NCBI GenBank assembly: GCA_964571795.1
Contig: CAZNDK010000002.1
Coordinates: 47,466-111,465 of the forward strand
Reading direction: 5' to 3'
Source of the DNA: an uncultured Gemmatimonadaceae bacterium
Lineage (GTDB): Bacteria > Gemmatimonadota > Gemmatimonadetes > Gemmatimonadales > GWC2-71-9
Length of the DNA: 64,000 nucleotides
How positions within the stretch are numbered: position 1 is the first letter of the stretch; each line of letters opens with the position of its first letter. The notes under the pieces are model-generated. The model was not told where the DNA came from. It saw only the letters and a program-made list of their open reading frames with translations, and searched no databases. Below are positions 1-64,000 of this stretch, in pieces. The position numbers were made by a program, and so were the translations under genes.

Positions 1-1
1 G

Positions 2-382
2 CAGACCCCGCTCGAGTTCCACCCCAACGCCATGCCGGCGGCGCTGATGTTCGAGGCCCTCGCCCTGCAGGGGGGCGACAAGGCGTTTCGGTACTACGAC
101 CTGGTGTACGCGGAGCAGGAGCGACTGGTGGCGGAGGGCCAGCGGTTCGTCGAGGACGCGGCGCGGCGGGTGGGGGCCGACGTGCCCCGCGCCTTGCGCG
201 ACCAGCAGAGTGAGGCCGTCCGCGCCCGGGTCGCGGCCGACATGGCAGAGGGCTCCGCCTTCGGGTTCACCGGCACACCAGCCTTCCTGATCAACGGCGT
301 TGCCCTGGAGGGCGCGCACCCGGTGGACAACTTCGTGCCGATCATCGACCGACTGCTGGCAGGGCCCACCTCCGGTCAGTGA
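2..382 (+). CDS. DsbA-family thioredoxin-fold protein, C-terminal part (5' end outside window)
   Basis: Frame is open from nt 2 to TGA at 380-382. The tail FGFTGTPAFLINGVALEGAHPVDNFVPIIDRLL is typical of DsbA-like oxidoreductases. GC-rich third positions. Confidence 0.7.
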   Translation, partial: QTPLEFHPNAMPAALMFEALALQGGDKAFRYYDLVYAEQERLVAEGQRFVEDAARRVGADVPRALRDQQSEAVRARVAADMAEGSAFGFTGTPAFLINGVALEGAHPVDNFVPIIDRLLAGPTSGQ

Positions 383-457
383 GGCGGCGCACCCCTCTAC
401 GACAACGACCCTCCGGCCAGGCGCCGGAGGGTCGTTTCTCGTACTGAAGGAGACTGG

Positions 458-1006
458 CTAGCGCAGGCCGAGCTCGGTCACCGTGGTGAGGGCCGCCACG
501 GCGACACCGCGCGCCTCGAGCGCGGCCCGTCCACCCTCCTCGCGGTCCACCACGGCGAGCACTCCCAGCACCGTGCCGCCCTCCTCCTCCACCGCCGCGA
601 TGGCCTGCAGCGCCGACCCGCCGGAGGTGATCACGTCCTCCACGACCACGACGGCGTCGCCCGCGCGGAAGTTGCCCTCCACCCGCCGCTTGGTGCCGTG
701 GCCCTTGGCTTCCTTGCGGACGCTGAAGGCATCGATGACCGGGCCCTGCGCCCGGCTGGCGAGCGCCACCGCGTAGGCCACCGGGTCGGCGCCCATCGTG
801 AGCCCGCCCACCGCCGCCGGCACCCAGCCCCGGGCGCGGAGCGCGGCGAGGCCGAGCCGGCCAATGAGGTGCAGTCCCTCGGCGGCCATCGTGGTCGGTC
901 GCGCGTCGATGTAGTAGGTGGAGCGGGCGCCGGAGGCCAGCGTGAAGTCGCCGTGGCGTACGGAGCGCTCGTGCAGGAGGCGAAGGAGCGCCGCGTGGTC
1001 GCCCAC
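458..1006 (-). CDS. pyrE: orotate phosphoribosyltransferase
   Basis: 182 aa. FTLASGARSTYYID motif and PRPP-binding loop VVVVEDVITSGGS. Starts 3 nt after the kinase gene stop on the same strand. Confidence 0.9.
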   Translation of the reverse strand: MGDHAALLRLLHERSVRHGDFTLASGARSTYYIDARPTTMAAEGLHLIGRLGLAALRARGWVPAAVGGLTMGADPVAYAVALASRAQGPVIDAFSVRKEAKGHGTKRRVEGNFRAGDAVVVVEDVITSGGSALQAIAAVEEEGGTVLGVLAVVDREEGGRAALEARGVAVAALTTVTELGLR

Positions 1007-1009
1007 CGG

Positions 1010-1903
<894 letters not shown>

Positions 1904-2042
1904 GAGAGGGAGGAAGCTACTCGCCGCGGGCGAGGCCTGCAAGCAGGCGGCGGCCCCGCGCTTGACCCTGCTTCGCCGCAGGGGATAACCTTACGCCCGA
2001 CCGTCCCGCGCAGACATCCTGCCAGTCCCCGAAGGGGGCCTC

Positions 2043-3383
2043 GTGTTCCGATCCCGCCTCATCCTGTGGCTCCTCCTGCCCCTGGCCGCGTGCAGCTCGT
2101 GGCAACGCGTGGGTGACAGTTCGACGCCCACGCCCGAGGAGTCGCTCACCAGCCTGTTTGACATGCCGGCGGTCTACCGGACGATGGGCCGCTTGGCGGC
2201 CGGTCCGCCGCTGCCCTTCGTGGGCACCGTGGCCTTCGCCGCCGGACCCGGCGACTCCGTGAAGGCGATCCTTGGCCTGTCTATCGAAAACCGCGCGCTC
2301 TCCTTCCAGAAGGACGGCGCCAACTTCGTGGCCCACTACCGGGTCGAGATGTTCCTCGAGTCGTCGAACGCGCCGCCCATCCGGTTCGCGCGCGACGAGG
2401 AGGTGCGGGTCAGCCAGTTCGCGGAGACAATGCGCAACGACGAGAGCGTGCTCTTCCAGCAGCTGTACCACCTGAAGGCGGGGGCCTACCACGTGACGGT
2501 GTCCGTGCGGGACCCCGCGTCGTCGCGGCAGACGCAGTCGAGCGCCGATTTCGTGGCGCCCGACTTCACCGCCGGCTCGTTCAGCGCGCCGATCCTGGCG
2601 TACCAGGTGACCGGCCGCCGCCTCCGGGAGCAGGACCTCTCGGTGGTCCTCAGCCCCCGCGGCACGGTCAGTTACGGCGGGGACACGCTGCTCGCGCTGG
2701 TCGAGGGCTACAACTTCACCGAGCCGACGGACATTCCGCTGGAGATCATCGACGACCTCGACCAGGTGATCGTGCGCGACACCCTGCACTTCGCCGGGGG
2801 GCGCGAGGTCGAGCCCCAGGTGGTCCGCCTGGTGCCGGACAGCCAGCCGCTCGGCGAGCTTCGGCTCGTAATCGGATCCGGCGCGGCGCGGAAGGAGACG
2901 TACGCCCTCGTGTCGTTCTCCAGCGCGTGGATCCTCACCAACTACGCCGAGATGGTGGACCTGCTCCGCTACTTCGGGCACGAGGACCAGGTCCGCCAGC
3001 TGAAGAAGGCGCCGGCCAGCGAACGGCCGCGGCTCTGGCAGGAATTCTACCGGGACACCGACCCGGTGCCGGTCACGCCGGAAAACGAGGCGCTCGAGGA
3101 GTACTTCGGGCGGATGGCCATCGCCAACCAGCGGTTCACGAACGAGGATCTTCCCGGCTGGCGGACCGACCGCGGCATGGTGTTGATCACCCTCGGCGAG
3201 CCGGATCAGGTCTACAACAGCGACGCTTCCGTCCAGGGGCGCTACATCCGCTGGACCTACACCAACCAGCGGCTCGAGCTGCTCTTCGAGGACGAGTCCG
3301 GGCTCGGGCGGTTCCGGCTCACCTCCGACTCCCGGGCAGCCTACAACCAGGTGCTCGCCCGTGTCCAGCGGGGAGCCTCATGA
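2043..3383 (+). CDS. GWxTD domain-containing lipoprotein
   Basis: GTG start. Lipoprotein-type signal LLLPLAAC. C-terminal LPGWRTDRGMVLITLGEPD matches the GWxTD signature. Confidence 0.8.
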   Translation: MFRSRLILWLLLPLAACSSWQRVGDSSTPTPEESLTSLFDMPAVYRTMGRLAAGPPLPFVGTVAFAAGPGDSVKAILGLSIENRALSFQKDGANFVAHYRVEMFLESSNAPPIRFARDEEVRVSQFAETMRNDESVLFQQLYHLKAGAYHVTVSVRDPASSRQTQSSADFVAPDFTAGSFSAPILAYQVTGRRLREQDLSVVLSPRGTVSYGGDTLLALVEGYNFTEPTDIPLEIIDDLDQVIVRDTLHFAGGREVEPQVVRLVPDSQPLGELRLVIGSGAARKETYALVSFSSAWILTNYAEMVDLLRYFGHEDQVRQLKKAPASERPRLWQEFYRDTDPVPVTPENEALEEYFGRMAIANQRFTNEDLPGWRTDRGMVLITLGEPDQVYNSDASVQGRYIRWTYTNQRLELLFEDESGLGRFRLTSDSRAAYNQVLARVQRGAS

Positions 3384-6205
3384 CCGCACCACCACCCGGC
3401 GGCGAGCGGCCCCGGGTGTTCCTGGTGGACGGCTACGCCCTGATCTATCGCGCCTTCTTCGCGATGATCACGCGCCCGCTGCGGACCGCCAAGGGGGAAA
3501 ACACCTCCGCCGCCTGGGGCGTGGCGAACTTCCTCGCGCGCCTCCTCGACACCCACCGCCCCGAGTACGTGGCGTGGGTGCACGACGCCGGGGATTCCTT
3601 CCGCACGGCCCGCTATCCCGAATACAAGTCCACCCGCGAAAAGCTCGACGAGGAACTCCAGGCGGACTTCGACACTGCAATCGTCCGCGTGACGCAGCTC
3701 CTCGCCGCGTGGCGCGTGCCGCTGGTTAGCGTCGAGGGGTACGAGGCGGACGACGTGATCGGCACCCTGGCCCGGGAGGCCGCCGAGCGCGACCTACAGG
3801 TCGTTATCGTGTCGGGCGACAAGGACTTCTACCAGTTGATCGGCCCACGGGTGGCCTTGCTCAACCCGGGGCGCGGCGGCCCCGGGGCGGTGGAAGAGGT
3901 GTATGTGGACGAGTCGAATGCCGCCGAGCGGCTCGGGGTGCCGCCCCGCCAGGTGGCGGACTACCTGGCACTGGTCGGCGACAGCTCCGACAACGTGCCG
4001 GGCGTCAAGGGCATCGGCGACAAGGGCGCGCGGCAGCTGCTCGAGGAGTACGGCGATCTCGAGACCATCCTGGCGCGGGCCGCCGACGTGACCGGCAAGC
4101 GGGCCCGCGAGGCGCTCCTCGCGCAGCCCGAGCAGGCACGCCTGTCCCGCGAGCTGGTCACCATCCAGACCAACGTGCCGGTGGCCTTCGAGCCCGACCG
4201 CCTGGCCCGGCAGGAGCCGGACCGCGACGCGATGGCGCGGGTGCTGGCGGAACTCGAGTTCTACGGATTGGCGCGGAGACTGGGGTTGGGCGGTGAACAG
4301 GCGGGTCAGCGGGTCAGCGGGGAGGCGGAGGTTGCAGGGGCCTCCCCGCTCCTCAAGCTCTCCGACGACGCCCTCCGTGTCACCGTCGTCGACGACGCGA
4401 GTGCCCTTCCCGCCCTCGTGGCACGCCTGCGCCAGGCGCCGCTCGTGGCGCTCGACACCGAGACCACCTCGCTCGAACCGCACGACGCGGAGCTCATTGG
4501 GCTCTCGCTGGCGGCGAGCGCCACGGAGGTCTGGTACCTCCCCTTCGGGCACCGTCCCCGCGCCGGCGCGCTCGCGGCACCCGCCCCGGTGCACAACCTC
4601 CCGCCGCTCACCGACCCCGCGTGTGCGCCAGTGGCCGAGCTGCTGCGCGATCCGGGCGTGCCGAAGGCGGGGCAGAACATCAAGTACGACTGGCAGGTGC
4701 TCCGCCGCGCCGGCGTGGAGCTGGCCGGGGTCACGTACGACTCGATGCTCGCGAGCTTCGTCCTCGACCCGGGCCGCCGCTCCCATGCGATCGACGCGCT
4801 GAGCCTCGAGCACCTCGGGCGCGGTATGCGGAGCTACACCGACCTCACGGGCAAAGGGGCGTCGCAGATCCCGTTCGCCGAAGTCGATGTGGCGGACGCC
4901 GCGGCCTACTGCGGGGCCGACAGCGCCACCGTCCTGGCGCTGCACACGCTCTTCGCGCCGCAGCTGAAGGAGATGGCGCTGGCGCCGCTGCTCGATGACC
5001 TCGAGATGCCGCTCGTCGAGGTGCTGGTTGACATGGAGTGGGCGGGGATCGCCATCGACCGGCCGCTCTTCGAGCGGCTGTCGCGCGACATGGCGGGGGA
5101 GCTGGCCCGCCTCGAGGCGTCCATCCAGGCGGCGGCGGGCACGACCTTCAACCTGAACTCCCCGAAGCAGCTGGGGCAGGTGCTCTACGAACAGCACCAG
5201 CTGCCTATCCTGAAGAAGACCCGCACCGGGCCGTCCACCGACGCCGACGTGCTCGAGCAGCTGGCCGCCATGGGGCATGAGGTGCCGCGCCTCATCCTCG
5301 AGTACCGCGAACTGCAGAAGTTGCGCTCGACCTACGTCGAGGTGCTGCCCGCCCGCGTCAACGCCACGACCGGCCGGATCCACACCAGCTTCAACCAGAC
5401 GGGCGCCGCCACCGGCCGGCTCAGTTCCTCCGACCCGAACCTACAGAACATCCCGGTGCGCACGCCGCGCGGCGAGGCGATCCGGGCCGGCTTCATCCCG
5501 GGGGCGGGGTGCCTCTTCCTCGCCGCCGACTATTCGCAGATCGAGTTGCGGCTCATGGCCCACCTCTCGGGCGACCCGGCCTTCACCGCCGCGTTCCGGC
5601 AGGGCGACGACATCCACCGCCAGACGGCGGCCATCATCTTCAACGTGCCGCTCGCCGAGGTGACGGGCGAGATGCGCGCCCGGGCCAAGACCATCAACTT
5701 CGGCACGATCTACGGCCAGGGGCCGTTCGCGCTCTCCCGGCAGCTGGGCATCTCGCAGGAGGAGGCGAAGGAGTTCATCACGCAGTACTTCCAGCGCTTC
5801 AGCGGCGTCCGCGCCTTCCTCGACCGCCAGGTCGAGATCGCCCGCGAGCAGGGGTATGTCGAGACCCTCCTCGGCCGGCGCCGCTACATCACCGACATCC
5901 GCGACAAGAACTTCAACGTGCGGGCCTTCGCCGAGCGCACAGCCCAGAACACTCCCCTCCAGGGATCCGCCGCCGACCTCATCAAGGTGGCGATGATCCG
6001 CATCCATCACGCGCTCCGGCGCGAGGGCCTCCGCACCCGCATGCTGCTGCAGGTGCACGACGAGCTCGTGTTCGAGGCGCCCGAGGACGAGGTGGAGCGG
6101 GTGCGGCCGCTGGTGAAGGGCCTGATGGAGGGGGCGGCGACGCTGCAGGTGCCGCTGGTCGTGGACGTGGGCGTGGGGAAGAACTGGCTGGAGGCGAAAC
6201 GCTAG
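3380..6205 (+). CDS. polA: DNA polymerase I
   Basis: 5'-nuclease N-terminus VFLVDGYALIYRAFF. 3'-5' exonuclease ALDTETTSLEP. Polymerase motifs DYSQIELR, RARAKTINFGTIYG, QVHDELVFE. ATG at 3380 overlaps the upstream stop (ATGA). The track ORF from 2927 is an in-frame upstream extension overlapping the GWxTD gene. Confidence 0.95.
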   Translation: MTAPPPGGERPRVFLVDGYALIYRAFFAMITRPLRTAKGENTSAAWGVANFLARLLDTHRPEYVAWVHDAGDSFRTARYPEYKSTREKLDEELQADFDTAIVRVTQLLAAWRVPLVSVEGYEADDVIGTLAREAAERDLQVVIVSGDKDFYQLIGPRVALLNPGRGGPGAVEEVYVDESNAAERLGVPPRQVADYLALVGDSSDNVPGVKGIGDKGARQLLEEYGDLETILARAADVTGKRAREALLAQPEQARLSRELVTIQTNVPVAFEPDRLARQEPDRDAMARVLAELEFYGLARRLGLGGEQAGQRVSGEAEVAGASPLLKLSDDALRVTVVDDASALPALVARLRQAPLVALDTETTSLEPHDAELIGLSLAASATEVWYLPFGHRPRAGALAAPAPVHNLPPLTDPACAPVAELLRDPGVPKAGQNIKYDWQVLRRAGVELAGVTYDSMLASFVLDPGRRSHAIDALSLEHLGRGMRSYTDLTGKGASQIPFAEVDVADAAAYCGADSATVLALHTLFAPQLKEMALAPLLDDLEMPLVEVLVDMEWAGIAIDRPLFERLSRDMAGELARLEASIQAAAGTTFNLNSPKQLGQVLYEQHQLPILKKTRTGPSTDADVLEQLAAMGHEVPRLILEYRELQKLRSTYVEVLPARVNATTGRIHTSFNQTGAATGRLSSSDPNLQNIPVRTPRGEAIRAGFIPGAGCLFLAADYSQIELRLMAHLSGDPAFTAAFRQGDDIHRQTAAIIFNVPLAEVTGEMRARAKTINFGTIYGQGPFALSRQLGISQEEAKEFITQYFQRFSGVRAFLDRQVEIAREQGYVETLLGRRRYITDIRDKNFNVRAFAERTAQNTPLQGSAADLIKVAMIRIHHALRREGLRTRMLLQVHDELVFEAPEDEVERVRPLVKGLMEGAATLQVPLVVDVGVGKNWLEAKR

Positions 6206-6206
6206 G

Positions 6207-8468
6207 TTAGTCCTCCTCCTTCCGCTGCTCCCTGACCCCCGGCCACCAGTTCCAGCGCCCGGCGAGGTGCATGAACGCGGGCACCAGCACCATCCGGATG
6301 ATCGTGGCGTCGAGCAGGACGGCCACCGCCAGCCCGAAGCCGAGGAACTGCACCATCAGCACCCGCGCGAAGGCGAAGGCGCCGAAGACCAGGATCATGA
6401 CGAGCGCGGCGGAGGTGATGACCGAGGCCGTGGCCGACAACCCCTCCATCGTGGCCTCCTTGTTCCGCCCCGTGCGGTCGTAGGCCTCCTTGATCCGGCT
6501 CAGCAGGAACACCTCGTAGTCCATGCTCAGGCCGAAGACGATGGCGAAGACCATCACCGGCACCACCACGTAGATGGCGGAGGTGGGCCCGTCCAGCCCG
6601 AGCAGCCCCGCCCCCCACCCATACTGGAACACGAGCACGCTGAGTCCGAAGGTCGCGCTCACCGACAGGCTGTTCATCACGATGGCCTTGATCGGCACCA
6701 GCACCGACCGGAAGGCGATCGCGAGCATGAGGGCCGTCACGCCCAGCACGACGCCGATGAGCAGCGGGAAGACCCGCAGCAGGTCGTCCTGGAAATCGGT
6801 GGCGGCGGCGGTGTAGCCGCCGACGATGATCGTGGTGCCCTTGAGCCCGCGGATCGGCGCGTCCCGGATCGCGCGGATGTCGCGAACCAGCTGCATCGAC
6901 GTGGTAAGGGTGGTCGTGTCGGCGGGGAAGACGTCCACCAGCGCGATCCGCTGGTCGGTGCCGAGGTAGGCGTCCAGAAAGTCGCCGAGATCGGCGCGCG
7001 CGGCGGGGAGGTCGCTGTAGAGCACCGAGTACTCCAGCAGCGAGGCGCCCTTCTTCACCGTCGTCAGGCTGGTGACACGGCCCACGCGTGGGTCCGCCGC
7101 GAGCGAGTCCGTCAGGTTGCGGAGCCCGCGGAGCCGGGCCGCCGTCGTGATGGTTTCGCCCTCCGGCACTTCCACGAGCACGCGGATCGGGAGCATGATC
7201 CCCGACGCGCCCATCGCAGAAAGCGTCTCGGCGCCGCGACCCGCCTCGGTGGCGGTGGGCCACCAGTGGCGCGACGGCAGCCCGATCTTGATCAGGAACA
7301 CCGGGGCGGTGAGCAGCAGGACCCCGACCCCGCCCAGCGTGAGCGCGCGGTAGGGATGCCGGCTCAGGGAGCGCGCCCAGCGCTCCCAAATGGTCGGGGC
7401 GTGGTACCAGGCCAGCCGCCGGGCGAGCCAGCGCGGCGTGTCGATGGCGCGCCCGAGGATCGCGAGCAGGGCCGGCAGCAGGGTCGTCGACAGGAGCACC
7501 GCCACGGCGACGACCACGAGGCCGCTCAAGCCGATACTGCGAGTTTCGACCATGGGAGGAATCAGCAGGGCCGCGAAGCCGACCAGGACCGTGAGCCCCG
7601 AGGTGATGACCGCGCTGCCGGCGGTGGCGAGTGTCCGGCGGGCGGCTTCATGGCGCCGGAGGCCGCGCTTCAGCTCTTCGCGGAACCGCGTCACGATGAG
7701 CAGCGAGTAGTCGATGCCGACGCCCAGCCCGATCATCGTCGTGAGGTTGAGGACGAAGACCGACATCGGCGTGTAGAGTGCGAGGATCCCGATGAGCGCC
7801 AGGGCCACGAAGATCGCGAGGATCCCGACCGCCACCGGGAGGAGCGCGGCCACCAGCGCGCCGAAGGCGAGCACCAGGACCATCAGGGTGAGCGGCAGCA
7901 CGCGGAGCTCGCTCCGCCGGCTGTCCTCGGCGCTGACGTGCCGGATGTCCAGGTCCAGCGCGGCCCGGCCGGTCACCGTGGCCCGGTAGTCCTCGGCGTC
8001 GGGGAACGCCGCCAGCGCGCGCTGGACCGCCCGCCGGGCCGGCACCACGTACGCGCCGGCGTCCTTCCCCGGTACGCTGAGGGCGACCAGGATGAAGGTG
8101 GTGCGTCCGTTGCTGCTGATGAAGAGGGAGTCGCCGGTCGAGGCGAAGCTCAAGACGGACCGGACGTACGGTTCGCGCCGCATGCGTGCGACGAGGGAAT
8201 CCAGGATGGCCGCGGGGCCGGGCCGGTCCACCGGCACCGGAGCCTCGAAGGTGATCGCGAAGAACTCGCCGATGGAACGGCTGAAGCGCGCCTGCAGCAG
8301 CCGGTCCGCGCGGACCGCCTCGGTTTCCCGGGTGCTGCCGCCCCGGAGGTCGAGGCGCTCCGGCGTAAGCCGGGCCTGGATGACCGCGAGCGTGCCGACG
8401 ATCACCCAGAGCGCGATGACCGCCCACCGGAACTTCACGACGGCCCGCGCGAACAACTTCATCACCAC
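6207..8468 (-). CDS. MMPL/RND-superfamily membrane transporter
   Basis: 753 aa. Two multi-TM blocks, each followed by the MMPL hallmark (VGIDYSLLIVTRFREEL and GLSMDYEVFLLSRIKEAY). GTG start at 8468, with an alternative ATG at 8462. Convergent with polA across a 1-nt gap. Confidence 0.85.
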   Translation of the reverse strand: MVMKLFARAVVKFRWAVIALWVIVGTLAVIQARLTPERLDLRGGSTRETEAVRADRLLQARFSRSIGEFFAITFEAPVPVDRPGPAAILDSLVARMRREPYVRSVLSFASTGDSLFISSNGRTTFILVALSVPGKDAGAYVVPARRAVQRALAAFPDAEDYRATVTGRAALDLDIRHVSAEDSRRSELRVLPLTLMVLVLAFGALVAALLPVAVGILAIFVALALIGILALYTPMSVFVLNLTTMIGLGVGIDYSLLIVTRFREELKRGLRRHEAARRTLATAGSAVITSGLTVLVGFAALLIPPMVETRSIGLSGLVVVAVAVLLSTTLLPALLAILGRAIDTPRWLARRLAWYHAPTIWERWARSLSRHPYRALTLGGVGVLLLTAPVFLIKIGLPSRHWWPTATEAGRGAETLSAMGASGIMLPIRVLVEVPEGETITTAARLRGLRNLTDSLAADPRVGRVTSLTTVKKGASLLEYSVLYSDLPAARADLGDFLDAYLGTDQRIALVDVFPADTTTLTTSMQLVRDIRAIRDAPIRGLKGTTIIVGGYTAAATDFQDDLLRVFPLLIGVVLGVTALMLAIAFRSVLVPIKAIVMNSLSVSATFGLSVLVFQYGWGAGLLGLDGPTSAIYVVVPVMVFAIVFGLSMDYEVFLLSRIKEAYDRTGRNKEATMEGLSATASVITSAALVMILVFGAFAFARVLMVQFLGFGLAVAVLLDATIIRMVLVPAFMHLAGRWNWWPGVREQRKEED

Positions 8469-8597
8469 GGCGTGCGGTTCTCCCCGGCGGCGGGGCCGCG
8501 ACGCGCGGGCCCGGATCTGCCAATGTTAGGGGGCGCCGGCACGCCCCGCCACCCGATGTAGCGATGACTCCGGCTCCCGGCCCATATTGCGACCAGC

Positions 8598-9353
8598 ATG
8601 CAACGCTTCCTGGTGTTCGTCCTGCTCGCGCTGACCGCCCTGCTGGCCGTCGGCACCGCGCGCCGCTACCGGGCCCGGTCCGCCGGGCGCTCGATGGCCG
8701 CCGCAAGCGCGCCCGCCGCCGTGGCCGCCGTCCCGCCGGTCTCGGACAGTGCGCGCACCGCGGCCCGCGCGCTCCTGGCCCGCGACATCGGACAAACATA
8801 CCTCGATTCCATGGTCCTCAGCACCGATTCGCTCATCCGGCGGTGGCCCGATCGCGGCGGCCGCCCCTTCCGCGTCGCCATCCTGGAGGGCGGATCTCCC
8901 GACTACGGCGTGAGGATGGCCGGTTTCGTTCGCGAGGCCGCGTCCCGGTGGGAGGCCGCCGGCGTCGGATTCTGGTTTGCGTTCAGCGGCGACAGCGCGG
9001 ACGCGGATATCCTGTTCCGCTGGCGGGAGAGCTTCGGCAACGGCAACCAGGCGGGCGTGACCGACCTGCGCTGGTCCAACGCCGGGCCGGTGGTCCACGC
9101 CTACGTGTCCCTGGCCACGCGGAACGCGGGCGACTCGCTGTTCACCGACGAGGCCATGCTCGGCGCCGCGGTGCACGAGCTCGGGCACGCCATGGGGCTG
9201 CCGCACTCGGCGGACAGCGGCGACGTGATGTTTCCGGTGACCCGGGTGACCGCCGTCTCCGCGCGCGACCGCGCGAGCGCCCAGTTGCTCTACGCCCTGC
9301 CACCCGGTTCGCTGCGGACGACGCCGCCCGGCGACACGGAGGGTCCGCGTTGA
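8598..9353 (+). CDS. matrixin-like (M10-type) zinc metalloprotease, secreted
   Basis: N-terminal hydrophobic signal. Zinc site VHELGHAMGLPHS (HExxHxxGxxH) followed by DVMFP. Confidence 0.75.
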   Translation: MQRFLVFVLLALTALLAVGTARRYRARSAGRSMAAASAPAAVAAVPPVSDSARTAARALLARDIGQTYLDSMVLSTDSLIRRWPDRGGRPFRVAILEGGSPDYGVRMAGFVREAASRWEAAGVGFWFAFSGDSADADILFRWRESFGNGNQAGVTDLRWSNAGPVVHAYVSLATRNAGDSLFTDEAMLGAAVHELGHAMGLPHSADSGDVMFPVTRVTAVSARDRASAQLLYALPPGSLRTTPPGDTEGPR

Positions 9354-9398
9354 CGGGGGAAGGTCCCGTTCGATAGCTTGCGCGGAGGAGGTGGACCC

Positions 9399-9695
9399 AT
9401 GGTGACCACGGAGCTGGTGCGGAAGGCGCTCAAGGGCGTCAAGGACCCCGAGCTGGGGCTGAACGTCGTGGACATCGGCCTGATCTACGACGTGCAGGTC
9501 TCGGAGGCGGGGGATGTGCACATCACGATGAGCCTTACCTCGCCGGGGTGTCCGTCGGGGCCTGAGATTATGGGCGACGTCAAGCAGGTGGTGGGTGACC
9601 TCGACGGCGTCAACAGCGTGGAGGTCGAGCTGGTCTGGGAGCCGTACTGGACTCCCGACCGGATGGACCCGCGGGTACGGGCCTTCCTGGGCTGA
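9399..9695 (+). CDS. DUF59/MIP18-family Fe-S assembly protein (SufT/PaaD-like)
   Basis: DPELGLNVVDIGLIY and LTSPGCP motifs. ATG at 9399 is preceded by GGAGGAGG 7 nt upstream; the track ORF begins at a TTG at 9378. Confidence 0.8.
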   Translation: MVTTELVRKALKGVKDPELGLNVVDIGLIYDVQVSEAGDVHITMSLTSPGCPSGPEIMGDVKQVVGDLDGVNSVEVELVWEPYWTPDRMDPRVRAFLG

Positions 9696-9698
9696 GCG

Positions 9699-10931
9699 TC
9701 AGCCGCCTGCCGGCGCCGGCGCGGGCTCCGGCAGGACGGCCAGCAGTTCCCTCCCGAATTCCTTCCGCTGCCAGCGGCGGAGCGATGGAATCCCCTCCAG
9801 CTCCTCGACCGTGCCGGGCGCGAGCCTCGCAATCTCTTCCAGGGTGCCGTTGGGGCAGGTGACGCCCGGCGCGAGGTCGAGCCGCTGCGCGATGATGTTG
9901 CGCGCGGCCTTCAGGCGCTCGAGCCGCGCGTCGGCCGCGGGATCCGCGGCGCGCCGCATCGGCCGCGGCAGCCGCGGCAGGTCCCGTTCGGGGATCGCCA
10001 TGGCCTGCTCGATGGCGTCGAGAATCTCCGGGCCGCGCCGGGCGATGGTCTCGGGCCCCACGCCACGCACGCGCTGCAGATCTTCCAGGGTCCTGGGGGG
10101 CTGCCGGGCCATGTCGAAGAGCGGCTCGTTGTTCAGGATCCGGAACGAGGCGCGGTCGAGCCGGCGGGCAGTGGCCTCGCGCCAGTCGAAGAGGGCGCGG
10201 AGCAGCGCGAGTTCCCGGCCCTTGAGCGCCTTGGCCCCCTTGAGCCGGAGGTATGCGGGCTCGGCGGGGTCGGCGGGCGTCCAGGCCACGCCCTCCAGCA
10301 GGCCGAACTCTTCTTCGACCCAGGCGAGGCGGCCCCGCGCCTCCAGCTGGCGGCGCAGTTCATCGCGCAGGGCCGGAAGGTGCCGGGTGTCGGTGGCCGC
10401 GTACGCCAGCATTTCCGTGGACAGCGGGCGCGCGGACCAGTCGGCGCGCTGATACTTCTTGTTGAGGGTCACCCCGAAGTACTTCTCGAGCAGGGCGGCC
10501 AGGCCGATCCCCGGCTCGTTGAGGAACTGTGCGGCCACCCGGGTATCGAAGAGCCGCGCGGCGCGAATGCCGTACTGCCGCTCGAGGAGCCGGAGGTCAT
10601 AGTCGGCGTCGTGGAAGATGACCTCGATGGACGGGTCGGCCAGCAGGCCCGCGAACCGTTCGAGGCTCTGCACCGCGAGGGGGTCCACCACCGCCGTCCG
10701 CTCCCGCGAGGAAATCTGGAGCAGGTACACCCGATCCTCGAAGCGGTGGAAACTCGCGGCCTCGGTATCCACGGCGAGGAGTGGCTCCCGGGACAGGTCG
10801 GCCACCAGGGCGTCGAACGCGCCCTGATCCGCGATGACTTCGACGCCGGGGGGAGCTTCGGGGACGGCAGGTCGGGCAGGCGAGTTCGATTCGGCGGGCA
10901 TCTCGGAATAGTGCCGGAACTCGGGTGGCAT
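9699..10931 (-). CDS. rnd: ribonuclease D
   Basis: DEDD exonuclease motifs LAVDTEA, FHDADYDLRLL, YAATDTRHL, plus a C-terminal HRDC-like region. Start uncertain: ATG at 10931 or TTG at 10955. Confidence 0.85.
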   Translation of the reverse strand: MPPEFRHYSEMPAESNSPARPAVPEAPPGVEVIADQGAFDALVADLSREPLLAVDTEAASFHRFEDRVYLLQISSRERTAVVDPLAVQSLERFAGLLADPSIEVIFHDADYDLRLLERQYGIRAARLFDTRVAAQFLNEPGIGLAALLEKYFGVTLNKKYQRADWSARPLSTEMLAYAATDTRHLPALRDELRRQLEARGRLAWVEEEFGLLEGVAWTPADPAEPAYLRLKGAKALKGRELALLRALFDWREATARRLDRASFRILNNEPLFDMARQPPRTLEDLQRVRGVGPETIARRGPEILDAIEQAMAIPERDLPRLPRPMRRAADPAADARLERLKAARNIIAQRLDLAPGVTCPNGTLEEIARLAPGTVEELEGIPSLRRWQRKEFGRELLAVLPEPAPAPAGG

Positions 10932-10958
10932 CGCAACTGGCCTGGTTTCGTGCAACTA

Positions 10959-10977
10959 TGACGTGAGTGTCACGTCA
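10959..10977. promoter_or_regulatory. perfect 8-3-8 palindrome TGACGTGA-GTG-TCACGTCA in the rnd/lipoprotein divergent region
   Basis: All eight arm positions checked base by base. Lies between the divergent starts at 10931/10955 (-) and 11084 (+). Confidence 0.5.
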
Positions 10978-11083
10978 CTAAGACGACACTCTCTACAGCT
11001 CCAACCTGACTTCTCGTATTACCCCGTCTAGATTCCTCCCCCGCAGGACAGGTCCCTCACCACACCGCACCTTCTTTGGAGTC

Positions 11084-12340
11084 ATGATGCGCCGATTCAC
11101 CCCTCGGATCTCCGGCGGCATTCTTCCCTGGACCGTCGTCGGCTTGCTGCTGCTGGCGGCGTGCCGCGACACCCCTCGCGTGGCGCCCGAGGCGGATACC
11201 GGCCCGCTCGTGACCGACTCGACCGGCGTGCGGGTCGTCAACGACACCGCGCCGAGCTGGGGCACCGCCTCGCCCTGGACCGTCGCGGACGCTCCGACCT
11301 TCGACCTCGGCGACCCGGAGCAGCCGCTGCTCGGGGTGCCGGCCGTGGTTCGGTTGTCGGACGGACGCATCGTCGTCGCCAACGGCTCGACGCAGACCAT
11401 CATGTACTTCGATGCCTCGGGCAAGCTGTTGACGACTGCGGGCGGACGCGGTGTCGATCCGGGTCAGTTCCACGGCATGGGGTGGATCGGCCGCGTGGCC
11501 GCCGATTCGGTGGTGGCCTACGACTTCATCGCGCGCCGCCTCGCCCTCTTCGATCCCAAGGGAAAGTTCGTCCGCACGGCCGACCTGAAGCCGGCCGACC
11601 CGTCTCTTCCGGCCGAGCCCCTCGCCACCTATTCCGACGGGTCCGTCCTCTTCCGCCTCGGGCGGGCGCAGGGCCCCTTTGCCGGCGAGCCAGGGGCGGT
11701 CATCCGCGACTCGGCCAGCTATATGCGCTTTGCGCCGGATGGGTTGCCCGTCGTCGCCGTGGGGCGGTTTCCGCAGAGCGAGTCGTTCGGTGTGCGCGTG
11801 CGCCCGAAGGAGGCGCCTGCCCCGTTCCCGGTCCCCTTCGGACTCATCACGGTCGCGGCGGTCCGGGGCGACACCACCCTCATCGGGACCGGGGCCAGCT
11901 TTGAGATCGCGTCCATCGGGCCGGACGGGACGCCGGTTGGGCTGCTGCGGGCCGCCATTCCCCGCTCCCCGGTGACCCCGCAGGACGCCGAGGAGTTCAC
12001 CGCGGCCGCCATCACGCGGCTCAAGACCGGCACCAAGACGCTGAAGACAACGCTCGACAGCAGCCTGGTGCGGAGCCTGGAGAAGGCCCCGTTCCCCGCC
12101 TTGAAGCCCGCCTTCAGCCGGCTCCTGGTGGACCGGACCGGTGCGCTCTGGGTGTTGATGCCGGGCGCGGGGAATGTCTGGACGGTGTTCGCGCCCGATG
12201 GCACCTGGCTCGGGTCGGTCACGACGCCCGAAGGGCTCCGCGTGGACGAAATCGGCCCCGACTACGTACTCGGCGTGTGGCGCCAGCGGCACGGGCAGGA
12301 GCGAGTGCGTTCCTATCCACTCACCCGGGGCAGCCTCTAG
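11084..12340 (+). CDS. hypothetical lipoprotein (beta-propeller-like repeats)
   Basis: GGAG 4 nt upstream of the ATG. Signal plus lipobox LLLLAAC. Natural-looking composition. No family recognised. Confidence 0.6.
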   Translation: MMRRFTPRISGGILPWTVVGLLLLAACRDTPRVAPEADTGPLVTDSTGVRVVNDTAPSWGTASPWTVADAPTFDLGDPEQPLLGVPAVVRLSDGRIVVANGSTQTIMYFDASGKLLTTAGGRGVDPGQFHGMGWIGRVAADSVVAYDFIARRLALFDPKGKFVRTADLKPADPSLPAEPLATYSDGSVLFRLGRAQGPFAGEPGAVIRDSASYMRFAPDGLPVVAVGRFPQSESFGVRVRPKEAPAPFPVPFGLITVAAVRGDTTLIGTGASFEIASIGPDGTPVGLLRAAIPRSPVTPQDAEEFTAAAITRLKTGTKTLKTTLDSSLVRSLEKAPFPALKPAFSRLLVDRTGALWVLMPGAGNVWTVFAPDGTWLGSVTTPEGLRVDEIGPDYVLGVWRQRHGQERVRSYPLTRGSL

Positions 12341-12341
12341 G

Positions 12342-12512
12342 TCACTCGCGCTTGGACACCAGCTCGAGTCCGGCCGCCACTTCCTCGAGGGCCTTGGCGA
12401 GCACCTTGTAGAACTCGCCATCGGGGGCGGGTGCGCCGCCCAGGGCTGCATCGAGTTGGATCTTCCGGGCGAGGCGCGCGGCGTGGCGGATGTAGTCAGT
12501 GGCTGGGGGCAT
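12342..12512 (-). CDS. small hypothetical protein (56 aa)
   Basis: ATG-started ORF MPPATDYIRHAARLARKIQL...ELVSKRE. About 85 percent G/C at third positions by my count. Helical-looking. No SD sequence. It is the C-terminal tail of the 488-aa track ORF. Confidence 0.4.
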   Translation of the reverse strand: MPPATDYIRHAARLARKIQLDAALGGAPAPDGEFYKVLAKALEEVAAGLELVSKRE

Positions 12513-12551
12513 GGCAGATCTCGGTGAGGGGTCTGGATCGGAGGAGGCCCG

Positions 12552-13775
12552 ATGATGCAGGTGCCTGTCTCGTTCACGGTGTATCCGGGCGACTGCGACA
12601 CCTTCGGCCACCTCAACCAGGCGGCCTTCCTCGTGCTGTTCGAGCGCGCCCGCTGGCAGCTCCTGGCCGAGGGGCCGGGGATGGACCTCTTCGCGCGTGA
12701 AGGCGTCTGGCCCGCCGTGCGCCGCGCGGTCATCGAGTACCTGGCCCCGGCGTTCGCAGGGCAGGAACTGCGCTTTCAGCAAGCCGTGACCCGCCTGGGC
12801 CGCACCAGCTTCACGATCCGCCAGGTGGCACGGCGCGCGTCGGACGACACGCTGGTGTCCACCCTGGAGTCGGTGTTCGTGTGCATCGATCGCACCGGCG
12901 CGCCCGTGGTGGTGCCCGAGGCGGTGGCGGGGTGGCTGCTTCCCCCGGCGCCGCCGATCGCGGCCCCGCAGCGTCGGGTCGCGGTCCACGGCGTCGAGCT
13001 CGCGCTCGACGACCGCGGGAGCGGCCCCGCCCTCCTCTTCGTGCACGGCTACCCCTTCGACGGCACCCTGTGGCGACATCAGGCCGGCGCCTTCCCCGGC
13101 TGGCGCACCCTGATTCCCGACCTGCGCGGACTCGGCCGTTCCGACGCGCCCGACCTGGGCTACAGCATGGCCACCTACGCGGACGATCTCGCGGGGTTGC
13201 TCGACGCGATCGGGGTGGACGAAGTGGTGCTGGCCGGCCTCTCCATGGGCGGCTACGTCGCCTTCGAATTTCTGCGGCGCCACCGGCCGCGGGTGCGCGG
13301 ACTGGTGCTGGCCGACACACGGGCCCAGGCGGACAGCGCGGAGGGACGGAAGGGCCGCGAGGCCGCGATGGCTGCCGCGCGCGAGGGGGGTGCACCGCTG
13401 ATCGCCGACCAGATGCTGCCCCGGCTCCTGGGGCCGACGGCCCCCGAGTCGCTGCGCGACTCGGTGCGGGCGATGATGACCGCGGCTCCCGTCGCGGGGA
13501 TCCTCGGCGCGCTCGCCGCCATGCGCGACCGGCCGGACTCGAGCGCCCTGCTGCCCTCCCTCGCCGGGCTGCCCACCCTCGTGGTGGTCGGGGCCGACGA
13601 CCAGTTGACGCCACCCAAGGACGCCGAGGCCATCGCGAAGGCGATTCCAGGTGCCCGGCTGGCCGTGATTCCGCACGCCGGGCATATGGCGCCACTGGAA
13701 CAGCCGGAGGCCTTCAACGAGCACCTGCGGGCCCTGCTCGCGCGGCTCGGGCCGGTCCCCACCGCGACCGGGTGA
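12552..13775 (+). CDS. hotdog-fold acyl-CoA thioesterase fused to an alpha/beta hydrolase
   Basis: SD GGAGGAG. N-terminal YPGDCDTFGHLNQAAF (4HBT/YbgC type). C-terminal domain has HGYPFDG, nucleophile elbow GLSMGG and PHAGHMAPLEQPEAF. Confidence 0.8.
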   Translation: MMQVPVSFTVYPGDCDTFGHLNQAAFLVLFERARWQLLAEGPGMDLFAREGVWPAVRRAVIEYLAPAFAGQELRFQQAVTRLGRTSFTIRQVARRASDDTLVSTLESVFVCIDRTGAPVVVPEAVAGWLLPPAPPIAAPQRRVAVHGVELALDDRGSGPALLFVHGYPFDGTLWRHQAGAFPGWRTLIPDLRGLGRSDAPDLGYSMATYADDLAGLLDAIGVDEVVLAGLSMGGYVAFEFLRRHRPRVRGLVLADTRAQADSAEGRKGREAAMAAAREGGAPLIADQMLPRLLGPTAPESLRDSVRAMMTAAPVAGILGALAAMRDRPDSSALLPSLAGLPTLVVVGADDQLTPPKDAEAIAKAIPGARLAVIPHAGHMAPLEQPEAFNEHLRALLARLGPVPTATG

Positions 13776-14012
13776 AACCTTTTGCCGGGCTCGGGCGTCT
13801 AATTCCATGAGGCGCCGGTTCGGTTGGTCTCACTCCGGCCTCCGACGCTTCGAACAATCCTTCCTACCCTACGGCTCCGGGACCGCGGCCAGGCAGTACG
13901 GTTCCGGGGCCGCCTCGCGTCTGCCACCCAGCCATATCTTCGCGGGCCCCATCTACCCACTTGCCCCGCAGTCGGGTGCGGGGTGAACCTTGGGACCGTC
14001 GCCGCGCACCGG

Positions 14013-14047
14013 AAGCAAAGCGGCGCGACCCCGAAGGGCCGCGCCGC
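14013..14047 (-). terminator. intrinsic terminator of fdxA
   Basis: On the minus strand: GCGGCGCGGCCCTTCGGGGTCGCGCCGC hairpin followed by TTTGCTT, 25 nt downstream of the fdxA stop. Confidence 0.6.
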
Positions 14048-14071
14048 ACCAACGCCCCCGGGGCGGGCGGA

Positions 14072-14335
14072 TCAGCGTTCGGGCCGGCCCGGCGGGGTGT
14101 CGCTCTCGAACACCTCCTTGTTCTTCTCGATGAACGAGGCGTACTGCGGCGGGACATCCTCTTCGGGGAAGATGGCGGTCACCGGGCACTCCGGTTCGCA
14201 GGCGCCACAGTCAATGCACTCATCCGCATTGATGTAGAGCTGGTCTTCGCCTTCGTAGATGCAGTCCACCGGGCAGACGTCCACGCATGCCCGATCCTTG
14301 ACGCCGATGCAGGGTTCCGTGATCACGTACGTCAT
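14072..14335 (-). CDS. fdxA: 7Fe-type ferredoxin
   Basis: 87 aa from MTYVITEPC. Cys clusters [14 protein letters not shown] and [12 protein letters not shown]. Confidence 0.9.
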
Positions 14336-14378
14336 CGTACCAGCCGCTCCCTCGGGAAGAAGCCCAGCCGCACAGGGG

Positions 14379-16499
14379 ATGCGACGGGTCCTGCGGCAAG
14401 TATTGCGGACTCCCTTCCTGCCGCGCAAGGGGTGCCTCGCCGCCGCGTTCGCGGCCGTGGTGCTCACGGCGCCGTTGGCGGCGCAGGTGCCCGCCTGCTC
14501 CACGGGGCGCACCGCACTGGTCCTCTCCGGCGGCGGCGCCAAGGGCCTCGCGCATCTCGGGGTGATTGCCGCACTCGACAGCCTCGGCGTGCGCCCGGAT
14601 TACGTGGTCGGCACGAGCATGGGGGCCATCATCGGGGCGCTCTACGCCGGCGGCATGACCGCGCGCGAGGCCGATTCGCTCGCCGCGCTCTTCAGCCCGA
14701 CCGACCTGTTCACCTCGACCTCACCCGAGGGGCCGCTTGCCTGGGAGCCCTTCACGCCGCTCCTGGTGTGGGCCAAGGGAGAGCACGGGTTCTCCCTGCA
14801 GAGCCCGGCGGTGCGCGAGGCCGACGCCAACGCGCGGCTCTCCGCGCTCCTGCTCCGCTCCAACCTGCTCGCGCGCGGCGACTTCGACCGGATGCCGATC
14901 CCGTTCCGTGCCGTCGCCACCGACCTCGTCACGCGGGACACCGTGGTTCTCGCGTCGGGCGACCTCGCGCAGGCGGTCCGCGCCAGCATGGCGGTGCCAC
15001 TCCTCTTCCCGCCGGAAGTCATCGACGGGAGGATGCTCATCGACGGCGGGCTTTCGGCCAATGTGCCGGTGGCGATCGCGCGGGGGCTGCCGGGCGTCAC
15101 GCGGGTGATCGTGTCCGACGTGACCTCCTCGCTGCTGACCCAGGAAGAGCTCCAGTCCGGCGCGCTCGCGGTGGCGGATCAACTGGCGAACTTCCTCTTC
15201 GTGCAACCCGCCGCGGTGCCCGGGCCGGACGATGTGTCCATCCGCGTGGACCTGAAGGAATTCGGGAACCTCGATTTCACCCCCGAAACAACCGATTCCA
15301 TCATGCGGCGCGGCCGCATGCGCGCGGATAGCGCGCTGGCCTCGGCGACCTGCCTGCCGAGGGGCACCGTGCCGTCCGGGGATCTTTCCCTGCGGATGTC
15401 GACCTTTACGCTCAGTGGGGGCGCTCCGACCGACGCCGAGGTGCTGCAGCGATTCCTCGGACTGCACACTGGCCAGCCGCTGGACCTGCCGCTCCTTGCC
15501 ACGCAGATCGACGCCGTATCGCAGCTCGGGGCCTACACCTCGCTCTGGCTGCATCCGACCCCGGACGGCGAGCGGGTGGCGTTTCGGGCAGCGGTCCATC
15601 CGGCCCCCTCCAAGCTCGCGGGCGTCACCCTGGCCTACGACCGGGACCTCGGCGGTCGCCTCGGGTTGATGTACCTCGACCGCCGACTCTTCGGGCGTGC
15701 ACTCGAGGGGAGCCTTACGGTCGGGGTGGGGACCTTGCAGAACGATGCCACCGCGGGACTGCGGCGCTATTTCGGCGGCGGGCGCTCGTGGCTCGCGCCG
15801 ACACTCACGCTCCACGTCGAGAACGAGACGATCCTGCTTTACGATGCCGATGGCAGTAACGTCGGCCGCACGGATACGCGCGAGGGCGTCGTGTTCGCGG
15901 GGCTCGAGGAGGGCGTGCGCGCGGGGTGGGTGGTCGCGGCCGGATTCGACGGCCGGTCGTGGCGCGACGACGGCTCCGCCGCCGTCGGCGGGGATTCCGG
16001 TTCCGACGGCTCGAGCGCCGGGGTGCGGGTGGCCGCCTACCGCCCGCGGGGCGCATGGCAGGCGCACGCCGAGGTCGTCTGGTCCAACTCCTTCCGTCGG
16101 GCCGGGCTCGCGTCCTCGTACCTTTTTCATCTCGGGAAGCTGGGGATCACGCCGATGGTGCGCCTCGGGTGGGGCGAGGACCTCCCGTTGCAGGAGCAGT
16201 TTCCGCTGGGGGGCTCGCTCGGGTTTCCCGGGCTGGCCACCGAACAATTGCGCGGCGAGCGGGAGGTCTTCGCAGGGCTGGGCGCGTCGCACCCGATTCG
16301 GGGGCCGTTGCGGTGGGAAATCCTGGTGGCGGCGGGACGGAGTGCCGACGGCGGGGAGTTGTTCGCCGATACCGACTGGGTTGGCGGTGTCCGGGGCGGG
16401 CTCGCCATCGACACGCCGATCGGCGACGTGCAGGCGGCCTACGGGATTACCACCACCGGCATCGACAACGTCTACGTGCGACTGGGGCGGTGGTTCTAG
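14379..16499 (+). CDS. patatin-like phospholipase with C-terminal Omp85-like beta-barrel (PlpD/type Vd-like)
   Basis: [18 protein letters not shown] (GxSxG), catalytic DGG (LIDGGLSAN). The C-terminal half has an alternating beta-strand pattern ending in RLGRWF. ATG at 14379 gives a signal-like N-terminus. Confidence 0.85.
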
Positions 16500-16505
16500 C
16501 GCCGG

Positions 16506-17078
16506 TCAGATGAGCCCGGTGAGCGGCGTGGCGTAGTGGGCGTGCCGGGGCTCGGGCTCGCCGTAGCGGCCCGCCGCCGAGTGCAGACGGTTCCACTCCT
16601 CCCGCAGGCAGAACGGATCGAGCCCGTGCGGCCGGTCCACCGCCAGCACGCCGTCCAGATGGTCGATTTCGTGCTGCAGCAATTCCGCGCGGTCCCCTTC
16701 CAGCTCGATGTCGTGCTCCTCCCCCTTGATGTCCTGGTAGTGCACCCGGATCCGGTAGGCCCGGGACACCTGCACCATCAGGTTGGGGAACGAGAAGCAA
16801 TCGTCCCAGACGGTGAAGTCGTCGGTGCCGATGTCCACGATTTCCGGATTGATCAGCGGCCACGGCTTGTCCATTTCGACGTAGATCATCCGGACCGGCG
16901 CCCCGATCTGGGGCGCGGCAATCGCGCGGCCGCTCCCGAACCGCGACTGCCAGTCGCGCAGCGTTTCCCGCATGTCGTCGAGGATGACGCGGACGGCGGT
17001 GGAGCGCGGCTTCGTGATGGGCTCGCAGCGGGCGCGGAGAATCGGGTCGCCGAGGAGTCGGATGCGGTGGATGGTCAT
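16506..17078 (-). CDS. def: peptide deformylase
   Basis: GRAIAAPQIG, DDCFSFP (EGCLS variant), HEIDHLDG. ATG at 17078 (MTIHRIRLLGDPIL); the track ORF starts at an upstream TTG. Confidence 0.9.
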   Translation of the reverse strand: MTIHRIRLLGDPILRARCEPITKPRSTAVRVILDDMRETLRDWQSRFGSGRAIAAPQIGAPVRMIYVEMDKPWPLINPEIVDIGTDDFTVWDDCFSFPNLMVQVSRAYRIRVHYQDIKGEEHDIELEGDRAELLQHEIDHLDGVLAVDRPHGLDPFCLREEWNRLHSAAGRYGEPEPRHAHYATPLTGLI

Positions 17079-17127
17079 GACGCAATCTTGCATTCGAAGC
17101 GTGGTATGACAAGAGTCGGCCAATCTG

Positions 17128-17155
17128 CCAAGAGGTAGTAGTACCAGCTACCTAT
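17128..17155 (-). promoter_or_regulatory. conserved 28-nt motif upstream of def (copy 1 of 2)
   Basis: ccaagaggtagtagtaccagctacctat matches 61919-61946 upstream of copZ at 23/28 positions, in the same orientation relative to the gene. Confidence 0.5.
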
Positions 17156-17363
17156 ATTGTGTTACGCATTGTATTGCAATGACTTGCTGACGCATAACGC
17201 CAACCTGATCACCCGGGACCGCGCTCTCGCGCAAGACCAACATCCTCTCGTCTCGACCAGGTCGGACCTGGCGCCAGCAGATCTGGAATTGGCGCCATAC
17301 CGGATCCGGTAATGACTTGTGGCCAAGCGGTTTATGAATTCGCGCCAATAATGCCACGCGAAC

Positions 17364-17392
17364 TTGACAATCCCGACTTCCAGGCCTACGAT
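17364..17392 (+). promoter_or_regulatory. putative sigma70-like promoter of sufR (TTGACA-17-TACGAT)
   Basis: TTGACA at 17364-17369, a 17-nt spacer, then TACGAT at 17387-17392. The ATG at 17402 lies 9 nt after the -10 element, suggesting a leaderless or very short leader. Confidence 0.3.
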
Positions 17393-17401
17393 TCTCTTAT
17401 C

Positions 17402-18126
17402 ATGGCGATGCCGATTGCCCACCTCCGTGCCTCCGCCGCCCTTCCGGTCGGCTACAAGGGTCCACGAGCCTCGATCCTCGTGGAGCTCAAGTTCGTTCCT
17501 GGGTTGACGGCCAAGGAACTTGCGGCCCGCCTCGGACTATCACTCAACGCGATCCGGCATCACCTCAAGGAACTCGAACTCGACGGCCTGCTGGCGTACG
17601 AGCGGGAGCAGCGCGGCGTCGGCGCTCCGGTGTTCGCCTACCGCCTTTCGCCGGCGGGCGAGCAGGTCTTTCCGCGCCGCTACGAGGCGACGCTGACCGA
17701 GGTGCTCGAGGCGCTGGTGGAGCGCGAGGGTCGTGAAGCGGTCGTCGGCGCGCTGGAGGCGCGGTACGCCGCCTTCCTCCACCGGCTCCCGGCCGACCTC
17801 GTCCAGCTCCCGGCCGAGCGGCGGCTGGACGCGGTGACCCGGCTCCTCCAGGAGGAGGGGTTCATGCCGGGGTGGGAAGGGTCGGCGGAAGGGGGGACGC
17901 TCACCGAGCACAACTGCGCCATCCGCGCCGTGGCCGAGCGCTTCCCGGAAATCTGCGCGGCCGAGGAGCGGTTCCTGAGCGCCGCCCTCGGGGCCTCCGT
18001 GGACCTCCGGGCCCACGTGCTCGACGGGTGCGCCGCCTGCGAATATCAGGTGCAGTTCACGCCACCGCTCCCGATCGGGATCGGGCGGCCGTCAGGGGGC
18101 CCCGAGCGGGTCCCGGGAGTCAACGC

Positions 18127-18130
<4 letters not shown>
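17402..18130 (+). CDS. sufR: SufR-like transcriptional regulator (ArsR-type wHTH plus Cys-containing C-terminal domain)
   Basis: w[29 protein letters not shown]-terminal cysteines HNC...EIC...DGCAAC. Stop overlaps the sufB start (ATGA). Alternative starts exist back to 17312. Confidence 0.65.
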
Positions 18131-19563
<1,433 letters not shown>

Positions 19564-19576
19564 GGAGAACACGCAC

Positions 19577-20335
19577 GTGCTTGAAATCAGAGACCTGACC
19601 GCCACCGCCGGCGGCACCGAAATCCTTCGCGGCATCAGCCTGACCGTCAACGCGGGCGAGGTGCACGCCATCATGGGCCCGAACGGCAGCGGCAAGAGCA
19701 CGCTGGCCCAGGTGCTCGCCGGCCACCCGGCCTACGAGGTCACCGGCGGCTCGGTCACGTACAGGGGGCAGGACCTCCTGGAGCTGGAGCCCGAGGAGCG
19801 CGCGCAGGCCGGCGTCTTCCTGGCGTTCCAGTACCCGGTCGAAATCCCGGGCGTCACCAACGCCTACTTCCTGCGGGCCGCCTACAACGCCAAGCGCAAG
19901 GCGCAGGGACTCGAGGAGCTCGACCCGATGGACTTCCTCGACCTGCTCGAGGACAAGCTGAAGCTGGTGGAGTGGGGCCCCGAGATCATGAGCCGCGCGG
20001 TCAATTCCGGCTTCTCCGGCGGCGAAAAGAAGCGGAACGAGATCCTCCAGATGGCGGTGCTCGAGCCGACGCTCGCCATCCTCGACGAGACCGACTCCGG
20101 CCTCGACATCGACGCGCTCAAGATCGTGGCCCACGGAGTCAACGCGCTCCGCCGCCCCGACAGCGCCACCATCGTGGTGACCCACTACCAGCGGCTTCTC
20201 GACCACATCGTGCCCGACTTCGTGCACGTCCTCGCCGGCGGCCGGATCGTGCGGTCGGGCGGCAAGGAACTGGCGCACGAGCTCGAGGCCCGCGGGTACG
20301 AATGGCTGACCGAGGCGGCGGGAGCCCCGGCGTGA
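19577..20335 (+). CDS. sufC: Fe-S cluster assembly ATPase SufC
   Basis: AAGGAGAA SD, GTG start. Walker A GPNGSGKST, signature FSGGEKKR, Walker B LAILDETDSGLD. Confidence 0.95.
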   Translation: MLEIRDLTATAGGTEILRGISLTVNAGEVHAIMGPNGSGKSTLAQVLAGHPAYEVTGGSVTYRGQDLLELEPEERAQAGVFLAFQYPVEIPGVTNAYFLRAAYNAKRKAQGLEELDPMDFLDLLEDKLKLVEWGPEIMSRAVNSGFSGGEKKRNEILQMAVLEPTLAILDETDSGLDIDALKIVAHGVNALRRPDSATIVVTHYQRLLDHIVPDFVHVLAGGRIVRSGGKELAHELEARGYEWLTEAAGAPA

Positions 20336-21660
20336 CCGCCACGACCTCCCGTCCCGTCGTGACCCGCAGCGCGGAACCGGCCTGGCTGGCCGAGCTCCGC
20401 CGGGCGGGCGCCGCGCGCTTCGAGGCGCTCCGCCTGCCTACACCCCGGGACGAGGACTGGCGCTTCACCGACCTCTCGCCGATCGCCAAGGCCGCGCTCG
20501 GGCCGGCGCGTGCCGCCGGTGCCCTCACGGCCGACGACCTCGCCCCGTTCCTCTTCGGCCACGCCGAATGGCCGCGGCTGGTGTTCGCCAACGGCCGCTT
20601 CCAGCCGTCGCTCTCCCGCGTGACCGGCCTGCCGGCCGGCGCGCGGCTCGGCCCGCTGGCCGGGTTGCTTGCCGATGCGCCGGAACTTGTGGAAGGCACC
20701 CTGGGCCGCCTGGCGGTCCAGCCCGCGGCCGCCGCGCTGGTGGGGCAGAACGCCGCGGCCTTTGCCGACGGCTACGCGCTGGTGTTGCCGGCGGGCGCCG
20801 TCGTCGACACGCCGATTCACGTCCTCTTTGTGACCGACGGCCGCACCGCGTCGGGCGCCACTCACTCGCGCAACGTGGTGGTCCTCGGTGCCAACGCGTC
20901 GGCCTCGGTGGTAGAGAGCTTCGTGGCGCTGGCCGACGGCGTGGCACTCACCAACACCGTCACCGAGGCGAACCTGGCCGCCGGGGCCCGGTTCGACCAC
21001 TGCAAGGTGCAGCGGGAGAGCGCTGAGGCCTTCCACCTGGCCACCCTCGAGGTGCGCCAGGAGCGGGACAGCTACCTCAACTCGTTCTCCTTTGCGGTGG
21101 GCGCGGCGCTTTCGCGCACCAACATCTACACCACCCTCGCGGGCCCCGGCGCGCATGCCACGCTGTATGGCCTGTACCTCGGCAATGGCCGGCAGCACGT
21201 GGACCATCAAACCCGGATCGAGCACGCCGCCCCCAACTGCACGAGCTGGGAGGTGTACAAGGGCATCCTCGACGGGCATGCCCACGGCGTGTTCAACGGC
21301 AAGGTGTACGTCCACCCGGTGGCGCAGAAGACCGACGGCAAGCAGACCAACAAGAACCTGCTGCTTTCCGCCACGGCCAAGGTGGACACCAAGCCGCAGC
21401 TGGAAATCTTCGCCGACGACGTGAAGTGCACCCACGGCGCCACGGTGGGCAGCCTCGACGCCGTGCCGCTGTTCTATTGCCGGAGCCGCGGGATCCCCGA
21501 GGCCGAGGCGCGCACGCTGCTGACCTACGCCTTCGCCGCGGACGTGCTCGAGGAAATCCGGAGCCGCCCGGTGGTGGATCACCTGGAGGACCTGATGCGG
21601 GCGTGGTTGCTGGCGGCGGGGCGGCGGGTCAGCGGGTCAGCCGAGAAGGCATCGAGTTGA
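20332..21660 (+). CDS. sufD: Fe-S cluster assembly protein SufD
   Basis: GTG at 20332 overlaps the sufC stop (GTGA). C-terminal SufB/D beta-helix region (FNGKVYVHPVAQKTDGKQTNKNLLLS, PQLEIFADDVKCTHGATVG). Confidence 0.9.
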   Translation: MTATTSRPVVTRSAEPAWLAELRRAGAARFEALRLPTPRDEDWRFTDLSPIAKAALGPARAAGALTADDLAPFLFGHAEWPRLVFANGRFQPSLSRVTGLPAGARLGPLAGLLADAPELVEGTLGRLAVQPAAAALVGQNAAAFADGYALVLPAGAVVDTPIHVLFVTDGRTASGATHSRNVVVLGANASASVVESFVALADGVALTNTVTEANLAAGARFDHCKVQRESAEAFHLATLEVRQERDSYLNSFSFAVGAALSRTNIYTTLAGPGAHATLYGLYLGNGRQHVDHQTRIEHAAPNCTSWEVYKGILDGHAHGVFNGKVYVHPVAQKTDGKQTNKNLLLSATAKVDTKPQLEIFADDVKCTHGATVGSLDAVPLFYCRSRGIPEAEARTLLTYAFAADVLEEIRSRPVVDHLEDLMRAWLLAAGRRVSGSAEKASS

Positions 21661-22925
21661 CCGTGTCGACCGCCACGACCTCCCCCCCTCCCCGCGTCCC
21701 CGCCTCCGGGCTGGACGTCCAGGCCATCCGCGCCGACTTCCCGATCCTGGCCACCAAGGTCGGCGGGAAGCCGCTGGTCTACCTCGACAACGCGGCCACG
21801 GCGCAGAAGCCGCTGGTCGTCATCGAGACGGTGCGGCGCTTCCTGGCGGAGGAAAACGCCAACATCCACCGTGGGGTGCACTACCTGAGCGAGCGCGCCA
21901 CGCTGGCGTTCGACGCGGTGCGGGAGGAAGGGCGCGCGTTCCTGAACGCGCCGGCCGCCCACGAGGTCATCTTCGTGCGCGGCACGACCGAGGGCATCAA
22001 CCTCGTGGCCCAGAGCTACGGCCGGACCACGCTCCGCCCCGGCGACGAAATCCTGCTCACCACGATGGAGCACCACAGCAACATCGTGCCCTGGCAGCTG
22101 GTGGCCGGGCAGACCGGCGCCGTGGTTCGGGCCATTCCGATCACCGACGCGGGCGAGGTGGACCTCGACGCCTACCGCCGGATGCTCGGGCCCCGGACCC
22201 GCATCGTTGGCGTGGTCCACATTTCCAACGCCCTCGGCACTATCAATCCCGTCGCCGAAATGACCCGGATGGCCCACGAGGTGGGCGCGGTCGTGCTGGT
22301 GGACGGCGCCCAGGCCGCGCCACACACGCCGATCGACGTCCAGGCGCTCGGGTGCGACTTCTACGCCTGCTCCGGCCACAAGATGTTCGGCCCCACCGGG
22401 GTCGGCATGCTCTGGGGCCGCACCGCACTGCTCGACGCGATGCCGCCCTGGCAGGGCGGCGGCGACATGATCCACACCGTGAGCTTTGCGGGCACCACCT
22501 TCGCCCCGCTGCCCGCCAAGTTCGAGGCGGGCACGCCGGCCATCGCCGAGGTCATCGGGTTGGGCGCCGCCATCGGCTACATCCGAAGTGTCGGCCTCGC
22601 GGCCATCGGCGCCTGGGAGCACGAACTCCTGGCCTACGCCACCGAGCGGGTGCAGGCGGTCCCCGGCGTCCGGCTGGTCGGCACCGCGCGGGACAAGGCG
22701 GGCGTGCTCGCCTTCACGCTCGAAGGGGTGCACCCGCACGACCTGGGCACCATCCTGGACGCCGACGGCGTGGCCATCCGGGCGGGGCACCACTGCGCCC
22801 AGCCGGTCATGGAGCGCTTCGGGGTCAACGCCACGGCGCGGGCGTCGTTCGCCTTTTACAACACCCTCGAAGAGGTGGACGTGCTGGTGCGCGGCCTCCA
22901 TCGGGCCCGGGAGGTCTTCGCGTGA
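21657..22925 (+). CDS. sufS: cysteine desulfurase SufS
   Basis: HHSNIVPWQ, PLP-lysine SGHKMFGPTGVG, active-site RAGHHCAQP. TTG at 21657 overlaps the sufD stop; GTG at 21663 is an alternative start. Confidence 0.95.
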   Translation: MTVSTATTSPPPRVPASGLDVQAIRADFPILATKVGGKPLVYLDNAATAQKPLVVIETVRRFLAEENANIHRGVHYLSERATLAFDAVREEGRAFLNAPAAHEVIFVRGTTEGINLVAQSYGRTTLRPGDEILLTTMEHHSNIVPWQLVAGQTGAVVRAIPITDAGEVDLDAYRRMLGPRTRIVGVVHISNALGTINPVAEMTRMAHEVGAVVLVDGAQAAPHTPIDVQALGCDFYACSGHKMFGPTGVGMLWGRTALLDAMPPWQGGGDMIHTVSFAGTTFAPLPAKFEAGTPAIAEVIGLGAAIGYIRSVGLAAIGAWEHELLAYATERVQAVPGVRLVGTARDKAGVLAFTLEGVHPHDLGTILDADGVAIRAGHHCAQPVMERFGVNATARASFAFYNTLEEVDVLVRGLHRAREVFA

Positions 22926-23377
22926 GCCGCGACCTGGACGAGCTCTACCAGAGCGTCATTCTCGACCACAACAAGACGCCCCGGAACTTCCACGAGCTGC
23001 CGCCGCCGGCCCGGCACGCCGACGGCCACAACCCGTTGTGCGGCGACCGGCTGACCGTCTGGGTGGACGTGGACAACGATACCGTGCGCGAGGTGGCCTT
23101 CCTCGGCAACGGCTGCGCCATCTCGAAGGCCTCTGCCTCCCTGATGACCGCCGCGGTCAAGGGGAAGTCCCGCGCCGAGGCCATGGCGCTGGCCGACGAA
23201 TTCCAGAAGCTGGTCACCGGCCGCCTGGAGGGCGCCGCGGAGCGGAAGGCGCTGGGCAAGCTCCAGGCGCTGGCCGGCGTGTCCGAGTACCCGGTGCGCG
23301 TGAAGTGCGCGAGCCTCGCGTGGCACACCCTGAAGGCGGCGCTCGCGGGCGCCCCCGAACCGATCTCGACCGAGTGA
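22922..23377 (+). CDS. sufU: SufU/IscU-like sulfur acceptor
   Basis: NPLCGD, GNGCAISKAS and VKCASLAW ligand motifs. GTG overlaps the sufS stop (GTGA). Confidence 0.9.
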   Translation: MSRDLDELYQSVILDHNKTPRNFHELPPPARHADGHNPLCGDRLTVWVDVDNDTVREVAFLGNGCAISKASASLMTAAVKGKSRAEAMALADEFQKLVTGRLEGAAERKALGKLQALAGVSEYPVRVKCASLAWHTLKAALAGAPEPISTE

Positions 23378-23424
23378 CCTGACCGGGCCGGCCCCCCCGG
23401 CCCTGAACCCTGGAGAGCGATACG

Positions 23425-23859
23425 ATGCCGTACCCAGAGTCGTTGGTGGCCCCGATGCGGGCGGAGATGGTCCAGATGGGAGCTGCCGAGCTCCGGACGG
23501 TGGCTGAGGTGGACGCCGCCATCGGGAGCAGCACGGGCACCACCCTGGTGTTCGTGAATTCCGTCTGCGGCTGCGCCGCGGGCAATGCCCGGCCGGCCAT
23601 GAAGATGGCGCTGGGGCACGGCGTCCTGCCCGACCGGACGGTCACCGTGTTCGCGGGGCAGGATCTCGACGCGGTGGCCCGGGCCCGGAGCTATTTCGGG
23701 GAGTACCAGCCGAGTTCACCGTCGATCGCGCTGCTCCGCGAAGGCGAGGTCGTGCACTTCGTCCACCGCCACCAGATCGAGGGCCGGAGCCCGCAGGCCA
23801 TCGCCGCCGACCTGACCAAGGCGTTCGACACCCACTGCCGCGACTCCGTCCGCGCGTGA
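23425..23859 (+). CDS. bacilliredoxin-like protein (YphP/YqiW, DUF1094 family)
   Basis: VFVNSVCGCAAGNARP with the CGC redox motif. Family-typical length of 144 aa. GGAGA SD. Confidence 0.8.
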   Translation: MPYPESLVAPMRAEMVQMGAAELRTVAEVDAAIGSSTGTTLVFVNSVCGCAAGNARPAMKMALGHGVLPDRTVTVFAGQDLDAVARARSYFGEYQPSSPSIALLREGEVVHFVHRHQIEGRSPQAIAADLTKAFDTHCRDSVRA

Positions 23860-24137
23860 GCGGGCACGTCTTTCATCCCGGGCACCACGAGCTCCACGGC
23901 GTGACCGTGGTGCTCGACACCGCCGGGGCGCTCTGGGTGGGCCGGTTCGACTCCGTGACCCCGAAGGGGGTGCTGCTGCACGACGCGGGGTGCTTCCAGG
24001 ACGGCGTGACGGAGGGGACCCGCGAGGACTACCTCCGCAAGACGCTCAAGTTCGGGGTGCGGGCCACGCAAAAGAACGCGCTCATCCCGGAGGGGGAGGT
24101 GCGGGGGATACGGCAGCTGGCGGAGGTCGTGGGGTAG
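23856..24137 (+). CDS. small hypothetical protein with His-rich N-terminus
   Basis: GTG overlaps the upstream stop (GTGA). MSGHVFHPGHHELHG. Last gene of the suf cluster before the hairpin/T6 terminator. Confidence 0.5.
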   Translation: MSGHVFHPGHHELHGVTVVLDTAGALWVGRFDSVTPKGVLLHDAGCFQDGVTEGTREDYLRKTLKFGVRATQKNALIPEGEVRGIRQLAEVVG

Positions 24138-24151
24138 GAGCGGCCAGGGGC

Positions 24152-24225
24152 GAGGACTGAGGACTGAGGACTGAGGGCTGGCGACCGGGCACATGCCCTC
24201 AGTCCTCAGTCCTCAGTCCTTTTTT
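24152..24225 (+). terminator. (GAGGACT)3 perfect hairpin plus T6: GGACT-heptad element acting as an intrinsic terminator
   Basis: 24153-24178 pairs perfectly (26 bp) with 24195-24220. 16-nt loop. TTTTTT at 24220-24225. The last T is the first base of the convergent ferredoxin stop codon. Confidence 0.8.
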
Positions 24226-24440
24226 CAGGGCCAGACCTGGTCGCCGTGTTCGTCGATGAGGGTTATGGCGTCTACAGGACAGGCGCGGGCGGCGTCCAGG
24301 ACCAGTTCGTCCTCCGCCCCCTCCGGATCGACCACGACCGAGATGTCCTCGGAGTCGTGGGCAAAGACGTCGGGCGCGAGGCCGACGCAGTCGCCATAAC
24401 CCCGGCAAAGCGTCCGGTCGATCTTGATGGTGTACGGCAT
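24225..24440 (-). CDS. small single-cluster ferredoxin
   Basis: 71 aa from MPYTIKIDRTLCRGYGDCV...ACPVDAI. The track ORF starts at an upstream TTG. Confidence 0.8.
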   Translation of the reverse strand: MPYTIKIDRTLCRGYGDCVGLAPDVFAHDSEDISVVVDPEGAEDELVLDAARACPVDAITLIDEHGDQVWP

Positions 24441-24668
24441 AGGGCGAACATACAAAGCCGGTTTTCATCCTGCCAGAGGGGCGGCTCCCCTCGACCCGGT
24501 ACGTTGGCTCCCGGGTGTTTGAGGGCAGGATGGGGGTCGGGGGTAGGGTGGCCTCTCTCACCGTGTCCGGGGCATCGGAGGCGGTCTCTCTTGCCATCCT
24601 GCTCTCGACCTCCTCTTTTTCCTGCCTCGTCGGTGCCCGTTCGCCCCCTCCACCCAGGCCCGCCCCCG

Positions 24669-25625
24669 ATGTCCGACATCGTCATTGCGGTAGATCGCGT
24701 CACCAAGCGGTTCGCCGGCCACACGGCCGTGCGCGCCCTGTCGCTCCAGGTGCCCTCCGGCGGCGTGTTCGGCCTGCTCGGCCCCAACGGCGCCGGCAAG
24801 TCCACCACCATCCGGATGATCATGCACATCCTGGAACCGGATGAAGGGCAGGTCACGCTCTTCGGGGGCCCGGGCACCGGGCGCGACCTCTCCGCGCGGA
24901 TCGGGTTCCTGCCGGAGGAGCGCGGGCTCTATCCGCGGATGGAGGTGCTCGAGCAGCTGATCTTCCTCGGCGAAGCCAAGGGACTCCGGCGGAAGGACGC
25001 CCGAGTGCGCGCCCTCCGCTGGCTGGACCGGCTCGGCCTCGGCGACTGGGGACGGAAGAAGGTCCAGGAGCTTTCCAAGGGAATGCAGCAGAAGGCGCAG
25101 TTCATCGGCACCCTGCTCCACGACCCCGAGCTCGTGCTGCTCGATGAGCCGTTCAGCGGGCTCGATCCGGTCAACCTCCAGGTCATGAAGGACGTGGTGG
25201 TCGAGATTGCCCGGTCGGGGCGGACGGTGCTCTTCTCGACTCACATTATGGAGCAGGCGGAGCGCATGTGCGACCGCATCGCCATCATCGCGCGGGGGGA
25301 AAAGGTGGTCGACGGCCGGCTGGTGGACGTCAAGGCCGAGGGAGGGCGCCGGCACGTCTTTCTCGGCTTCGACCACGATGCCGGCCTGGCGGGCTCGGTC
25401 TTCGCCGACCGGAGCCTCGTGGCCCGGGTGGACGACTCCGGCGCCACTGCGGAGGTGGAGCTGGCGATCGGGGCGCATTCCGACCGGTTGCTGCGCGCCC
25501 TCATCGACGCCGGCGTCGGCCTGAGCCGGTTCGAAGTCGCCGAGCCGTCGCTGCAGTCCATCTTCCTGGCCAAGGTGGGTGCGGATGCCGCGGTGGCCGT
25601 CGCGCGGGAGGACCGCCATGCATAA
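24669..25625 (+). CDS. ABC-2 type transporter ATP-binding protein (NatA-like)
   Basis: Walker A GPNGAGKST, signature LSKGMQQK, Walker B LVLLDEPFSGLD. ATG at 24669 (MSDIVIAVDRVTKRF). Confidence 0.9.
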   Translation: MSDIVIAVDRVTKRFAGHTAVRALSLQVPSGGVFGLLGPNGAGKSTTIRMIMHILEPDEGQVTLFGGPGTGRDLSARIGFLPEERGLYPRMEVLEQLIFLGEAKGLRRKDARVRALRWLDRLGLGDWGRKKVQELSKGMQQKAQFIGTLLHDPELVLLDEPFSGLDPVNLQVMKDVVVEIARSGRTVLFSTHIMEQAERMCDRIAIIARGEKVVDGRLVDVKAEGGRRHVFLGFDHDAGLAGSVFADRSLVARVDDSGATAEVELAIGAHSDRLLRALIDAGVGLSRFEVAEPSLQSIFLAKVGADAAVAVAREDRHA

Positions 25626-26931
25626 GCTCTTCGCGGTCATCCGGCGGGAATTCATGGTGCGGGTCCACACCCGCGCCTTCGTGATCAGCACCATCCTGGG
25701 CCCCGTGCTGATGGGGTTCCTGTTTGTCTTCCCGATGCTGCTGGAGTCGCGCGACCGGGCGCCCAAGCGCGTGGTGGTGCTCGACGCGGCGAGTGGCGAA
25801 TTCGGCGTCCGGGTGACCGACGCCCTCGCCGCCTCCCGGCGGGGCGACGGCCCCGACGCCGCGCCGCGCTATGAGGTGATGCGGGTCCAGTCCGGGGTCG
25901 GCAACCTGGGGCCGCTGGACTCGCTCATCGCCCTCACCGGGGCCAAGCGGGAGGTGCCCGGGGCCATCGTGGGGCTGGTGCTGGTGACCGACTCCGTCAT
26001 CGACACCGGGCGGCTGCATTACTTCGGCAGCAACGTCGGCAGCCTGTCGGAAATGGGCGACCTGCAGCGCACCATCCGGCAGGTGGTCATCGCGGAGCGG
26101 CTCGGGCGCGAGGGCGTGGATCCGTCGGTACTGGCGCGGGCCACCGCCCCGGTGTCACTGGAAACGTCCCGCGTGAGCAACGGCCAGTTGAGCGGAGAGA
26201 GCGGGGAGTCGTCGTTCATCCTCGCCTATGTGATGTCGTTCCTGCTGTACATCGCGCTCCTTCTCTATGGCACGCAAGTCATGGGCTCGGTCGTGGAGGA
26301 AAAGAGCAACCGGATCATGGAGGTGCTGGTTTCCAGCCTCAGCCCCTTCGAGCTGATGTTCGGCAAGGTAGTCGGCGTCGGGTCGGTGGCCCTGCTGCAG
26401 CTCGGCATTTGGACCGGGTCGGCCAAGCTGCTCACCTCCCAGCGGGCCGCCATCGCCGGACTGCTCGGGGCGTCGCCGTCGGAGGCCGTGAGCATGCCGA
26501 TCCCCGCCATCAGCGGGACGCTCCTGGCGGTGTACCTCACCTTTTTCGTGCTGGGGTTCTTCCTCTACTCCGCGGCGTACGCCGCGGTGGCGGCCACCGT
26601 CAGCACGCAGCAGGAGGCGCAGCAGGCGGCCATGCCGGTCAGTCTCTGCATCGTGGCGGGGCTCATGCTCATGTTCGGGCTGCTCGATGAGCCGAATGGC
26701 ACGCTCGCCCGCACCATGAGCATGATTCCGCTCTTTGCACCCTTCGTCACGCCGGTCCGCTACTCGCTCAGCCCACTGCCGCTCTCGGAGGTCCTCGCCT
26801 CGGCCGGCGTCACCGCGCTCGGTGTCGTGGCCGTCGCGTGGGTCGCCGGCCGGATCTACCGCGTGGGCATCCTGATGTACGGCAAGCGCGCGTCGATTGC
26901 AGAGATCTTCCGCTGGATTCGCACCGGGTAG
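25618..26931 (+). CDS. ABC-2 type transporter permease (NatB-like)
   Basis: ATG at 25618 overlaps the end of the ATPase gene. N-terminal TM, a large extracytoplasmic loop, then a C-terminal multi-TM block. Confidence 0.8.
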   Translation: MHKLFAVIRREFMVRVHTRAFVISTILGPVLMGFLFVFPMLLESRDRAPKRVVVLDAASGEFGVRVTDALAASRRGDGPDAAPRYEVMRVQSGVGNLGPLDSLIALTGAKREVPGAIVGLVLVTDSVIDTGRLHYFGSNVGSLSEMGDLQRTIRQVVIAERLGREGVDPSVLARATAPVSLETSRVSNGQLSGESGESSFILAYVMSFLLYIALLLYGTQVMGSVVEEKSNRIMEVLVSSLSPFELMFGKVVGVGSVALLQLGIWTGSAKLLTSQRAAIAGLLGASPSEAVSMPIPAISGTLLAVYLTFFVLGFFLYSAAYAAVAATVSTQQEAQQAAMPVSLCIVAGLMLMFGLLDEPNGTLARTMSMIPLFAPFVTPVRYSLSPLPLSEVLASAGVTALGVVAVAWVAGRIYRVGILMYGKRASIAEIFRWIRTG

Positions 26932-27255
26932 TCTGGCACTTGCTTCCGTAGGGTCCGGTCAGCCTCCTCGGGTTGGTCCTCCGGGCCTGCAGTTCTCGCG
27001 CCCTCCGCGCCACGGTCGCTCCGGGGGACTCGAACTGACGGCCCTCCGGACCAATCCCTTCGTCGGCCGACCGCCAATGATCGATGCGATCGCGCCCCGA
27101 AGACCGGACTGCTCCGGAGGCACGTGAGTTCACGGGTTGCCTCTGTGCGGGATCCGTACGCCAGGTGTGAACTCCAGTGCCGGAGGAGCAGGCTGGTCGA
27201 GGGGCGCGGGAACGGAACTGCGTAGCGGCGCGAGCCATCCTTCTATCTTCCTTCC

Positions 27256-29115
27256 ATGCGATACGATGTCATCGTCATCGGCGGCGGCCATGCGGGCGCC
27301 GAGGCCGCGGCCCTCGCGGAGCGCGCGGGCGCCCGTACGCTGCTGCTCACGCAGAATCTCGAGACGATCGGCCAGATGTCCTGCAACCCCGCCATCGGCG
27401 GGATCGCGAAGGGCACGGTGGTGCGCGAGGTGGATGCGCTGGGCGGGGTCATGGGCCGGGCCACCGACCTGGCGCGTATCCAGTTCCGGATGCTCAATCG
27501 CTCCAAGGGGCCCGCGGTCTGGTCTCCACGGGCGCAGTGCGATCGTGCGCTGTACCGGCGCGCGGTGCGCCAGCTGCTCGAGGCCCGGCCCAATCTCCGG
27601 TTCGCGCAGGGCACGGCCGATTCCTTCCTGATGCGGGGCGGAAGGGTGGCGGGGGTCGTGACGAAGGAGGGGCTCACCTTCGAGGCACGCGCGGTGGTCC
27701 TCACCGCCGGCACCTTCCTTCGGGGAGCGATCCACCTCGGCCTGGACGCCCAGGTGCCGGCCGGTCGGGCCGGCGAGGCTCCATCGGTAGCGATCTCGGA
27801 AGCTATTGTGCAGCATGGTATTACACGAGAACGCTTCAAGACGGGCACCCCACCGAGGATTGACGGACGGAGCGTCGACCTTGAGCGACTGACGCGACAG
27901 GATGGCGACGGTGTGCCGTACTGGTTCAGTCAGTTCCATCGGGAGGAGCATCCGGCTCAATTGCCCTGCTACCTCACCTGGGCCGGCGCCGAAGTGAAGG
28001 AGATCATCCAGCGCCACCTCCTAGAGTCGGCGCTCTATGGCGGGGCGATCAGCGGACGGGGTCCGCGTTATTGCCCCTCGGTCGAGGACAAGGTCGTCCG
28101 GTTTCCCGATGCGGTTCGCCACCAGGTGTTCCTCGAGCCCGAGGGACTTGGCACCTCCGAGATGTACGTCAACGGGCTCTCGACGTCGCTTCCAGCAGCG
28201 GTTCAGCTGGCTTTTCTCAGGGCCGTGCCCGGGCTGGAGCGGGTCGAGATGACCCGCGCAGGCTACGCCATCGAGTACGACTACTTCCCTCCGACACAGC
28301 TCCATCCGACGCTGGAATCCCGCGCGTTGCCCGGGCTCTACTTCGCGGGGCAGGTGAACGGGACCACGGGCTACGAGGAAGCGGCCGGCCAGGGCGCGAT
28401 CGCTGGGTTGAACGCCGCGCTCGCCTGCAGGGATGAGGAACAGGTCGTGCTCTCCCGGAATGAAGCGATGATCGGTGTGCTGGTGGACGACCTGGTGCAC
28501 CGGGGGGTGGACGAGCCGTATCGGCTCTTCACCTCGCGGGCCGAATTCCGGATCCTCCTCAGGCAGGACAACGCCCTCAGGCGGATGTACCCCCTCGCAC
28601 GCCGGCTCGGACTCCTCTCCGAAGCCGAACTTCGAACCGCGGAGAGCCGATTCGAGGCGGAGGACCGTTCGGCCCGCGCGGCCGCTGAGACGACGATCGC
28701 CCCGGTGCTCGCCAATCCGATTCTCGAGGCCGCCGGAGAAACGGGCATCCAGGAGCCGGCCCGGGTGCGGGAGCTCTGCCGCCGCCCCGGGGTTGGACTC
28801 GGTACGCTGCTCTCGGCGGCCGGAATGGAGCTTGAGGCCGGGTCCGCGGAATGGGCGGATATCGAGATCAAGTACGAGGGCTATCTCGAGAAGGAGCGGG
28901 CCGCCGCCGGCCGCCTGGCGGAGCTGGACACGATGGACCTGCCGCCGGAGCTGGAGTACCACTCGATCCTCACGCTCTCGTGGGAGGCTCGCGAGAAGCT
29001 CTCCCTCGTCCAGCCAGCGTCCCTTGGGCAGGCGGGCCGAGTCCCCGGAGTCTCGCCGGCCGACCTCCAGAACCTGGCGTTCGAGGTTCTGCGCCGCCGT
29101 GCCCGTTTCACGTGA
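27256..29115 (+). CDS. mnmG: tRNA uridine 5-carboxymethylaminomethyl modification enzyme MnmG (GidA)
   Basis: FAD motif YDVIVIGGGHAGAEAA, GQVNGTTGYEEAAGQG. 619 aa. Confidence 0.95.
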   Translation: MRYDVIVIGGGHAGAEAAALAERAGARTLLLTQNLETIGQMSCNPAIGGIAKGTVVREVDALGGVMGRATDLARIQFRMLNRSKGPAVWSPRAQCDRALYRRAVRQLLEARPNLRFAQGTADSFLMRGGRVAGVVTKEGLTFEARAVVLTAGTFLRGAIHLGLDAQVPAGRAGEAPSVAISEAIVQHGITRERFKTGTPPRIDGRSVDLERLTRQDGDGVPYWFSQFHREEHPAQLPCYLTWAGAEVKEIIQRHLLESALYGGAISGRGPRYCPSVEDKVVRFPDAVRHQVFLEPEGLGTSEMYVNGLSTSLPAAVQLAFLRAVPGLERVEMTRAGYAIEYDYFPPTQLHPTLESRALPGLYFAGQVNGTTGYEEAAGQGAIAGLNAALACRDEEQVVLSRNEAMIGVLVDDLVHRGVDEPYRLFTSRAEFRILLRQDNALRRMYPLARRLGLLSEAELRTAESRFEAEDRSARAAAETTIAPVLANPILEAAGETGIQEPARVRELCRRPGVGLGTLLSAAGMELEAGSAEWADIEIKYEGYLEKERAAAGRLAELDTMDLPPELEYHSILTLSWEAREKLSLVQPASLGQAGRVPGVSPADLQNLAFEVLRRRARFT

Positions 29116-29119
29116 AACG
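29104..29119. promoter_or_regulatory. parS site 1 (CGTTTCACGTGAAACG)
   Basis: Perfect 16-bp palindrome matching the parS consensus tGTTNCACGTGAAACa except at the outer bases. Overlaps the mnmG stop codon. Confidence 0.85.
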
Positions 29120-29136
29120 GAGTCGAATCCGGCGAT

Positions 29137-29152
29137 TGTTTCACGTGAAACA
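29137..29152. promoter_or_regulatory. parS site 2 (TGTTTCACGTGAAACA)
   Basis: Perfect 16-bp palindrome, a full match to the parS consensus. Centre lies 33 bp from site 1. Confidence 0.9.
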
Positions 29153-29363
29153 ACAATTCAGCGACGCGGCCGCCAAGGATTACTTTTTTGCTATTTAAAT
29201 ATAACTTATTGTAAGACATAATTTTACGACTGATAGTTGCCGTGCTCGAGACTGTGGGCTCGTCGGCGCAGGTGCTCCGCGTCCTCGCCCCACGCCCCGC
29301 CTCCCCCTATATTGCGCTCCTCCCTACCCTTTCCGTCTTCGACCCCAGGCGCACACCCCGGAC

Positions 29364-30154
<791 letters not shown>

Positions 30155-30158
<4 letters not shown>

Positions 30159-31036
30159 GCGAAGCGCGTCGACTCGGTCGCGGGCTCGAGGCCCTGCTCG
30201 GCCCGGTCTCGAAGGAGCAGGCCGAAAAAGAGGGCGCGCTGCGCGAGCTGCCCGTCACCTCCATCCGCCCGAACCCGTTCCAGCCCCGCACCCGCGTGGA
30301 CGAGGAACCGCTCAAGGAGCTGGTGGCGAGCATCGAGGCCTCGGGCCTCCTGCAACCGGTGGTGGTGCGGCCCAAGGGCTCCACCTATGAATTGATCGCG
30401 GGCGAGCGCCGCTGGCGTGCCGTGCAGCGGCTCGGGTGGACGCGGATTCCCGCGGTCATCCGGGAGGCCGACGACCGGACGCTCCTCACCCTGGCGCTGA
30501 TCGAGAACCTCCAGCGCGACGATCTCTCTCCCATCGATGAGGCGCTCGGCTACCAGCGGCTGCAGGAGGAGTTCGGCGTGGCGCAGGCCGAGGTGGCGCG
30601 CCTGGTCGGGCGGGACCGCTCGACGGTGGCGAACCTGCTCCGCCTGCTCGCGCTGCCGGAGCCGGTGCGCGACTTGGTGGACCACGCCGCGCTCTCGGCG
30701 GGTCATGCACGCGCCCTCCTCGGCCTCACCGACGCGAAGCTGATCATCAAGCTCGCGCGCGAGGCGGTGGCCGAGGGATGGTCGGTGCGGGAGATGGAGG
30801 CGCGGGTCCGGCAGGGGCCGGCGAGCGCCAAGCGGCCGACCGCCAAGCGGCCGGCCCCGGGCCCGGCGAGCGCCGAGGTGCAGCGCGTCGAGGAGGTGCT
30901 CCGCAAGCGGCTCGGCACCGACGTGCGGGTCACGCAACGGCGGAAGGGGCGTGGCATCGTGCAGTTGCACTACTACTCGAACGACGATCTCGCCCGCCTG
31001 CTCGAAATCATCCTCGGCGCCCCGTTCGAGGGATGA
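30155..31036 (+). CDS. parB: chromosome partitioning protein ParB/Spo0J
   Basis: RRLGRGLEALLG N-terminus, ParB box GERRWRA, HTH region. GTG overlaps the parA stop (GTGA). Confidence 0.95.
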
Positions 31037-31830
31037 GTACGCCGCGGCCCCGCATCACGGTGATGGTGCACCGCGACGGGGAGCTCGAGTCGCGCACGCT
31101 TCGCATGCCCATCTGGCTGTTCCGGATCCTGGTGGTGGTGGGCACCGTCCTGTTGATGGGATTGCTGGTCCTCGGCGCGCTCTACGCGCCGCTCCTCAAG
31201 GCAGCGGCGAGCGTCCCGGGCCTCAGGAACGACGTGGCCCGGCTGGAGGCCGAAACGGCCAAGGTGCGTGAGCTCGCCGCCGCCCTGGACAGCGCCGAGC
31301 GCCGATACGGGCGGCTCCGGGAAATGGTCGGCGCGGACATCGTGCCCGACCCGGTGGCGCTGGCCTACTCGCTTCCGCTGGCACCCCCGGTGCGGGCGGC
31401 CCTGCCCGGCGTGCGGAGGGCGTTCGAGACCGGGCCCTCCCTGCCGAGCCACTGGCCGCTCGATCCGCCCGGCTACATCACGCGCGGCATCGTGGCGCCG
31501 GGCGGCACGGAGGAAGCCCACACCGGGCTCGACATCGCGGTCACCATCGGCACGCCAGTGCGCGCCGTCGGCGGCGGCAGCGTGGCCGAGGTCGGCAGCG
31601 ACGAGGAATACGGGCAGTTTGTCGTGGTCAGCCATCCCGAAGGTTACAAGACGAAGTACGGTCACCTGTCACGGGCGGTGGTCAGCCCGGGGCAGGCGGT
31701 CAACGCCGGCGAGGTTCTCGGACTCTCCGGCAATTCCGGGCGGTCTACCGCTCCCCACCTGCATCTCGAGATCCGTCGGGGCGATGAGACGATCGATCCG
31801 CTCACGATGGTGAAGGAGGACACCCAGTAA
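31033..31830 (+). CDS. M23-family metallopeptidase (membrane-anchored, coiled-coil N-terminal region)
   Basis: ATG overlaps the parB stop (ATGA). TM helix LFRILVVVGTVLLMGLLVLG. HTGLDIA and APHLHLEI zinc motifs. Confidence 0.85.
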   Translation: MSTPRPRITVMVHRDGELESRTLRMPIWLFRILVVVGTVLLMGLLVLGALYAPLLKAAASVPGLRNDVARLEAETAKVRELAAALDSAERRYGRLREMVGADIVPDPVALAYSLPLAPPVRAALPGVRRAFETGPSLPSHWPLDPPGYITRGIVAPGGTEEAHTGLDIAVTIGTPVRAVGGGSVAEVGSDEEYGQFVVVSHPEGYKTKYGHLSRAVVSPGQAVNAGEVLGLSGNSGRSTAPHLHLEIRRGDETIDPLTMVKEDTQ

Positions 31831-32237
31831 TGGCCATCTTTTCGAGCCCGCCGCGCGAGCCGGCGGCCACCAATCAGATGCGTCGGCGCACCGACCACAC
31901 GACGCTGTCCATCATCGCGAAGGACCTGACGGTCGTCGGCGACCTCACCACCGACGGCGTGGTGAAGATCGAAGGGACGGTGCGCGGGACCATTCGCGCC
32001 GGCACCCAGGCGCTGGTCGCTCCCGGGGCGGTGGTGCAGGGTGACGTGCACGCCGCCGAAGCGGTGATCGGCGGCCGGGTCGAGGGCAACGTGCACGCCA
32101 CCGACCGGGTCGAGGTGCAGGCCACCGCCCAGGTGGTGGGCGACGTGCTCACGCGACGGATCGTCGTCCTCGAGGGCGGCAGCGTCAACGGGTCGATCAA
32201 GATGGGATCGCCGCCGGAGCCCGGTCCGCTCGAGTGA
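31830..32237 (+). CDS. bactofilin (DUF583 polymer-forming cytoskeletal protein)
   Basis: Repetitive beta-helix pattern LTVVGDLTTDGVVKIEGTVRGTIRA...VEGNVHATDRVEV. ATG shares one base with the M23 TAA (TAATG). Confidence 0.85.
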   Translation: MAIFSSPPREPAATNQMRRRTDHTTLSIIAKDLTVVGDLTTDGVVKIEGTVRGTIRAGTQALVAPGAVVQGDVHAAEAVIGGRVEGNVHATDRVEVQATAQVVGDVLTRRIVVLEGGSVNGSIKMGSPPEPGPLE

Positions 32238-33193
32238 ACCTCCGAACCGCCCCCGCGGGGCTCCTGGCGGGCGCACTCCTCCTAGCGTGTGCGCCGCGGG
32301 AAGCGCCGCCGCCCTTCCGCGTCGCCCTCGTGACACCGGGCTCGGTGGCGGACGCCGCCTGGAACTCCGGGGCCTTCGCCGGGCTCGGGCAGATCCACGA
32401 TTCGCTCGGCGTGCCGGTGAGCCACGTGGAGGCGCGCACCCCCGCCGAGCAGGAAGAGGCGCTTCGGACCTACGCCGCGCAGGGCTACAACCTGGTGTTC
32501 GGGCACGGGTTCGAGTTCCAGGGGCCGGCGGAGCGGGTCGGGGCGGAGTATCCGTCGGTGGTGTTCATCATCACCTCGGGCGAGCGGGTCCAGGGGAACG
32601 TGGCCCCGCTGATCTTCCGCCTGAACGAGGCGAGCTACCTGGCGGGGATGGTGGCCGGGGGCATGACGAAGAGCGGCGTCATCGGGTTCGTGGGTGGGGT
32701 GGAACTGCCGCCGGTCCGCGATGCGGCGGAGGCCTGGGTGGCCGGCGCCCGCGCGGTGAATCCCCGAGTGCAGAGCCGCACGACCTACCTCAACAATTGG
32801 GACGACGCCGCGCTGGGCCGCGAGGCGGCCCGGGCGCTGATCCGGGTCGGCGCGGACATGCTGCACCACAACGCCGACGCCGCGGCCATCGGCGTGTTCC
32901 AGGCGGCGAAGGAAGCGCCCGGCGTGTACGTCTTCGGCGCGAACGCCGACCAGGCGTCCCTGGCGCCCGAACGCGTCCTCGGGTCGGCCGTGATCGACCT
33001 GCCCCGCGCCCTGCTCCTGGTGGCGCGCGACGTCCAGCTCGGCACCTTCACCCCGAAGGTGGAGTCGTTCGGGCTCGCCAGCGGCGTCGTGCGCTACGTG
33101 CCCAACCCCGCCCTCGACTCCCTGGTCCCCGACGCGCTCCGGGCACGAGTCCAGGCCGCGGAGGACAGCATCCGACAGCAGGGTGGCTCATGA
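32234..33193 (+). CDS. BMP-family (PnrA/Med-like) ABC substrate-binding lipoprotein
   Basis: GTG overlaps the bactofilin stop. Lipobox LLLAC. DAAWNSGAFAGL and GHGFEF motifs typical of basic membrane protein/nucleoside-binding proteins. Confidence 0.85.
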   Translation: MNLRTAPAGLLAGALLLACAPREAPPPFRVALVTPGSVADAAWNSGAFAGLGQIHDSLGVPVSHVEARTPAEQEEALRTYAAQGYNLVFGHGFEFQGPAERVGAEYPSVVFIITSGERVQGNVAPLIFRLNEASYLAGMVAGGMTKSGVIGFVGGVELPPVRDAAEAWVAGARAVNPRVQSRTTYLNNWDDAALGREAARALIRVGADMLHHNADAAAIGVFQAAKEAPGVYVFGANADQASLAPERVLGSAVIDLPRALLLVARDVQLGTFTPKVESFGLASGVVRYVPNPALDSLVPDALRARVQAAEDSIRQQGGS

Positions 33194-33966
33194 GCGAGCA
33201 CGCGATTCCCCTCAACACGCTGACCGAATACCTGGATACCTATCTCCAGGTGCGTGAGATTCCTGACGAGAACAACGCGGTCAACGGCCTCCAGGTGGAG
33301 AACCGAGGCACGGTGGACCGGATCGTGGCGGCGGTGGATGCCTCGCTCGAAGCGATCCTGGGCGCCGCACCGGGGGGCGAGGGCGGCGGCACGCTGCTGC
33401 TGGTCCACCATGGGCTCCTCTGGGACGGCAACGCGCCGCTGACCGGCCGCCGGTACCGCCGGGTCCGTGCCCTGCTCGACCGCAACATCGCCCTGTACTC
33501 GGCGCACATTCCGCTCGACATCCACCCCGAGGTCGGCAACAACATGGTCCTGGCGCGGCGGCTCGACATCGCGCTCGAAGGGTGGTTCGGCGACTATCGC
33601 GGCCAGCGGCTGGGCGTGTACGGCGAACTGGCGCTGCCGCGGGAAGAGCTGGTGCGGCGGATCGAGGGGCAGCTCACTGCCGACGCGCGGCTGATTCCCG
33701 GGGGCCCGGCCATCACCGGTCACGTCGGGATCGTGACGGGAAGCGGCGGGGGGTACATCGCCCAGGCGAAGGCGGCGGGCATCGACACGCTCATTACCGG
33801 GGAAGGCGCGCACCACACTTATTTCGACGCGGTGGAGCTCGGCGTGAACGTGATCTACGCGGGGCACTACGCCACCGAGCAGGTCGGGGTGCAGGCGCTG
33901 GCGCAGCACCTGGGGCTCCGGTTCGAGCTGCCGTGGGAGTTCCACCGGCATCCGACGGGGATGTAG
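33190..33966 (+). CDS. Nif3-family dinuclear metal centre protein (YbgI/YqfO-like)
   Basis: ATG overlaps the BMP gene stop. NGLQVEN, LLLVHHGLLW, SAHIPLD, ITGEGAHH motifs. Confidence 0.85.
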   Translation: MSEHAIPLNTLTEYLDTYLQVREIPDENNAVNGLQVENRGTVDRIVAAVDASLEAILGAAPGGEGGGTLLLVHHGLLWDGNAPLTGRRYRRVRALLDRNIALYSAHIPLDIHPEVGNNMVLARRLDIALEGWFGDYRGQRLGVYGELALPREELVRRIEGQLTADARLIPGGPAITGHVGIVTGSGGGYIAQAKAAGIDTLITGEGAHHTYFDAVELGVNVIYAGHYATEQVGVQALAQHLGLRFELPWEFHRHPTGM

Positions 33967-33995
33967 GGGCGGGATTCCCTGCGCCGGCGGTTCCC

Positions 33996-35456
33996 ATGAT
34001 CCTCTCACTCCAACAGATCTCCAAGTCCTTTTCCTCCGTGAGGGCGCTGGTGGGGGTGGACCTGGTGCTGCGCCCCGGCGAGGTGCATGCCGTCCTGGGC
34101 GAGAACGGCGCCGGCAAGTCCACGTTGATGCGTATTGCCAATGGACTGCTCCGGCCCGATGCAGGCACCATTTCGGTCGACGGGACGGTGGTCCGCTTCC
34201 GGTCCGCGCGCGATGCCCGGCGGTGCGGCATCGGCATGGTGCACCAGCATTCGACCGCGGTGCCGGCCCTGTCCGTCATGGAAAACGTCGCGCTCGCCGC
34301 CGGCTGGCCGGTGGCGCCGGCCCCGCTCCGCCGCCGCGTGGATGCCCTCACCGCCCGGCTCTCCCTCCCGCTCGATCCTTCGCTCCCCGCATCGCGCCTC
34401 AGCGTCGCCCTCAAGCAGCGACTCGAAATCGTGAAGGCGCTGGCCTCCGAGGCGCGCATCCTCCTGCTGGACGAGCCGACCGCCGTCCTCGCCCCCGCCG
34501 AGGCGGACGAGCTGCTGCGCTTCGTGGAGGGCTTCGCGCGCGCCGGGGGTGCGGCGGTGCTGATCACCCACAAGCTCGACGAGGCGCTCGCCGTGGCCGA
34601 CCGCATCACGGTCCTGCGCCAGGGCAGGGTGGTCGCCTCGGCCCCTCGGACGGAGCTTACGGCCGCGGAACTGACTGCGGCGATGATCGGGGGCGAGGTG
34701 GCCGTCGCCCAACGTGGTGGGAAGCCAACCAACGGGCCCGTGCTGATCCACTGCGACGCCCTCGAGGTGGCGCGGGAGTCCGGCACCGGCCTCCGCCGGG
34801 CGTCATTCAGCGTCCGCGGGGGCGAACTGGTGGCGGTGGCCGGCGTCGAGGGCAACGGGCAGCGGGAACTGCTCCGCGCCGTGGCCGGCCTCCGCCGCCC
34901 GTTCCGCGGGCTATTGGAGGTCTCCCGGCCGATCGCGTTCATCCCCGAAGACCGTACCACGGAAGGATTGATTCCCTCGCTGACCCTGACCGAGAACGTG
35001 GTGCTCGGCGTGGGGCGCGCCGCATCGTGGATCGTCGGGCGGCGGGTCCGGCGGGTGGACTGGCCGGCCGCCCGGCGGCGCACCACGGAGCTGCTCGCCC
35101 AGTTCGGCGTTCGCGCGGCTGGTTCGGAAGCGCCGGCGGGCAGCCTGAGCGGCGGCAACCAGCAGAAGCTCCTCGTGGCGCGTGCCCTCGAGCGCCGCCC
35201 CCGGGTGCTGGTGGCGGAGAATCCGACGCGCGGGCTCGACCTGCAGGCAGCGGCGGACATCCACGCGCGGCTTCGGGCCGCCGCGGCGGCCGGCGCCGCG
35301 GTGCTGGTCTACTCCAACGATCTCGATGAGGTGGTGGAGCTGGGAGACCGTGTCCTCGTGGCGGTGGGGGGCGTGATTGCCGAGGCGTCGGCGGGAGCCG
35401 ACCGTCGGGCGATCGGCGCGATGCTGCTCGGTCAGGAGCCGGCACGTGCGGGGTGA
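33996..35456 (+). CDS. ABC transporter ATP-binding protein, duplicated ATPase (nucleoside/sugar type)
   Basis: First module has GENGAGKST, LSVALKQRLEIVKAL, LLLDEPTAVL. Second module has LSGGNQQKLLVAR. Confidence 0.9.
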   Translation: MILSLQQISKSFSSVRALVGVDLVLRPGEVHAVLGENGAGKSTLMRIANGLLRPDAGTISVDGTVVRFRSARDARRCGIGMVHQHSTAVPALSVMENVALAAGWPVAPAPLRRRVDALTARLSLPLDPSLPASRLSVALKQRLEIVKALASEARILLLDEPTAVLAPAEADELLRFVEGFARAGGAAVLITHKLDEALAVADRITVLRQGRVVASAPRTELTAAELTAAMIGGEVAVAQRGGKPTNGPVLIHCDALEVARESGTGLRRASFSVRGGELVAVAGVEGNGQRELLRAVAGLRRPFRGLLEVSRPIAFIPEDRTTEGLIPSLTLTENVVLGVGRAASWIVGRRVRRVDWPAARRRTTELLAQFGVRAAGSEAPAGSLSGGNQQKLLVARALERRPRVLVAENPTRGLDLQAAADIHARLRAAAAAGAAVLVYSNDLDEVVELGDRVLVAVGGVIAEASAGADRRAIGAMLLGQEPARAG

Positions 35457-36504
35457 CCTCCGAGGACTGGGCATCGGGCTCGCCGCCCTCCTGGGCGGCG
35501 TGCTGCTGCTGTCCCTCGGGCTCGAGGCAGCAGGCTACGACGCGCCCGCCGCACTCATTGCGCTCTGGGATGGAGCGTTCGGCTCCTGGCGCGCGTTCAC
35601 CGGAGCCACGCTGCTCCGCGCCACGCCTCTGATCCTCATCGGATTGGGATTCGCCCTGGCGCTCCGGGGCGGCGCGCTCAACATCGGGGCAGAGGGGCAG
35701 TTCTACGCCGGGGCGATCGCGGCAACCTGGGTAGGCGTGCACTCGGGCCAGTGGCCAGCCTGGGTGGCGCTGCCGCTGGTGGCGGGGGCCGGGCTCGCGG
35801 CCGGGGCGCTCTGGATGGCACTGCCCGTCATCCTGCGCCTCCGCTTCGGCGTGCTCGAGGTGATCAGCACGCTGCTGCTCAACTTCGTGGCGGAGGCGCT
35901 GGTCAGCCTGATGGTGCAGGGCCCGCTGCAGGAGCCCACCGGGGTCTATCCACAAAGCGCGCCGATCGCGATGGCGGCGAGGCTTCCCTTGTTGCCCGGC
36001 ACGCGGCTGCACGCCGGGTTCCTGGTGGCGCTCGTTCTGGCCGCTGCCCTGGGCTGGATCTTCGCGCGCACCTGGTGGGGATTCCGCCTCCGCGCGCTGG
36101 GCGAAGGGCCGCGTGCCGCCGAGGTGAGCGGGCGGGTGCCGGCCGGCCGCATGGTGGCGATGGCGCTCTTCGGCTCGGCGGCGCTGGCCGGATTGGCCGG
36201 TGCGTTCGAGGTGAACGGCGTGTCGTACGCCCTCTACCAGAACCTGTCGCCGGGGTACGGCTTCACCGCCATCGGCGTGGCACTGCTGGCTCGCCTCCGC
36301 CCGTCGGCGATCGTGATCACCGGCATCGTGTTCGGCGCGCTGGAGGCCGGCGCGGGCGCCATGCAGCGAGACGCCGGCATCCCGGCGGTGGCGGTGTACG
36401 TGGTGGAAGCCACGATCATCATCGTGGTGCTGCTCGGCCAGGCACTGGCCCGGCGCGGCGAGGGCCGCGCCCCGCGCGTGGACGCGTCGGAGGCGGCCGC
36501 ATGA
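35446..36504 (+). CDS. ABC transporter permease (BMP-system, YufP-like)
   Basis: Multi-TM, NIGAEGQFYAG motif. GTG at 35446 overlaps the ATPase end by 11 nt. Start uncertain; the track ORF begins at 35377. Confidence 0.8.
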   Translation: MRGDLRGLGIGLAALLGGVLLLSLGLEAAGYDAPAALIALWDGAFGSWRAFTGATLLRATPLILIGLGFALALRGGALNIGAEGQFYAGAIAATWVGVHSGQWPAWVALPLVAGAGLAAGALWMALPVILRLRFGVLEVISTLLLNFVAEALVSLMVQGPLQEPTGVYPQSAPIAMAARLPLLPGTRLHAGFLVALVLAAALGWIFARTWWGFRLRALGEGPRAAEVSGRVPAGRMVAMALFGSAALAGLAGAFEVNGVSYALYQNLSPGYGFTAIGVALLARLRPSAIVITGIVFGALEAGAGAMQRDAGIPAVAVYVVEATIIIVVLLGQALARRGEGRAPRVDASEAAA

Positions 36505-37421
36505 TGGAGCCACTCGCCGTGGCGGCGGACGTGCTGGTGGCGGCGGTCGGCATCGCCACGCCGCTCGCGCTCGCGGCCACCGGCGAGACCATCGCCGAGC
36601 GCTCGGGCGTGGTGAACCTGGGGATCGAGGGTGCGATGCTCTTCGGCGCCTTGGGCGGAGCCATCGGCGCCACGCTGGGTGGGCCGGCGGGAGGGCTGGC
36701 CCTCGGCGTGCTCGCCGGCGTCGCGGTCGCGGCGCTCTTTGCGGCGGTGGCGGTCGGCGCGGGAGCGGACCAGATCATCTCGGGCACCGCCGTGACGCTG
36801 GGCAGCGTGGGGCTGACGGGCACCATCTATCGGCAGTTTTACGGAGCCGCCGGCGTGGGCCTTTCCATTCCGACATTGGCCCCGGTGCCGATTCCCGGCC
36901 TGTCCGGCATCCCGCTGGTCGGCGCGGCGTTCTTCGCGCAACCGGTCACCACCTACCTGGCAATCGGGTTGATCGCGGCATCGTGGTGGGCTCTCTTCCG
37001 GACGCGGCCTGGCCTGGCGCTCCGTGCCGCGGGGGAGGATCCAGTGGCGGCGCGGGCCGCCGGCGTGCCGGTGCGGCTGACGCGGAGCGTGGCGGTGCTG
37101 TTGGGCGGCGCGTTCGCGGGGCTGGCGGGTGCGACGCTTGTCCTGGCCCAGGTCGGGACCTTCGCCGAGCGCATGACGGCGGGGCGCGGGTTCATCGCCA
37201 TCGCGATCGTCGTGCTGGGGCGCTGGAATCCGGTGGGCGCGGCGCTGGCCGCGCTGCTCTTCGGGCTGGCCACGGCGCTGCAGTTCGCCTTTCAGGCGGC
37301 GGGGCTGCGGGTGCCGTATCAGCTGTTCCTGATGTTCCCGTTCCTGCTCACGTTGCTTGCGCTGGCTGGGGTGGTCGGGCGGGTGAAGGCACCGGCGGGC
37401 TTGGGGAAGAGGGAGGAATGA
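36501..37421 (+). CDS. ABC transporter permease (BMP-system, YufQ-like)
   Basis: ATG overlaps the upstream stop (ATGA). ERSGVVNLGIEG motif. Multi-TM. Confidence 0.85.
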   Translation: MMEPLAVAADVLVAAVGIATPLALAATGETIAERSGVVNLGIEGAMLFGALGGAIGATLGGPAGGLALGVLAGVAVAALFAAVAVGAGADQIISGTAVTLGSVGLTGTIYRQFYGAAGVGLSIPTLAPVPIPGLSGIPLVGAAFFAQPVTTYLAIGLIAASWWALFRTRPGLALRAAGEDPVAARAAGVPVRLTRSVAVLLGGAFAGLAGATLVLAQVGTFAERMTAGRGFIAIAIVVLGRWNPVGAALAALLFGLATALQFAFQAAGLRVPYQLFLMFPFLLTLLALAGVVGRVKAPAGLGKREE

Positions 37422-37570
37422 GAGGAATGAGAGGAAGGAGAAAAGGACTTGGGACTTGGAGGGGAGGAATGAGAAAAGAGACAGGAGGAGGTCCGCACCA
37501 AGGCAGCCTCCTTTCTCCTGTCTCCTTCTGCCCCTCCTAGTCCCTTAGTCCCTTTCCCCTTCCTCTACTC
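37405..37570. repeat. GGACT-heptad long hairpin element, copy 1 (purine arm / loop / pyrimidine arm)
   Basis: Purine arm 37405-37491, loop 37492-37506, pyrimidine arm 37507-37565. Core GGACTTGGGACTTGGAGGGG faces CCCCTCCTAGTCCCTTAGTCC. Fills the gap between convergent stops at 37421 and 37576. Confidence 0.8.
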
Positions 37571-37575
37571 TTCTA

Positions 37576-38016
37576 CTATTTCACTTCATCCGTGTCGACC
37601 TGCCCCGTCACCTTTCTCGTGATGATCGACCAGCCCGAGCCAACAGTCAGGATGAGCGTCACGGAAACCAGGACCAGGTGTACGATGCCGGAGGTGCTGC
37701 CGGGGGCCAGCACCTTCCAGCTGATCAGCAACCAGATCAGCACGCCACAAAGGGCCAGGCCCAGTACCACCCCGACGATCCCGAGGGACCGCCGGGTGGC
37801 CTGGATGAGGAACACCCAACCGATGAGGAGAACGAGTCCGACCAACACCTTCAGCGGTCCGATCCCGGTGATGGTGGTCGGGTCCCTGACGATGGGCAGG
37901 ATGGCCCAGTGGAACCAGGACCTGCCCAGGGGATTGAAGGTTCCGTACACCAGCAGCAGTGCCATCACGAACCTGCCCAGCACCGCCGTCCAATTGATCC
38001 CCCTGGAACCAGCCAT
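37576..38016 (-). CDS. hypothetical integral membrane protein (4 TM)
   Basis: 146 aa, ATG start, four hydrophobic helices. Somewhat lower GC than its neighbours. Confidence 0.6.
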   Translation of the reverse strand: MAGSRGINWTAVLGRFVMALLLVYGTFNPLGRSWFHWAILPIVRDPTTITGIGPLKVLVGLVLLIGWVFLIQATRRSLGIVGVVLGLALCGVLIWLLISWKVLAPGSTSGIVHLVLVSVTLILTVGSGWSIITRKVTGQVDTDEVK

Positions 38017-38052
38017 CCCCGGACTCCGTTCTATGGTGTGAAGCCTTCGAGC

Positions 38053-38691
38053 TCAGTCGCCGGGATTCTGGGTCTTGAACACCATCGCCGCCGCCCAGCC
38101 GCCGAGAAGTGGAGCCACCAGGTAGATCCAGGCCTGGCCGAGCGATCCGCCGGCGAAAATCGCGTTCACGAGGGCGGGACCGAGTCCGACCGCGGGGTTG
38201 AAAGCGCCGCCGGAAATCGCGCCGCCGGCAAAGGCACCCACCACGACCGTGAAGCCGATCGCCAAGCCGTAGAACGAGTTACCCGATGTGGCAGACGCGG
38301 TGGCGGAGTTCAGGACCACGAGGGCCAGGGCAAAGGTGAAGAGGAACTCGACGAGCAGGGCGTGGAAGAGCGGGTGTCCGGTGCCCGGTGCGACGACCAG
38401 CGGGGTGCCCATCAGCATCATGGTGGCGTAGGCGGCGACGACGGCCCCGGCGAGTTGGGCGCCCCAGTAGGGCAACAGGCTCTTCGAGTCCAGCTTCCCC
38501 CGGAAGAAGGCGGCCAGCGACACGGCCGGATTGTAGTGGCCGCCGGAGACATGGCCGCCCATGTAGACCATGATCATCAGCGAGCACCCAATGGCGAGCG
38601 GGGCGAACGGCGAGCCGGCCACGACCGTCATTCCGATCGTCAGCACCAGGAAGAAGGTGCCGATGAACTCGGTGAGCAGCTTCTTGGACAT
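38053..38691 (-). CDS. aqpZ: aquaporin/MIP-family channel
   Basis: 212 aa from MSKKLLTEFIGTFFLV. Two NPA boxes (HYNPAVS, AFNPAVG). It is the C-terminal part of the 539-aa track ORF. Confidence 0.9.
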   Translation of the reverse strand: MSKKLLTEFIGTFFLVLTIGMTVVAGSPFAPLAIGCSLMIMVYMGGHVSGGHYNPAVSLAAFFRGKLDSKSLLPYWGAQLAGAVVAAYATMMLMGTPLVVAPGTGHPLFHALLVEFLFTFALALVVLNSATASATSGNSFYGLAIGFTVVVGAFAGGAISGGAFNPAVGLGPALVNAIFAGGSLGQAWIYLVAPLLGGWAAAMVFKTQNPGD

Positions 38692-38811
38692 GCGGGTCTC
38701 CGTGAGGGGATCCTGAGGCGGCAGGGGGGTCCGACCGCCGCCTATATTGCGTCGTGATCGGCCGTTCCGCCAGACGGCACCGACGCGCGCCACTCTCGAC
38801 CCGGAGGCCCC

Positions 38812-39351
38812 TTGCCCACGCTCTCTCCCGCCCGGCCTGCTCCCACGGAGCATTACTCCTATTACCTGACCTATGTGTCCGAGGTGCCCGAGGGCGACCT
38901 GCTGGCCTTGCTGGCCGCGCAACGGGACTCGACCGCGGCCTTGCTGGCTACCATTCCGGAAGCCAAGGCAGGGTATCGCTATGCGCCGGGCAAGTGGAGC
39001 ATCAAGGAGGTCATCGGGCACATCTCGGACGCCGAGCGTGTCTTTGCCTATCGGGCGCTCCGGATTGCCCGGGCCGACGCGACGTCCCTGCCCGGGTTCG
39101 ACGAGAACGCATGGATGCCGCCGGCCGAATTCGACCGCCGGACCCTGGCAGATCTGGCCGCAGACCTCCGCTCGGTCCGGGAGAGCACCCTGGCGCTCTT
39201 TCGCGGTTTTCCCGGTGAGGCCTGGACCCGGCTCGGCACGGCGAGCGGCCATCCGGTGTCGGTCCGGGCGCTGGCCTACATCCTGACCGGCCACGAGCGG
39301 CATCACCTCCGTGTCCTGCAGGAGCGGTACCTGCCGCACGTCGGGGCCTGA
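38812..39351 (+). CDS. DinB-family protein
   Basis: TTG start with GGAGG 5 nt upstream. WSIKEVIGHISDAERVF and HERHHLRVL motifs. Confidence 0.8.
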   Translation: MPTLSPARPAPTEHYSYYLTYVSEVPEGDLLALLAAQRDSTAALLATIPEAKAGYRYAPGKWSIKEVIGHISDAERVFAYRALRIARADATSLPGFDENAWMPPAEFDRRTLADLAADLRSVRESTLALFRGFPGEAWTRLGTASGHPVSVRALAYILTGHERHHLRVLQERYLPHVGA

Positions 39352-39477
39352 TCCGGCAAGATCCCCTCCCCTCTGCTTCACGCCGCCTTCACGACAACCG
39401 CGCCATCCTTCGCTGCCACCTCCATCCGGGGGTGGCCGGCGGGGAGCATCCCGCCTCACGGGAACGCGGGAGACCAG

Positions 39478-39741
39478 ATGGTGAGCCAGCGGACGTTCAG
39501 CACCGAGGATGCCCGGCGGGTCGGCGACCGGCTCGGCATCAACTGGACCCAGGTGGACATCGAGCAGTTCCGGATGGGCATGGAGGTCGAGCTCGAGCAC
39601 GGGGTGCGCAACGTGGTCACGAACGTGACCAACGACGACCTGATGCTGACGGGCAAGATCGCGCTCGCGCACCTGAACGAATTCCGGGACTACTACACCC
39701 GGCTGCAGAAGATGGAAGACGAGGCCAAGGCGAGCCTCTAG
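39478..39741 (+). CDS. small conserved hypothetical protein (ELEHG-motif, DUF5661-like)
   Basis: 87 aa. LGINWTQVDIEQFRMGMEVELEHG. The family assignment is from memory only. Confidence 0.55.
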   Translation: MVSQRTFSTEDARRVGDRLGINWTQVDIEQFRMGMEVELEHGVRNVVTNVTNDDLMLTGKIALAHLNEFRDYYTRLQKMEDEAKASL

Positions 39742-39791
39742 GCGGGCCCGGCCACGTTGCGGCCCCCCGCCGTTATGGGTAGCGTAGTCGG

Positions 39792-40697
39792 ATGAATATC
39801 GAACTGCTCGGCGTGCCCATGGACCTCGGTTCCGGCCGGCGCGGCGTGGACATGGGTCCGTCCGCCCTCCGGATTGCCGGCGTCGCCTCCGCCCTCGCCG
39901 CCCACGGCCACCGGGTGGTGGACGGCGGCGACCTCGACATCAAGAACATGGAGGAGATCCCCATCGGGAGCCGGCGGGCCCGGTACCTGGGGGAGATTGC
40001 CCGCGCGTCGAACCTGCTCAGCAAGGCGGTGGAGCGGATCTGCGAGCGCAAGCGGTTCCCGCTGGTGCTGGGAGGGGACCACTCGATCGCGATCGGGACG
40101 ATTTCCGGCGTCGCGTCGTTCTGCCGGAAGCACAAGAAGCGGCTGGGGCTCCTCTGGGTGGATGCGCACAGCGACATCCACGTGCCGAAGACCTCGCCCT
40201 CGGGCAACATCCACGGGATGCCGCTGGCCGCGCTGTTCGGCCTGGGCCCGAAGGAGTTGACCGCGGTCGGCGGCGACGAGCCGAAGCTCGACCCCACGCG
40301 GGTGGCGCTGGTCGGCATCCGGAGCCTGGAGGACGGCGAGCGGCGGCACCTGCACGACCTGGGCATCCGGGTCTACACGATGTCGGAGATCGATCGCGAC
40401 GGCATCCACACCGTGATGAGCGACGCGCTGGCCCGCGTCACCGACGGCACGGACTGCCTGCACGTGAGCTTCGACCTCGACGCGGTGGACCCCGCGCTGG
40501 CGCCAGGCGTCGGCACTCCGGTCAAGGGTGGGCTCGACTACCGCGAGGCGCACCTGATCATGGAGCTCATCGCCGCGTCGAAGCGGATGACGTCGATGGA
40601 AGTGGTGGAGGTCAACCCGATCCTCGACGAGCGCAACCGCTCCGCGGTGCTGGCGGTGGAACTGCTGGAATCGGCGTTCGGCAAGCGGATTCTGTAG
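39792..40697 (+). CDS. rocF: arginase
   Basis: Close resemblance to RocF along the whole length: GVPMDLGSGRRGVDMGPSA, LVLGGDHSIAIGT, VDAHSDIH, SPSGNIHGMPLA, SFDLDAVDP, EVNP. Confidence 0.9.
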   Translation: MNIELLGVPMDLGSGRRGVDMGPSALRIAGVASALAAHGHRVVDGGDLDIKNMEEIPIGSRRARYLGEIARASNLLSKAVERICERKRFPLVLGGDHSIAIGTISGVASFCRKHKKRLGLLWVDAHSDIHVPKTSPSGNIHGMPLAALFGLGPKELTAVGGDEPKLDPTRVALVGIRSLEDGERRHLHDLGIRVYTMSEIDRDGIHTVMSDALARVTDGTDCLHVSFDLDAVDPALAPGVGTPVKGGLDYREAHLIMELIAASKRMTSMEVVEVNPILDERNRSAVLAVELLESAFGKRIL

Positions 40698-40730
40698 GGC
40701 GAAGGCATTTCCCGTTCCCGAGGTCGTGTC

Positions 40731-42854
40731 ATGACAACCCCAGCGCCCCATCGGTCGGCAGTCGGGGCCCGCCTCATGGCCTTCGTCGGGCTCGTGTTGC
40801 TCTTCCTCAGCGCCGTGCTGATCGACGTCAGCCACGGACTCTTCAACGCCGACGACTTCGCCAACCGGGCCGCCTCGAGCCTCGGGGACGAACGGGTGTC
40901 CTCCTTCGTCGCGGCCAAGATCACCGACGTCGTCATCGCCCAGCGTCCTGACCTCACTGCGGTGCGCCCGCTCCTCGTGGGCACCGCCGAGGGGCTGGTG
41001 GGCAGCGCGCCCTTCCGGGCCGTGGCGCGGACCGCCCTCAAGTCGGCGCACCGGGCGTTCTTTTCCCGCACCGGCGAGGATGTGCTGCTGTCGGTGCCGG
41101 ATGTCGGCGTGCTGGTCCAGAGCGCCCTCGGCGGGATGAACCCGGAGCTCGCGGCCAAGGTCCCGAAGCGCCTCGAGACGGTCGTCGCCAAGCTGCCCCA
41201 GAGCAAGCTCGGCGCCACGGTCGTGATGGTGCGGCGGACGCTGACCCAGGTGGCCTGGCTGCAGCGCGGGCTGTTCCTGCTGAGTGTCGCCCTCATCGTC
41301 GGCGGCATCCTGGCGCATCCGGAGCGGCGCCAGGGCCTGATGCGCGCCGGCGTGGGGCTCGTGGTGGTGGCCCTGCTGCTGGCCATCGTGGTCCCGGCGG
41401 GGCGCCTGGTGGCGCTTGCCGTCACCCAGGATCCTGCGGCGCGCGGGGCGGTGTTCGGGGTCTGGCGCGCGTACTTCATGCCGCTGCTCGGGTTCATCTA
41501 CTGGTTCGGCGGCACCGGGGTGATTCTTGCCGCCGCCTCCAACTCCCTGCACGAGAAGACCGATCCGTTCGAGGGCCTGCGGCGGCTGGCACGCCTGCTG
41601 GCCGACCCGCCCACCAAGCGCGGCCAGCGGATCGGCTGGATCCTCGGGGTCGCGGCGGCGGGCGCCGTGGTGCTGGTGTGGCCGTCGAGCGTGGTGAGCG
41701 TCGTGGCGGTCATCGGCGGGCTGCTGCTGGTGTTCGCCGCGCTTCGGGAGCTGTTCCGCCTGCTCCTCGAGAATGTGCCGGAGCACGCCGGGTCGGCGCG
41801 CAGCGCGGCGGGCCGGCGGTGGCCGCTCCGGGCCGCGGCGGCGTTCGTGGTGCCCGCGGCCCTGATGGCGCTGCTCTTCTTCTGGCGCCGGCCGATGGAC
41901 CAGCCGGTCATCGCGAGCGAAATCAGCGCCTGCAACGGCGCCCCGGAGCTCTGCGACCGCCGCATCGACCAGGTGTCCTTCCCGGCGGCCCACAACGCGA
42001 TGTCGAACGCCGAGATTCCGGGATGGATGTTCCCGCACCACTCGGTGGCGTTCCCCGGGCAGCTGCAGAACGGCGTGCGCGCCCTCCTGATCGATATCCA
42101 TTACGGATTTCCGGGCGCGGCGCGGATCAAGACCGACCTCGAAGGCGAGGGCGCGACGCGCGAGAAGCTGGTCGGTGCGGTCGGCGAGGAGGGGTTCGAG
42201 GCGGCGCAACGGATCCGGGACCGCCTGGTCGGGGTCGATGAAGGGCACCGCGGCCTGTACTTCTGCCACGGCTTCTGCGAACTCGGCGCGTACGAGGTGG
42301 TGCCGGCGCTGCGCGGCATCCGCGACTGGCTGGTGGTCAACCCGGGCGAGGTGCTCCTCATCGTGATCGAGGATTACGTGACGCCGGAGGAGATCGCCAA
42401 GGCCTTCGAGGACAGCGGGCTGATGGAGTTCGTGTACACCGGGCCGATTACCCCGTGGCCCACGCTGCGCTCAATGATCCTGGCGGGCGGACGGGTGCTG
42501 GTGTTCACGGAATCGGGCAAGCCCGGCGTGCCCTGGCTGCACCCGGCCTTCGAGAGCTTCCAGGAAACTCCGTACACCTTCCACACGCCGGAGGAGTTTT
42601 CCTGCAAGCCAAACCGCGGCGGCACCTCCGGCACGCTGTTCCAGGTCAACCACTGGATCGAGACGACCCCGGCACCCCGTCCCAGTAACGCCGAAATGGT
42701 GAACAGTTACGACATGCTGATGAAGCGGGCGCGGGCTTGTGAGAAGGAGCGGGGGCTCAAGCCGACCTACATCGGCGTGGATTTCGCGGACATCGGCGAC
42801 ATCGTGAAGGCGACGCGGGCAATGAACGGGCTGGATACGGCAGGCGTGAAGTAG
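40731..42854 (+). CDS. multi-TM membrane protein with C-terminal PLC-like phosphodiesterase (PI-PLC X-type) domain
   Basis: N-terminal ~380 aa carry about 7-8 hydrophobic segments. The C-terminal domain has SFPAAHNAMSN...ALLIDIHYG and FQVNHW, typical of PLC-like phosphodiesterases. Confidence 0.65.
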   Translation: MTTPAPHRSAVGARLMAFVGLVLLFLSAVLIDVSHGLFNADDFANRAASSLGDERVSSFVAAKITDVVIAQRPDLTAVRPLLVGTAEGLVGSAPFRAVARTALKSAHRAFFSRTGEDVLLSVPDVGVLVQSALGGMNPELAAKVPKRLETVVAKLPQSKLGATVVMVRRTLTQVAWLQRGLFLLSVALIVGGILAHPERRQGLMRAGVGLVVVALLLAIVVPAGRLVALAVTQDPAARGAVFGVWRAYFMPLLGFIYWFGGTGVILAAASNSLHEKTDPFEGLRRLARLLADPPTKRGQRIGWILGVAAAGAVVLVWPSSVVSVVAVIGGLLLVFAALRELFRLLLENVPEHAGSARSAAGRRWPLRAAAAFVVPAALMALLFFWRRPMDQPVIASEISACNGAPELCDRRIDQVSFPAAHNAMSNAEIPGWMFPHHSVAFPGQLQNGVRALLIDIHYGFPGAARIKTDLEGEGATREKLVGAVGEEGFEAAQRIRDRLVGVDEGHRGLYFCHGFCELGAYEVVPALRGIRDWLVVNPGEVLLIVIEDYVTPEEIAKAFEDSGLMEFVYTGPITPWPTLRSMILAGGRVLVFTESGKPGVPWLHPAFESFQETPYTFHTPEEFSCKPNRGGTSGTLFQVNHWIETTPAPRPSNAEMVNSYDMLMKRARACEKERGLKPTYIGVDFADIGDIVKATRAMNGLDTAGVK

Positions 42855-42855
42855 C

Positions 42856-42893
42856 GAGGACTGAGGGCCGAGGACTGAGGACTGAGGACTGAG
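42856..42893 (+). repeat. one-armed (GAGGACT)n heptamer array, 5.4 units
   Basis: GAGGACT GAGGGCC GAGGACT GAGGACT GAGGACT GAG. Starts 2 nt after the upstream stop and ends 10 nt before the GMC gene ATG. Confidence 0.85.
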
Positions 42894-42903
42894 AAAGAGC
42901 GCA

Positions 42904-44595
42904 ATGTCAGACATATTGGATTTCGTCATCGTTGGGTCAGGGTTCGGTGGGAGCGTTTCGGCCCTCCGGTTGACCGAAAAGGGATACCGCGTGCGGGTGC
43001 TGGAGCGCGGGAAGCGCTTCCGCGACGAGGACTTTGCCCGCACCAACTGGAACGTCCGGAAGGCCCTGTGGGCGCCGGCGCTCCGCTGCTTCGGCATCCT
43101 GCAGATCAGCCCATTCCGCGACGTCTTCGTCTTGCACGGCGCGGGCGTCGGGGGCGGGAGCCTGGGCTATGCCAACGTCCTGATGGCGCCGGGCGATGAG
43201 ATGTTCCAGGCGCCGGCCTGGCGCCACCTTGCCGACTGGAAGTCGCTGCTCGACCCGCACTACGACACCGCGCGCCGGATGCTCGGCGTGGCAGTGAACC
43301 CGCGCACCTGGCCGGCCGACATCCTGCTCAAGGAAATCGCCACCGAGCTCGGCACGGCGGACACCTGGCAGTCCACGCCGGTCGGCACCTTCTTCGGGGT
43401 GCCCGACGAGGAGGGCGAGGAGGTGCCCGACCCCTACTTCGGCGGCGAGGGCCCGGCTCGCTCGGGGTGCATCCATTGCGGCGGCTGCATGGTGGGGTGC
43501 CGGTACAACGCCAAGAACACACTGGTCAAGAATTACCTCTACCTGGCCGAGAAGTGGGGCGCGGAGGTGGAAGCGGAGGCGGAGGTGCGGGACATCGTGC
43601 CGCTCCCGGCCGGGCAGCCCGACGGGGCGCGCTACGAAGTGGTGTACCGCTCGGCGTCCGCACTCCTGTTCAAGGGGGAGCGGCGAATCCGCACCCGCAA
43701 CGTGATCGCCGCCGCCGGGGCCCTCGGCACGCTCCGGCTCCTCTTCCGCTGCCGGGACGTGACGGGGTCCTTGCCGAAGATTTCCCAGCGACTGGGCGAC
43801 CTGGTCCGCACCAACAACGAGTCGCTGCTCGGCGTCATCGCGCGCGACGACACGGCGGACTACTCGCAGGGCATCGCCATCACCTCCATCGTGCACGCCG
43901 ACCCGATCACCACGATCGAGCCGGTGCGCTACTCGGCGGGCTCCTCGATGATGCGGCTCCTGACCGGCCCGATCATCGACGGCGGGAGCGGGCTCTCGCG
44001 GCTGGCGCGCTCGGTGTGGGAAATCCTCTCGCGCCCCGCCGACTTTGCCCGCACCCACTTCCGGTCGCGCTGGGCCCAGCGCACCACGATCATCCTCGCC
44101 ATGCAGACCGACGACACCAAGCTCCGGTTCCGGTTCGGGCGGAGTTTCTTCACTCTGTTCCGGCGGGGGCTGGTGTCGCACCCGGACCCCGAGAGCGGGC
44201 ATCCGTCGGCCATCGAGATCAGCCGCAAGGTGACGCGGCGGTTCGCCGAGAAGATCGACGGCATTCCTGCGGGCTCGATCAACGAGAGCCTGCTCGGCAT
44301 CCCGATGACGGCGCACATCCTGGGCGGCTGCCCGTTCGGCACCAGCGCAGCCGACGGGGTGGTGGGCCTCGACTGCCAGGTGCACAACTATCCCGGCCTG
44401 TACGCAATTGATGGCTCGATCGTGCCGGCCAATCCGGGCGTCAACCCGAGCCTCACCATCACCGCGCTGGCGGAATACGCCATGAGCCGGGTGCCCGACA
44501 AGCCGGGCGCCAAGGCGCGCACTCCGATCGGTGTGGAGGGGACAGCAGCAGGGGCTCGGGGCGAAGCGTTGGCCGCAGCGATGACCGGGGACTGA
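42904..44595 (+). CDS. GMC-family FAD oxidoreductase (cholesterol oxidase-like)
   Basis: FAD motif DFVIVGSGFGGSVSALRLTEKGYRVRVLERG. C-terminal HILGGCPFG and DGSIVPANPGVNP. Confidence 0.85.
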   Translation: MSDILDFVIVGSGFGGSVSALRLTEKGYRVRVLERGKRFRDEDFARTNWNVRKALWAPALRCFGILQISPFRDVFVLHGAGVGGGSLGYANVLMAPGDEMFQAPAWRHLADWKSLLDPHYDTARRMLGVAVNPRTWPADILLKEIATELGTADTWQSTPVGTFFGVPDEEGEEVPDPYFGGEGPARSGCIHCGGCMVGCRYNAKNTLVKNYLYLAEKWGAEVEAEAEVRDIVPLPAGQPDGARYEVVYRSASALLFKGERRIRTRNVIAAAGALGTLRLLFRCRDVTGSLPKISQRLGDLVRTNNESLLGVIARDDTADYSQGIAITSIVHADPITTIEPVRYSAGSSMMRLLTGPIIDGGSGLSRLARSVWEILSRPADFARTHFRSRWAQRTTIILAMQTDDTKLRFRFGRSFFTLFRRGLVSHPDPESGHPSAIEISRKVTRRFAEKIDGIPAGSINESLLGIPMTAHILGGCPFGTSAADGVVGLDCQVHNYPGLYAIDGSIVPANPGVNPSLTITALAEYAMSRVPDKPGAKARTPIGVEGTAAGARGEALAAAMTGD

Positions 44596-44614
44596 GGACT
44601 GAGGACTGAGGGAG
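44587..44614 (+). repeat. one-armed (GAGGACT)n heptamer array, 4 units
   Basis: GGGGACT GAGGACT GAGGACT GAGGGAG. Contains the GMC gene stop codon (44593-44595) and ends 19 nt before the next ATG. Confidence 0.85.
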
Positions 44615-44633
44615 ATCAGCGGGAGGGGTTGTC

Positions 44634-45119
44634 ATGACGTTGACGCTCACCTCCACCGCGTTCGAGCACGGCGGCGAAATTCCCGCGCGCTGCACCTGCG
44701 AGGGGAAGAATGCTGCCCCCGACCTGGCCTGGAGTGGCGTGCCGGCGGGAACGAAGAGCCTGGCGCTCATCGTGGACGATCCCGACGCGCCCGACCCCAC
44801 GGCGCCGAAGCGGACCTACGTGCACTGGGTGCTGTACGACATGCCGCCGGACACGAAGGGACTGCCGGAGGGCGTCACGTCGGCAGGCCTGCCGGCGGGC
44901 GCGCGCGAGGGGCTCAACGACTGGAAGCGCACCGGCTACGGCGGTCCCTGTCCGCCGATCGGCCGCCACCGGTATTTTCACAAGCTCTACGCGCTCGACG
45001 TGACCCTGCCCGACCTCGGGACGCCGGGCAAGCCGGCGCTCGAGGCGGCCATGCAGGGCCACGTGCTCGCCAAGGCGGAATTGATGGGCACCTACCAGAA
45101 GAAGGGATCGACACGATGA
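44634..45119 (+). CDS. YbhB/YbcL-family PEBP (Raf kinase inhibitor-like) protein
   Basis: SD GGGAGGGG. LIVDDPDAP, HWVLYD, GYGGPCPPIGRHRYFHKLYALD. Confidence 0.85.
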   Translation: MTLTLTSTAFEHGGEIPARCTCEGKNAAPDLAWSGVPAGTKSLALIVDDPDAPDPTAPKRTYVHWVLYDMPPDTKGLPEGVTSAGLPAGAREGLNDWKRTGYGGPCPPIGRHRYFHKLYALDVTLPDLGTPGKPALEAAMQGHVLAKAELMGTYQKKGSTR

Positions 45120-45550
45120 TGAAGGACGCCCCCGACCACCTCGACGCCGACCTGATCCTGAAGCTGTACGACCTTCGGCGGGAGGAGTCGCTCCGGGCCG
45201 CGCGCGAAAAGCTGACCAGCGAGTTCTGGCCGAAGAACGCCAAGGAGGCGGTGGCCATCGTGGCGCTGGACCACCCGCTCAACCGGATCTACCGCCAGGT
45301 GTCCACCTACTGGGAAATGGTGTACCGCATGGCGCGGCACGGCATCATCCACGGCGATTTCCTGGTGGAGAACAACGGGGAGGGGATGCTGCTCTATGCG
45401 AAGGTCGAGCCCTATCTGACCGAGATTCGCGCCGCCAGCTCGCCGCGCTCGTTCCAGAACGCCGAATGGGTGGCCAAGGAGGTGCCGATGGGACGGGTCA
45501 TTTCCGAGCACATGCGGGCCCGGGTCAAGAAGACGCTCGCCGCCAAGTAA
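45116..45550 (+). CDS. hypothetical protein
   Basis: ATG overlaps the upstream stop (ATGA). 144 aa, natural composition. No family recognised. Confidence 0.5.
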   Translation: MMKDAPDHLDADLILKLYDLRREESLRAAREKLTSEFWPKNAKEAVAIVALDHPLNRIYRQVSTYWEMVYRMARHGIIHGDFLVENNGEGMLLYAKVEPYLTEIRAASSPRSFQNAEWVAKEVPMGRVISEHMRARVKKTLAAK

Positions 45551-45553
45551 CGC

Positions 45554-46303
45554 TCAGGCGAGCTGGGCACGGAGCGCGTCGCGCGCCGCCTGGATGGTGG
45601 CGCGGACGCGCTCCTTCAGTTGGGGCAGGTCGTCCTGGGTGAGCCCGGCGGTCTCGATGGGGGCAAGCACCTCGACCACGGCGCGGGCTGGGTTGAAGCG
45701 CCAGTCGTGCTTGGGGAGCGCAGTACGGGTGCCGGCCACCGCCAGCGGCAGAATCGGCACGCCGGCCTCGATGGCCAGGCGGAATGCGCCGTCCTTGAAG
45801 GGGAGCATGTTCCCGTCGATGGAGCGGGTCCCCTCCGGGAAGAAGATGACAGACACTCGGTTCCGGAGCGACGCGCGGCAGCGCTCCATCGCCTCGACGG
45901 CGCTGGGGCCGAAGCCCCGCTTCACGGGAATGTCGCCCGCCATCCGCATCATCCACCCGATCAATGGAATCTTGAGGATCTCCACCTTGGAGAGCCACTT
46001 CATCTCGAAGGGGAGATGGCTGATGAGCAGGATGTCGGCAAAGGACTCGTGGTTCGACACGATCACGTAGGGATGCCGCGGGTTCTCGACCCGCAGGCCG
46101 GCCCGACTGAAACGCCAGTAGGGATTGACGGTGGCCATGGCCACGCCGAGCCGCCGGAACCACCATCCGATGACATAGCGGCCCTTGTCGAACGGGACGG
46201 TCACCAGGTACATGAGGACCATCGTGGGGAACCAGAGGATGATCACGATGGCAATGCCGAGCCAGGCCCAGGCGGAGCCGATGGTTTGGAGGAAACGACG
46301 CAT
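45554..46303 (-). CDS. plsC: 1-acyl-sn-glycerol-3-phosphate acyltransferase
   Basis: HxxxxD box SNHESFAD and FPEGTRS. N-terminal TM. Confidence 0.85.
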   Translation of the reverse strand: MRRFLQTIGSAWAWLGIAIVIILWFPTMVLMYLVTVPFDKGRYVIGWWFRRLGVAMATVNPYWRFSRAGLRVENPRHPYVIVSNHESFADILLISHLPFEMKWLSKVEILKIPLIGWMMRMAGDIPVKRGFGPSAVEAMERCRASLRNRVSVIFFPEGTRSIDGNMLPFKDGAFRLAIEAGVPILPLAVAGTRTALPKHDWRFNPARAVVEVLAPIETAGLTQDDLPQLKERVRATIQAARDALRAQLA

Positions 46304-46316
46304 GCAGGGAATTTAG

Positions 46317-48464
46317 CTAGCGCAGGCGCTCGGTGCGGCTCCGGGCCCGATCGGATAGGGTCACATCCAGCGCGCCGGCGGCGTCGTCGAGCGTGACCCT
46401 GCCGCCCGTGGCCAGGGTCAGGATGCGGCCGGTGGCGTCGTGGATGACGGCCAGCGGATACTCGGTGGCGTTCCAGCGGACGGTGGAGGCGCCGCCCGCC
46501 CGCGACACACGCAGCTCGGTCGGGCGCGCCGCCGCGCGGGCGCCGGTGGTGACGAGCTCGGCGCGCTCGCCGCGGCTTTCGAGCCGTAGCCGCGCCAGCG
46601 ACCCGCGGACCATGCGGAGCGGCATGGCAAAGGCGAACTGCTCCTCGGCGTCGGGGGCATCGGCCACAGGAGTGGCGCTAAAGGCCAGGCGGAAGGCCTC
46701 GCCACCGGCCGCGTCGAAGCCCACGAGGAGATTCGGGCCAGGGCTCGCCGGGAGCCGCGCCTCGGTGGTGGCCTCGAAGGCGGGCTCGAGGATCAGCTGG
46801 CCATTGCGGATGCGGCCCCACACGATCAGGCTCGGTTCCCGCACCGCGCCGACCTGGATGGGGGGAGCCAGCCCGCGATTGTTCATGACCCCCATGTAGG
46901 TGTAGTCGCTGATCCAGGTGTTGCTGCAGTAGCCCATGAGGTCGGTGTTGGTGGGCGGCTTGAGGGCGCCGGCCACCAGGTCGTAGCCCCACTGCCCCGT
47001 CACGCCGCCGGCGTAGGGATAGTTCGGGTCGGGGCTGGCCACGCCGCCGCAGGGGGCGTGCGAGCGCCCGAAGTTGTGCCCCAGCTCGTGCGCCGCCACG
47101 CCCGACGCGCTCGGCAGCTTGTCCCAGCCCACCGCCGCGCGGCCCGGCACATATCCGTACCCCGCAATCCCGCTCCCATACGGCACCGCGATGACGCCGT
47201 AATAGTTCCGCGTGCCGCCCTCGGCGGCCTGCAGTGCGTTGATCTGGTTCAGGATCCGGAGCCAGACACCGTTGCCGTCGCCCGACTGGATTTGCGCGGT
47301 GTCAGTGTAGGTGTACGCCGCACGCACATCCACGTTGACCGTGGCGAGCGGATGGATCCGCACCGTCTGGTCGGCGAACTGCGCGGCGTTGGCGGCCGTC
47401 ACGTTGCCGGTGGTGTTGTCGGCGGTGCGGCGGACCGGCACGAAGCGAAGGTCGAGCGTGGCCGCGGTGCGGAGACCGAGGTTGAGCGGCGTGCCGCTCA
47501 CCGGATAGCTGTTGTCGGCGTCGCTCGATTCGGGGATCAGGTTGGTCGGGTCCACGTCGAGCACGAGGTCGAGCCCGGTCTGGAGCAGCGAGGCGGGGAG
47601 CGCGGCGTTCCAGGTGCGGGAGAGCGTGGCCTGGCTGTTCACGGTGTCGGTGGGCACGCTGCCGGTGGGGGCGGCGATGGTCAGCGTCTGCACCAGCGTG
47701 CCGGCGCGGTAGAACCGCGCCCGGACCTCGGGCGCCACGGTGTTGGCCTGGTTGGCGAGAACGAACACACGGAGGAAACCGCCGCGCCCCGCCACGAGGG
47801 GCACGGCGCGGTTGTAGGTCTGCACGCTCTGCGTGATGTGGAAGCCGTCGATCCGCAGGTTGAGCGACACCGAGGCGCGGGCCACATAGGCCACCGACGC
47901 CGAGGCGGCGGCGCTGCTGGATACGGCAACCGTCTGGCTCGTCGGACTCGGGTCGTACATCGTCGTGGTGCCCACGGCCGCCGCGGCCACGGTGTAGCTG
48001 CCGGGGGCGAGGCCGGTGAGCGCCGCGCTGGCGGTCTGAGTGGACGAGTAGCCGCCGGGGCCGGTGATGGTGATGGCGGCGTTGGTGGCCGGCGGGAGTC
48101 CGCTCACGGTGAGGCTGAGCGATCCCGGGGTGGCGGTGTAGGACACCGCTGCCGAGGCGGCGCCGCCGGCGGATACCTGCACGGTCTGGGTGGCCGGGAG
48201 CGGCAGGTACGTGGCGCCGCCGGAGCTGACGCTCGAAGCGGTGACGGTGTAGGGGCCGGGGTCGAGGTCACTGAGCGTGGCCGACGTGGGCCCCACGGTC
48301 TGGGCAAAGCCGCCGGGGCCCGACACCGAAACGCTGGCCGCCGAGGCGGGCGGGAGCCCGGTTACCCCGATGGCGAGCGAGCCGACCGAGGGGCCGGAGG
48401 TGTCCTTGCCGCCGCAGGCGGCGAGCAGGGTCAGGAGCGCAATGGCGGGGATGTGGCGGGTCAC
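46317..48464 (-). CDS. secreted lipoprotein zinc metalloprotease with N-terminal Ig-like repeats
   Basis: GTG at 48464 gives lipobox LLTLLAACGG. Two repeats of the type GPGG(F/Y)..T....A.L..L.PG.YTV.A. Zinc site AAHELGHNFGRSHAPCGG. Confidence 0.75.
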   Translation of the reverse strand: MTRHIPAIALLTLLAACGGKDTSGPSVGSLAIGVTGLPPASAASVSVSGPGGFAQTVGPTSATLSDLDPGPYTVTASSVSSGGATYLPLPATQTVQVSAGGAASAAVSYTATPGSLSLTVSGLPPATNAAITITGPGGYSSTQTASAALTGLAPGSYTVAAAAVGTTTMYDPSPTSQTVAVSSSAAASASVAYVARASVSLNLRIDGFHITQSVQTYNRAVPLVAGRGGFLRVFVLANQANTVAPEVRARFYRAGTLVQTLTIAAPTGSVPTDTVNSQATLSRTWNAALPASLLQTGLDLVLDVDPTNLIPESSDADNSYPVSGTPLNLGLRTAATLDLRFVPVRRTADNTTGNVTAANAAQFADQTVRIHPLATVNVDVRAAYTYTDTAQIQSGDGNGVWLRILNQINALQAAEGGTRNYYGVIAVPYGSGIAGYGYVPGRAAVGWDKLPSASGVAAHELGHNFGRSHAPCGGVASPDPNYPYAGGVTGQWGYDLVAGALKPPTNTDLMGYCSNTWISDYTYMGVMNNRGLAPPIQVGAVREPSLIVWGRIRNGQLILEPAFEATTEARLPASPGPNLLVGFDAAGGEAFRLAFSATPVADAPDAEEQFAFAMPLRMVRGSLARLRLESRGERAELVTTGARAAARPTELRVSRAGGASTVRWNATEYPLAVIHDATGRILTLATGGRVTLDDAAGALDVTLSDRARSRTERLR

Positions 48465-48584
48465 GCGGGGAAACCGGGGCAACCCACATGCCGACTCTGG
48501 CTGGATACCGGAAGTAGTGCGGTCACAAGCGGTTGGACGAACGATGCGTGACCGCGCGCACACGGGGGATCAGGGCGGATTGCC

Positions 48585-48950
48585 CTACTCGGGGACCTTG
48601 TCCTCCCAGAGTGCAAAGATGTTCCCGTCGGGATCGGCCACCAGGGCCATGATGCCGAAGCCCTGCTGGGTTGGTTCGGCCATGAATTTCACGCCGCGCT
48701 GGTGCAGCCGCTCGCAGTAGTCGAGCAGGTCCTCGACGTGGAAGGTGACGCCGGTGTGGCGGCCCACCAGGGCCAGCGAGTCAGGGTGGACGGCCGGGTG
48801 CACGCCGAGCCGGGTTTCGCCGTCGAGGAACTCGGCGCCGAAGGAGCCCTGGCGGAGGAGCGGCAGGCCGAGGTGGTCGCGATAGAAGAGCAGCGCCCGG
48901 TCGAGGTCGGTCACGAACACGGCGACGCTGTAGAGGTGAGGCTGGGTCAT
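48585..48950 (-). CDS. VOC/glyoxalase-family protein
   Basis: 121 aa. VFVTDLDRALLFYRDHLGL and ADPDGNIFALWE, typical of the glyoxalase/bleomycin-resistance fold. Confidence 0.8.
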   Translation of the reverse strand: MTQPHLYSVAVFVTDLDRALLFYRDHLGLPLLRQGSFGAEFLDGETRLGVHPAVHPDSLALVGRHTGVTFHVEDLLDYCERLHQRGVKFMAEPTQQGFGIMALVADPDGNIFALWEDKVPE

Positions 48951-49873
48951 TCCTCTGGTTGCTCCGGTTTGCAGAAGCCTGATGCCGTGACGGCGGGGTT
49001 CGAGCTGCGGCCGACGACCACCCAGCGGTCATCCCGCCGGACCAGGAAGAAGCTCCGATTCCAGAGCCCGACGAATCCACCCTTGGGAAGCCGGCACGAG
49101 GCGGGGTTCAGGCCGATCTCGTTGACCGCCACGTAGGTGGTGTCAGCGTGCAGGCGCTTCGGCTCCGCGAGCTTGAGGTAGGTCGTCACTTCCTGTTGCG
49201 GGCAGTTCTTCACGTCGATCTCTTCGCAGACGCTCTCGACCAGCCCGCGGCGGGTCAGCGTGGCCAGCCACTCGATGAGGGCCGGCACCGGCGCCACGTC
49301 CCGGTGGAGGCTCATGACCACTACAGCCGGCCCGATGGTGTCGGCGGGAATGTCCGTCACGCCCAGGGTCATCCTCACGAAGTCCCCTTCGCTCATCCGC
49401 ACCGATCCGCGGTAGTGCCGTAGCACCGCCTCCCAGATCGGAAAGACCTCGGCTGAGTCGAGCTGATGGGTGGCCGAGTCGACGGCATTCACGTAGATGA
49501 CGGGGGACGAGCGGTCGCAGTCGGGATACGGCTCCGTTCGGGGCGGTGCTGGCACGAGTACGAACTCTCGCCGGACGACCGACTTCTTCCTGATGGTGAC
49601 CGTGTCGAAGATGGTGTGGTAGCCGACGGAGCGGACGCAGATTCCCGCCCGTCCCTCAGGAATCCCATGGATGAGGTAGGACTCCTCGCCGAAAAGCGTG
49701 CGCGTGGCAACGCCCGGGGCACTGTAGGACCAGACGATGATGGTGGCCGAGCGGAAATTCACTTCCGGCCCGTCGATGCGGAGTCCACCCGCCAGGCCGC
49801 CCTTGCCCTGGGCGGTGGCGGTGGCGGAGGCGGTGACGGCGCAGAGCGCGAGGCAGGCGATGGCGAGGCGCAT
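48947..49873 (-). CDS. hypothetical secreted protein (CarboxypepD_reg-like N-terminal domain)
   Basis: Signal MRLAIACLALCAVTASATATAQG. Stop overlaps the VOC start (ATGA on the minus strand). Confidence 0.55.
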   Translation of the reverse strand: MRLAIACLALCAVTASATATAQGKGGLAGGLRIDGPEVNFRSATIIVWSYSAPGVATRTLFGEESYLIHGIPEGRAGICVRSVGYHTIFDTVTIRKKSVVRREFVLVPAPPRTEPYPDCDRSSPVIYVNAVDSATHQLDSAEVFPIWEAVLRHYRGSVRMSEGDFVRMTLGVTDIPADTIGPAVVVMSLHRDVAPVPALIEWLATLTRRGLVESVCEEIDVKNCPQQEVTTYLKLAEPKRLHADTTYVAVNEIGLNPASCRLPKGGFVGLWNRSFFLVRRDDRWVVVGRSSNPAVTASGFCKPEQPEE

Positions 49874-49891
49874 CCGAATTGGTGCCCTCGA

Positions 49892-50296
49892 TTACCGGTC
49901 GGCGGTGTCCGCGAGGCCGCGGATGTGGGCGGATACGGCCAGCAACTGGGCCTTGTCCATGCCCATGATGAACCGGCGGCTCACCGAGCTGATCATCTTG
50001 ACCGCGCCCGACATCCCGAGCCGCGCCGACTGCTGGGCCATGTAGCCGGAGCCGGCGAGCCGGAGCGCGCGCAGGTAATAGAAATCCATCCCGCTCTCGG
50101 TGAGCTCCGCCACGAGGTCGGCCAGGTCGGCACGGTGCTCCTCGGGGTCGGGCGATTCCTCGATGGCGGAGAGCACGGTGACCATTCGAGCCTGCAACTC
50201 TACCGAGTGATGGAAGCGGAGCGAGGGCCCTGTCGAGAGCGCATCGGCTGTGGCGTTGCTGGTTCGCTTCGGAGACTTCTTCGCGGGTGGTGTCAT
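49892..50296 (-). CDS. hypothetical protein (134 aa)
   Basis: ATG at 50296 (MTPPAKKSPKR...). This is the only non-antisense part of the 733-aa track ORF. Helical composition. Confidence 0.5.
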   Translation of the reverse strand: MTPPAKKSPKRTSNATADALSTGPSLRFHHSVELQARMVTVLSAIEESPDPEEHRADLADLVAELTESGMDFYYLRALRLAGSGYMAQQSARLGMSGAVKMISSVSRRFIMGMDKAQLLAVSAHIRGLADTADR

Positions 50297-50395
50297 AGCG
50301 GTAAATCTATCCCGGTGGGGTCTCGGCAGTCTCCGTTCCGCTAGCGCCCTCCCCCGCCCCGCCGTACATTCGCTCGGCCCTCTTCCGGAGCTGCC

Positions 50396-51724
50396 GTGGC
50401 CGTCACCTATGCGCGTCGTCTGGGCCTCTTTTCCGCCACCATGTCGGTCATCGGCGGCATCATCGGTTCCGGCATCTTCCTCAATCCCTCCATCGTGGCC
50501 CAGCGCGTGGGCACCTCCGCCTCCACCCTGGCCGTCTGGATCGGCGGCGGCGTGGTGGCGCTCATCGGGGCGTTCATCTTCGGCGAGCTGGGTCAGCGCC
50601 GGCCCCGGGTGGGCGGCGGCTACAGCTACATCCGGGAGGCCTTCGGCCCCCTGCCCGCCTTTCTCTACGCCTGGACCCTGCTGCTGATGATTGCGCCGGG
50701 CGCCACCGCCGCCGTGGCCGTGGCCTTCGGTAACTATTCCACCGCGCTCCTCGGTGTGTCCCCCGCCCTGGCTCGGCCCCTGGGTGTAGCCGCCATCCTG
50801 CTCCTGACGCTGCTCAACTGTCTCGGCGTCACCTTCGGCGCCATCACCCAGAACATCTTCACGCTCCTCAAGCTGGCCGCCATCGCCATGGTGGTGGTGG
50901 CCGGCCTCGGGGCGATCGGCGATCCGATCCCGCCCTGCGTGGACTGCGCGCCGCTCCCGGTCATTTCGGGGGCCGGCGCCATGATCGGCGCCGTGGCCGC
51001 GGCACTGGTGCCGGTACTCTTCTCCTATGGCGGCTGGCAGCAGACCAATTTCATCGCCGAGGAGATCATCGAGCCCGAAAAGAACCTGCCGAGGGCGCTG
51101 GTGCTGGGCGTGATGGCGGTGGCGCTGGTGTACGTACTGGCCAACGTGGCCTACCTCGGCGCGCTCGGCGTGGAGGGGCTCGCCGCCAGCACGGCGCCGG
51201 CGGCGGACACGATGTCGGTGCTGCTGGGGCCGGTGGGGCGGGTGGTGATTTCCGCGGGGATCGCCTGCTCTACCTTCGGGTTCCTCAACCTGGTCATCCT
51301 TGTCACGCCGCGGGTGTTCCAGGCAATGGCTGCCGACGGGCTCTTCTTCGAGCGCTTCGCGCGGCTGCATCCGCGCTTCCGCACCCCCGTGCCTGCCATC
51401 GTGTTCATGGGAGTGTGGTCGGCGGTGCTGGTGTACTCGGGGCAGTACGGCGCGCTGCTCGACTACGCCACCTTCGGTGACTGGATCTTCTTCGGGCTCA
51501 CGGCGGCCACGCTGCTCGTGTTCCGCCGGCGAGACGGCGTGGAGGGGATTCCCTTCCGCGTGCCGGGCTATCCGATCGCGGTCTGGCTCTTCGTGGCGGC
51601 GGCGGGATACGTGGTGGTGGGCTCCGTCCTGTCCAACCCGATCAATGCCCTGCGCGGCACCGGGCTCCTCGCGCTCGGTGTTCCGGTCTACCTCTACTGG
51701 CGTTCGGTGGCCGCCCGGCGCTGA
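50396..51724 (+). CDS. APC-family amino acid permease
   Basis: GTG with GGAG upstream. SVIGGIIGSGIFLNP motif. 12 TM-like segments. Confidence 0.85.
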   Translation: MAVTYARRLGLFSATMSVIGGIIGSGIFLNPSIVAQRVGTSASTLAVWIGGGVVALIGAFIFGELGQRRPRVGGGYSYIREAFGPLPAFLYAWTLLLMIAPGATAAVAVAFGNYSTALLGVSPALARPLGVAAILLLTLLNCLGVTFGAITQNIFTLLKLAAIAMVVVAGLGAIGDPIPPCVDCAPLPVISGAGAMIGAVAAALVPVLFSYGGWQQTNFIAEEIIEPEKNLPRALVLGVMAVALVYVLANVAYLGALGVEGLAASTAPAADTMSVLLGPVGRVVISAGIACSTFGFLNLVILVTPRVFQAMAADGLFFERFARLHPRFRTPVPAIVFMGVWSAVLVYSGQYGALLDYATFGDWIFFGLTAATLLVFRRRDGVEGIPFRVPGYPIAVWLFVAAAGYVVVGSVLSNPINALRGTGLLALGVPVYLYWRSVAARR

Positions 51725-52653
51725 GCTCCCCGCAGGCTGGCCCAGGCCAGCCGCCAATTGCGGCGCATCCTCGCGAGCCCGGGCCGGGCCAGCGGGGTGT
51801 CGCCGAAGCGGGCCTGGAACTCCTCCTCGGTCATCCGGTCGAAGTAGCCGTCGTCCGCGCCTCGCAATTCGCCGCGCGGGCGGAACTCCGGCACGGCCGA
51901 ATCCGCCGCAAACCGCAAATTCCACGGACAGACCTCGTTGCAGATATCGCACCCGAACGCCCAGCCGCCGAATTGGCCGGCCAGTTCGGCCGGAACGTCT
52001 TGCTTGTGCTCGATGGTGAGGTAGGAGATGCACTTGGTCGCGTCCAGGACGTACGGCTCGACGAACGCGGAGGTGGGGCAGGCGTCGAGGCACTTCGTGC
52101 AGCTGCCGCAGTGGTCGGTGCTGAAGGGCGGGTCGATCTCGAGCGGCAGGTCGGTGAAGATGCTGCCGATGACGAACCAGGAACCGATGCCCGGGCGGAG
52201 CAGCATGGTGTTCTTGCCGATCCAGCCGAGCCCGGCCCGTTCGGCCAGCTCCCGCTCGGGCACTGGGCCGGTGTCCACGTAGGGTCGTGCGGTCTTCGCG
52301 CCCGCGTTTCGGAGCATGTCAGCTAACACATTGACTCGATTGAGCGTAACAGAGTGGTAGTCTATGCTACGAGCATACCGCGCAATCGTCGGGCGCGGCG
52401 CATCGCCTCCCGTCTCCGTATAGTAGTAGTTGTCAAGAATAACAATGGCTCGCGTGGCCACGCGGTCGATGAGGCGCAAGTCCTTCCGCTTCTTCGCCTG
52501 GCGGTTGAGGTAGCGCATGTTGCCGCCGAAGCCTCGCGCCAGCCACTGATCGAGCGCGGCGGCCCGCGCCGAGGGCCCGAGGTCGGTGATGCCGCACGCC
52601 AGGAACCCCAGCTCCGCGGCCTTCGCCTTCACTTGTGCGGCGGAGAGGGTCAC
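51694..52653 (-). CDS. queG: tRNA epoxyqueuosine(34) reductase
   Basis: Ferredoxin-like CGSCTKCLDACP and CDICNEVCPWN, LGWIGKNTMLL. GTG at 52653 overlaps the ndh stop (GTGA). The 3' end overlaps the convergent permease gene by 31 nt. Confidence 0.85.
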   Translation of the reverse strand: MTLSAAQVKAKAAELGFLACGITDLGPSARAAALDQWLARGFGGNMRYLNRQAKKRKDLRLIDRVATRAIVILDNYYYTETGGDAPRPTIARYARSIDYHSVTLNRVNVLADMLRNAGAKTARPYVDTGPVPERELAERAGLGWIGKNTMLLRPGIGSWFVIGSIFTDLPLEIDPPFSTDHCGSCTKCLDACPTSAFVEPYVLDATKCISYLTIEHKQDVPAELAGQFGGWAFGCDICNEVCPWNLRFAADSAVPEFRPRGELRGADDGYFDRMTEEEFQARFGDTPLARPGLARMRRNWRLAWASLRGAQRRAATERQ

Positions 52654-53942
52654 CCGGGATGGCCGAGATCGGGGCGGTGATCGCGGCCGGTGATGACACG
52701 GGCCCCGCGCGCATACGTGACGTACGAGATGGCCCAGTCGATCAGCACCACGAGCCGGTTGCGGAAGCCGATCAGGAAGAAGATGTGGATGAAGATCCAG
52801 GCGAGCCACGCGGGGAACCCGCTGAAGCGAAGTCTGCCGAGGTCGGCGACGCCGCGCCCGCGCCCGATGACGGCGAGCTGTCCCTTGTCGGTGTACCTGA
52901 ACGACCGGCGGGGCTTGCCTCGGAGGTCCGCCAGGATGGCGCTGGCGGCGTACTTCCCCTGCTGGATGGCCACAGGGCAGAGTCCGGGGAGGAAGTCGCC
53001 CTTGCCGTTCGGGAACGCCGCGGCGTCGCCCAGCACGAAGATTTCGGCGTGCCCGGGGATGGAACAGTCGGCCTCGACCAGGGCCCGCCCGAACTTGTCG
53101 AGCGGCGCACCCAGCGAGGCGAGCAGCGGACTGGCGCGGTTACCCGCCGCCCAGACCACCGTGTGGGTCGGGATGACGAGCCGGCCGGCGCTCACGTGGT
53201 CCGGCTGCACGTCGGTCACGAAGGTCTCGGTGCGGACGTCCACGCCGAGGCGCCGGAGCGACTCCCGCGCTTCATCGGCGAGGTGGGCGGGGTAGCTCGG
53301 CAGGAGCTGGCGCCCGCCTTCCAGCAGCATGACGGTGGCGGCCCGCGGGTCGATCCGCCGGAAGTCGCGCTTCAGCGCGTATTGCCGGATCTCGGCCAGC
53401 GCCCCGGCCACCTCCACTCCCGTCGGCCCTCCGCCCACCACCACGAAGGTCAGGAGCGCGCGGCGCTTCTCGATGTCCGTTTCCCGTTCCGCCGCCTCGA
53501 AGGCCAGCAGCACCCGCCGCCGCACCTCCTCGGCGTCGTCGGCGGTTTTGAGCCCGGGGGCGGAAGCCTCCCACTCGTCGTGCCCGAAATAGGAGTGCCG
53601 GACGCCGGGGGCGAGCAGGAGGTAGTCGTAGGCCAGCTCGCTGCCGTCGGCCAGCTCCAGACGGCGCGCCGCACGGTGGACCGCCGTCACCTCGGCCATC
53701 AGGACTTCGGTGTTCGGCTGGTGGCGGAGAATGGAACGGATCGGCGAGGCGATGTCGCTGGTGTCCAGGGCGGCGCTGGCCACCTGGTAGAGCATCGGCT
53801 GGAAGAGGTGGTAGTTGGTCCGGTCCACGACCGTCATGCTCACTGGCGCATTCCGGAGTGCCTTGGCCGCGTACAGTCCGGCAAAGCCGCCGCCCACAAT
53901 CACCACCCGGGGGCGGCTGGAATCGGTCGGTCGCTGCGGCAC
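52650..53942 (-). CDS. ndh: type II NADH dehydrogenase (NDH-2)
   Basis: VVIVGGGFAGLYAA and FVVVGGGPTGVE dinucleotide motifs. GTG at 53942 gives 430 aa. The upstream part of the 564-aa track ORF overlaps another gene. Confidence 0.85.
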   Translation of the reverse strand: MPQRPTDSSRPRVVIVGGGFAGLYAAKALRNAPVSMTVVDRTNYHLFQPMLYQVASAALDTSDIASPIRSILRHQPNTEVLMAEVTAVHRAARRLELADGSELAYDYLLLAPGVRHSYFGHDEWEASAPGLKTADDAEEVRRRVLLAFEAAERETDIEKRRALLTFVVVGGGPTGVEVAGALAEIRQYALKRDFRRIDPRAATVMLLEGGRQLLPSYPAHLADEARESLRRLGVDVRTETFVTDVQPDHVSAGRLVIPTHTVVWAAGNRASPLLASLGAPLDKFGRALVEADCSIPGHAEIFVLGDAAAFPNGKGDFLPGLCPVAIQQGKYAASAILADLRGKPRRSFRYTDKGQLAVIGRGRGVADLGRLRFSGFPAWLAWIFIHIFFLIGFRNRLVVLIDWAISYVTYARGARVITGRDHRPDLGHPG

Positions 53943-53947
53943 GGTGC

Positions 53948-54244
53948 TCAGAGGCCCATCGTCTCCCGCCGCCACCGGACGAACCGGACCAGGTCCTCCA
54001 GCGGGGGCACGGCGTCTTCCGCGCCGTAGGCGGTGTACATCCGCCAGCGGAGATAGGTGCGGTCGGGCACGGGCAGGAAGGGTGGATCGGCCCACCAGCG
54101 GCGGCGGCGGAAAGCCCACCCGGCCTTCAGGAAGTCGAGCGCCAGCCGCGGATTGACCAGCGCGCGGAGGGTAGCGCCGGCCAGCAAGCCGCCCCAGGAT
54201 CCGCGGTAGTTCTCGGCGCCGGGGTGGGGGGCGTGGGAGGACAT
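53948..54244 (-). CDS. hypothetical protein (98 aa)
   Basis: ATG at 54244 (MSSHAPHPGAENYRGSWGG...). Ends 5 nt before the ndh start. Trp/Arg-rich. No family recognised. Confidence 0.5.
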   Translation of the reverse strand: MSSHAPHPGAENYRGSWGGLLAGATLRALVNPRLALDFLKAGWAFRRRRWWADPPFLPVPDRTYLRWRMYTAYGAEDAVPPLEDLVRFVRWRRETMGL

Positions 54245-54264
54245 GCCGGGAATATAGAAGGAGA

Positions 54265-54292
54265 GAGGACTGAGGACTGAGGTCTGGGGACT
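54265..54292 (+). repeat. one-armed GGACT-heptad array, 4 units
   Basis: GAGGACT GAGGACT GAGGTCT GGGGACT, in the divergent region between 54244 (-) and 54367 (+). Confidence 0.8.
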
Positions 54293-54366
54293 CGGAGGGT
54301 GTCGGGCGACGAGAAGGGCGGTAATATTCCTCCCGGTCGCGCACGTCTCACGGATCAGGAGCACGC

Positions 54367-55422
54367 ATGATCGTCGGAACCGCCCTTCTGGGCGCCGCCC
54401 TTCTCATTGGCCCGGCCACGGCTGCCGGCCCGAAGGAGGACGTGCTCTACATGAAGAACGGCGACCGGATGACCTGCGAGATCAAGACGATGGACGCGGG
54501 GGCGGTCTACGTGAGCCTCGACTACGTGGACGGAACGATCTCTGTCAACTGGATTCGCATCGCGCGTCTCGAGAGCCCGCAACTCTTCCTGGTGGAACTC
54601 GACGACGGCTCCATTCTCTCGGGGCACATCTCGGCACGCCCGATCGAGGGAACAGACTCGGTGCTGGTCGAGATCGACCGGCCCGATGGCACGAAGCTCG
54701 TGGTCGACAAGTCGAGGATTGCGGGCTTGAGCCGCACCTCCGACACCTTTTTTGGCCGCATGAACGGCAGCCTGACGTCGGGCATCAGCTATGCCAAGGG
54801 AAACAACACCACCACCTACAACATCGCGTCCAGCGTGAACTACCCGCGTCCCAGGTGGAGCATGGCGCTGGGATTCAATTCGAACTTCTCGAGCAGCACC
54901 GGCGCGGACGCCTCGACCCGCAACCAGCTGACCGCGGTGGGCGCCCACATGATGCGCTGGAACAACTGGTACTACACCGGCTTCGCCAGCGGGCTGCAGA
55001 GCGCCGAGCAGCAAATCAGCCTCCAGGCCAACGTGGGCGGCGGCGTCGGCCGGTACCTCAAGAAGTCGAGCACCGTCCGGGCCAGCGTCGTCGGCGGCAT
55101 GGTCTACCAGAACACCAACTACGAGTCCTCCGTCACCTCGGCCACATCCCAGGACCTGCTGGGCGTCATGCTGCTCGGGACCCTCAGCTACGTGCGCTTC
55201 AAGCAGACCACGCTGAGCCTGACCGTCAACGCGATTCCCTCGCTGACCGATCCGGGCCGGTTCTTCTTTAACACGAACGCCGCCTACTTCCTCAAGCTCT
55301 TCGGCGAGATCAACTGGAACCTCTCGTTCTACGGCAACTGGGACACCCAGCCCCCCGCGGGCACGTCGGGCAACGACTACGGCGTCAACTCCGGGCTCAG
55401 CTGGACGTTCGGCAACCAGTAA
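54367..55422 (+). CDS. DUF481-like outer-membrane beta-barrel protein with N-terminal extra domain
   Basis: AGGAG SD and signal peptide. The C-terminal two-thirds shows an alternating-strand pattern ending in GLSWTFGNQ. Confidence 0.6.
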   Translation: MIVGTALLGAALLIGPATAAGPKEDVLYMKNGDRMTCEIKTMDAGAVYVSLDYVDGTISVNWIRIARLESPQLFLVELDDGSILSGHISARPIEGTDSVLVEIDRPDGTKLVVDKSRIAGLSRTSDTFFGRMNGSLTSGISYAKGNNTTTYNIASSVNYPRPRWSMALGFNSNFSSSTGADASTRNQLTAVGAHMMRWNNWYYTGFASGLQSAEQQISLQANVGGGVGRYLKKSSTVRASVVGGMVYQNTNYESSVTSATSQDLLGVMLLGTLSYVRFKQTTLSLTVNAIPSLTDPGRFFFNTNAAYFLKLFGEINWNLSFYGNWDTQPPAGTSGNDYGVNSGLSWTFGNQ

Positions 55423-55434
55423 TGATTGGAGTTC

Positions 55435-56172
55435 ATGACCATGGCCGCTGACTCGCCGCCCCCGCTCGATCGCAGCCTGACAGAGGACGAACTCCTCTTC
55501 GAGCGGTTCGCCACCGTCGAGGAACGCCAGCGCGCCACGGCGCTCCGGGTCAGCGACTCGTGGCGGGTGCTCCGGATCATGGGCGAGTTCGTGTGGGGCT
55601 TCGACAACCTGGCCTCGATCGAGAACGGGGTGTCGATCTTCGGGTCGGCGCGCACCAAGCCGAGCGACCGCTACTACCGCGACGCCGTGGAAGTGGCGCG
55701 GCTGCTCGCCGAGCACCGGATCCCGGTCATCACCGGCGGCGGCCCCGGCATCATGGAGGCCGGCAACCGCGGCGCCAAGGAGGCGGGCGGCATCTCGGTG
55801 GGCTGCAACATCGAGCTCCCCTTCGAGCAGGGCAACAACCCCTACCTCACGAAGAATCTGCTGTTCAAGTTCTTTTTCGTCCGGAAGACGATGTTCGTGA
55901 AGTACGCCACCGCGTTCATCGTGTTCCCCGGCGGCTACGGCACCATGGACGAGCTGTTCGAGGCGCTCACGCTCATCCAGACCGGCAAGGTGAAGTCGTT
56001 CCCGGTGGTGCTCTTCGGGCGGGCCTACTGGGAGGGGATGGTGGAGTGGCTGTCGCGTACCGTGGCGGGCGCCGGCAACATCGACACTGCGGACCTCACG
56101 CTGTTCCACGTGACCGACGACCCCGAAGAGGCGGTCCGGATCGTTCTCGAAGCCCGCGCCAAGCGGACCTGA
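55435..56172 (+). CDS. LOG-family (TIGR00730) nucleotide phosphoribohydrolase
   Basis: [14 protein letters not shown] and [12 protein letters not shown] motifs. ATG at 55435; the track ORF starts at a TTG at 55426. Confidence 0.85.
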
Positions 56173-56197
56173 CCCTCAGCCGACAGCGGAGCACCGC

Positions 56198-57332
<1,135 letters not shown>

Positions 57333-57343
<11 letters not shown>

Positions 57344-58904
57344 CCTCCCCGCACTCCGGCTGCCGACCCGGACCTACGCCGGGTACGCGCTGGCCCTGCT
57401 GGCGCTCCTCAACCTGCTGAGCTACGTCAACCGCAACGTGCTGTTTGCGCTGGTCCCGCCGATCGAGTTCGAGCTGGGCCTCACCGATACGCATATTGGA
57501 TGGATCGCCTCCGCCTTCGTGCTCCTCTTCTCGGTGGCGGTGTTCCCCTTCGGCGTGCTGAGCGACCTCCGCTCCCGGCGCGCCGTGGCGGCGGCCGGCG
57601 TGGTGGTCTGGAGCATCTTCGCCTTCCTGGCCGGCCTGTCCCGCGGCTTCTGGGGACTCTTCCTTTTCCGGGCGGCGGTCGGCATCGGGGCCGCGGCCTT
57701 CACCGCGGCAGCCGCCTCGCTCGTGGCCGATTACTTCCCCGGGCGCCGGCGCGCGGTGGCGCTCGGCGTCTTCTCCGCCGGCATCCCCATCGGCGGGGTG
57801 ATGGGCATCGCCCTCGGCGGGCAACTGGACGAGCTCTACGGATGGCGCATCGCCATGATGGCGGTGGCGGTGCCGGGCCTCTTGCTCGCGGCACTGGTGG
57901 CCCGGCTCACCGATCCGAGCCGCCCGCCCCCGACCCTCACGGTCCGCGAATATTGGCGGCAGCTGGAAATGGGCGCCGCCGGTGCATTCCGGACCGCGTG
58001 GCCACTCCTCCTCGGCGCGGGAGCCGGCGGCCTGGCCGCCTGGGTGCTCGACCGCCGTTTCGGAGCCACCTCCACGCTCGACATGGCGGCGCTGGCCAGC
58101 GGCATCGGCGTCGGGCTGGCGTGGAATCTCGTGCTGGTGGTCCGGCGGAACCGGCGCACCGACGGCAGCTTCGACTTTACGCCCACCGGCAGCGTCAACG
58201 ACGCCCTCACCGAAATGCGGCTCGCGGTGGATACCGTGCTCCGCACGCCTACCCTCAAGTACCTGTTCGTGGGCGGGGCGCTGGTGTCGTTCGGCATGAA
58301 CGGGCTGGTGGGCTGGGCGCCGACGTTCATGTCCCGGACGCTCGGACTCACCGTGGCGCAGGGCACGCTGCTGCTGGGTCAGTGGGGACTGCTGGCGGGG
58401 ACGGCGGGCACGCTCGCGGGCGGGTTCCTGGCGGACTGGCTGGGAAAGTTCACCGGCCGGGGGCGGATGCTGGTGTCGTCGCTCGGCCTGCTGGTGGGCG
58501 GACCGCTGGCCATCTGGCTCCTTGCTGTGCGCGACCTCGGCACCTTCGTGCCGATCTTCGCCGTGGCCTTCTTCTTCCTGACCCTGTACAACGGCCCGGT
58601 CATCGCGGCGGTGTTCGACGTGGCGCCGGCCCGGATCGGTGCCACCGTCGTCGGGGCCTACCTGCTCTTCATCCACGTGGCGGGCGACGCCATTGCACTC
58701 CCGCTCGTGGGGTTCCTGTCCGACCGCTTCGGCATCGACCGGGCCATCTTCATCCTGCCATCGGCGGCGATGGCCGGCGGCGGCGTGCTGCTGCTCGGCG
58801 TCAAGACTGTGCTGCGCGACATGAGCTTCGTGGCGGCGAGGACGACGGCGACGCACCCGGTGGTGAGGACGACAAGTGAGGGGAGGAAGGAAAAAGAGGA
58901 CTAG
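57333..58904 (+). CDS. MFS transporter
   Basis: GTG with GGGAG upstream. Overlaps the DHS gene end by 11 nt. 12-14 TM. SDLRSRR loop motif. The stop lies inside repeat copy 2. Confidence 0.85.
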
Positions 58905-59011
58905 GGACTAGGAGGGGCGGAAAGAGAAAAGAGAAAGGTGTTGGTCCGAGCGCCTCTTTTCTCCTTCCTCCTTGAACCTCTCCAAGTCCCAAGTCCTTTT
59001 TCTCCTTCCTC
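58878..59011. repeat. GGACT-heptad long hairpin element, copy 2 (inverted relative to copies 1 and 3)
   Basis: Purine arm 58878-58938 (..AGGACTAGGGACTAGGAGGGGCGGAAAGAG..), loop 58939-58952, pyrimidine arm 58953-59011 (..CTCTCCAAGTCCCAAGTCCT..). Overlaps the MFS stop and touches the csoR stop. Confidence 0.8.
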
Positions 59012-59364
59012 TATCGAGCCGACCGGTACATCAACTCCACCAACTCATCGTACATCGCTCCCGCCTGCTCCTCGCTGCCCGAGCGGATGGCGCCGGCGGC
59101 GCAGTGCTCGAGGTGGTTGCGGAAGAGCACCCGCGCCACTCCCCGCAGTGCCTCGTGCACCGACGACACCTGGGTCAGGACGTCGGCGCAGTAGCGCTCC
59201 TCCTCCACCATCTTCTGCAGCCCGCGGACTTGCCCCTCAATGCGACGGAGCCGGGTGAGCGCGGCGGCCTTGAGCTCGGGGTTCACCGCCACCGCGTGGG
59301 TGCCGTCGCCGGGGCGGGCGCACGCGCAGGGGGCGAAGGCGTCGTTGCTGGCGGTGTCCATCAT
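59011..59364 (-). CDS. csoR: CsoR/RcnR-family metal-sensing repressor
   Basis: [25 protein letters not shown]...HLEHC (Cys-His-Cys ligand pattern). ATG overlaps the copA stop. Confidence 0.85.
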
Positions 59365-61691
59365 GTCCTCCGGAGCCGCAGGCTGTTGGTCACGACGGAC
59401 ACGCTGCTCACGGCCATCGCCGCCGCGGCCATCGTGGGGGTGAGGAGGATGCCGAACATCGGGTAGAGCGCGCCGGCCGCCACGGGGATGCCCACCACGT
59501 TGTAGGCAAAGGCCCAGAAGAGGTTCTGCCGGATGACGCGGAGCGTGCGCCGCGCGAGGCGGACCGCCTCGGGCACGCCGAGCAGGTCGCCCCGCATCAG
59601 CGTGACGTCTCCCGCCTCGACGGCCACGTCGGTGCCGGTGCCGATGGCGATGCCGACGTCGGCCTGCGCCAGGGCGGGCGCATCGTTGAGCCCGTCGCCC
59701 ACCATCCCGACCACCCTGCCCTCCCCCTGCAGCCGCTGGATTTCATCCCGCTTGTGCTCCGGCAGCACCTCAGCGACCAGCCGCGTGATGCCGACCTGCC
59801 GGGCGACGGCGTCCGCCGTCGTCCGCCCGTCGCCGGTGAGCATCACGACCTCGAGGCCGAGCGCCTCGAGCCCGCGCACCGCCTCGGCGCTGCTGGGCTT
59901 GATGGGATCGGCGACCGCGATGATCCCCGCCGCTTCGCCGCCGATGGCCACGAGCACCGGCGTGGCGCCGCGGGCGGCGAGCTGCTCCGCCTCCGCGGCG
60001 AGCGGCGCGGGGTCCACGCCCCAGTCGGCGAGCATGGCGCGATTGCCGACCAGCACGCCCCGTCCGTCCACGACCCCCACGGCGCCCTTGCCCGGCGTCA
60101 CCTGGAATTCCGCGACGGCGGGAATGGTCAGGCCGCGCTCCCGGGCCGCGGCCACGATCGCCTCGCCGAGGGGGTGCTCGCTCATCTGCTCGAGGGCGGC
60201 CGCCGCCGCGAGCATTGCGGAGTCGTTCCCTGCCCCGAGCGCCCAGACGTCGGTGACCGCCGGGCTCCCCGCCGTGATGGTGCCGGTCTTGTCGAGCACT
60301 ACGACCTGGAGCTCCGCCATGCGCTGGAGGATGTCGCCCCCCTTGAACAGCACGCCCCGCTCCGCGCCGCGGCCGGTGGCCACCATGACGGCGGTCGGCA
60401 CGGCGAGGCCCATGGCGCAGGGACAGGCGATGATCAGCACGGTGACCGCCGCGGCCAGTGCCCGCACCACGCGCGGTTCCGGTCCGAGGAAATACCATAC
60501 CGCGAAGGTGCCGAGGGCGATGACGATGACCACCGGCACGAAGACGGCGGCGATCCTGTCGGAGAGCTGCTGGATTGGCGCCTTGGCGCCCTGCGCCTCG
60601 CGCACCATGCGGATGATCTGCGCCAGCACGGTGTCGCCGCCCACGCGGGTGGCGCGCATGCGGATGGCGCCGGCACGGTTGAGCGTGGCGCCGACCACCG
60701 AACTCCCCGCGCGCTTGGCCACCGGCGTCGGCTCGCCGGTCAGCATCGCCTCGTCCACCGAGGTGGTGCCCTCGAGCACCACGCCGTCCACCGGGATGGT
60801 CTCGCCGGGGCGGACCAGCAGCTCATCCCCGGTGCGGACCTGGTCCAGCGGAAGATCGGTCACTTCCCCGCCCCGCACGACGTGCGCGGTATCGGGCCTG
60901 AGCGCCACGAGCTTCCGGATGGCGGCGGAGGTGCGCCCCTTGGCGCGGGCCTCGAGGTAGTTGCCGAGGAGGATGAGCGCGATGATGGCGATGACGGCTT
61001 CGTAGTACACGTGCGGCTCGACGCCGCGGGCCACGAAGTACGGGGAGCCGAGCGTCATGGCCAGGCTGAACAGGAACGCCGCGCCGGTGCCGACCGACAC
61101 GAGGGTGTTCATGTCGGCGCCGCCGTGCCGGGCCGCGGCCCACGCGCGCACGTAGAAGTGGCGCCCGGCCCAGAAGACGATGGGCAGCGTGAGCAGCAGG
61201 AGCGTCCAGCGCCAGGCGTCGGCGCTCACGGTGAAGAGCCCGGGCGCCACCGATCGGAGCGCACCGGCGATCGGCATCATGAGGTGCATGAGCGGGTCGG
61301 AGGCGCCCTGCGCGGCGGCCGCCTCGCCGAGTGGAATGCCGATGAGCATGGCCACGGCCGCGGCGACGAGGCTGACCGTGACCTTCCGCCTGAGCGTGGC
61401 GCGCTCGGCGGCCATCCGGAGCTCGTCGGCGGTTTCCGCCTCGCCGGCGGCCAGCTCGGGGCGGGGCAGCTCGGCGCCGTAGCCGGTGTCCTTGATGGCG
61501 GCCACCAGCGCGTCGAGCGAGGAGACCGCCGGGTCGAACTCCACCGTGGCGGAGTTGGTCATCAGGTTCACGTTGGCCGACGCCACGCCGGGAGCACGCT
61601 CCAGCGTGCGCTGGATGCGTGCGCTGCAGGCGGCGCAGGTCATCCCGGTGACCGGGATGGTGGCGCGCTCGGTGGCGGTGGCCGTGCTCAT
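59361..61691 (-). CDS. copA: copper-translocating P1B-type ATPase
   Basis: HMA domain [38 protein letters not shown]. Confidence 0.95.
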
Positions 61692-61695
61692 CGAT

Positions 61696-61914
61696 TCAGA
61701 CCGGGCTCGGCGCCGGCGTGGCCCGGTAGCCTTCGTCGGAAACGGCGGCGGCGATGCGTTCCGCGTCGATCTTCGACGGATCGTAGCGCACTTCGGCGCG
61801 GCCGATCTTGACGGAATCGATCTGGACGCCGTCGAGCGTGGAGAGCGCCTTGTTCACGGCGTTCAGGCAGTGCCCACAGGACATGCCTTCGATGTGGAGG
61901 GTGAGGTTTTCCAT
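61696..61914 (-). CDS. copZ: heavy-metal-associated copper chaperone
   Basis: 72 aa. [13 protein letters not shown]. Confidence 0.9.
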
Positions 61915-61918
61915 GGCT

Positions 61919-61946
61919 CCAAGGGGTAGTAGTAGGGGATACCTAT
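61919..61946 (-). promoter_or_regulatory. conserved 28-nt motif upstream of copZ (copy 2 of 2)
   Basis: ccaaggggtagtagtaggggatacctat. 23/28 identical to 17128-17155. Ends 4 nt from the copZ ATG. Confidence 0.5.
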
Positions 61947-62083
61947 CCTATTTGCTGCTCCGGTAGACGGCGGACCGCCCGACTCGAGCAGCCAACCTGC
62001 CCAGGAAGCTGCGCTGGAACTCAGGCCAGAATCTATATAGGGTGGGGGGGTATGTCAATAGTCGCCGGCCGTCGGGCTGAAGT

Positions 62084-62095
62084 TGTTGCCCAACA
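62084..62095. promoter_or_regulatory. palindrome TGTTGCCCAACA (site 1)
   Basis: 5-bp arms with a CC centre. Differs by one base from site 2. Confidence 0.45.
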
Positions 62096-62159
62096 GGCAT
62101 TTGCAAGATGAGGCGGTGAACTCACGGGCCCACTCGCTGCGGGTGATCAGTGCCTAAAT

Positions 62160-62171
62160 TGTTGCGCAACA
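62160..62171. promoter_or_regulatory. perfect palindrome TGTTGCGCAACA (site 2)
   Basis: Perfect 12-bp palindrome, 58 nt upstream of the GAF gene ATG. Centre is 76 bp from site 1. Confidence 0.5.
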
Positions 62172-62228
62172 GTGATTTACCATGATGGAGTGCAAGTCGA
62201 GGCATGCAAAGTGCACTAGGCATCACCC

Positions 62229-63863
62229 ATGAGCGACCACCGCGACTCGTTCCGATCCTCCTCCGAAGGGAGCGAAATCGAGGCCCTCGATTTGAGGGTG
62301 CCTCTGCTTCGCCTCAAGGGGAGCTCGTGGGACGCCGTGGCGCTGGAGACCTGGCTGGAGGCCCTGTCGGGTCTGCTCGCGCCGGAGCTCCCGCACGACC
62401 TGATGGCGCTCTGGGTGTATCCGCCCGAGGGCCCGGCCGTGCTGATCGGTCCGTCGGCCCTCGCGCAGGACAGCCTCGAGGTGCCGACCCCTGCGCCGCA
62501 CTTGGGACAGGATGAGCTCTACACCATGGAGCAGCGCATTCGCACCGCGGGTTACGCCTCCGTGGTGTGCATGGCCGTGCCGCATGGCGACCGCGACGTG
62601 GGCCTCTTGCTGCTCGCCGACCTTCGACACGCCCGCTATGGATTGCCGGAGGCGGTGCTGCTCCGGAACGTGGCCGACTCGCTCGGGCCCACTCTGGCGC
62701 GCGTGGCGCGGCAGGGCAGGGAACCCCTCGAGCCCCCGCGCGACGACGGCTCCCCGCCGCCGCCCGAACGCCGCCGCTCGGAACCGGGCCGGAAGCTCGT
62801 CGAACTTCACGCCCTCCTGGCCAAGCTCGGCCTGGCCGAGTCGGCCTCGCGCACGCCGAGGGAGTTCTCTGAATTCGTGTCGCAGGCGCTGCAGCCGATG
62901 CTGCCCCATGATCGCATGCAGATCCTGGTGCCCGACGCGTCGGCGCAGGAGCACTATCGCTTCGACCGGCATGGCCCCGGCACCTTCTGGTCCGATCCGG
63001 CGCTGGTGGTCACGCGGGAACAGTTCGACCCCGCGGCGCTCTTCGGTGATGCGGACGAGATCCTGGTAGGCGATACCAGTGCGCAGCCGCATCATCCCGC
63101 CTGGTGTCCGGATATCCCGGGGCAGGGCAGGGGAGAGCCGCTGGCGCGCGCGGTCATCGGCGTGCGGCTGCTCTCGCAGACGCGGGTGGCGGGCTACCTC
63201 CTCCTGGGCGGCAACGGCCCCGACTTCTTCCGGCCCGACGATCTCGACCTGCTGCGCCAGGTGGCGCCGCTGGTGGCGGTGCGGGTCGACAGCTTCCTCC
63301 TCGCCTGGCAGGTGCAGGTCATGCGCTCGCACCTGAGCGTGCTCCGCAATGTGCCGGCCCACCTGGGGCGCATCGCCGAGGTGCTCGCCACCACGGCGCA
63401 CGTGGGCGCGGCCACGCGGCTCTTTGCGCGCGAGGCGGCCAGCGTGCTGCCCTTCGACCGGATGGAGTTTGCACTTCGCCTCGGCGAAGCAGACGAAGTG
63501 GTGATGGTGGCTCCGGGCGACGCCCGGCCGCTGCCCGACCTGCCGCTCGTGTCGGTGGCCGGCACCGAGCTGGGCCGTGTGCTGCGGGGTGAACTGCCGC
63601 ATGCGTACGCGTCGGCGCGCCGCCAGCTCGAGGCCGACCCAGGGACGGGGCACCCCACGGCCGCGCTGGTGGTACCGCTCCGCCTGGCGGGCCGGATCTT
63701 CGGCTGCCTGACGCTGCTGGCGGCCGGCGCCGACGCCTTCACGCGGGCCGACATCGCGCTGGCACAGCAGCTGGCGGACGTCCTGGCTCCCCACCTCGAA
63801 CTGCTCCGCCGGGCGTCGCTGTCGACGCCGCCGGTGGCGCCGGGATGGCGGAGACGGCCGTAG
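62229..63863 (+). CDS. multi-GAF-like domain protein without a recognisable output domain
   Basis: 544 aa. Three segments with the same pattern (..GLLLLADLRHARYGLPEAVLLRNVADSLGPTLARV; ..GYLLLGGNGPDFFRPDDLDLLRQVAPLVAVRV; ..GCLTLLAAGADAFTRADIALAQQLADVLAPHLELL), as at the ends of GAF domains. Confidence 0.65.
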   Translation: MSDHRDSFRSSSEGSEIEALDLRVPLLRLKGSSWDAVALETWLEALSGLLAPELPHDLMALWVYPPEGPAVLIGPSALAQDSLEVPTPAPHLGQDELYTMEQRIRTAGYASVVCMAVPHGDRDVGLLLLADLRHARYGLPEAVLLRNVADSLGPTLARVARQGREPLEPPRDDGSPPPPERRRSEPGRKLVELHALLAKLGLAESASRTPREFSEFVSQALQPMLPHDRMQILVPDASAQEHYRFDRHGPGTFWSDPALVVTREQFDPAALFGDADEILVGDTSAQPHHPAWCPDIPGQGRGEPLARAVIGVRLLSQTRVAGYLLLGGNGPDFFRPDDLDLLRQVAPLVAVRVDSFLLAWQVQVMRSHLSVLRNVPAHLGRIAEVLATTAHVGAATRLFAREAASVLPFDRMEFALRLGEADEVVMVAPGDARPLPDLPLVSVAGTELGRVLRGELPHAYASARRQLEADPGTGHPTAALVVPLRLAGRIFGCLTLLAAGADAFTRADIALAQQLADVLAPHLELLRRASLSTPPVAPGWRRRP

Positions 63864-63869
63864 ACAGGC

Positions 63870-63995
63870 GAAGGAGAAAGGGGACTTGGGACTTGGAGGG
63901 GTTCGAGGAGATAAGGAGAAATGTGGGTCGATCACCCCCGCCTCTCTCCTTCCTCTTTCCGCCCCTCCAAGTCCATAGTCCCTTTCTTCTTGACC
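63870..63995. repeat. GGACT-heptad long hairpin element, copy 3
   Basis: Purine arm GAAGGAGAAAGGGGACTTGGGACTTGGAGGGGTTCGAGGAG.. from 63870. Pyrimidine arm ..CCGCCCCTCCAAGTCCATAGTCCCTTTCTTC.. runs to about 63995. Starts 7 nt after the GAF gene stop and abuts the window end. Confidence 0.75.
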
Positions 63996-64000
63996 CCTTC

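Follow-up and report, generated by a model that had tools for sequence, protein, structure and literature searches.

The suf operon of this Gemmatimonadaceae genome ends in a hairpin whose arms are inverted (GAGGACT)n and (AGTCCTC)n arrays, and this SSR pair in the spacer between the operon and a convergent ferredoxin gene is probably a Rho-independent terminator that arose through repeat expansion. The origin of the arms can be stated more firmly. That they are a slippage-prone, lineage-specific heptanucleotide SSR expanded on both sides is well supported, and they are considered slippage-prone because orthologous arrays differ by 7-nt steps and by point substitutions. As for function, we infer that a terminator would fit both the anatomy of the element and the state of the same junction in related genomes. 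All coordinates refer to the window, by which we mean the whole 64,000-nt stretch of DNA that was analyzed, and are collected in Table 1.

Structure and position of the suf hairpin

The two arms, 24153-24178 (AGGACTGAGGACTGAGGACTGAGGGC) and 24195-24220 (GCCCTCAGTCCTCAGTCCTCAGTCCT), are 26 nt each, 100% complementary, and separated by 16 nt. The repeat finder thereby agrees with a sequence-only reading of this DNA, which had proposed a perfect 26-bp stem at these positions; the first string quoted there has 27 letters and starts at 24152, so that only the string, not the stem, was one letter too long. Among the matches listed for the 64-kb window this is the longest perfect inverted repeat. Read in order, 24152-24225 consists of GAGGACTGAGGACTGAGGACTGAGGGC, TGGCGACCGGGCACAT, GCCCTCAGTCCTCAGTCCTCAGTCCT, and TTTTT. 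According to TRF, the arms are period-7 arrays of 4.1 and 3.4 copies, and with head-to-tail 7-nt units beyond chance length they qualify as a heptanucleotide SSR.

As plus-strand RNA, the element folds with an MFE of -74.5 kcal/mol (z = -9.7), a stability that 0 of 200 dinucleotide shuffles reached. The fold includes the terminal wobble that had been suggested as a possibility, G24152 with U24221, and four further pairs at the apex narrow the loop to 6 nt and bring the total to 31 pairs. The corresponding values are -68.3 kcal/mol (z = -11.0) for the minus-strand RNA and -38.2 kcal/mol (z = -9.5) for single-stranded DNA. The 16-nt loop and the TTTTTT tract lie where they were first placed, with the qualification that the T-run (24220-24225) begins with the last stem base, so that five T's extend past the perfect stem. 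T runs are scarce in the window, which has a G+C content of 70%: its plus strand holds 8 runs of at least five T's and 3 of at least six, with about 0.75 T6 runs expected from composition. No Rfam family matched at gathering threshold in the whole window, and neither tRNA nor tmRNA was found in it. When both strands were scanned permissively, the sub-threshold Rfam matches to microRNA precursors and similar families were discarded as the generic noise of long hairpins.

The genomic position is that of an operon end. Directly upstream lie sufB, sufC, sufD, sufS, sufU, a gene for a Disulph_isomer-family protein, and a gene for a 93-aa protein, and the hairpin does close the suf cluster as had been claimed. 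The 93-aa protein has no Pfam domain; among its 367 homologues, all those with a source name are labeled Gemmatimonadales or Gemmatimonadota, and judged by these labels the protein is Gemmatimonadota-specific. The stem starts 14 nt past the end of the 93-aa gene, and a convergent gene comes next; a terminator is expected in such a position. On the other side, the T-run touches the ferredoxin stop codon. Its last base, T24225, is part of that codon, as the sequence-only reading had it, but is not its first base: being the base with the lowest coordinate, it complements the A of TGA, the third base on the coding strand.

Table 1. Positions of the suf hairpin, its gene context, and the other heptad-type elements of the window
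Feature	Position	Strand	Basis or remark
5' arm of suf hairpin, purine-rich, (GAGGACT)3 + GAGGGC	24152..24178	+	Sequence, TRF, repeat finder, fold
Spacer of suf hairpin, 16 nt	24179..24194	+	Fold adds 4 pairs and leaves a 6-nt apical loop
3' arm of suf hairpin, pyrimidine-rich, GCCCTC + (AGTCCTC)-type units	24195..24221	+	T24221 can pair with G24152
T6 run	24220..24225	+	Five T's would be the U-tract of plus-strand transcripts
SufB, SUFBD_core	17872-19563	+	ORF, Pfam
SufC	19577-20335	+	ORF, Pfam
SufD; SufS (Aminotran_5); SufU (NifU_N)	After SufC	+	ORF, Pfam
Disulph_isomer-family protein gene	23425-23859	+	ORF, Pfam
93-aa conserved hypothetical protein, last suf-operon gene	23856..24137	+	Stop TAG 24135-24137
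4Fe-4S single-cluster ferredoxin gene, convergent	24225..24440	-	Stop 24225-24227; Fer4_13, Fer4_15; longest ORF to 24455
Long purine-arm/pyrimidine-arm hairpin (~37405)	37409..37587	+	-99 kcal/mol
One-armed sense array, ~5.5 units	42856..42893	+	Between 707-aa gene stop and GMC oxidoreductase start
One-armed sense array	44587..44611	+	First unit forms TGA stop (44593-44595) of GMC oxidoreductase; next gene start 44634
One-armed sense array	54265..54292	+	Divergent intergenic region, upstream of DUF481 gene (start codon 54367)
Long purine-arm/pyrimidine-arm hairpin (~58878)	58880..59013	+	-79 kcal/mol
Long purine-arm/pyrimidine-arm hairpin (~63870)	63871..63991	+	-80 kcal/mol; after plus-strand gene ending 63863

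A possible terminator function

Like intrinsic terminators in general, the suf element is a stable, GC-rich RNA hairpin followed immediately by a U-run, soon after the last stop codon of an operon and between convergent genes. It is unlike them in that its arms are a tandem heptad, and in its size. Usual terminators have stems of about 5 to 15 bp and loops of 3 to 8 nt, and here 26 or 31 pairs are formed and the arms are 16 nt apart. Terminator stems are typically 7 to 9 bp and one of 15 bp has been called extraordinary (PMC10325885), so that a stem of 26 to 31 bp is three times the usual length and, as the sequence-only reading had noted, far outside the common range. A long-stem intrinsic terminator, TerR, nevertheless works and resists antitermination (PMC10325885).

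It can be hypothesized that a plus-strand transcript would form a GC-rich hairpin of 27 to 31 bp followed by five or six U's, which would cause Rho-independent termination and protect the 3' end of the suf operon message. The extreme length of the stem would then reflect concerted repeat expansion in both arms rather than a functional requirement, and the perfect register, which extends to the non-heptad GGGC/GCCC, may have arisen through selection for pairing or through copying between the arms. Since RNase III cuts double-stranded RNA of about two helical turns, a perfect duplex of such length would be expected among its substrates as well.

In the opposite direction, the ferredoxin transcript would carry the hairpin 4 nt past its stop codon and have no U-tract, which would make the element at best a weak terminator or an mRNA-end structure. 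Ribosomes are known to repress terminators a few bases past a stop codon in E. coli (PMC4824070), and termination in the ferredoxin direction is therefore doubtful. As the suf hairpin has no 5' A-tract, it is not a symmetric bidirectional terminator either. A consensus terminator scan did not flag the suf hairpin, because only loops of 3 to 8 nt are allowed in it; this is a limit of the tool and not counter-evidence. Over 18 kb, the consensus scan returned 3 canonical terminators compared with 5.7 in shuffled sequence, so that canonical intrinsic termination is not clearly the rule here, which tells against the terminator reading.

The suf/ferredoxin junction in related genomes

Orthologous junctions were gathered through exact-protein look-ups and a protein-anchored metagenome scan (80 loci), the latter being used after an exact-flank metagenome scan for strain variants (AGTCCTTTTTTCAGGGCCAGAC) gave 0 matches. 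The clade is defined here as the loci whose 93-aa protein is at least 79% identical. Within the strain, no length polymorphism was found across the hairpin in three metagenome assemblies (L001-L003), which are identical there and form a small sample.

Between members of the clade, the junction is highly variable. At 95% identity, L211 has a 5' arm of three GAGGACT units and a 3' arm of two, with a 14-bp stem, another loop, and the T-run kept, and copy number at this junction has accordingly changed in 7-nt steps between L211 and the window. At 86% identity, L222 reads GAGGACT GCGGACT GGGGACC ... GTCCCCA GTCCTCA GACCTTTT, a degenerate GGACY hairpin. Degenerate hairpins containing GGACY are also found in L212, L214, L124, L225, and L226 (79-88% identity), and in the first three of these the stop codon of the gene often lies within a GGACTGA unit. 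A plain 12-bp GC palindrome overlaps both stop codons in L126 and L220 (87-88%), the stop codons overlap each other with neither spacer nor hairpin in L218, L219, L221, and L224 (81-90%), and the ferredoxin gene and the hairpin are both missing from L125 and L223 (82-83%), the fold in L125 having a z of +0.7. The four close relatives with overlapping stop codons indicate that the structure is dispensable, and the loss of the hairpin together with the ferredoxin gene in L125 is in keeping with a terminator role.

A wider view is given by 42 distinct convergent-ferredoxin junctions, which fall into spacers of at most 6 nt (10 junctions), of 7 to 31 nt (12, mostly unstructured), and of at least 41 nt (20, of which 19 contain a hairpin). 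Distant Gemmatimonadota, at about 50 to 55% identity (L240, L272, L284), have a canonical GC hairpin with T4-8 abutting the ferredoxin stop, and terminators of the A-tract/hairpin/T-tract type are present where another gene lies downstream (L270, L274, L279, L285), a pattern that favors the terminator reading. RNAalifold of eight clade members yields a common helix of 14 pairs with compensatory changes at 6 of them; because the repeats leave a choice of register, the alignment is ambiguous and little weight is given to this covariation. It counts against a terminator that the T-run is weak or absent in several members of the clade (tails CGTCCGTA and CGTCCGTT).

The comparison also bears on a serious rival, that of a largely neutral origin, which we consider rather unlikely. 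Sense purine-rich arrays would accumulate after stop codons through replication slippage; the arrays of two convergent genes would be complementary, and a hairpin would therefore form between them without selection. It would be in keeping with such an origin that arrays are gained and lost between relatives and that some close relatives lack any spacer. It is harder to accommodate that the arms pair in register along all 26 bp, non-heptad portion included, that the T6 run would rarely arise by chance and persists in L211, and that unrelated hairpins recur at the suf-end junction across the phylum.

Heptad arrays and long hairpins elsewhere in the window

The heptad is not confined to the suf junction. 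With up to two mismatches, the 14-mer GAGGACTGAGGACT occurs 16 times in the window, compared with 0.55 expected, and among these matches are the one-armed arrays at 42856, 44587, and 54265 in which the same units had been said to reappear, so that a heptad family does exist in the window. Seven heptad-type loci are present in the 64 kb, all at gene junctions, and in three of three one-armed arrays GAGGACT is on the mRNA-sense strand.

These arrays were compared between the window and three syntenic relatives. At the first, which follows a 707-aa gene whose orthologue in relatives has PI-PLC_X and Rv2075c_cat Pfam domains, the PI-PLC/GMC spacers of 49, 42, 28, and 28 nt correspond to 5.5 (window), 4.5, 2.5, and 2.5 units. 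The array at 44587-44611 is particular to the window, the three relatives having spacers of 10 to 17 nt instead. The array at 54265 varies in every genome compared, with variable orthologous arrays in L215 and L217.

The elements at 37405, 58878, and 63870, which had been described as sharing the 7-nt GGACT period, are real long hairpins (z = -4.9 to -7.3) with few GGACT units, and the consistent period did not hold: each arm has about two GGACT-type heptads (GGACTTG, GGACTAG, GGGACTT), plus 9-nt and other periods. The first takes up the space in which the second BPD_transp_2 permease gene (stop 37419-37421) converges with a DUF6524 gene (stop 37576-37578), and the second that in which an MFS transporter gene, whose stop TAG (58902-58904) is inside a GGACTAG unit, converges with a 117-aa minus-strand gene. 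For the third, the window ends before the downstream context can be read. In relatives, the BPD_transp_2/DUF6524 junction consists of 9 to 17 nt with GGACTGA units, and it follows that the 154-nt structure of the window grew in place.

All three window hairpins with readable context, the suf hairpin included, sit exactly between convergent stop codons. This restriction to convergent junctions fits a terminator role, and it is also what neutral accumulation of sense arrays would produce. At the same time, the arms of the long elements mirror each other in blocks of differing motif along more than 60 nt, and independent growth of two arrays would not yield such mirroring.

An inverted-repeat structure at several intergenic sites could also suggest that a transposase has copied a mobile MITE- or REP/REPIN-like element. 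REP/BIME/REPIN elements and MITEs are likewise intergenic, hairpin-forming, and repeated in their genomes, and the arm topology of GAGGACT pairs is as fixed as copying would make it (see below). The suf element, however, has no conserved unit beyond the heptad and no common internal sequence. REP and REPIN elements are conserved, RAYT-linked, imperfect palindromes of 20 to 40 nt, whereas the arms here are direct heptad arrays that are not palindromic when single. MITEs share an internal sequence and target-site duplications, whereas here the spacers are unrelated within and between genomes, and the four window hairpins have no internal sequence in common. Heptad pairs in other loci have spacers of 9 to 113 nt whose sequences bear no relation to each other, even when the pairs belong to one genome (Blastocatellia SSF51: L004, L016, L048, L090), and these pairs are therefore not copies of a mobile element. 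The 7-nt length steps at orthologous sites similarly point to growth in place and not to insertion, and where the topology is opposite, two divergent genes with a sense array apiece account for it. On the strength of the unrelated spacers and of in-place array growth, a MITE or REPIN was ruled out, and we regard mobility of this kind as extremely improbable.

Distribution of the heptad beyond the lineage

When one genome per species was scanned for exact (GAGGACT)3, at least 120 matches were obtained. Among the matches listed are more than ten phyla, with hosts in Acidobacteriota, Chloroflexota, Gemmatimonadota, filamentous cyanobacteria (exact matches in Okeania, Coleofasciculus, Microcoleus, and Egbenema), several proteobacterial classes, Planctomycetota, Bacteroidota, and other phyla. 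In viral contigs, (GAGGACT)3 is found at 28 loci, compared with 7 and 48 for two control heptads of the same composition, and each of the three exceeds by orders of magnitude what chance predicts for a 21-mer. Period 7 is moreover the commonest repeat class in about 1 Mb of fetched loci, with 396 of 1123 arrays, 245 of which are not GAGGACT. As control heptads are about as common in viral contigs and period 7 also dominates the other repeats of the fetched loci, the wide spread reflects the general abundance of heptads. GAGGACT was accordingly rejected as a special cross-phylum heptad, and horizontal spread and a dedicated recognition system were dropped as unneeded. That heptad arrays of any sequence are common also agrees with a neutral origin of the suf hairpin. 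A search of the searchable literature for the GAGGACT unit in any rotation gave no bacterial mention and only unrelated primer and eukaryotic matches.

Orientation of heptad arrays

Within the broad distribution, arrays follow regular orientations. All 33 independent GAGGACT pairs within 120 nt, among the matches listed, run as (GAGGACT)n, spacer, (AGTCCTC)n, with 0 in reverse. For all heptad classes together, the purine-rich arm comes first in 80 pairs and the pyrimidine-rich arm in 13; with one vote per locus and class the ratio is 75 to 13 (75/88, binomial p ~1e-11), and it is 65 to 5 for arms with a clear composition bias. The rare pairs of reverse topology belong to divergent genes, each with a sense array just upstream of its start codon. 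Purine-first is the topology of A-tract/stem/T-tract terminators, and the regularity is thus compatible at least with a terminator origin. It also tells against neutral accumulation that the paired arrays of other genomes lie mostly between co-directional and not between convergent genes.

In high-GC loci, with genes called from third-position GC, 21 one-armed arrays flanked by co-directional genes have the sense orientation and 5 the antisense, and a single locus accounts for four of those 5. One-armed arrays often overlap or abut the upstream stop codon, and both the bias and this overlap are what a neutral origin would lead one to expect. In (GAGGACT)3, TGA occurs in all three frames, the complementary strand is open in all frames, and GAGG is present in each unit. 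Possible causes of the sense bias are the stop codons, the Shine-Dalgarno-like content, or avoidance of C-rich Rho-loading RNA.

It could be speculated that orientation rules holding across phyla reflect a selected and undescribed RNA-level role of heptad arrays, although we judge this improbable. One such role may be that of a cassette that halts translation in all three frames through TGA, and that may also offer the next gene Shine-Dalgarno-like sites or exclude C-rich Rho-loading sequence from operon transcripts; the hairpin form may then be the terminating or silenced state of the cassette. The orientation rules are the only part of the analysis that might lead further.

A related proposal is that the heptads are RNA binding sites for a CsrA-like protein, ribosomal protein S1, or the 30S subunit, with the hairpin as a sequestered platform regulating the translation or stability of neighboring messages. 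The strong sense bias, the location of arrays between a stop codon and the next start, and the Shine-Dalgarno core GAGG in every unit would suit this proposal, and a similar one has been made for the TAACTGA repeats of Beggiatoaceae (PMC4679880). Yet copy number and sequence drift freely among close relatives, some arrays are missing altogether, true Shine-Dalgarno sequences downstream of the arrays are conserved independently, and the motifs are fully paired in the hairpin. We therefore hold binding sites of this kind to be quite unlikely, and a terminator built from an expanded repeat stays the preferred reading of the suf hairpin.

Comparison with known heptanucleotide repeats

Heptanucleotide repeats are generally abundant in bacteria, as Mrazek et al. 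2007 are quoted to this effect in PMC4679880 and PMC4692102. The long heptanucleotide SSRs covered in these accounts resemble the present arrays: both consist of tandem 7-nt units, lie mainly between genes, have a patchy distribution over phyla, and vary in copy number. In the portion of the literature open to searching, the GAGGACT unit and a Gemmatimonadota host were not found among them.

The closest parallel in arrangement is offered by the GGGAATC repeats of Xanthomonas, for which 70 to 75 cases of convergent arrays on opposite strands able to form stem-loops have been reported (Rehm et al. 2015, PMC4692102). The suf hairpin is likewise a close, convergent pair of arrays of one heptad on opposite strands. 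The two units share the composition G3 A2 C1 T1, and both kinds of array are intergenic, near the upstream gene, and variable in length between species (PMC4692102). Differences exist as well. Xanthomonas arrays show no strand preference relative to genes, with 30 to 35% on each strand (PMC4692102), whereas one-armed GAGGACT arrays are sense-biased. Xanthomonas units contain GGG tracts and form G-quadruplexes in vitro (PMC4692102), whereas GAGGACT has only GG and thus lacks the runs of three or more G's. A G-quadruplex reading after the Xanthomonas model was set aside for the suf element, as its unit has GG runs only and the duplex is far more stable.

The heptamer repeat of cyanobacteria is reportedly STRR1, CCCCAGT, and is ascribed to Mazel et al. 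in 1990. In Nostoc, GGGGA(C/T)T heptamer repeats are known (PMC4692102), and the GGGGACT form is one base from GAGGACT. The Nostoc repeats differ in that few arrays are paired and more lie inside genes, and in host phylum and GC content.

TAACTGA direct repeats occur in marine Beggiatoaceae, cyanobacteria, and Bacteroidetes, with one inverted set among 170 (MacGregor 2015, PMC4679880). In common with the one-armed GAGGACT arrays, they are sense, just upstream of start codons, and patchy across phyla, with a heptad ending in ACTGA. A forward position just upstream of starts is found for the one-armed arrays only and not for the hairpin. TAACTGA is also another unit, AT-rich and without a Shine-Dalgarno-like core, and the suf element is an inverted pair.

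Implications

The suf element is essentially an ordinary combination, in which an inverted heptanucleotide repeat pair is placed and shaped like an intrinsic terminator, and going by the searchable literature such a combination is previously undescribed in Gemmatimonadota. Taken alone, the suf hairpin is likely an operon terminator of odd construction. Heptad arrays have practical consequences for genome analysis: they can shift predicted stop codons and, with a complementary strand open in all frames, mislead gene callers, and they are likely collapse points in short-read assemblies. The sense orientation and the purine-arm-first topology might explain why many phyla tolerate heptad repeats where genes meet. 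For the Gemmatimonadota, the junction at the end of the suf operon is a clear case, and one that can be dated, of the way in which a slippage-prone 7-nt repeat can build, lengthen, or erase a terminator-like hairpin among close genomes.

Polarity of heptad arrays

The order of the arms in inverted period-7 array pairs is strongly biased. Among the listed loci carrying (GAGGACT)3 or control heptads of the same composition (L004-L210), together with the window, pairs of all heptad classes place the purine-rich, G-rich arm first in 80 cases vs 13 in the reverse order. With one vote per locus and class, the tally is 75 to 13 (p ~1e-11), and with only clearly composition-biased arms considered, it is 65 to 5. 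Pairs in the reverse order come from divergent genes, each with a sense array beside its own start codon.

One-armed GAGGACT arrays between co-directional genes also favor one strand, 21 being in the mRNA sense and 5 antisense across the high-GC loci of the same set and the window arrays at 42856, 44587, and 54265; a single locus supplies four of the five antisense cases. They often touch the stop codon of the preceding gene or overlap it. (GAGGACT)3 itself carries TGA in all three frames, and its complementary strand is stop-free in every frame.

Stop codons within heptad units and neighboring features

GGACTGA and GGACTAG units contain the stop codons of real genes, both in the window and in related loci (Table). 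As the heptad units hold these codons, it is the repeat that determines where the GMC oxidoreductase and the MFS transporter end at their C-termini; in the MFS gene, the last residues (...EGRKEKED*) are encoded by the purine-rich arm.

Table. Coordinates of stop codons inside heptad units and of other features
Feature	Location	Gene or junction
Stop codon inside heptad unit	window 44593-44595	GMC oxidoreductase gene
Stop codon inside heptad unit	window 58902-58904	MFS transporter gene
Stop codons inside heptad units	L212, L214, L124	
Stop codons inside heptad units	L215-L217 (syntenic relatives)	junction J1
Long hairpin	window 37409-37587	convergent BPD_transp_2 / DUF6524
Long hairpin	window 58880-59013	ends at stop codon of 117-aa protein gene
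117-aa protein gene and 776-aa P-type ATPase-like gene	window 59011-61691, minus strand	
Two overlapping imperfect inverted repeats	window 27032-27198	ABC-2 membrane protein gene to gidA/mnmG-like gene
gidA/mnmG, parA, parB, peptidase M23 gene, bactofilin gene	window 27256-33193	after suf cluster
93-aa protein gene	window 23856-24137	end of suf operon

The BPD_transp_2 / DUF6524 junction is filled by a hairpin of ~180 nt (-99 kcal/mol). Several short repeats occur in its arms as blocks that mirror each other, GAGGAATGA x3 and GGACTTG x2; in three relatives, this junction spans just 9-17 nt. The 117-aa gene overlaps the start of the ATPase-like gene by 4 nt, and its product, read by eye, resembles CsoR/RcnR-type metal-sensing repressors.

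The imperfect repeats before the gidA/mnmG-like gene have arms of 35 nt and 32 nt, 77-78% complementary, and sit in a 324-nt gap. The genes after the suf cluster, from gidA/mnmG to the bactofilin gene, were named by synteny with L125 and L214; a neighborhood of this kind is usually located near the chromosomal replication origin.

The 93-aa gene and its spacer

Across the phylum (L218-L297), two length groups are seen for the spacer that separates the 93-aa gene from the convergent ferredoxin gene, one of <=6 nt, with stop codons sometimes overlapping, and one of ~55-90 nt, almost always holding one strong hairpin. The gene is conserved Gemmatimonadota-wide (367 homologue matches). Its product belongs to no Pfam family and has a histidine-rich N-terminus, GHVFHPGH..H..HG, that is invariant across the window protein and homologues P0001-P0120. 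The 93-aa protein may be an undescribed accessory protein in Fe-S cluster assembly.

Follow-up and report, generated by a model that had tools for sequence, protein, structure and literature searches.

Heptad-built palindromic repeats at gene ends in Gemmatimonadales have arms in common with a PF05635 gene cassette

Analysis of the window, a 64-kb stretch of DNA from an uncultured Gemmatimonadaceae bacterium, revealed a long, imperfect hairpin (copy 1) filling the spacer between two convergent genes, a permease gene with its TGA stop at 37419–37421 and a minus-strand DUF6524 gene that ends at 37576. The purine-rich 5′ arm (37405–37491, plus strand) is composed, from the outside in, of (GAGGAATGA)3, GAGGAAGGAGAAAA, (GGACTTG)2 and GAGGGGAGGAATGAGAAAAGAGACAGGAGGAGG, with the permease stop codon lying inside the outer (GAGGAATGA)3 run. 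It is followed by a 15-nt apex loop (37492–37506; tccgcaccaaggcag), which is locus-specific and absent from the other copies, and by a pyrimidine-rich 3′ arm (37507–37575, plus strand) that adjoins the stop of the DUF6524 gene. The AGTCC units of the 3′ arm are found at 8-nt spacing (TAGTCCCT, twice) as compared with 7 nt in the 5′ arm, resulting in a bulge. Both arms were matched by the arm HMM, at 37435–37486 (E 1e-8) and, on the minus strand, at 37563–37505 (E 6e-8). The first-pass annotation had described a purine arm, a 15-nt loop and a pyrimidine arm between two convergent stops, and its sequence, copy 1 coordinates and flanking stops all proved correct, as did the pairing of GAGACAGGAG at 37478–37487 with CTCCTGTCTC at 37515–37524.

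The window includes two further full hairpins. Copy 2 (58878–59012) lies between the convergent genes of an MFS transporter (57333–58904) and a CsoR-like repressor (ending at 59011). The MFS gene takes its TAG stop (58902–58904) from the 5′ arm of the element, with (GGACTAG)2, so that the element overlaps the coding end, which corrects the earlier account. Copy 3 (63866–63996) starts 3 nt past the stop of a GAF-domain gene (62229–63863); what adjoins it on the right lies beyond the end of the window. All three copies have a purine 5′ arm, a pyrimidine 3′ arm and GGACTWG heptads, and TRF identified period-7 units in each of them (GGACTTG, GGACTAG, CCAAGTC and GGGACTT). The core GGACTWGGGACTWGGAGGGG occurs five times in the window at three or fewer mismatches, where 0.01 would be expected, and every occurrence is inside one of the three copies. 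The asymmetry first described between an ACTTGG-type and an ACTAGG-type arm holds for copies 1 and 2, and only partly for copy 3. Folding bore out the proposed hairpins well beyond shuffled sequences, none of which folded as well as copy 1, 2 or 3 in any comparison: the predicted RNA fold of copy 1 is −92.5 kcal/mol on the plus strand (z −4.1) and −98.2 kcal/mol on the minus strand (z −6.6), with −78.9 kcal/mol for copy 2 (z −6.0) and −79.0 kcal/mol for copy 3 (z −7.0). The predicted stems comprise 45–55 pairs and the apexes in the window 15–30 nt.

Heptads were also observed in the window outside these copies. A hairpin of a second class, again without an ORF (24152–24226), is formed from (GAGGACT)4, a 16-nt apex and (AGTCCTC)3AGTCC followed by T6; it is located downstream of a plus-strand gene ending at 24137 and has a predicted fold of −74.5 kcal/mol (z −9.7). 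Solo arrays, all on the plus strand, are found at three positions. A (GAGGACT) array of 5.6 units (42855–42893) sits at a tandem-gene junction and places TGA in all three frames directly past the upstream stop, 22 nt before the next ATG. A (GGACTGA)3.3 array (44589–44611) overlaps the end of the gene at 42916–44595 and provides its TGA stop, the next gene starting at 44634. A degenerate (GAGGACT)4 array (54265–54292) lies ~75 nt upstream of a gene that starts at 54367.

Comparison of the 64 kb of this genome with 8-kb pieces of metagenome-assembled genomes (MAGs) revealed the same arms, ~55 nt each, at ~40 loci, many of them unrelated, in at least 10 Gemmatimonadales MAGs. Copy 1 belongs to a genuine family, unnamed until now, whose members are ~125-base palindromic repeats that lie just after genes. 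The family arm has the layout GAGGAAGGAGAAAG-(GGACTTG)2-GAGGGGCGGAAGGAGAAAGGAGG, which is found together with its complement around a short, GC-rich, locus-specific apex. An exact core of 18–20 nt and a consensus of ~50 nt are common to unrelated loci and to species with just 75% identity in the coding flanks. The two other copies named in the first-pass annotation are accompanied by many more, and this common consensus upholds its view of one dispersed repeat family as opposed to independently evolved terminators. Its suggestion that the stem mismatches are inherited is likewise supported, as in 15 of 26 elements an arm with 7-nt spacing (GGACTTGGGACTTGG) faces one with 8-nt spacing (GGACTTRAGGACTTGG) and the arms of an element are slightly less complementary to each other (0.727) than to the arms of other elements (0.750 ± 0.006). 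Among the apexes of the family copies compared, no two were alike and no conserved internal region was found.

A scan of the window against Rfam gave no matches at the gathering thresholds. Matches in E-value mode were eukaryotic miRNA-precursor look-alikes scoring at most 38 bits, against thresholds of 85–120, and nine exact core matches in viral contigs were conserved phage coding sequence, that is, chance matches and not the element. Searches of the literature on the motif, on Gemmatimonas REP elements and on heptamers with a four-helix-bundle protein found no description of the family, which the first-pass annotation had not recognized as a named repeat. It is not without precedent, however, in that the design matches the heptamer-stemmed intervening sequences (IVSs) of 23S rRNA.

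The elements are mostly found 0–30 nt past stop codons, and full elements start at a median of ~20 nt after the stop. Their junctions comprise 6 convergent, 14 tandem and 2 divergent cases (divergent spacers account for 29% of intergenic bases), with gene calls at the MAG loci made by a custom codon-usage caller that may have misplaced some starts. In the window, heptad hairpins occupy three of the five convergent spacers that exceed 6 nt, and canonical hairpin-plus-T terminators occur only at chance level (5 against 6.0 expected and 6 against 6.4 expected). The copy 1 site is occupied in four other genomes: in L054, where the element has an internal deletion, the flanks are 90–93% identical, and in L045, L049 and L064 they are ~75% identical. 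Loci L020, L031 and L029 have an element site in common, as do L032 and L034. The element in the latter pair resides within a cluster of seven tRNA genes, between tRNA-Pro and tRNA-Arg, which we read as tolerance of the element inside stable-RNA precursors.

At two related loci, L050 and L014 (the same as L030), the arms are ~415 nt apart, and the ORF between them has matches to PF05635 (E 5e-29 and 2e-30, respectively) and TIGR02436. These arms align with the six arms of the window, and the core is invariant. The ORF-less and ORF-bearing forms are found together in the MAGs SPDF01 and CAZNLY01. Within Gemmatimonadales the gene-bearing form is represented by only one orthologous locus, the left flanking gene being common to L050 and L014/L030, and a tblastn search of the window for PF05635 homologues found none. 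Shine-Dalgarno/anti-Shine-Dalgarno mimicry had been proposed for the two arms; it is best read as a by-product, since the inner purine arm (AAGGAGGGG) of the gene-bearing form lies ~10 nt before the start of the ORF and the pyrimidine arm is merely its complement.

PF05635/TIGR02436 proteins constitute a common four-helix-bundle family that is related to the nucleic-acid-binding protein Avd, and they were reportedly first found in 23S rRNA intervening sequences, in 1993. To our knowledge, a function is known for them only in diversity-generating retroelements. Assignment of PF05635 to the HEPN families proved wrong when checked against a survey of HEPN proteins, which makes no mention of it.

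Heptad arms are linked to PF05635 genes in general. In a sample of 70 PF05635 genes from metagenomes, chosen without regard to repeats, 54 had an ORF spanned by a significant inverted repeat. Tandem repeats were present near the gene upstream in 66 and downstream in 67 of the 70, typically as mutual reverse complements, and had a period of 7 or 14 in 58 of the upstream and 60 of the downstream arrays. Stop codons occur in the unit of the upstream array in 40 of 66 cases in the sense orientation, as compared with 10 of 66 in the antisense. The flanking heptad varies by lineage. Among the variants is GAGGACT, the heptad of the 24152 hairpin in the window, which flanks PF05635 genes at the metagenomic loci L095, L118, L083, L084, L089 and L092. 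The design of heptad arms around a PF05635 gene was also observed in Acidobacteria (L044) and on IMG/VR contigs, and at L130 and L119 ORF-less hairpins with the same heptad lie beside PF05635 genes. The arm HMM detected no GGACTTG-type arm at 80 metagenomic PF05635 loci, so arms of this type seem confined to the sampled Gemmatimonadales clade. The connection of the present family to PF05635 is based on one ancestral cassette together with the cross-phylum pattern.

As the same arms enclose a PF05635 gene in related genomes, the window hairpins look like gene-less counterparts of an IVS-type cassette that reside in intergenic DNA and not in rRNA. Two histories could account for this, either loss of the ORF from a cassette or gain of an ORF by a pre-existing hairpin. 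The 23S IVS of Coxiella has a 28-bp inverted-repeat stem with tandem heptamers, (GACAGAT)2–3, ahead of the S23p ORF; the cut made by RNase III has been mapped within this stem at the first repeat (PMC4990558). Excision from the precursor by RNase III is known only for the IVSs of Coxiella, Leptospira and Salmonella. The window copies resemble the Coxiella and Leptospira IVSs in their long terminal inverted-repeat stem with heptamers in the stem arms, the related loci L050 and L014 in having heptamers in the 5′ region of the stem before a PF05635 ORF in the loop, and both sides have in common a variable repeat number and internal deletions between strains. They differ in that the window copies have no ORF, the window contains no rRNA, and the copies lie between protein-coding genes (or tRNA genes, in L032 and L034) and not in 23S helix 25 or 45. 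Moreover, unlike IVSs, the family is multi-copy (three in 64 kb), with longer arms (~55 nt) and a clade-wide consensus.

From their structure, family, gene context and conservation at orthologous sites, and from the arms that they have in common with the gene-bearing cassette, copies 1–3 are probably ORF-less, dispersed, IVS-like heptad-hairpin cassettes that would act as double-stranded RNA stems at transcript ends. Read-through from either neighbouring gene would transcribe the element, and each strand would then give a near-continuous stem of 45–55 bp. RNase III could cleave such a stem, which could also impede 3′ exonucleases and RNA polymerase, so that transcript ends on either side would be set or insulated by it. 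With its purine-first polarity, the element has T-purine-purine stops (TGA and TAG) in the arm that the ribosome meets first, and this arm can thus close an upstream frame, as it does for the MFS gene at copy 2 and the permease gene at copy 1. The common GGACTTG variant includes no stop codon and the stop-supply idea is therefore not valid for every copy. The copies appear to be old, mostly vertically inherited and decaying by internal deletion, with arms whose closeness to a shared consensus may be maintained by selection that acts on their sequence and not on pairing alone.

An alternative, which we consider unlikely, is that the family is a MITE or a REP/REPIN mobilized by a RAYT, with arms that serve as terminal inverted repeats at the DNA level and copies that arose by transposition. 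The family is indeed multi-copy, intergenic, palindromic and present in many genomes, and the recurrent asymmetry of its arms suggests descent from a master copy. A clean presence/absence pair was also found: convergent stops in the window at 6205–6207 are 1 nt apart, and the orthologous site in L046 holds an element of ~150 nt. Likewise, convergent spacers in the window are either 1–6 nt long or filled by an element, an insertion-like pattern. Nevertheless, no target-site duplication was detected in 24 elements, where the longest word common to the two flanks had a mean length of 3.0 nt as compared with 3.13 ± 0.87 nt for mismatched flanks, and the outer ends are fuzzy purine runs without sharp termini. 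Every copy has its own apex, and arm identity is 0.63 within and 0.64 between genomes, thus giving no sign of recent bursts; the arm comparisons revealed no near-identical copies, genome-specific homogenization or recent amplification. Sites remain occupied across genomes even where the flanks are only ~75% identical. Taken together, these data do not favour the MITE/REP-like spread proposed in the first-pass annotation.

REP, BIME and REPIN elements of proteobacteria are thought to stabilize upstream mRNA or to attenuate read-through, and the present family resembles them in being extragenic, palindromic and multi-copy, with positions after genes and within operons. It differs in the absence of a GTAG-type head, its arms starting with GAGGAAGGAG, and in having no known partner RAYT, an IS200/IS605-like Y1 transposase whose gene REPs often flank. 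In addition, REPs are imperfect palindromes of 20–40 nt, and the arms here are ~55 nt (20–35 nt in REPs), heptad-built and set around an apex that is unique to each copy, without genome-specific homogenization. Among MITEs, the Correia/NEMIS, ERIC and RUP types are similar in length (100–170 nt), inverted terminal arms and intergenic location, and are transcribed together with adjacent genes, as is predicted for the present family; Correia elements are, in addition, targets of RNase III. The family is unlike these MITEs in its lack of a target duplication, a conserved internal region or recent copies, and no related transposase was identified; in an unsystematic look at the loci, no transposase or RAYT was noticed adjoining any copy.

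It is also conceivable that the element functions as DNA, either as protein-binding arrays (possibly for the PF05635 protein) or as a cruciform, G-quadruplex or H-DNA tract with a role in replication, recombination or chromosome structure. No compensatory covariation was found between the arms, which match the family consensus and not each other, and such proximity to consensus without pairwise compensation fits selection on sequence as opposed to structure. The 14 tandem cases showed no sense-strand folding bias either (mean sense-minus-antisense difference of −0.6 kcal/mol). Compensatory changes or a bias of this kind would be expected under selection on the RNA, and their absence counts against an RNA-level reading. 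Furthermore, heptads that are directly iterated within oppositely oriented arms are reminiscent of iteron- or centromere-like sites, the two strands are equivalent, and the G-runs (GGG-ACTT-GGG-ACTTGGA-GGGG) come near a G4 motif. A role in DNA is nonetheless improbable in our estimate, because the strong bias toward gene 3′ ends and the use of stop codons in the arms point to transcription and translation, no PF05635 gene is present in the window, and PF05635 proteins have a known binding protein only in diversity-generating retroelements. The H-DNA variant was rejected, as the arms are inverted repeats and H-DNA needs mirror repeats.

Slightly less probable again is that the copies are ordinary bidirectional intrinsic terminators which resemble one another by convergence on purine- and pyrimidine-rich tracts and do not form a family. 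In common with intrinsic terminators, including the U-tract-poor 'I-shaped' type that has been proposed for high-GC bacteria, they are strong hairpins directly past stop codons, mostly between convergent or co-directional genes, and could act both ways. A GC-rich apex sits between A-rich and T-rich inner arms, and the sister GAGGACT hairpin at 24152 ends in T6. Apart from these elements, canonical terminators show no enrichment in the window. In a simple terminator scan, the inner arms and apex of copy 2 scored as terminator-like, alone among the three copies; the tracts that terminate copies 1 and 3 are a mixture of C and U. Against convergence, an exact core of 18–20 nt within a ~50-nt consensus at unrelated loci is far beyond an effect of composition, the bulges are recurrent and inherited, and in L050 and L014 a gene lies between these same arms. 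Unlike intrinsic terminators, the stems are 45–55 bp long, conserved in sequence across loci and mostly without a U-run, and an element also sits within a tRNA cluster, where strong termination would leave the last tRNA untranscribed. Integron attC sites, which have R″/L″–L′/R′ boxes with a GTTRRRY core and lie in one orientation at the 3′ end of mobile cassettes, were discarded as a further candidate, since the element ends have no GTTRRRY/RYYYAAC and the genes on either side are housekeeping genes whose synteny is conserved between species.

For annotation in Gemmatimonadales, the hairpins mark gene ends and provide stop codons, and in the window they are the only obvious 3′ structures. If PF05635 genes almost always lie inside inverted heptad arrays and the gene-less hairpins are dispersed, this would give a handle on both the protein and the repeats, and the link could unite rRNA intervening sequences, REP-like repeats of under-studied phyla and perhaps the heptamer repeats of cyanobacteria. 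Extending the reading of copies 1–3 as IVS-like cassettes, we put forward a tentative idea, to which we give rather less than even weight, that hairpin cassettes whose arms are inverted tandem heptads, whether or not the loop holds a PF05635/TIGR02436 gene, form one widespread, unrecognized cross-phylum class of selfish or semi-domesticated elements. The 23S rRNA IVS would then be the rRNA-resident case, and gene-less derivatives would be lineage-specific intergenic repeats, possibly including the short tandemly repeated repetitive (STRR) heptamers; three-frame stops in the purine-first heptads and a stem cleavable by RNase III might render such a cassette harmless in any transcript. The STRR sequences of heterocystous cyanobacteria are similarly intergenic tandem heptamers, although they belong to another phylum and consist of other heptads. 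At the Nostoc loci L027 and L055, (GGGGACT)n is followed by a small hairpin and (CCCCAAT)n, an arrangement that is purine-first, as in the Gemmatimonadales family.

The core motif of the heptad hairpins, GGACTWGGGACTWGGAGGGG, was matched five times in the whole window with up to three mismatches (0.01 expected), and all five matches lie inside copy 1 (37405–37570), copy 2 (58878–59012), and copy 3 (63866–63996). The purine run of copy 1 starts within the final codons of a gene for an ABC-type permease (PF02653), includes the TGA stop of this gene (37419–37421), and extends via (GGACTTG)2 and GAGGGG to 37491, followed by a 15-nt loop and a pyrimidine arm whose 3′ end adjoins position 37576, where a DUF6524 gene on the minus strand stops; the sequence matches exactly the layout described in the first-pass annotation. 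Copy 2 sits between convergent MFS transporter and CsoR-like repressor genes, with the TAG stop of the former in its 5′ arm, and copy 3 begins 3 nt past the end of a GAF-domain gene. The predicted folds are stable, at −92.5 and −98.2 kcal/mol for the two strands of copy 1 (z −4.1 and −6.6), −78.9 kcal/mol for copy 2 (z −6.0), and −79.0 kcal/mol for copy 3 (z −7.0). An Rfam scan assigned the hairpin to no family, in line with the earlier view of it as undescribed, and in E-value mode returned solely eukaryotic miRNA-precursor models, below half their thresholds, a resemblance due solely to the long-hairpin shape of the element.

When one genome per species was scanned for exact matches to GGACTWGGGACTWGGAGG, 72 loci emerged. 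Some ∼40 of them belong to MAGs of Gemmatimonadales or Gemmatimonadaceae and contain a complete hairpin, confirming that the window copies belong to one dispersed family; the remainder consist of simple heptad arrays from other phyla and of chance matches. As one MAG locus (L054) is 90–93% identical to the window, the latter belongs to the Gemmatimonadales. The arm has the consensus GAGGAAGGAGAAAG-(GGACTTG)2-GAGGGGCGGAAGGAGAAAGGAGG, with a 7-nt rhythm running along its entire length, and the apex is a GC-rich stretch of 15–35 nt that differs from copy to copy, except in the orthologous L049 and L064. An HMM of the arm found no copies in the window other than copies 1–3 (∼1 per 20 kb), and a few additional copies together with many solo arms in the MAG loci. 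Occurrences of the exact core in IMG/VR contigs fall in a conserved coding sequence of phages (translated as ...GRTWDLEGTF...) and are chance matches, not the element.

In two MAG loci, L014 (=L030) and L050, matches to the arm HMM are spaced ∼415 nt apart, and the DNA between them codes for a protein of ∼125 amino acids that matches PF05635, the 23S rRNA-intervening sequence (IVS) protein (E = 2e-30 and 5e-29, respectively), and TIGR02436, the four helix bundle protein. In an alignment, the arms on either side of this gene stay in register with all six window arms, column by column. These loci share their left flanking gene and thus represent one orthologous locus, so that the gene-bearing cassette is seen at a single locus in this clade, one of the weakest points of the finding. 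The same design, built from its own heptads, is found in an acidobacterial locus (L044), which reads (GGGAATA)2(GGGACTA)2, ORF, (TATTCCC)2(TAGTCCC)2.

The generality of this arrangement was assessed in 80 metagenomic PF05635 loci selected by protein patterns alone, blind to repeats, 70 of which include both flanks. An inverted repeat spans the ORF at z > 4 in 54 of the 70, with a median score of 37.5 versus 17 for the direct-orientation control. TRF detected tandem repeats on the upstream side of 66 loci and on the downstream side of 67, with a period of 7 or 14 in 58/66 and 60/67, respectively (about 88%). In 29 of 64 two-sided loci the best-scoring downstream unit is the reverse complement of the upstream unit (≤1 mismatch) at the same period; many of the others, for which the reported period was 7 on one flank and 14 on the opposite flank, did not enter this comparison. 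The heptads are lineage-specific (GTGATGA, GTGCTGA, GCAATGA, GTAACGA, GTCCAAA, GAGGAAA, and others), and a sense-direction stop codon is present in the upstream unit of 40/66 loci, versus 10/66 for antisense; given a period of 7, three such units provide all frames with a stop. Arms of the same design accompany PF05635 homologues on IMG/VR contigs, and in two of the metagenomic loci (L130 and L119) ORF-less hairpins of the same heptad adjoin gene-bearing ones. Across these metagenomic and IMG/VR loci, PF05635/TIGR02436 genes almost always have tandem heptads on their upstream side and the reverse complement of these on their downstream side.

A precedent exists in the 23S IVS of Coxiella burnetii, in which an S23p (PF05635) ORF lies within a 28-bp inverted-repeat stem and is preceded by two to three tandem heptamers (GACAGAT), whose number depends on the strain. 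RNase III cleavage has been mapped to the first repeat, inside the stem, and present or past mobility of the IVS is an old suggestion cited in the same work (PMC4990558). A search of the accessible literature found no statement that PF05635 genes are generally bracketed by inverted heptad arrays and no description of gene-less dispersed versions of such hairpins, either of which curated family notes might mention. The window hairpins are best interpreted as intergenic members, lacking an ORF, of an IVS-like cassette class. From their anatomy and the Coxiella precedent, we infer that a perfect or near-perfect double-stranded RNA stem of 45–55 bp at a transcript end would be a plausible RNase III site and would block exonucleases and polymerase in both directions, and that the purine-first arm could close upstream reading frames. 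The finding is real and of more interest than a lineage-specific terminator, and it offers a testable lead from dispersed heptad hairpins to a common protein family whose function is unknown.

A rival to the IVS-like reading is a sequence-specific partner of the arms, either a protein or a role at the DNA level, for which room is left because the arms keep their sequence and show no compensatory changes between paired arms. Complementarity between arms is 0.727 within an element and 0.750 ± 0.006 to the arms of other elements, i.e. lower if anything, and a 7-spaced arm is paired with an 8-spaced arm in 15 of 26 elements, a count from which elements with two 8-spaced arms are invisible because each 5′ arm was found by exact-match search. 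This deficit and the recurrent pairing support the proposal that the stem imperfections are inherited.

The further proposal of MITE/REP-like spread is not well supported. It is favored by the dispersed copies and by one comparison of an empty with a filled site: convergent stops 1 nt apart in the window (6205–6207; region 6203–6209) correspond in a MAG of ∼81% identity (L046) to a spacer (5159–5310) filled with a complete hairpin of ∼150 nt and (AGTCCTC)3, where the window has a degenerate heptad remnant only, inside the C terminus of a minus-strand gene. Against it, no target duplication was found at the elements, and, beyond the core, arms are no more alike within genomes (identity 0.63) than between them (0.64), giving no sign of active spread. 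Classical MITE or REPIN mobility, several defining marks of which were looked for and are absent, is improbable. The element combines IVS-like with REP-like features. The site of copy 1 is filled in four other genomes, in one of which (L054) the inner part of the element has been lost; in the other three (L045, L049, and L064) the coding flanks are just ∼75% identical to the window, and the apex common to L049 and L064 indicates that these copies were inherited rather than re-inserted. Only the window and L054, a close relative, have the DUF6524 gene (37576–38052) beside copy 1; in the other three genomes, which are more distant, an aquaporin (MIP) gene lies immediately next to the hairpin, which places a gene-sized indel exactly at the right edge of copy 1.

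With genes called by a codon-usage caller trained on these same loci, complete elements mostly start 0–30 nt past a stop codon; 6 lie at convergent junctions, 14 at co-directional ones, and 2 at divergent ones. Divergent spacers make up 29% of intergenic bases, and 2/22 represents a mild depletion (binomial p ∼0.03, our own calculation). Where the neighboring genes are co-directional (n = 14), the sense strand has no folding advantage (mean −0.6 kcal/mol), which, like the arm complementarity, gives no sign of structural selection. Convergent pairs in the window are either 1–6 nt apart or have a heptad hairpin between them (three of five longer spacers), and canonical hairpin-plus-T terminators show no excess over chance (5 against an expectation of 6.0, and 6 against 6.4). 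Six of the 11 convergent pairs are ≤6 nt apart or overlapping (6205/6207, 9695/9699, 12340/12342, 16499/16506, 45550/45554, and 51724/51694), leaving no space for any terminator. In two MAGs the hairpin forms the tRNA-Pro(cgg)/tRNA-Arg(ccg) spacer of a conserved seven-tRNA cluster (L032, 1211–1331; L034, 5245–5369), and is therefore tolerated in what is probably one stable-RNA precursor.

A second heptad-hairpin class is present in the same genome. The near-perfect hairpin at 24152–24226, downstream of a gene ending at 24137, consists of (GAGGACT)4 and (AGTCCTC)3 (−74.5 kcal/mol, z −9.7), with T6 coming after it, and its heptad also flanks PF05635 genes in several metagenomic loci. Solo tandem GAGGACT arrays lie at gene junctions (42855–42893, 44589–44611, and 54265–54292) with TGA in every unit, so that three units are enough to close every frame; the gene at 42916–44595 takes its stop from the array at 44589–44611. 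In other phyla (L019, L041, L060, and the Nostoc loci L027 and L055), G-rich heptads, a small hairpin, and complementary C-rich arrays are likewise arranged purine-first, and the Nostoc arrays look like classical STRR heptamers.

At three MAG loci (L010 ∼3700, L012 ∼3165, and L050 ∼2365) a TATATT box directly follows the 3′ arm, 5–6 nt before the next ATG, which no Shine-Dalgarno sequence precedes; the box looks like the −10 element of a leaderless mRNA, and the downstream genes are not all alike. MAGs with the element also carry other short intergenic repeats (after solo purine arms in L047, L051, L059, and L069; also in L008 and L072), among them 8-nt CTTTCGTG-type tandem arrays and a GGGGYGGGCATAYGCCCRCCCC palindrome recurring in one MAG.

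Follow-up and report, generated by a model that had tools for sequence, protein, structure and literature searches.

Within the window (the whole 64-kb stretch of DNA that was analysed), a gene for an MFS transporter and a gene for a csoR-type metal-sensing repressor converge on a long imperfect palindrome that carries GGACTAG/GGACTTG heptad pairs (copy 2; Table 1). The initial annotation had described a GGACT-heptad hairpin at this place, and its arms, heptads and fold were all recovered in our analysis. A repeat search delimits two arms of 54 nt each, which are 80% complementary and lie 21 nt apart. They are arranged in the order GAGGGGAGGAAGGAAAAAGA-GGACTAGGGACTAGG-AGGGGCGGAAAGAGAAAAGAGAAA, a 21-nt loop and TTTCTCCTTCCTCCTTGAACCTCT-CCAAGTCCCAAGTCC-TTTTTCTCCTTCCTC; GGACTAGGGACTAGG is followed by AGGGGCGGAAAGAG, and CCAAGTCCCAAGTCC is the reverse complement of GGACTTGGGACTTGG. 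A profile of the repeat family described below matches copy 2 at 58883-59011 with 114.6 bits (nhmmer). RNA folding gives -78.9 kcal/mol for the plus strand (z = -6.0) and -75.3 kcal/mol for the minus strand (z = -5.3), energies that were matched in 0/200 shuffles on either strand. On either strand TTTTT comes directly after the heptad stem, against a genomic background of 70% GC; since the G+C content of the window is 69.7%, the A/T-containing purine and pyrimidine tracts of the element are conspicuous. The only feature flagged in copy 2 by a terminator consensus scan is a small inner hairpin (58936-58955). In a search of the whole window, no Rfam family reached its gathering threshold, and the matches far below threshold are to plant and animal miRNA-precursor models only, which any generic long hairpin yields. 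As for csoR, its orthologues are called at 112-123 aa, so that the true start of the gene may lie upstream of 59364.

Table 1. Coordinates of the MFS/csoR junction and of the three GGACT elements in the window
Feature	Position	Strand	Description
MFS transporter gene (PF07690)	57333..58904	+	conserved part ends ...THPVV, about 58865
Element-derived end of the MFS reading frame	58878..58904	+	codons EGRKEKED and TAG (58902-58904)
Palindromic element, copy 2	58878..59011	.	inverted repeat, RNA folds; occupies the entire MFS/csoR junction
Purine-rich arm, copy 2	58883..58936	+	GAGGAAGGAAAAAGA, GGACTAGGGACTAGG, AGGGGCGGAAAGAGAAAAGAGAAA
Heptad pair, copy 2	58898..58912	+	GGACTAG-GGACTAG-G, core of the stop-bearing 'B-type' arm
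Loop/spacer, copy 2	58937..58957	.	unconserved among copies (alignments); small inner hairpin inside
Pyrimidine-rich arm, copy 2	58958..59011	+	CCAAGTCCCAAGTCC at 58982-58996, then TTTTTCTCCTTCCTC
csoR-type metal-sensing repressor gene (PF02583)	59011..59364	-	TAG stop at 59011-59013
Copy 1	37403..37570	.	arm order opposite to copy 2
Copy 3	63868..63994	.	near the window end; absent from the initial annotation

Five occurrences of the double-heptad motif GGACTWGGGACTWGG were counted in the 64 kb against 0.2 expected, a number that was reached by 0/100 shuffles, and they fall into three elements. In copy 1, an upstream permease-like ORF that ends at 37421 takes its last codons (..REE) and its TGA from the outer purine tract; the orthologue of this ORF at locus L025 continues further into the element, to a heptad TAA. 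Copy 3 begins 4 nt past the TAG of a GAF-domain gene (62229-63863).

Origin of the MFS C-terminus

Coding sequence at copy 2 had been proposed to be recruited from, or invaded by, the repeat, and for the MFS gene this is borne out. In an alignment of the best 60 of many close MFS orthologues, with tails compared in the 19 closest (77-100% identity), conserved sequence stops at ...RTTATHPVV and is followed by 1-13 residues whose sequence differs among these 19 proteins. Comparison of the window with the DNA of eight orthologous loci gives nine junctions with identical synteny, namely, deoxyhypusine synthase and MFS, with csoR and copA facing them. The GGACT element is present at the window, L036 and L040 junctions, where the MFS stop coincides with the variable heptad position, T[AG][AG]. 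It is read from the first heptad of copy 2 as GGAC-TAG-GG after the tail EGRKEKED, at L036 as GGAC-TAA-AGG after EGMKEKKD and at L040 as GGACT-TGA-GG after EDGEGRKRT. L037 and L041 carry a palindrome of about 80-105 nt built of GCGGGGAA octads, which starts with its first base at the MFS stop (tails RVP and VVKT). This octad palindrome is likewise dispersed. At L038, L039, L043 and, weakly, L042, short GC-rich hairpins are found in spacers of 26-49 nt, the MFS stop lies within or beside the hairpin loop, and PLSSGAAGQ and PLGRGAAGQ are among the tails. Tails rich in E/G/K/R are restricted to the junctions with the GGACT element (3/9), indicating that the MFS tail of the window is derived from the element. 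Orthologues that lack the element carry unrelated tails, and EGRKEKED without the repeat was not found among them.

For csoR, recruitment from the repeat is not supported by the same comparison. CsoR ends in R[SN][AV]R-TAG at the same position in 9/9 loci, with or without the element, which shows that its stop is native and that the element merely abuts it. Base 59011 closes the pyrimidine arm and is, in plus-strand coordinates, the first base of CTA; read in the csoR direction, it is the last base (G) of the TAG. The one-base overlap between csoR and the element is incidental, because the inverted repeat happens to run one C-G pair further. Across the copies, gene stops lie between -17 and +35 nt relative to the element edge. 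About 7/24 of the inward-facing genes stop inside the element, and the others stop 1-17 nt before it.

A dispersed repeat family of Gemmatimonadales

The family was searched for with the arm 20-mer GGACTTGGGACTTGGAGRGG in GTDB contigs representing one genome per species. This yielded 35 loci, 33 of which come from Gemmatimonadales or Gemmatimonadaceae MAGs; the other two are a locus in a MAG labelled Thermoanaerobaculia and, in Flavilitoribacter, a heptad hairpin of looser form. A single MAG contains 12 exact matches to the 20-mer. No GGACT element was found in the viral contigs searched, and a stricter 25-mer gave five loci in metagenome contigs, mostly orthologues of known loci, a probe too specific and a yield too small for an adequately powered test of 3'-end preference. 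From the window and the retrieved loci, an nhmmer profile built from 18 aligned full-length copies recovers 21 copies of full length and about 20 that are partial or halved. In the 18-copy alignment conserved arms enclose a variable loop, and copies are about 125-165 nt long. The consensus starts with an outer purine tract, GAGGAAGGAGAAA, followed by two (sometimes three or four) GGACTTG heptads, GGAGGGG(C/T)(G/T)GAAGG and a second purine tract; then come an unconserved loop of about 15-30 nt and the complementary pyrimidine arm. The outer heptad of the partner arm often has 8 nt or an A in place of T (GGACTAGG, GGACTTAAGG, GGACTTGAGG). The tandem GGACTWG units, 2 to 4 in number, are the best-conserved part of the element. 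Folding energies of the 21 full-length copies range from -63 to -94 kcal/mol on either strand, and internally deleted or half copies are found at L025, L016/L024, L028 (7234-7315) and L001.

Orthologous positions keep a copy in several instances, with window copy 2 matched by L036, window copy 1 by L025, L018 by L021 and L031, and L006 by L007 and L032. It is well supported that the GGACT element forms a dispersed palindromic repeat family that is mostly vertically inherited. Full-text literature searches for the motif, or for REP or MITE elements in Gemmatimonadetes or Gemmatimonadota, returned nothing on the GGACT element, and the term 'Gemmatimon' had no match among the REPIN/RAYT papers listed. 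The family is apparently undescribed, although bacterial repeats of this kind are well known.

As the initial annotation had it, the two arm types are swapped in copy 2 relative to copy 1. With the profile oriented on the GGACTTGG arm, copy 1 scores 115 bits on the plus strand versus 90 on the minus strand, whereas copy 2 scores 115 bits on the minus strand versus 96 on the plus strand. Arm type is defined by a few positions, namely, TTG versus TAG/TAAG in the heptad and, further in, CGGAA versus TTGAA. Moreover, arm order is flipped at orthologous loci in two cases (window copy 1/L025 and L003 with L047/L045). Given that the element is nearly palindromic, that its arms flip at orthologous loci and that both strands fold equally well, its orientation is labile. 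Thus, 'inserted in the opposite orientation' stands as a description of the sequence and not as evidence on insertion events or function; element orientation is probably without functional meaning. Indeed, the copies display no consistent strand preference in folding (Wilcoxon p = 0.23); in a hand comparison of tandem contexts, the transcribed strand folds better in five and worse in two. A hand tally of arm order relative to the upstream gene likewise gives no bias, the GGACTTGG arm being first at three tandem loci and the other arm at five.

With orthologous loci collapsed, 14 distinct genomic contexts were classified by frame analysis and by eye, and two further ones were left out. Five of the 14 are convergent, eight are tandem and one is divergent, with the copy between two gene starts (L002), a tally that does not differ significantly from random intergenic placement. 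The 3' end of a gene adjoins the element in 13/14 contexts against about 75% expected, numbers too small for significance. At the eight tandem loci the next ATG is just 12-46 nt past the element, which precludes a tight terminator there unless a promoter overlaps the element. Tandem copies thus either lie inside an operon transcript or overlap the next promoter. Outside the 14 contexts, the L014 copy is found between two genes that by eye appear to encode tRNAs. The genes beside the examined copies are ordinary housekeeping genes, and no transposase associated with the element was found in the window or the retrieved loci. A transposase between two nearby copies at L028 was considered and rejected, as both the intervening and the flanking genes look like ordinary cellular genes by eye.

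Hairpin turnover at the MFS/csoR junction

Some hairpin occupies the slot between MFS and csoR at no fewer than eight of the nine junctions (at least 8/9): the GGACT element at three, the GCGGGGAA-octad palindrome at two and a short GC-rich hairpin at three or four, a pattern that speaks for a hairpin being required there. In a neighbour-joining MFS tree, which represents one protein and has no support values, so that it offers only a lead to junction history, the window and L036 are sisters and L040 falls among the lineages with short hairpins. The former placement is consistent with a single acquisition in their ancestor; the latter implies either that the element was acquired there a second time or that several replacements occurred. 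Between the window and L036 the element is 76% identical and the flanking coding DNA 84-85% identical; in the junction comparison their hairpins fold at -81.6 and -88.4 kcal/mol, respectively. At the three element-bearing junctions, the element covers the whole interval from a few codons past HPVV to the csoR stop, no remnants of an alternative hairpin are present there, and no flanking direct repeat or target-site duplication is evident by eye. Judged from these sequences, the change in the slot looks like replacement of a resident hairpin, or of the whole spacer, rather than a simple insertion.

The stem itself was examined in several ways. Of the alignment cells in the outer and heptad stems, 93% form standard pairs. 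Covariation is weak, with double changes at 5/25 pairs, about the shuffle level, but promiscuous purine-pyrimidine pairing makes this measure uninformative either way. No sign of compensatory evolution of the inner stem was obtained, the arms forming a duplex of -26.1 kcal/mol within and -26.0 kcal/mol between copies (permutation p = 0.46), in a test rendered powerless by low-complexity purine and pyrimidine arms that pair with any partner. Because, with G-U allowed, purine tracts pair with pyrimidine tracts indiscriminately, the hairpin is mutationally robust. We also considered whether the heptads, their length being 1 modulo 3, form a stop cassette for all three frames. This idea was rejected, as stops are not enriched over composition-matched shuffles; the number of stop-closed frames per arm is 1.17 versus 1.89 in shuffles for GGACTTGG arms and 1.50 versus 1.65 for partner arms.

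Possible function and relation to known repeats

The closest match in architecture and population behavior is the REPIN (PMC3116915, PMC3337134). Like the GGACT element, the REP doublets and REPINs of Pseudomonas and enterobacteria consist of two inverted conserved units around a less conserved spacer, which give a hairpin of about 100-130 nt; both are extragenic, present in many copies per genome, largely vertically inherited, persistent at orthologous sites and often located at gene 3' ends (PMC3116915, PMC3337134). The GGACT element differs from REPs in having homopurine and homopyrimidine arms and tandem heptads, and it is found in another phylum. Its arms, being almost pure purine or pyrimidine, cannot self-pair as REP units do, and its consensus lacks the GTAG-type 5' tetranucleotide (GT[AG]G). 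It cannot be assigned to the REPINs, because its arms are not themselves palindromes and the GTAG-type motif is absent. REPINs are mobilized by RAYT, a Y1 transposase whose cognate single-copy gene is flanked by the repeats; no RAYT gene was found among the genes beside the examined copies.

A second group of relatives comprises the Correia (CREE/NEMIS), ERIC, RUP and SMAG elements, which are non-coding, MITE-like inverted repeats of 100-160 bp. Correia-like MITEs are co-transcribed with their neighbors, form long RNA hairpins and can change how an ORF ends; a TA target-site duplication and defined, IS-related terminal repeats are found in Correia elements. The GGACT element matches them in size, hairpin and potential for co-transcription, but no duplication is evident by eye, and no parent IS with GGACT termini was seen in the window or the retrieved loci. 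Furthermore, the whole spacer looks replaced at the GGACT junctions, and there is no clean pair of filled and empty sites. Copy 2 also resembles a bidirectional intrinsic terminator in that a GC-rich stem lies between A-rich and T-rich tracts and two stops converge on it. A canonical intrinsic terminator, however, has a stem of 5-15 bp and a loop of 3-8 nt, whereas the GGACT element has a stem of about 54 bp and a loop of 21 nt, its U-run is interrupted in most copies, and for many copies the next gene starts 12-46 nt downstream. In adding amino acids to a host protein the element is similar to Rickettsia palindromic elements (RPE), which are inserted in frame within ORFs and read through; in contrast, an ORF enters only the edge of the GGACT element and terminates there, swapping an unconserved tail. 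An integron attC site, which would be expected in a co-oriented cassette array near an integrase, was rejected, since RYYYAAC/GTTRRRY cores are absent from the element boundaries and the neighbors are core genes that converge and keep their synteny.

We favor, with a probability of roughly 0.6, the reading that the element is a non-coding, REP/REPIN- or MITE-like repeat of Gemmatimonadales that acts here as the shared 3' hairpin of the convergent MFS and csoR transcripts. It occupies a slot held by another hairpin in related lineages and in taking it would have deleted the previous end of the MFS frame; MFS now runs eight codons into the purine arm and halts at the TAG of the first heptad, with the csoR stop kept. 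Both convergent mRNAs would carry the element at their 3' ends, either strand would form a hairpin of roughly 54 bp followed by a short U-run, and this hairpin may function as a shared bidirectional terminator, as an exonuclease barrier that protects the 3' end, or as both. The strongest argument for a role is positional, namely, the presence of a hairpin in the slot in nearly every lineage, with the GGACT element as one of several interchangeable occupants. The opposite view is that the repeat is purely selfish or neutral, a MITE- or REPIN-like palindrome surviving only where its insertion is tolerated, in short spacers beside gene ends, the read-in of MFS being harmless. Such neutrality agrees with the weak covariation, with the occurrence of internally deleted and half copies, with contexts indistinguishable from random intergenic placement, including one copy in a divergent promoter region, and with the greater divergence of the element than of the flanking coding DNA given above. 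Yet copies are kept at orthologous sites between genomes whose flanking proteins are merely about 80-90% identical, nearly all lineages have some hairpin in the MFS/csoR slot, and hairpin stability is kept despite drift of the arm sequences; we consider neutrality possible but rather doubtful. Alternatively, the slot may be an exchangeable hairpin cassette, in which unrelated palindromes replace resident 3'-end hairpins by an undescribed mobilization route. Palindromes of tandem units might home to 3'-end hairpins, with template switching or gene conversion at extruded hairpins. Three hairpin types, two apparent arrivals, no evident duplication and the arm flips would fit such a route, and if it exists, the element would be a 'mobile terminator' rather than a cut-and-paste MITE; we regard this as unlikely.

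A role in post-transcriptional regulation, in which the stop-proximal duplex would be a substrate of RNase III or a staller of ribosomes and would tune the upstream gene, is slightly less likely still. Correia elements of Neisseria are reported RNase III substrates, and stop-proximal REPs of E. coli are reported to stall terminating ribosomes. The proximity of stops to the element edge, about seven of them inside the stem, the imperfect duplex of roughly 54 bp on both strands and the copies in tight tandem spacers, where co-transcription is likely, are consistent with such regulation, although the proximity of stops may merely reflect very short intergenic spacers. E. coli BIMEs have been proposed to act at the DNA level between converging transcription units, and a DNA-level element has to be considered here too, that is, a cruciform or a site for gyrase or a nucleoid protein, with the heptads as binding units. 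Five distinct loci are convergent junctions and the GGACTWG units are the best-conserved part of the element, but tandem loci outnumber convergent ones, no candidate protein was identified, and the stem contains many G-U pairs, which an RNA duplex tolerates and which in DNA are weaker mismatches; this reading is highly improbable. As to the purine tract being the ordinary, conserved C-terminus of MFS with a chance inverted repeat, the open reading frame itself is all that speaks for it. This reading is refuted by the unconserved tails of element-less orthologues, and with the inverted repeat and motif counts far above shuffles and the same sequence present at unrelated loci and in other genomes, its probability is close to nil.

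The preferred reading, a Gemmatimonadales repeat that may have come to serve as a shared 3' hairpin, involves no new principle, as REP, REPIN and MITE elements with similar behavior are well known. What is gained is the delimitation of the GGACT family in a soil lineage, Gemmatimonadales, that has been little studied and is mostly uncultured. In addition, the comparison of nine junctions amounts to a natural experiment on the turnover of 3'-end hairpins between convergent genes and could serve to examine whether such hairpins can stand in for one another functionally. For annotation, the short, unconserved, E/G/K/R-rich tails of many proteins in these genomes are to be read as read-in from the repeat and not as genuine conserved C-termini. 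At L028, for example, three consecutive genes have element-encoded tails (...EREGRRGT, ...GLEDGEGT and ...KERTEG, each followed by a stop).

Gene ends encoded by the GGACT element

Terminal codons of an upstream permease-like ORF are also furnished by copy 1 of the GGACT element, a near-palindromic repeat with a purine arm of GGACTWG heptads and a pyrimidine arm (window 37403-37421): its C-terminus reads ...GLGKREE*, and the TGA stop lies within the outer purine tract. The L025 orthologue, from another genome, extends further, to a heptad TAA, and ends in ...GKQEEGERD* (around 2540-2620); the L025 element is an internally deleted copy with flipped arm order. At L028, three elements lie inside 2.4 kb, each after a minus-strand gene, and encode the final residues of these genes (...EREGRRGT*, ...GLEDGEGT* and ...KERTEG*). 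On inspection by eye, two of these three genes look like a methionine gamma-lyase and the C-terminus of a glycyl-tRNA synthetase. The third of the elements is a short copy, with five TCAGTCC (GGACTGA) heptads flanking it.

Half copies and a second repeat family

Half copies consisting of the purine arm only were found at four loci, with three or four (T)TTTCGTG units where the complementary arm would stand, which suggests that the repeats are modular. In two lineages, the slot between the convergent MFS transporter and csoR genes, which holds copy 2 in the window, is occupied by a second palindromic repeat family. Its unit is the GCGGGGAA octad, laid out as AGGCGGGGAAGCGGGTCAGCGGGGAGGG ... CCCGCTTCCCCGCC, and the family is also present at two unrelated loci. 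One of these, L001 (JBGARM010000147.1), labeled as a Thermoanaerobaculia MAG, holds a GGACT half-element together with the octad hairpin. Such octad hairpins are typical of Gemmatimonadales MAGs, and the contig may be mis-binned. The sole non-MAG match beyond Gemmatimonadales MAGs is in Flavilitoribacter nigricans (Bacteroidota; L010:7730-7845). It, too, is a hairpin assembled from short units in tandem, GGACTTGGGACTTGG ... and then repeats of CTCCTTGT, and may be either a convergent design without relation to the element or a match by chance.

Coordinates of features at loci from other genomes
Feature	Locus	Position	Remark
TATATT layout	L006	3700-3715	
TATATT layout	L007	3170-3185	
TATATT layout	L032	6610-6632	
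Octad palindrome	L037	4545-4650	MFS/csoR slot
Octad palindrome	L041	3051-3132	MFS/csoR slot
Octad family	L001	7415-7480	hairpin form
Octad family	L003	7380-7420	tandem GCTTCCCC units
GGACT element	L028	4962-5099	
GGACT element	L028	5805-5931	
GGACT element	L028	7234-7315	third copy, short
Half copy	L020	900-960	(T)TTTCGTG units
Half copy	L023	700-740	(T)TTTCGTG units
Half copy	L027	6560-6600	(T)TTTCGTG units
Half copy	L034	2770-2810	(T)TTTCGTG units

Sequences adjoining the elements

At three orthologous loci (L006, L007 and L032), the element is followed by TATATT, 6 nt and the ATG of the next gene, whose N-terminus resembles IspG by eye. The Shine-Dalgarno sequence is absent before this ATG at all three loci. 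Judged from sequence, the layout looks like a candidate promoter for a leaderless mRNA, abutting the hairpin. The L002 element, the one copy within a divergent intergenic region, is adjoined by a separate small perfect palindrome, GTTTCCATAGACAGTCTATGGAGAAAC (L002:7075-7105).

In the window, the MFS gene begins within the last 11 nt of the deoxyhypusine-synthase gene (56198-57343), so that the two share 57333-57343. Recurrence of the identical 11-nt overlap in orthologous loci makes translational coupling of the pair probable. Immediately upstream of copy 2, the MFS 3' coding region contains a 15-nt direct repeat, GGCGGCGAGGACGAC / GGTGGTGAGGACGAC, 27 nt apart (58832-58873).
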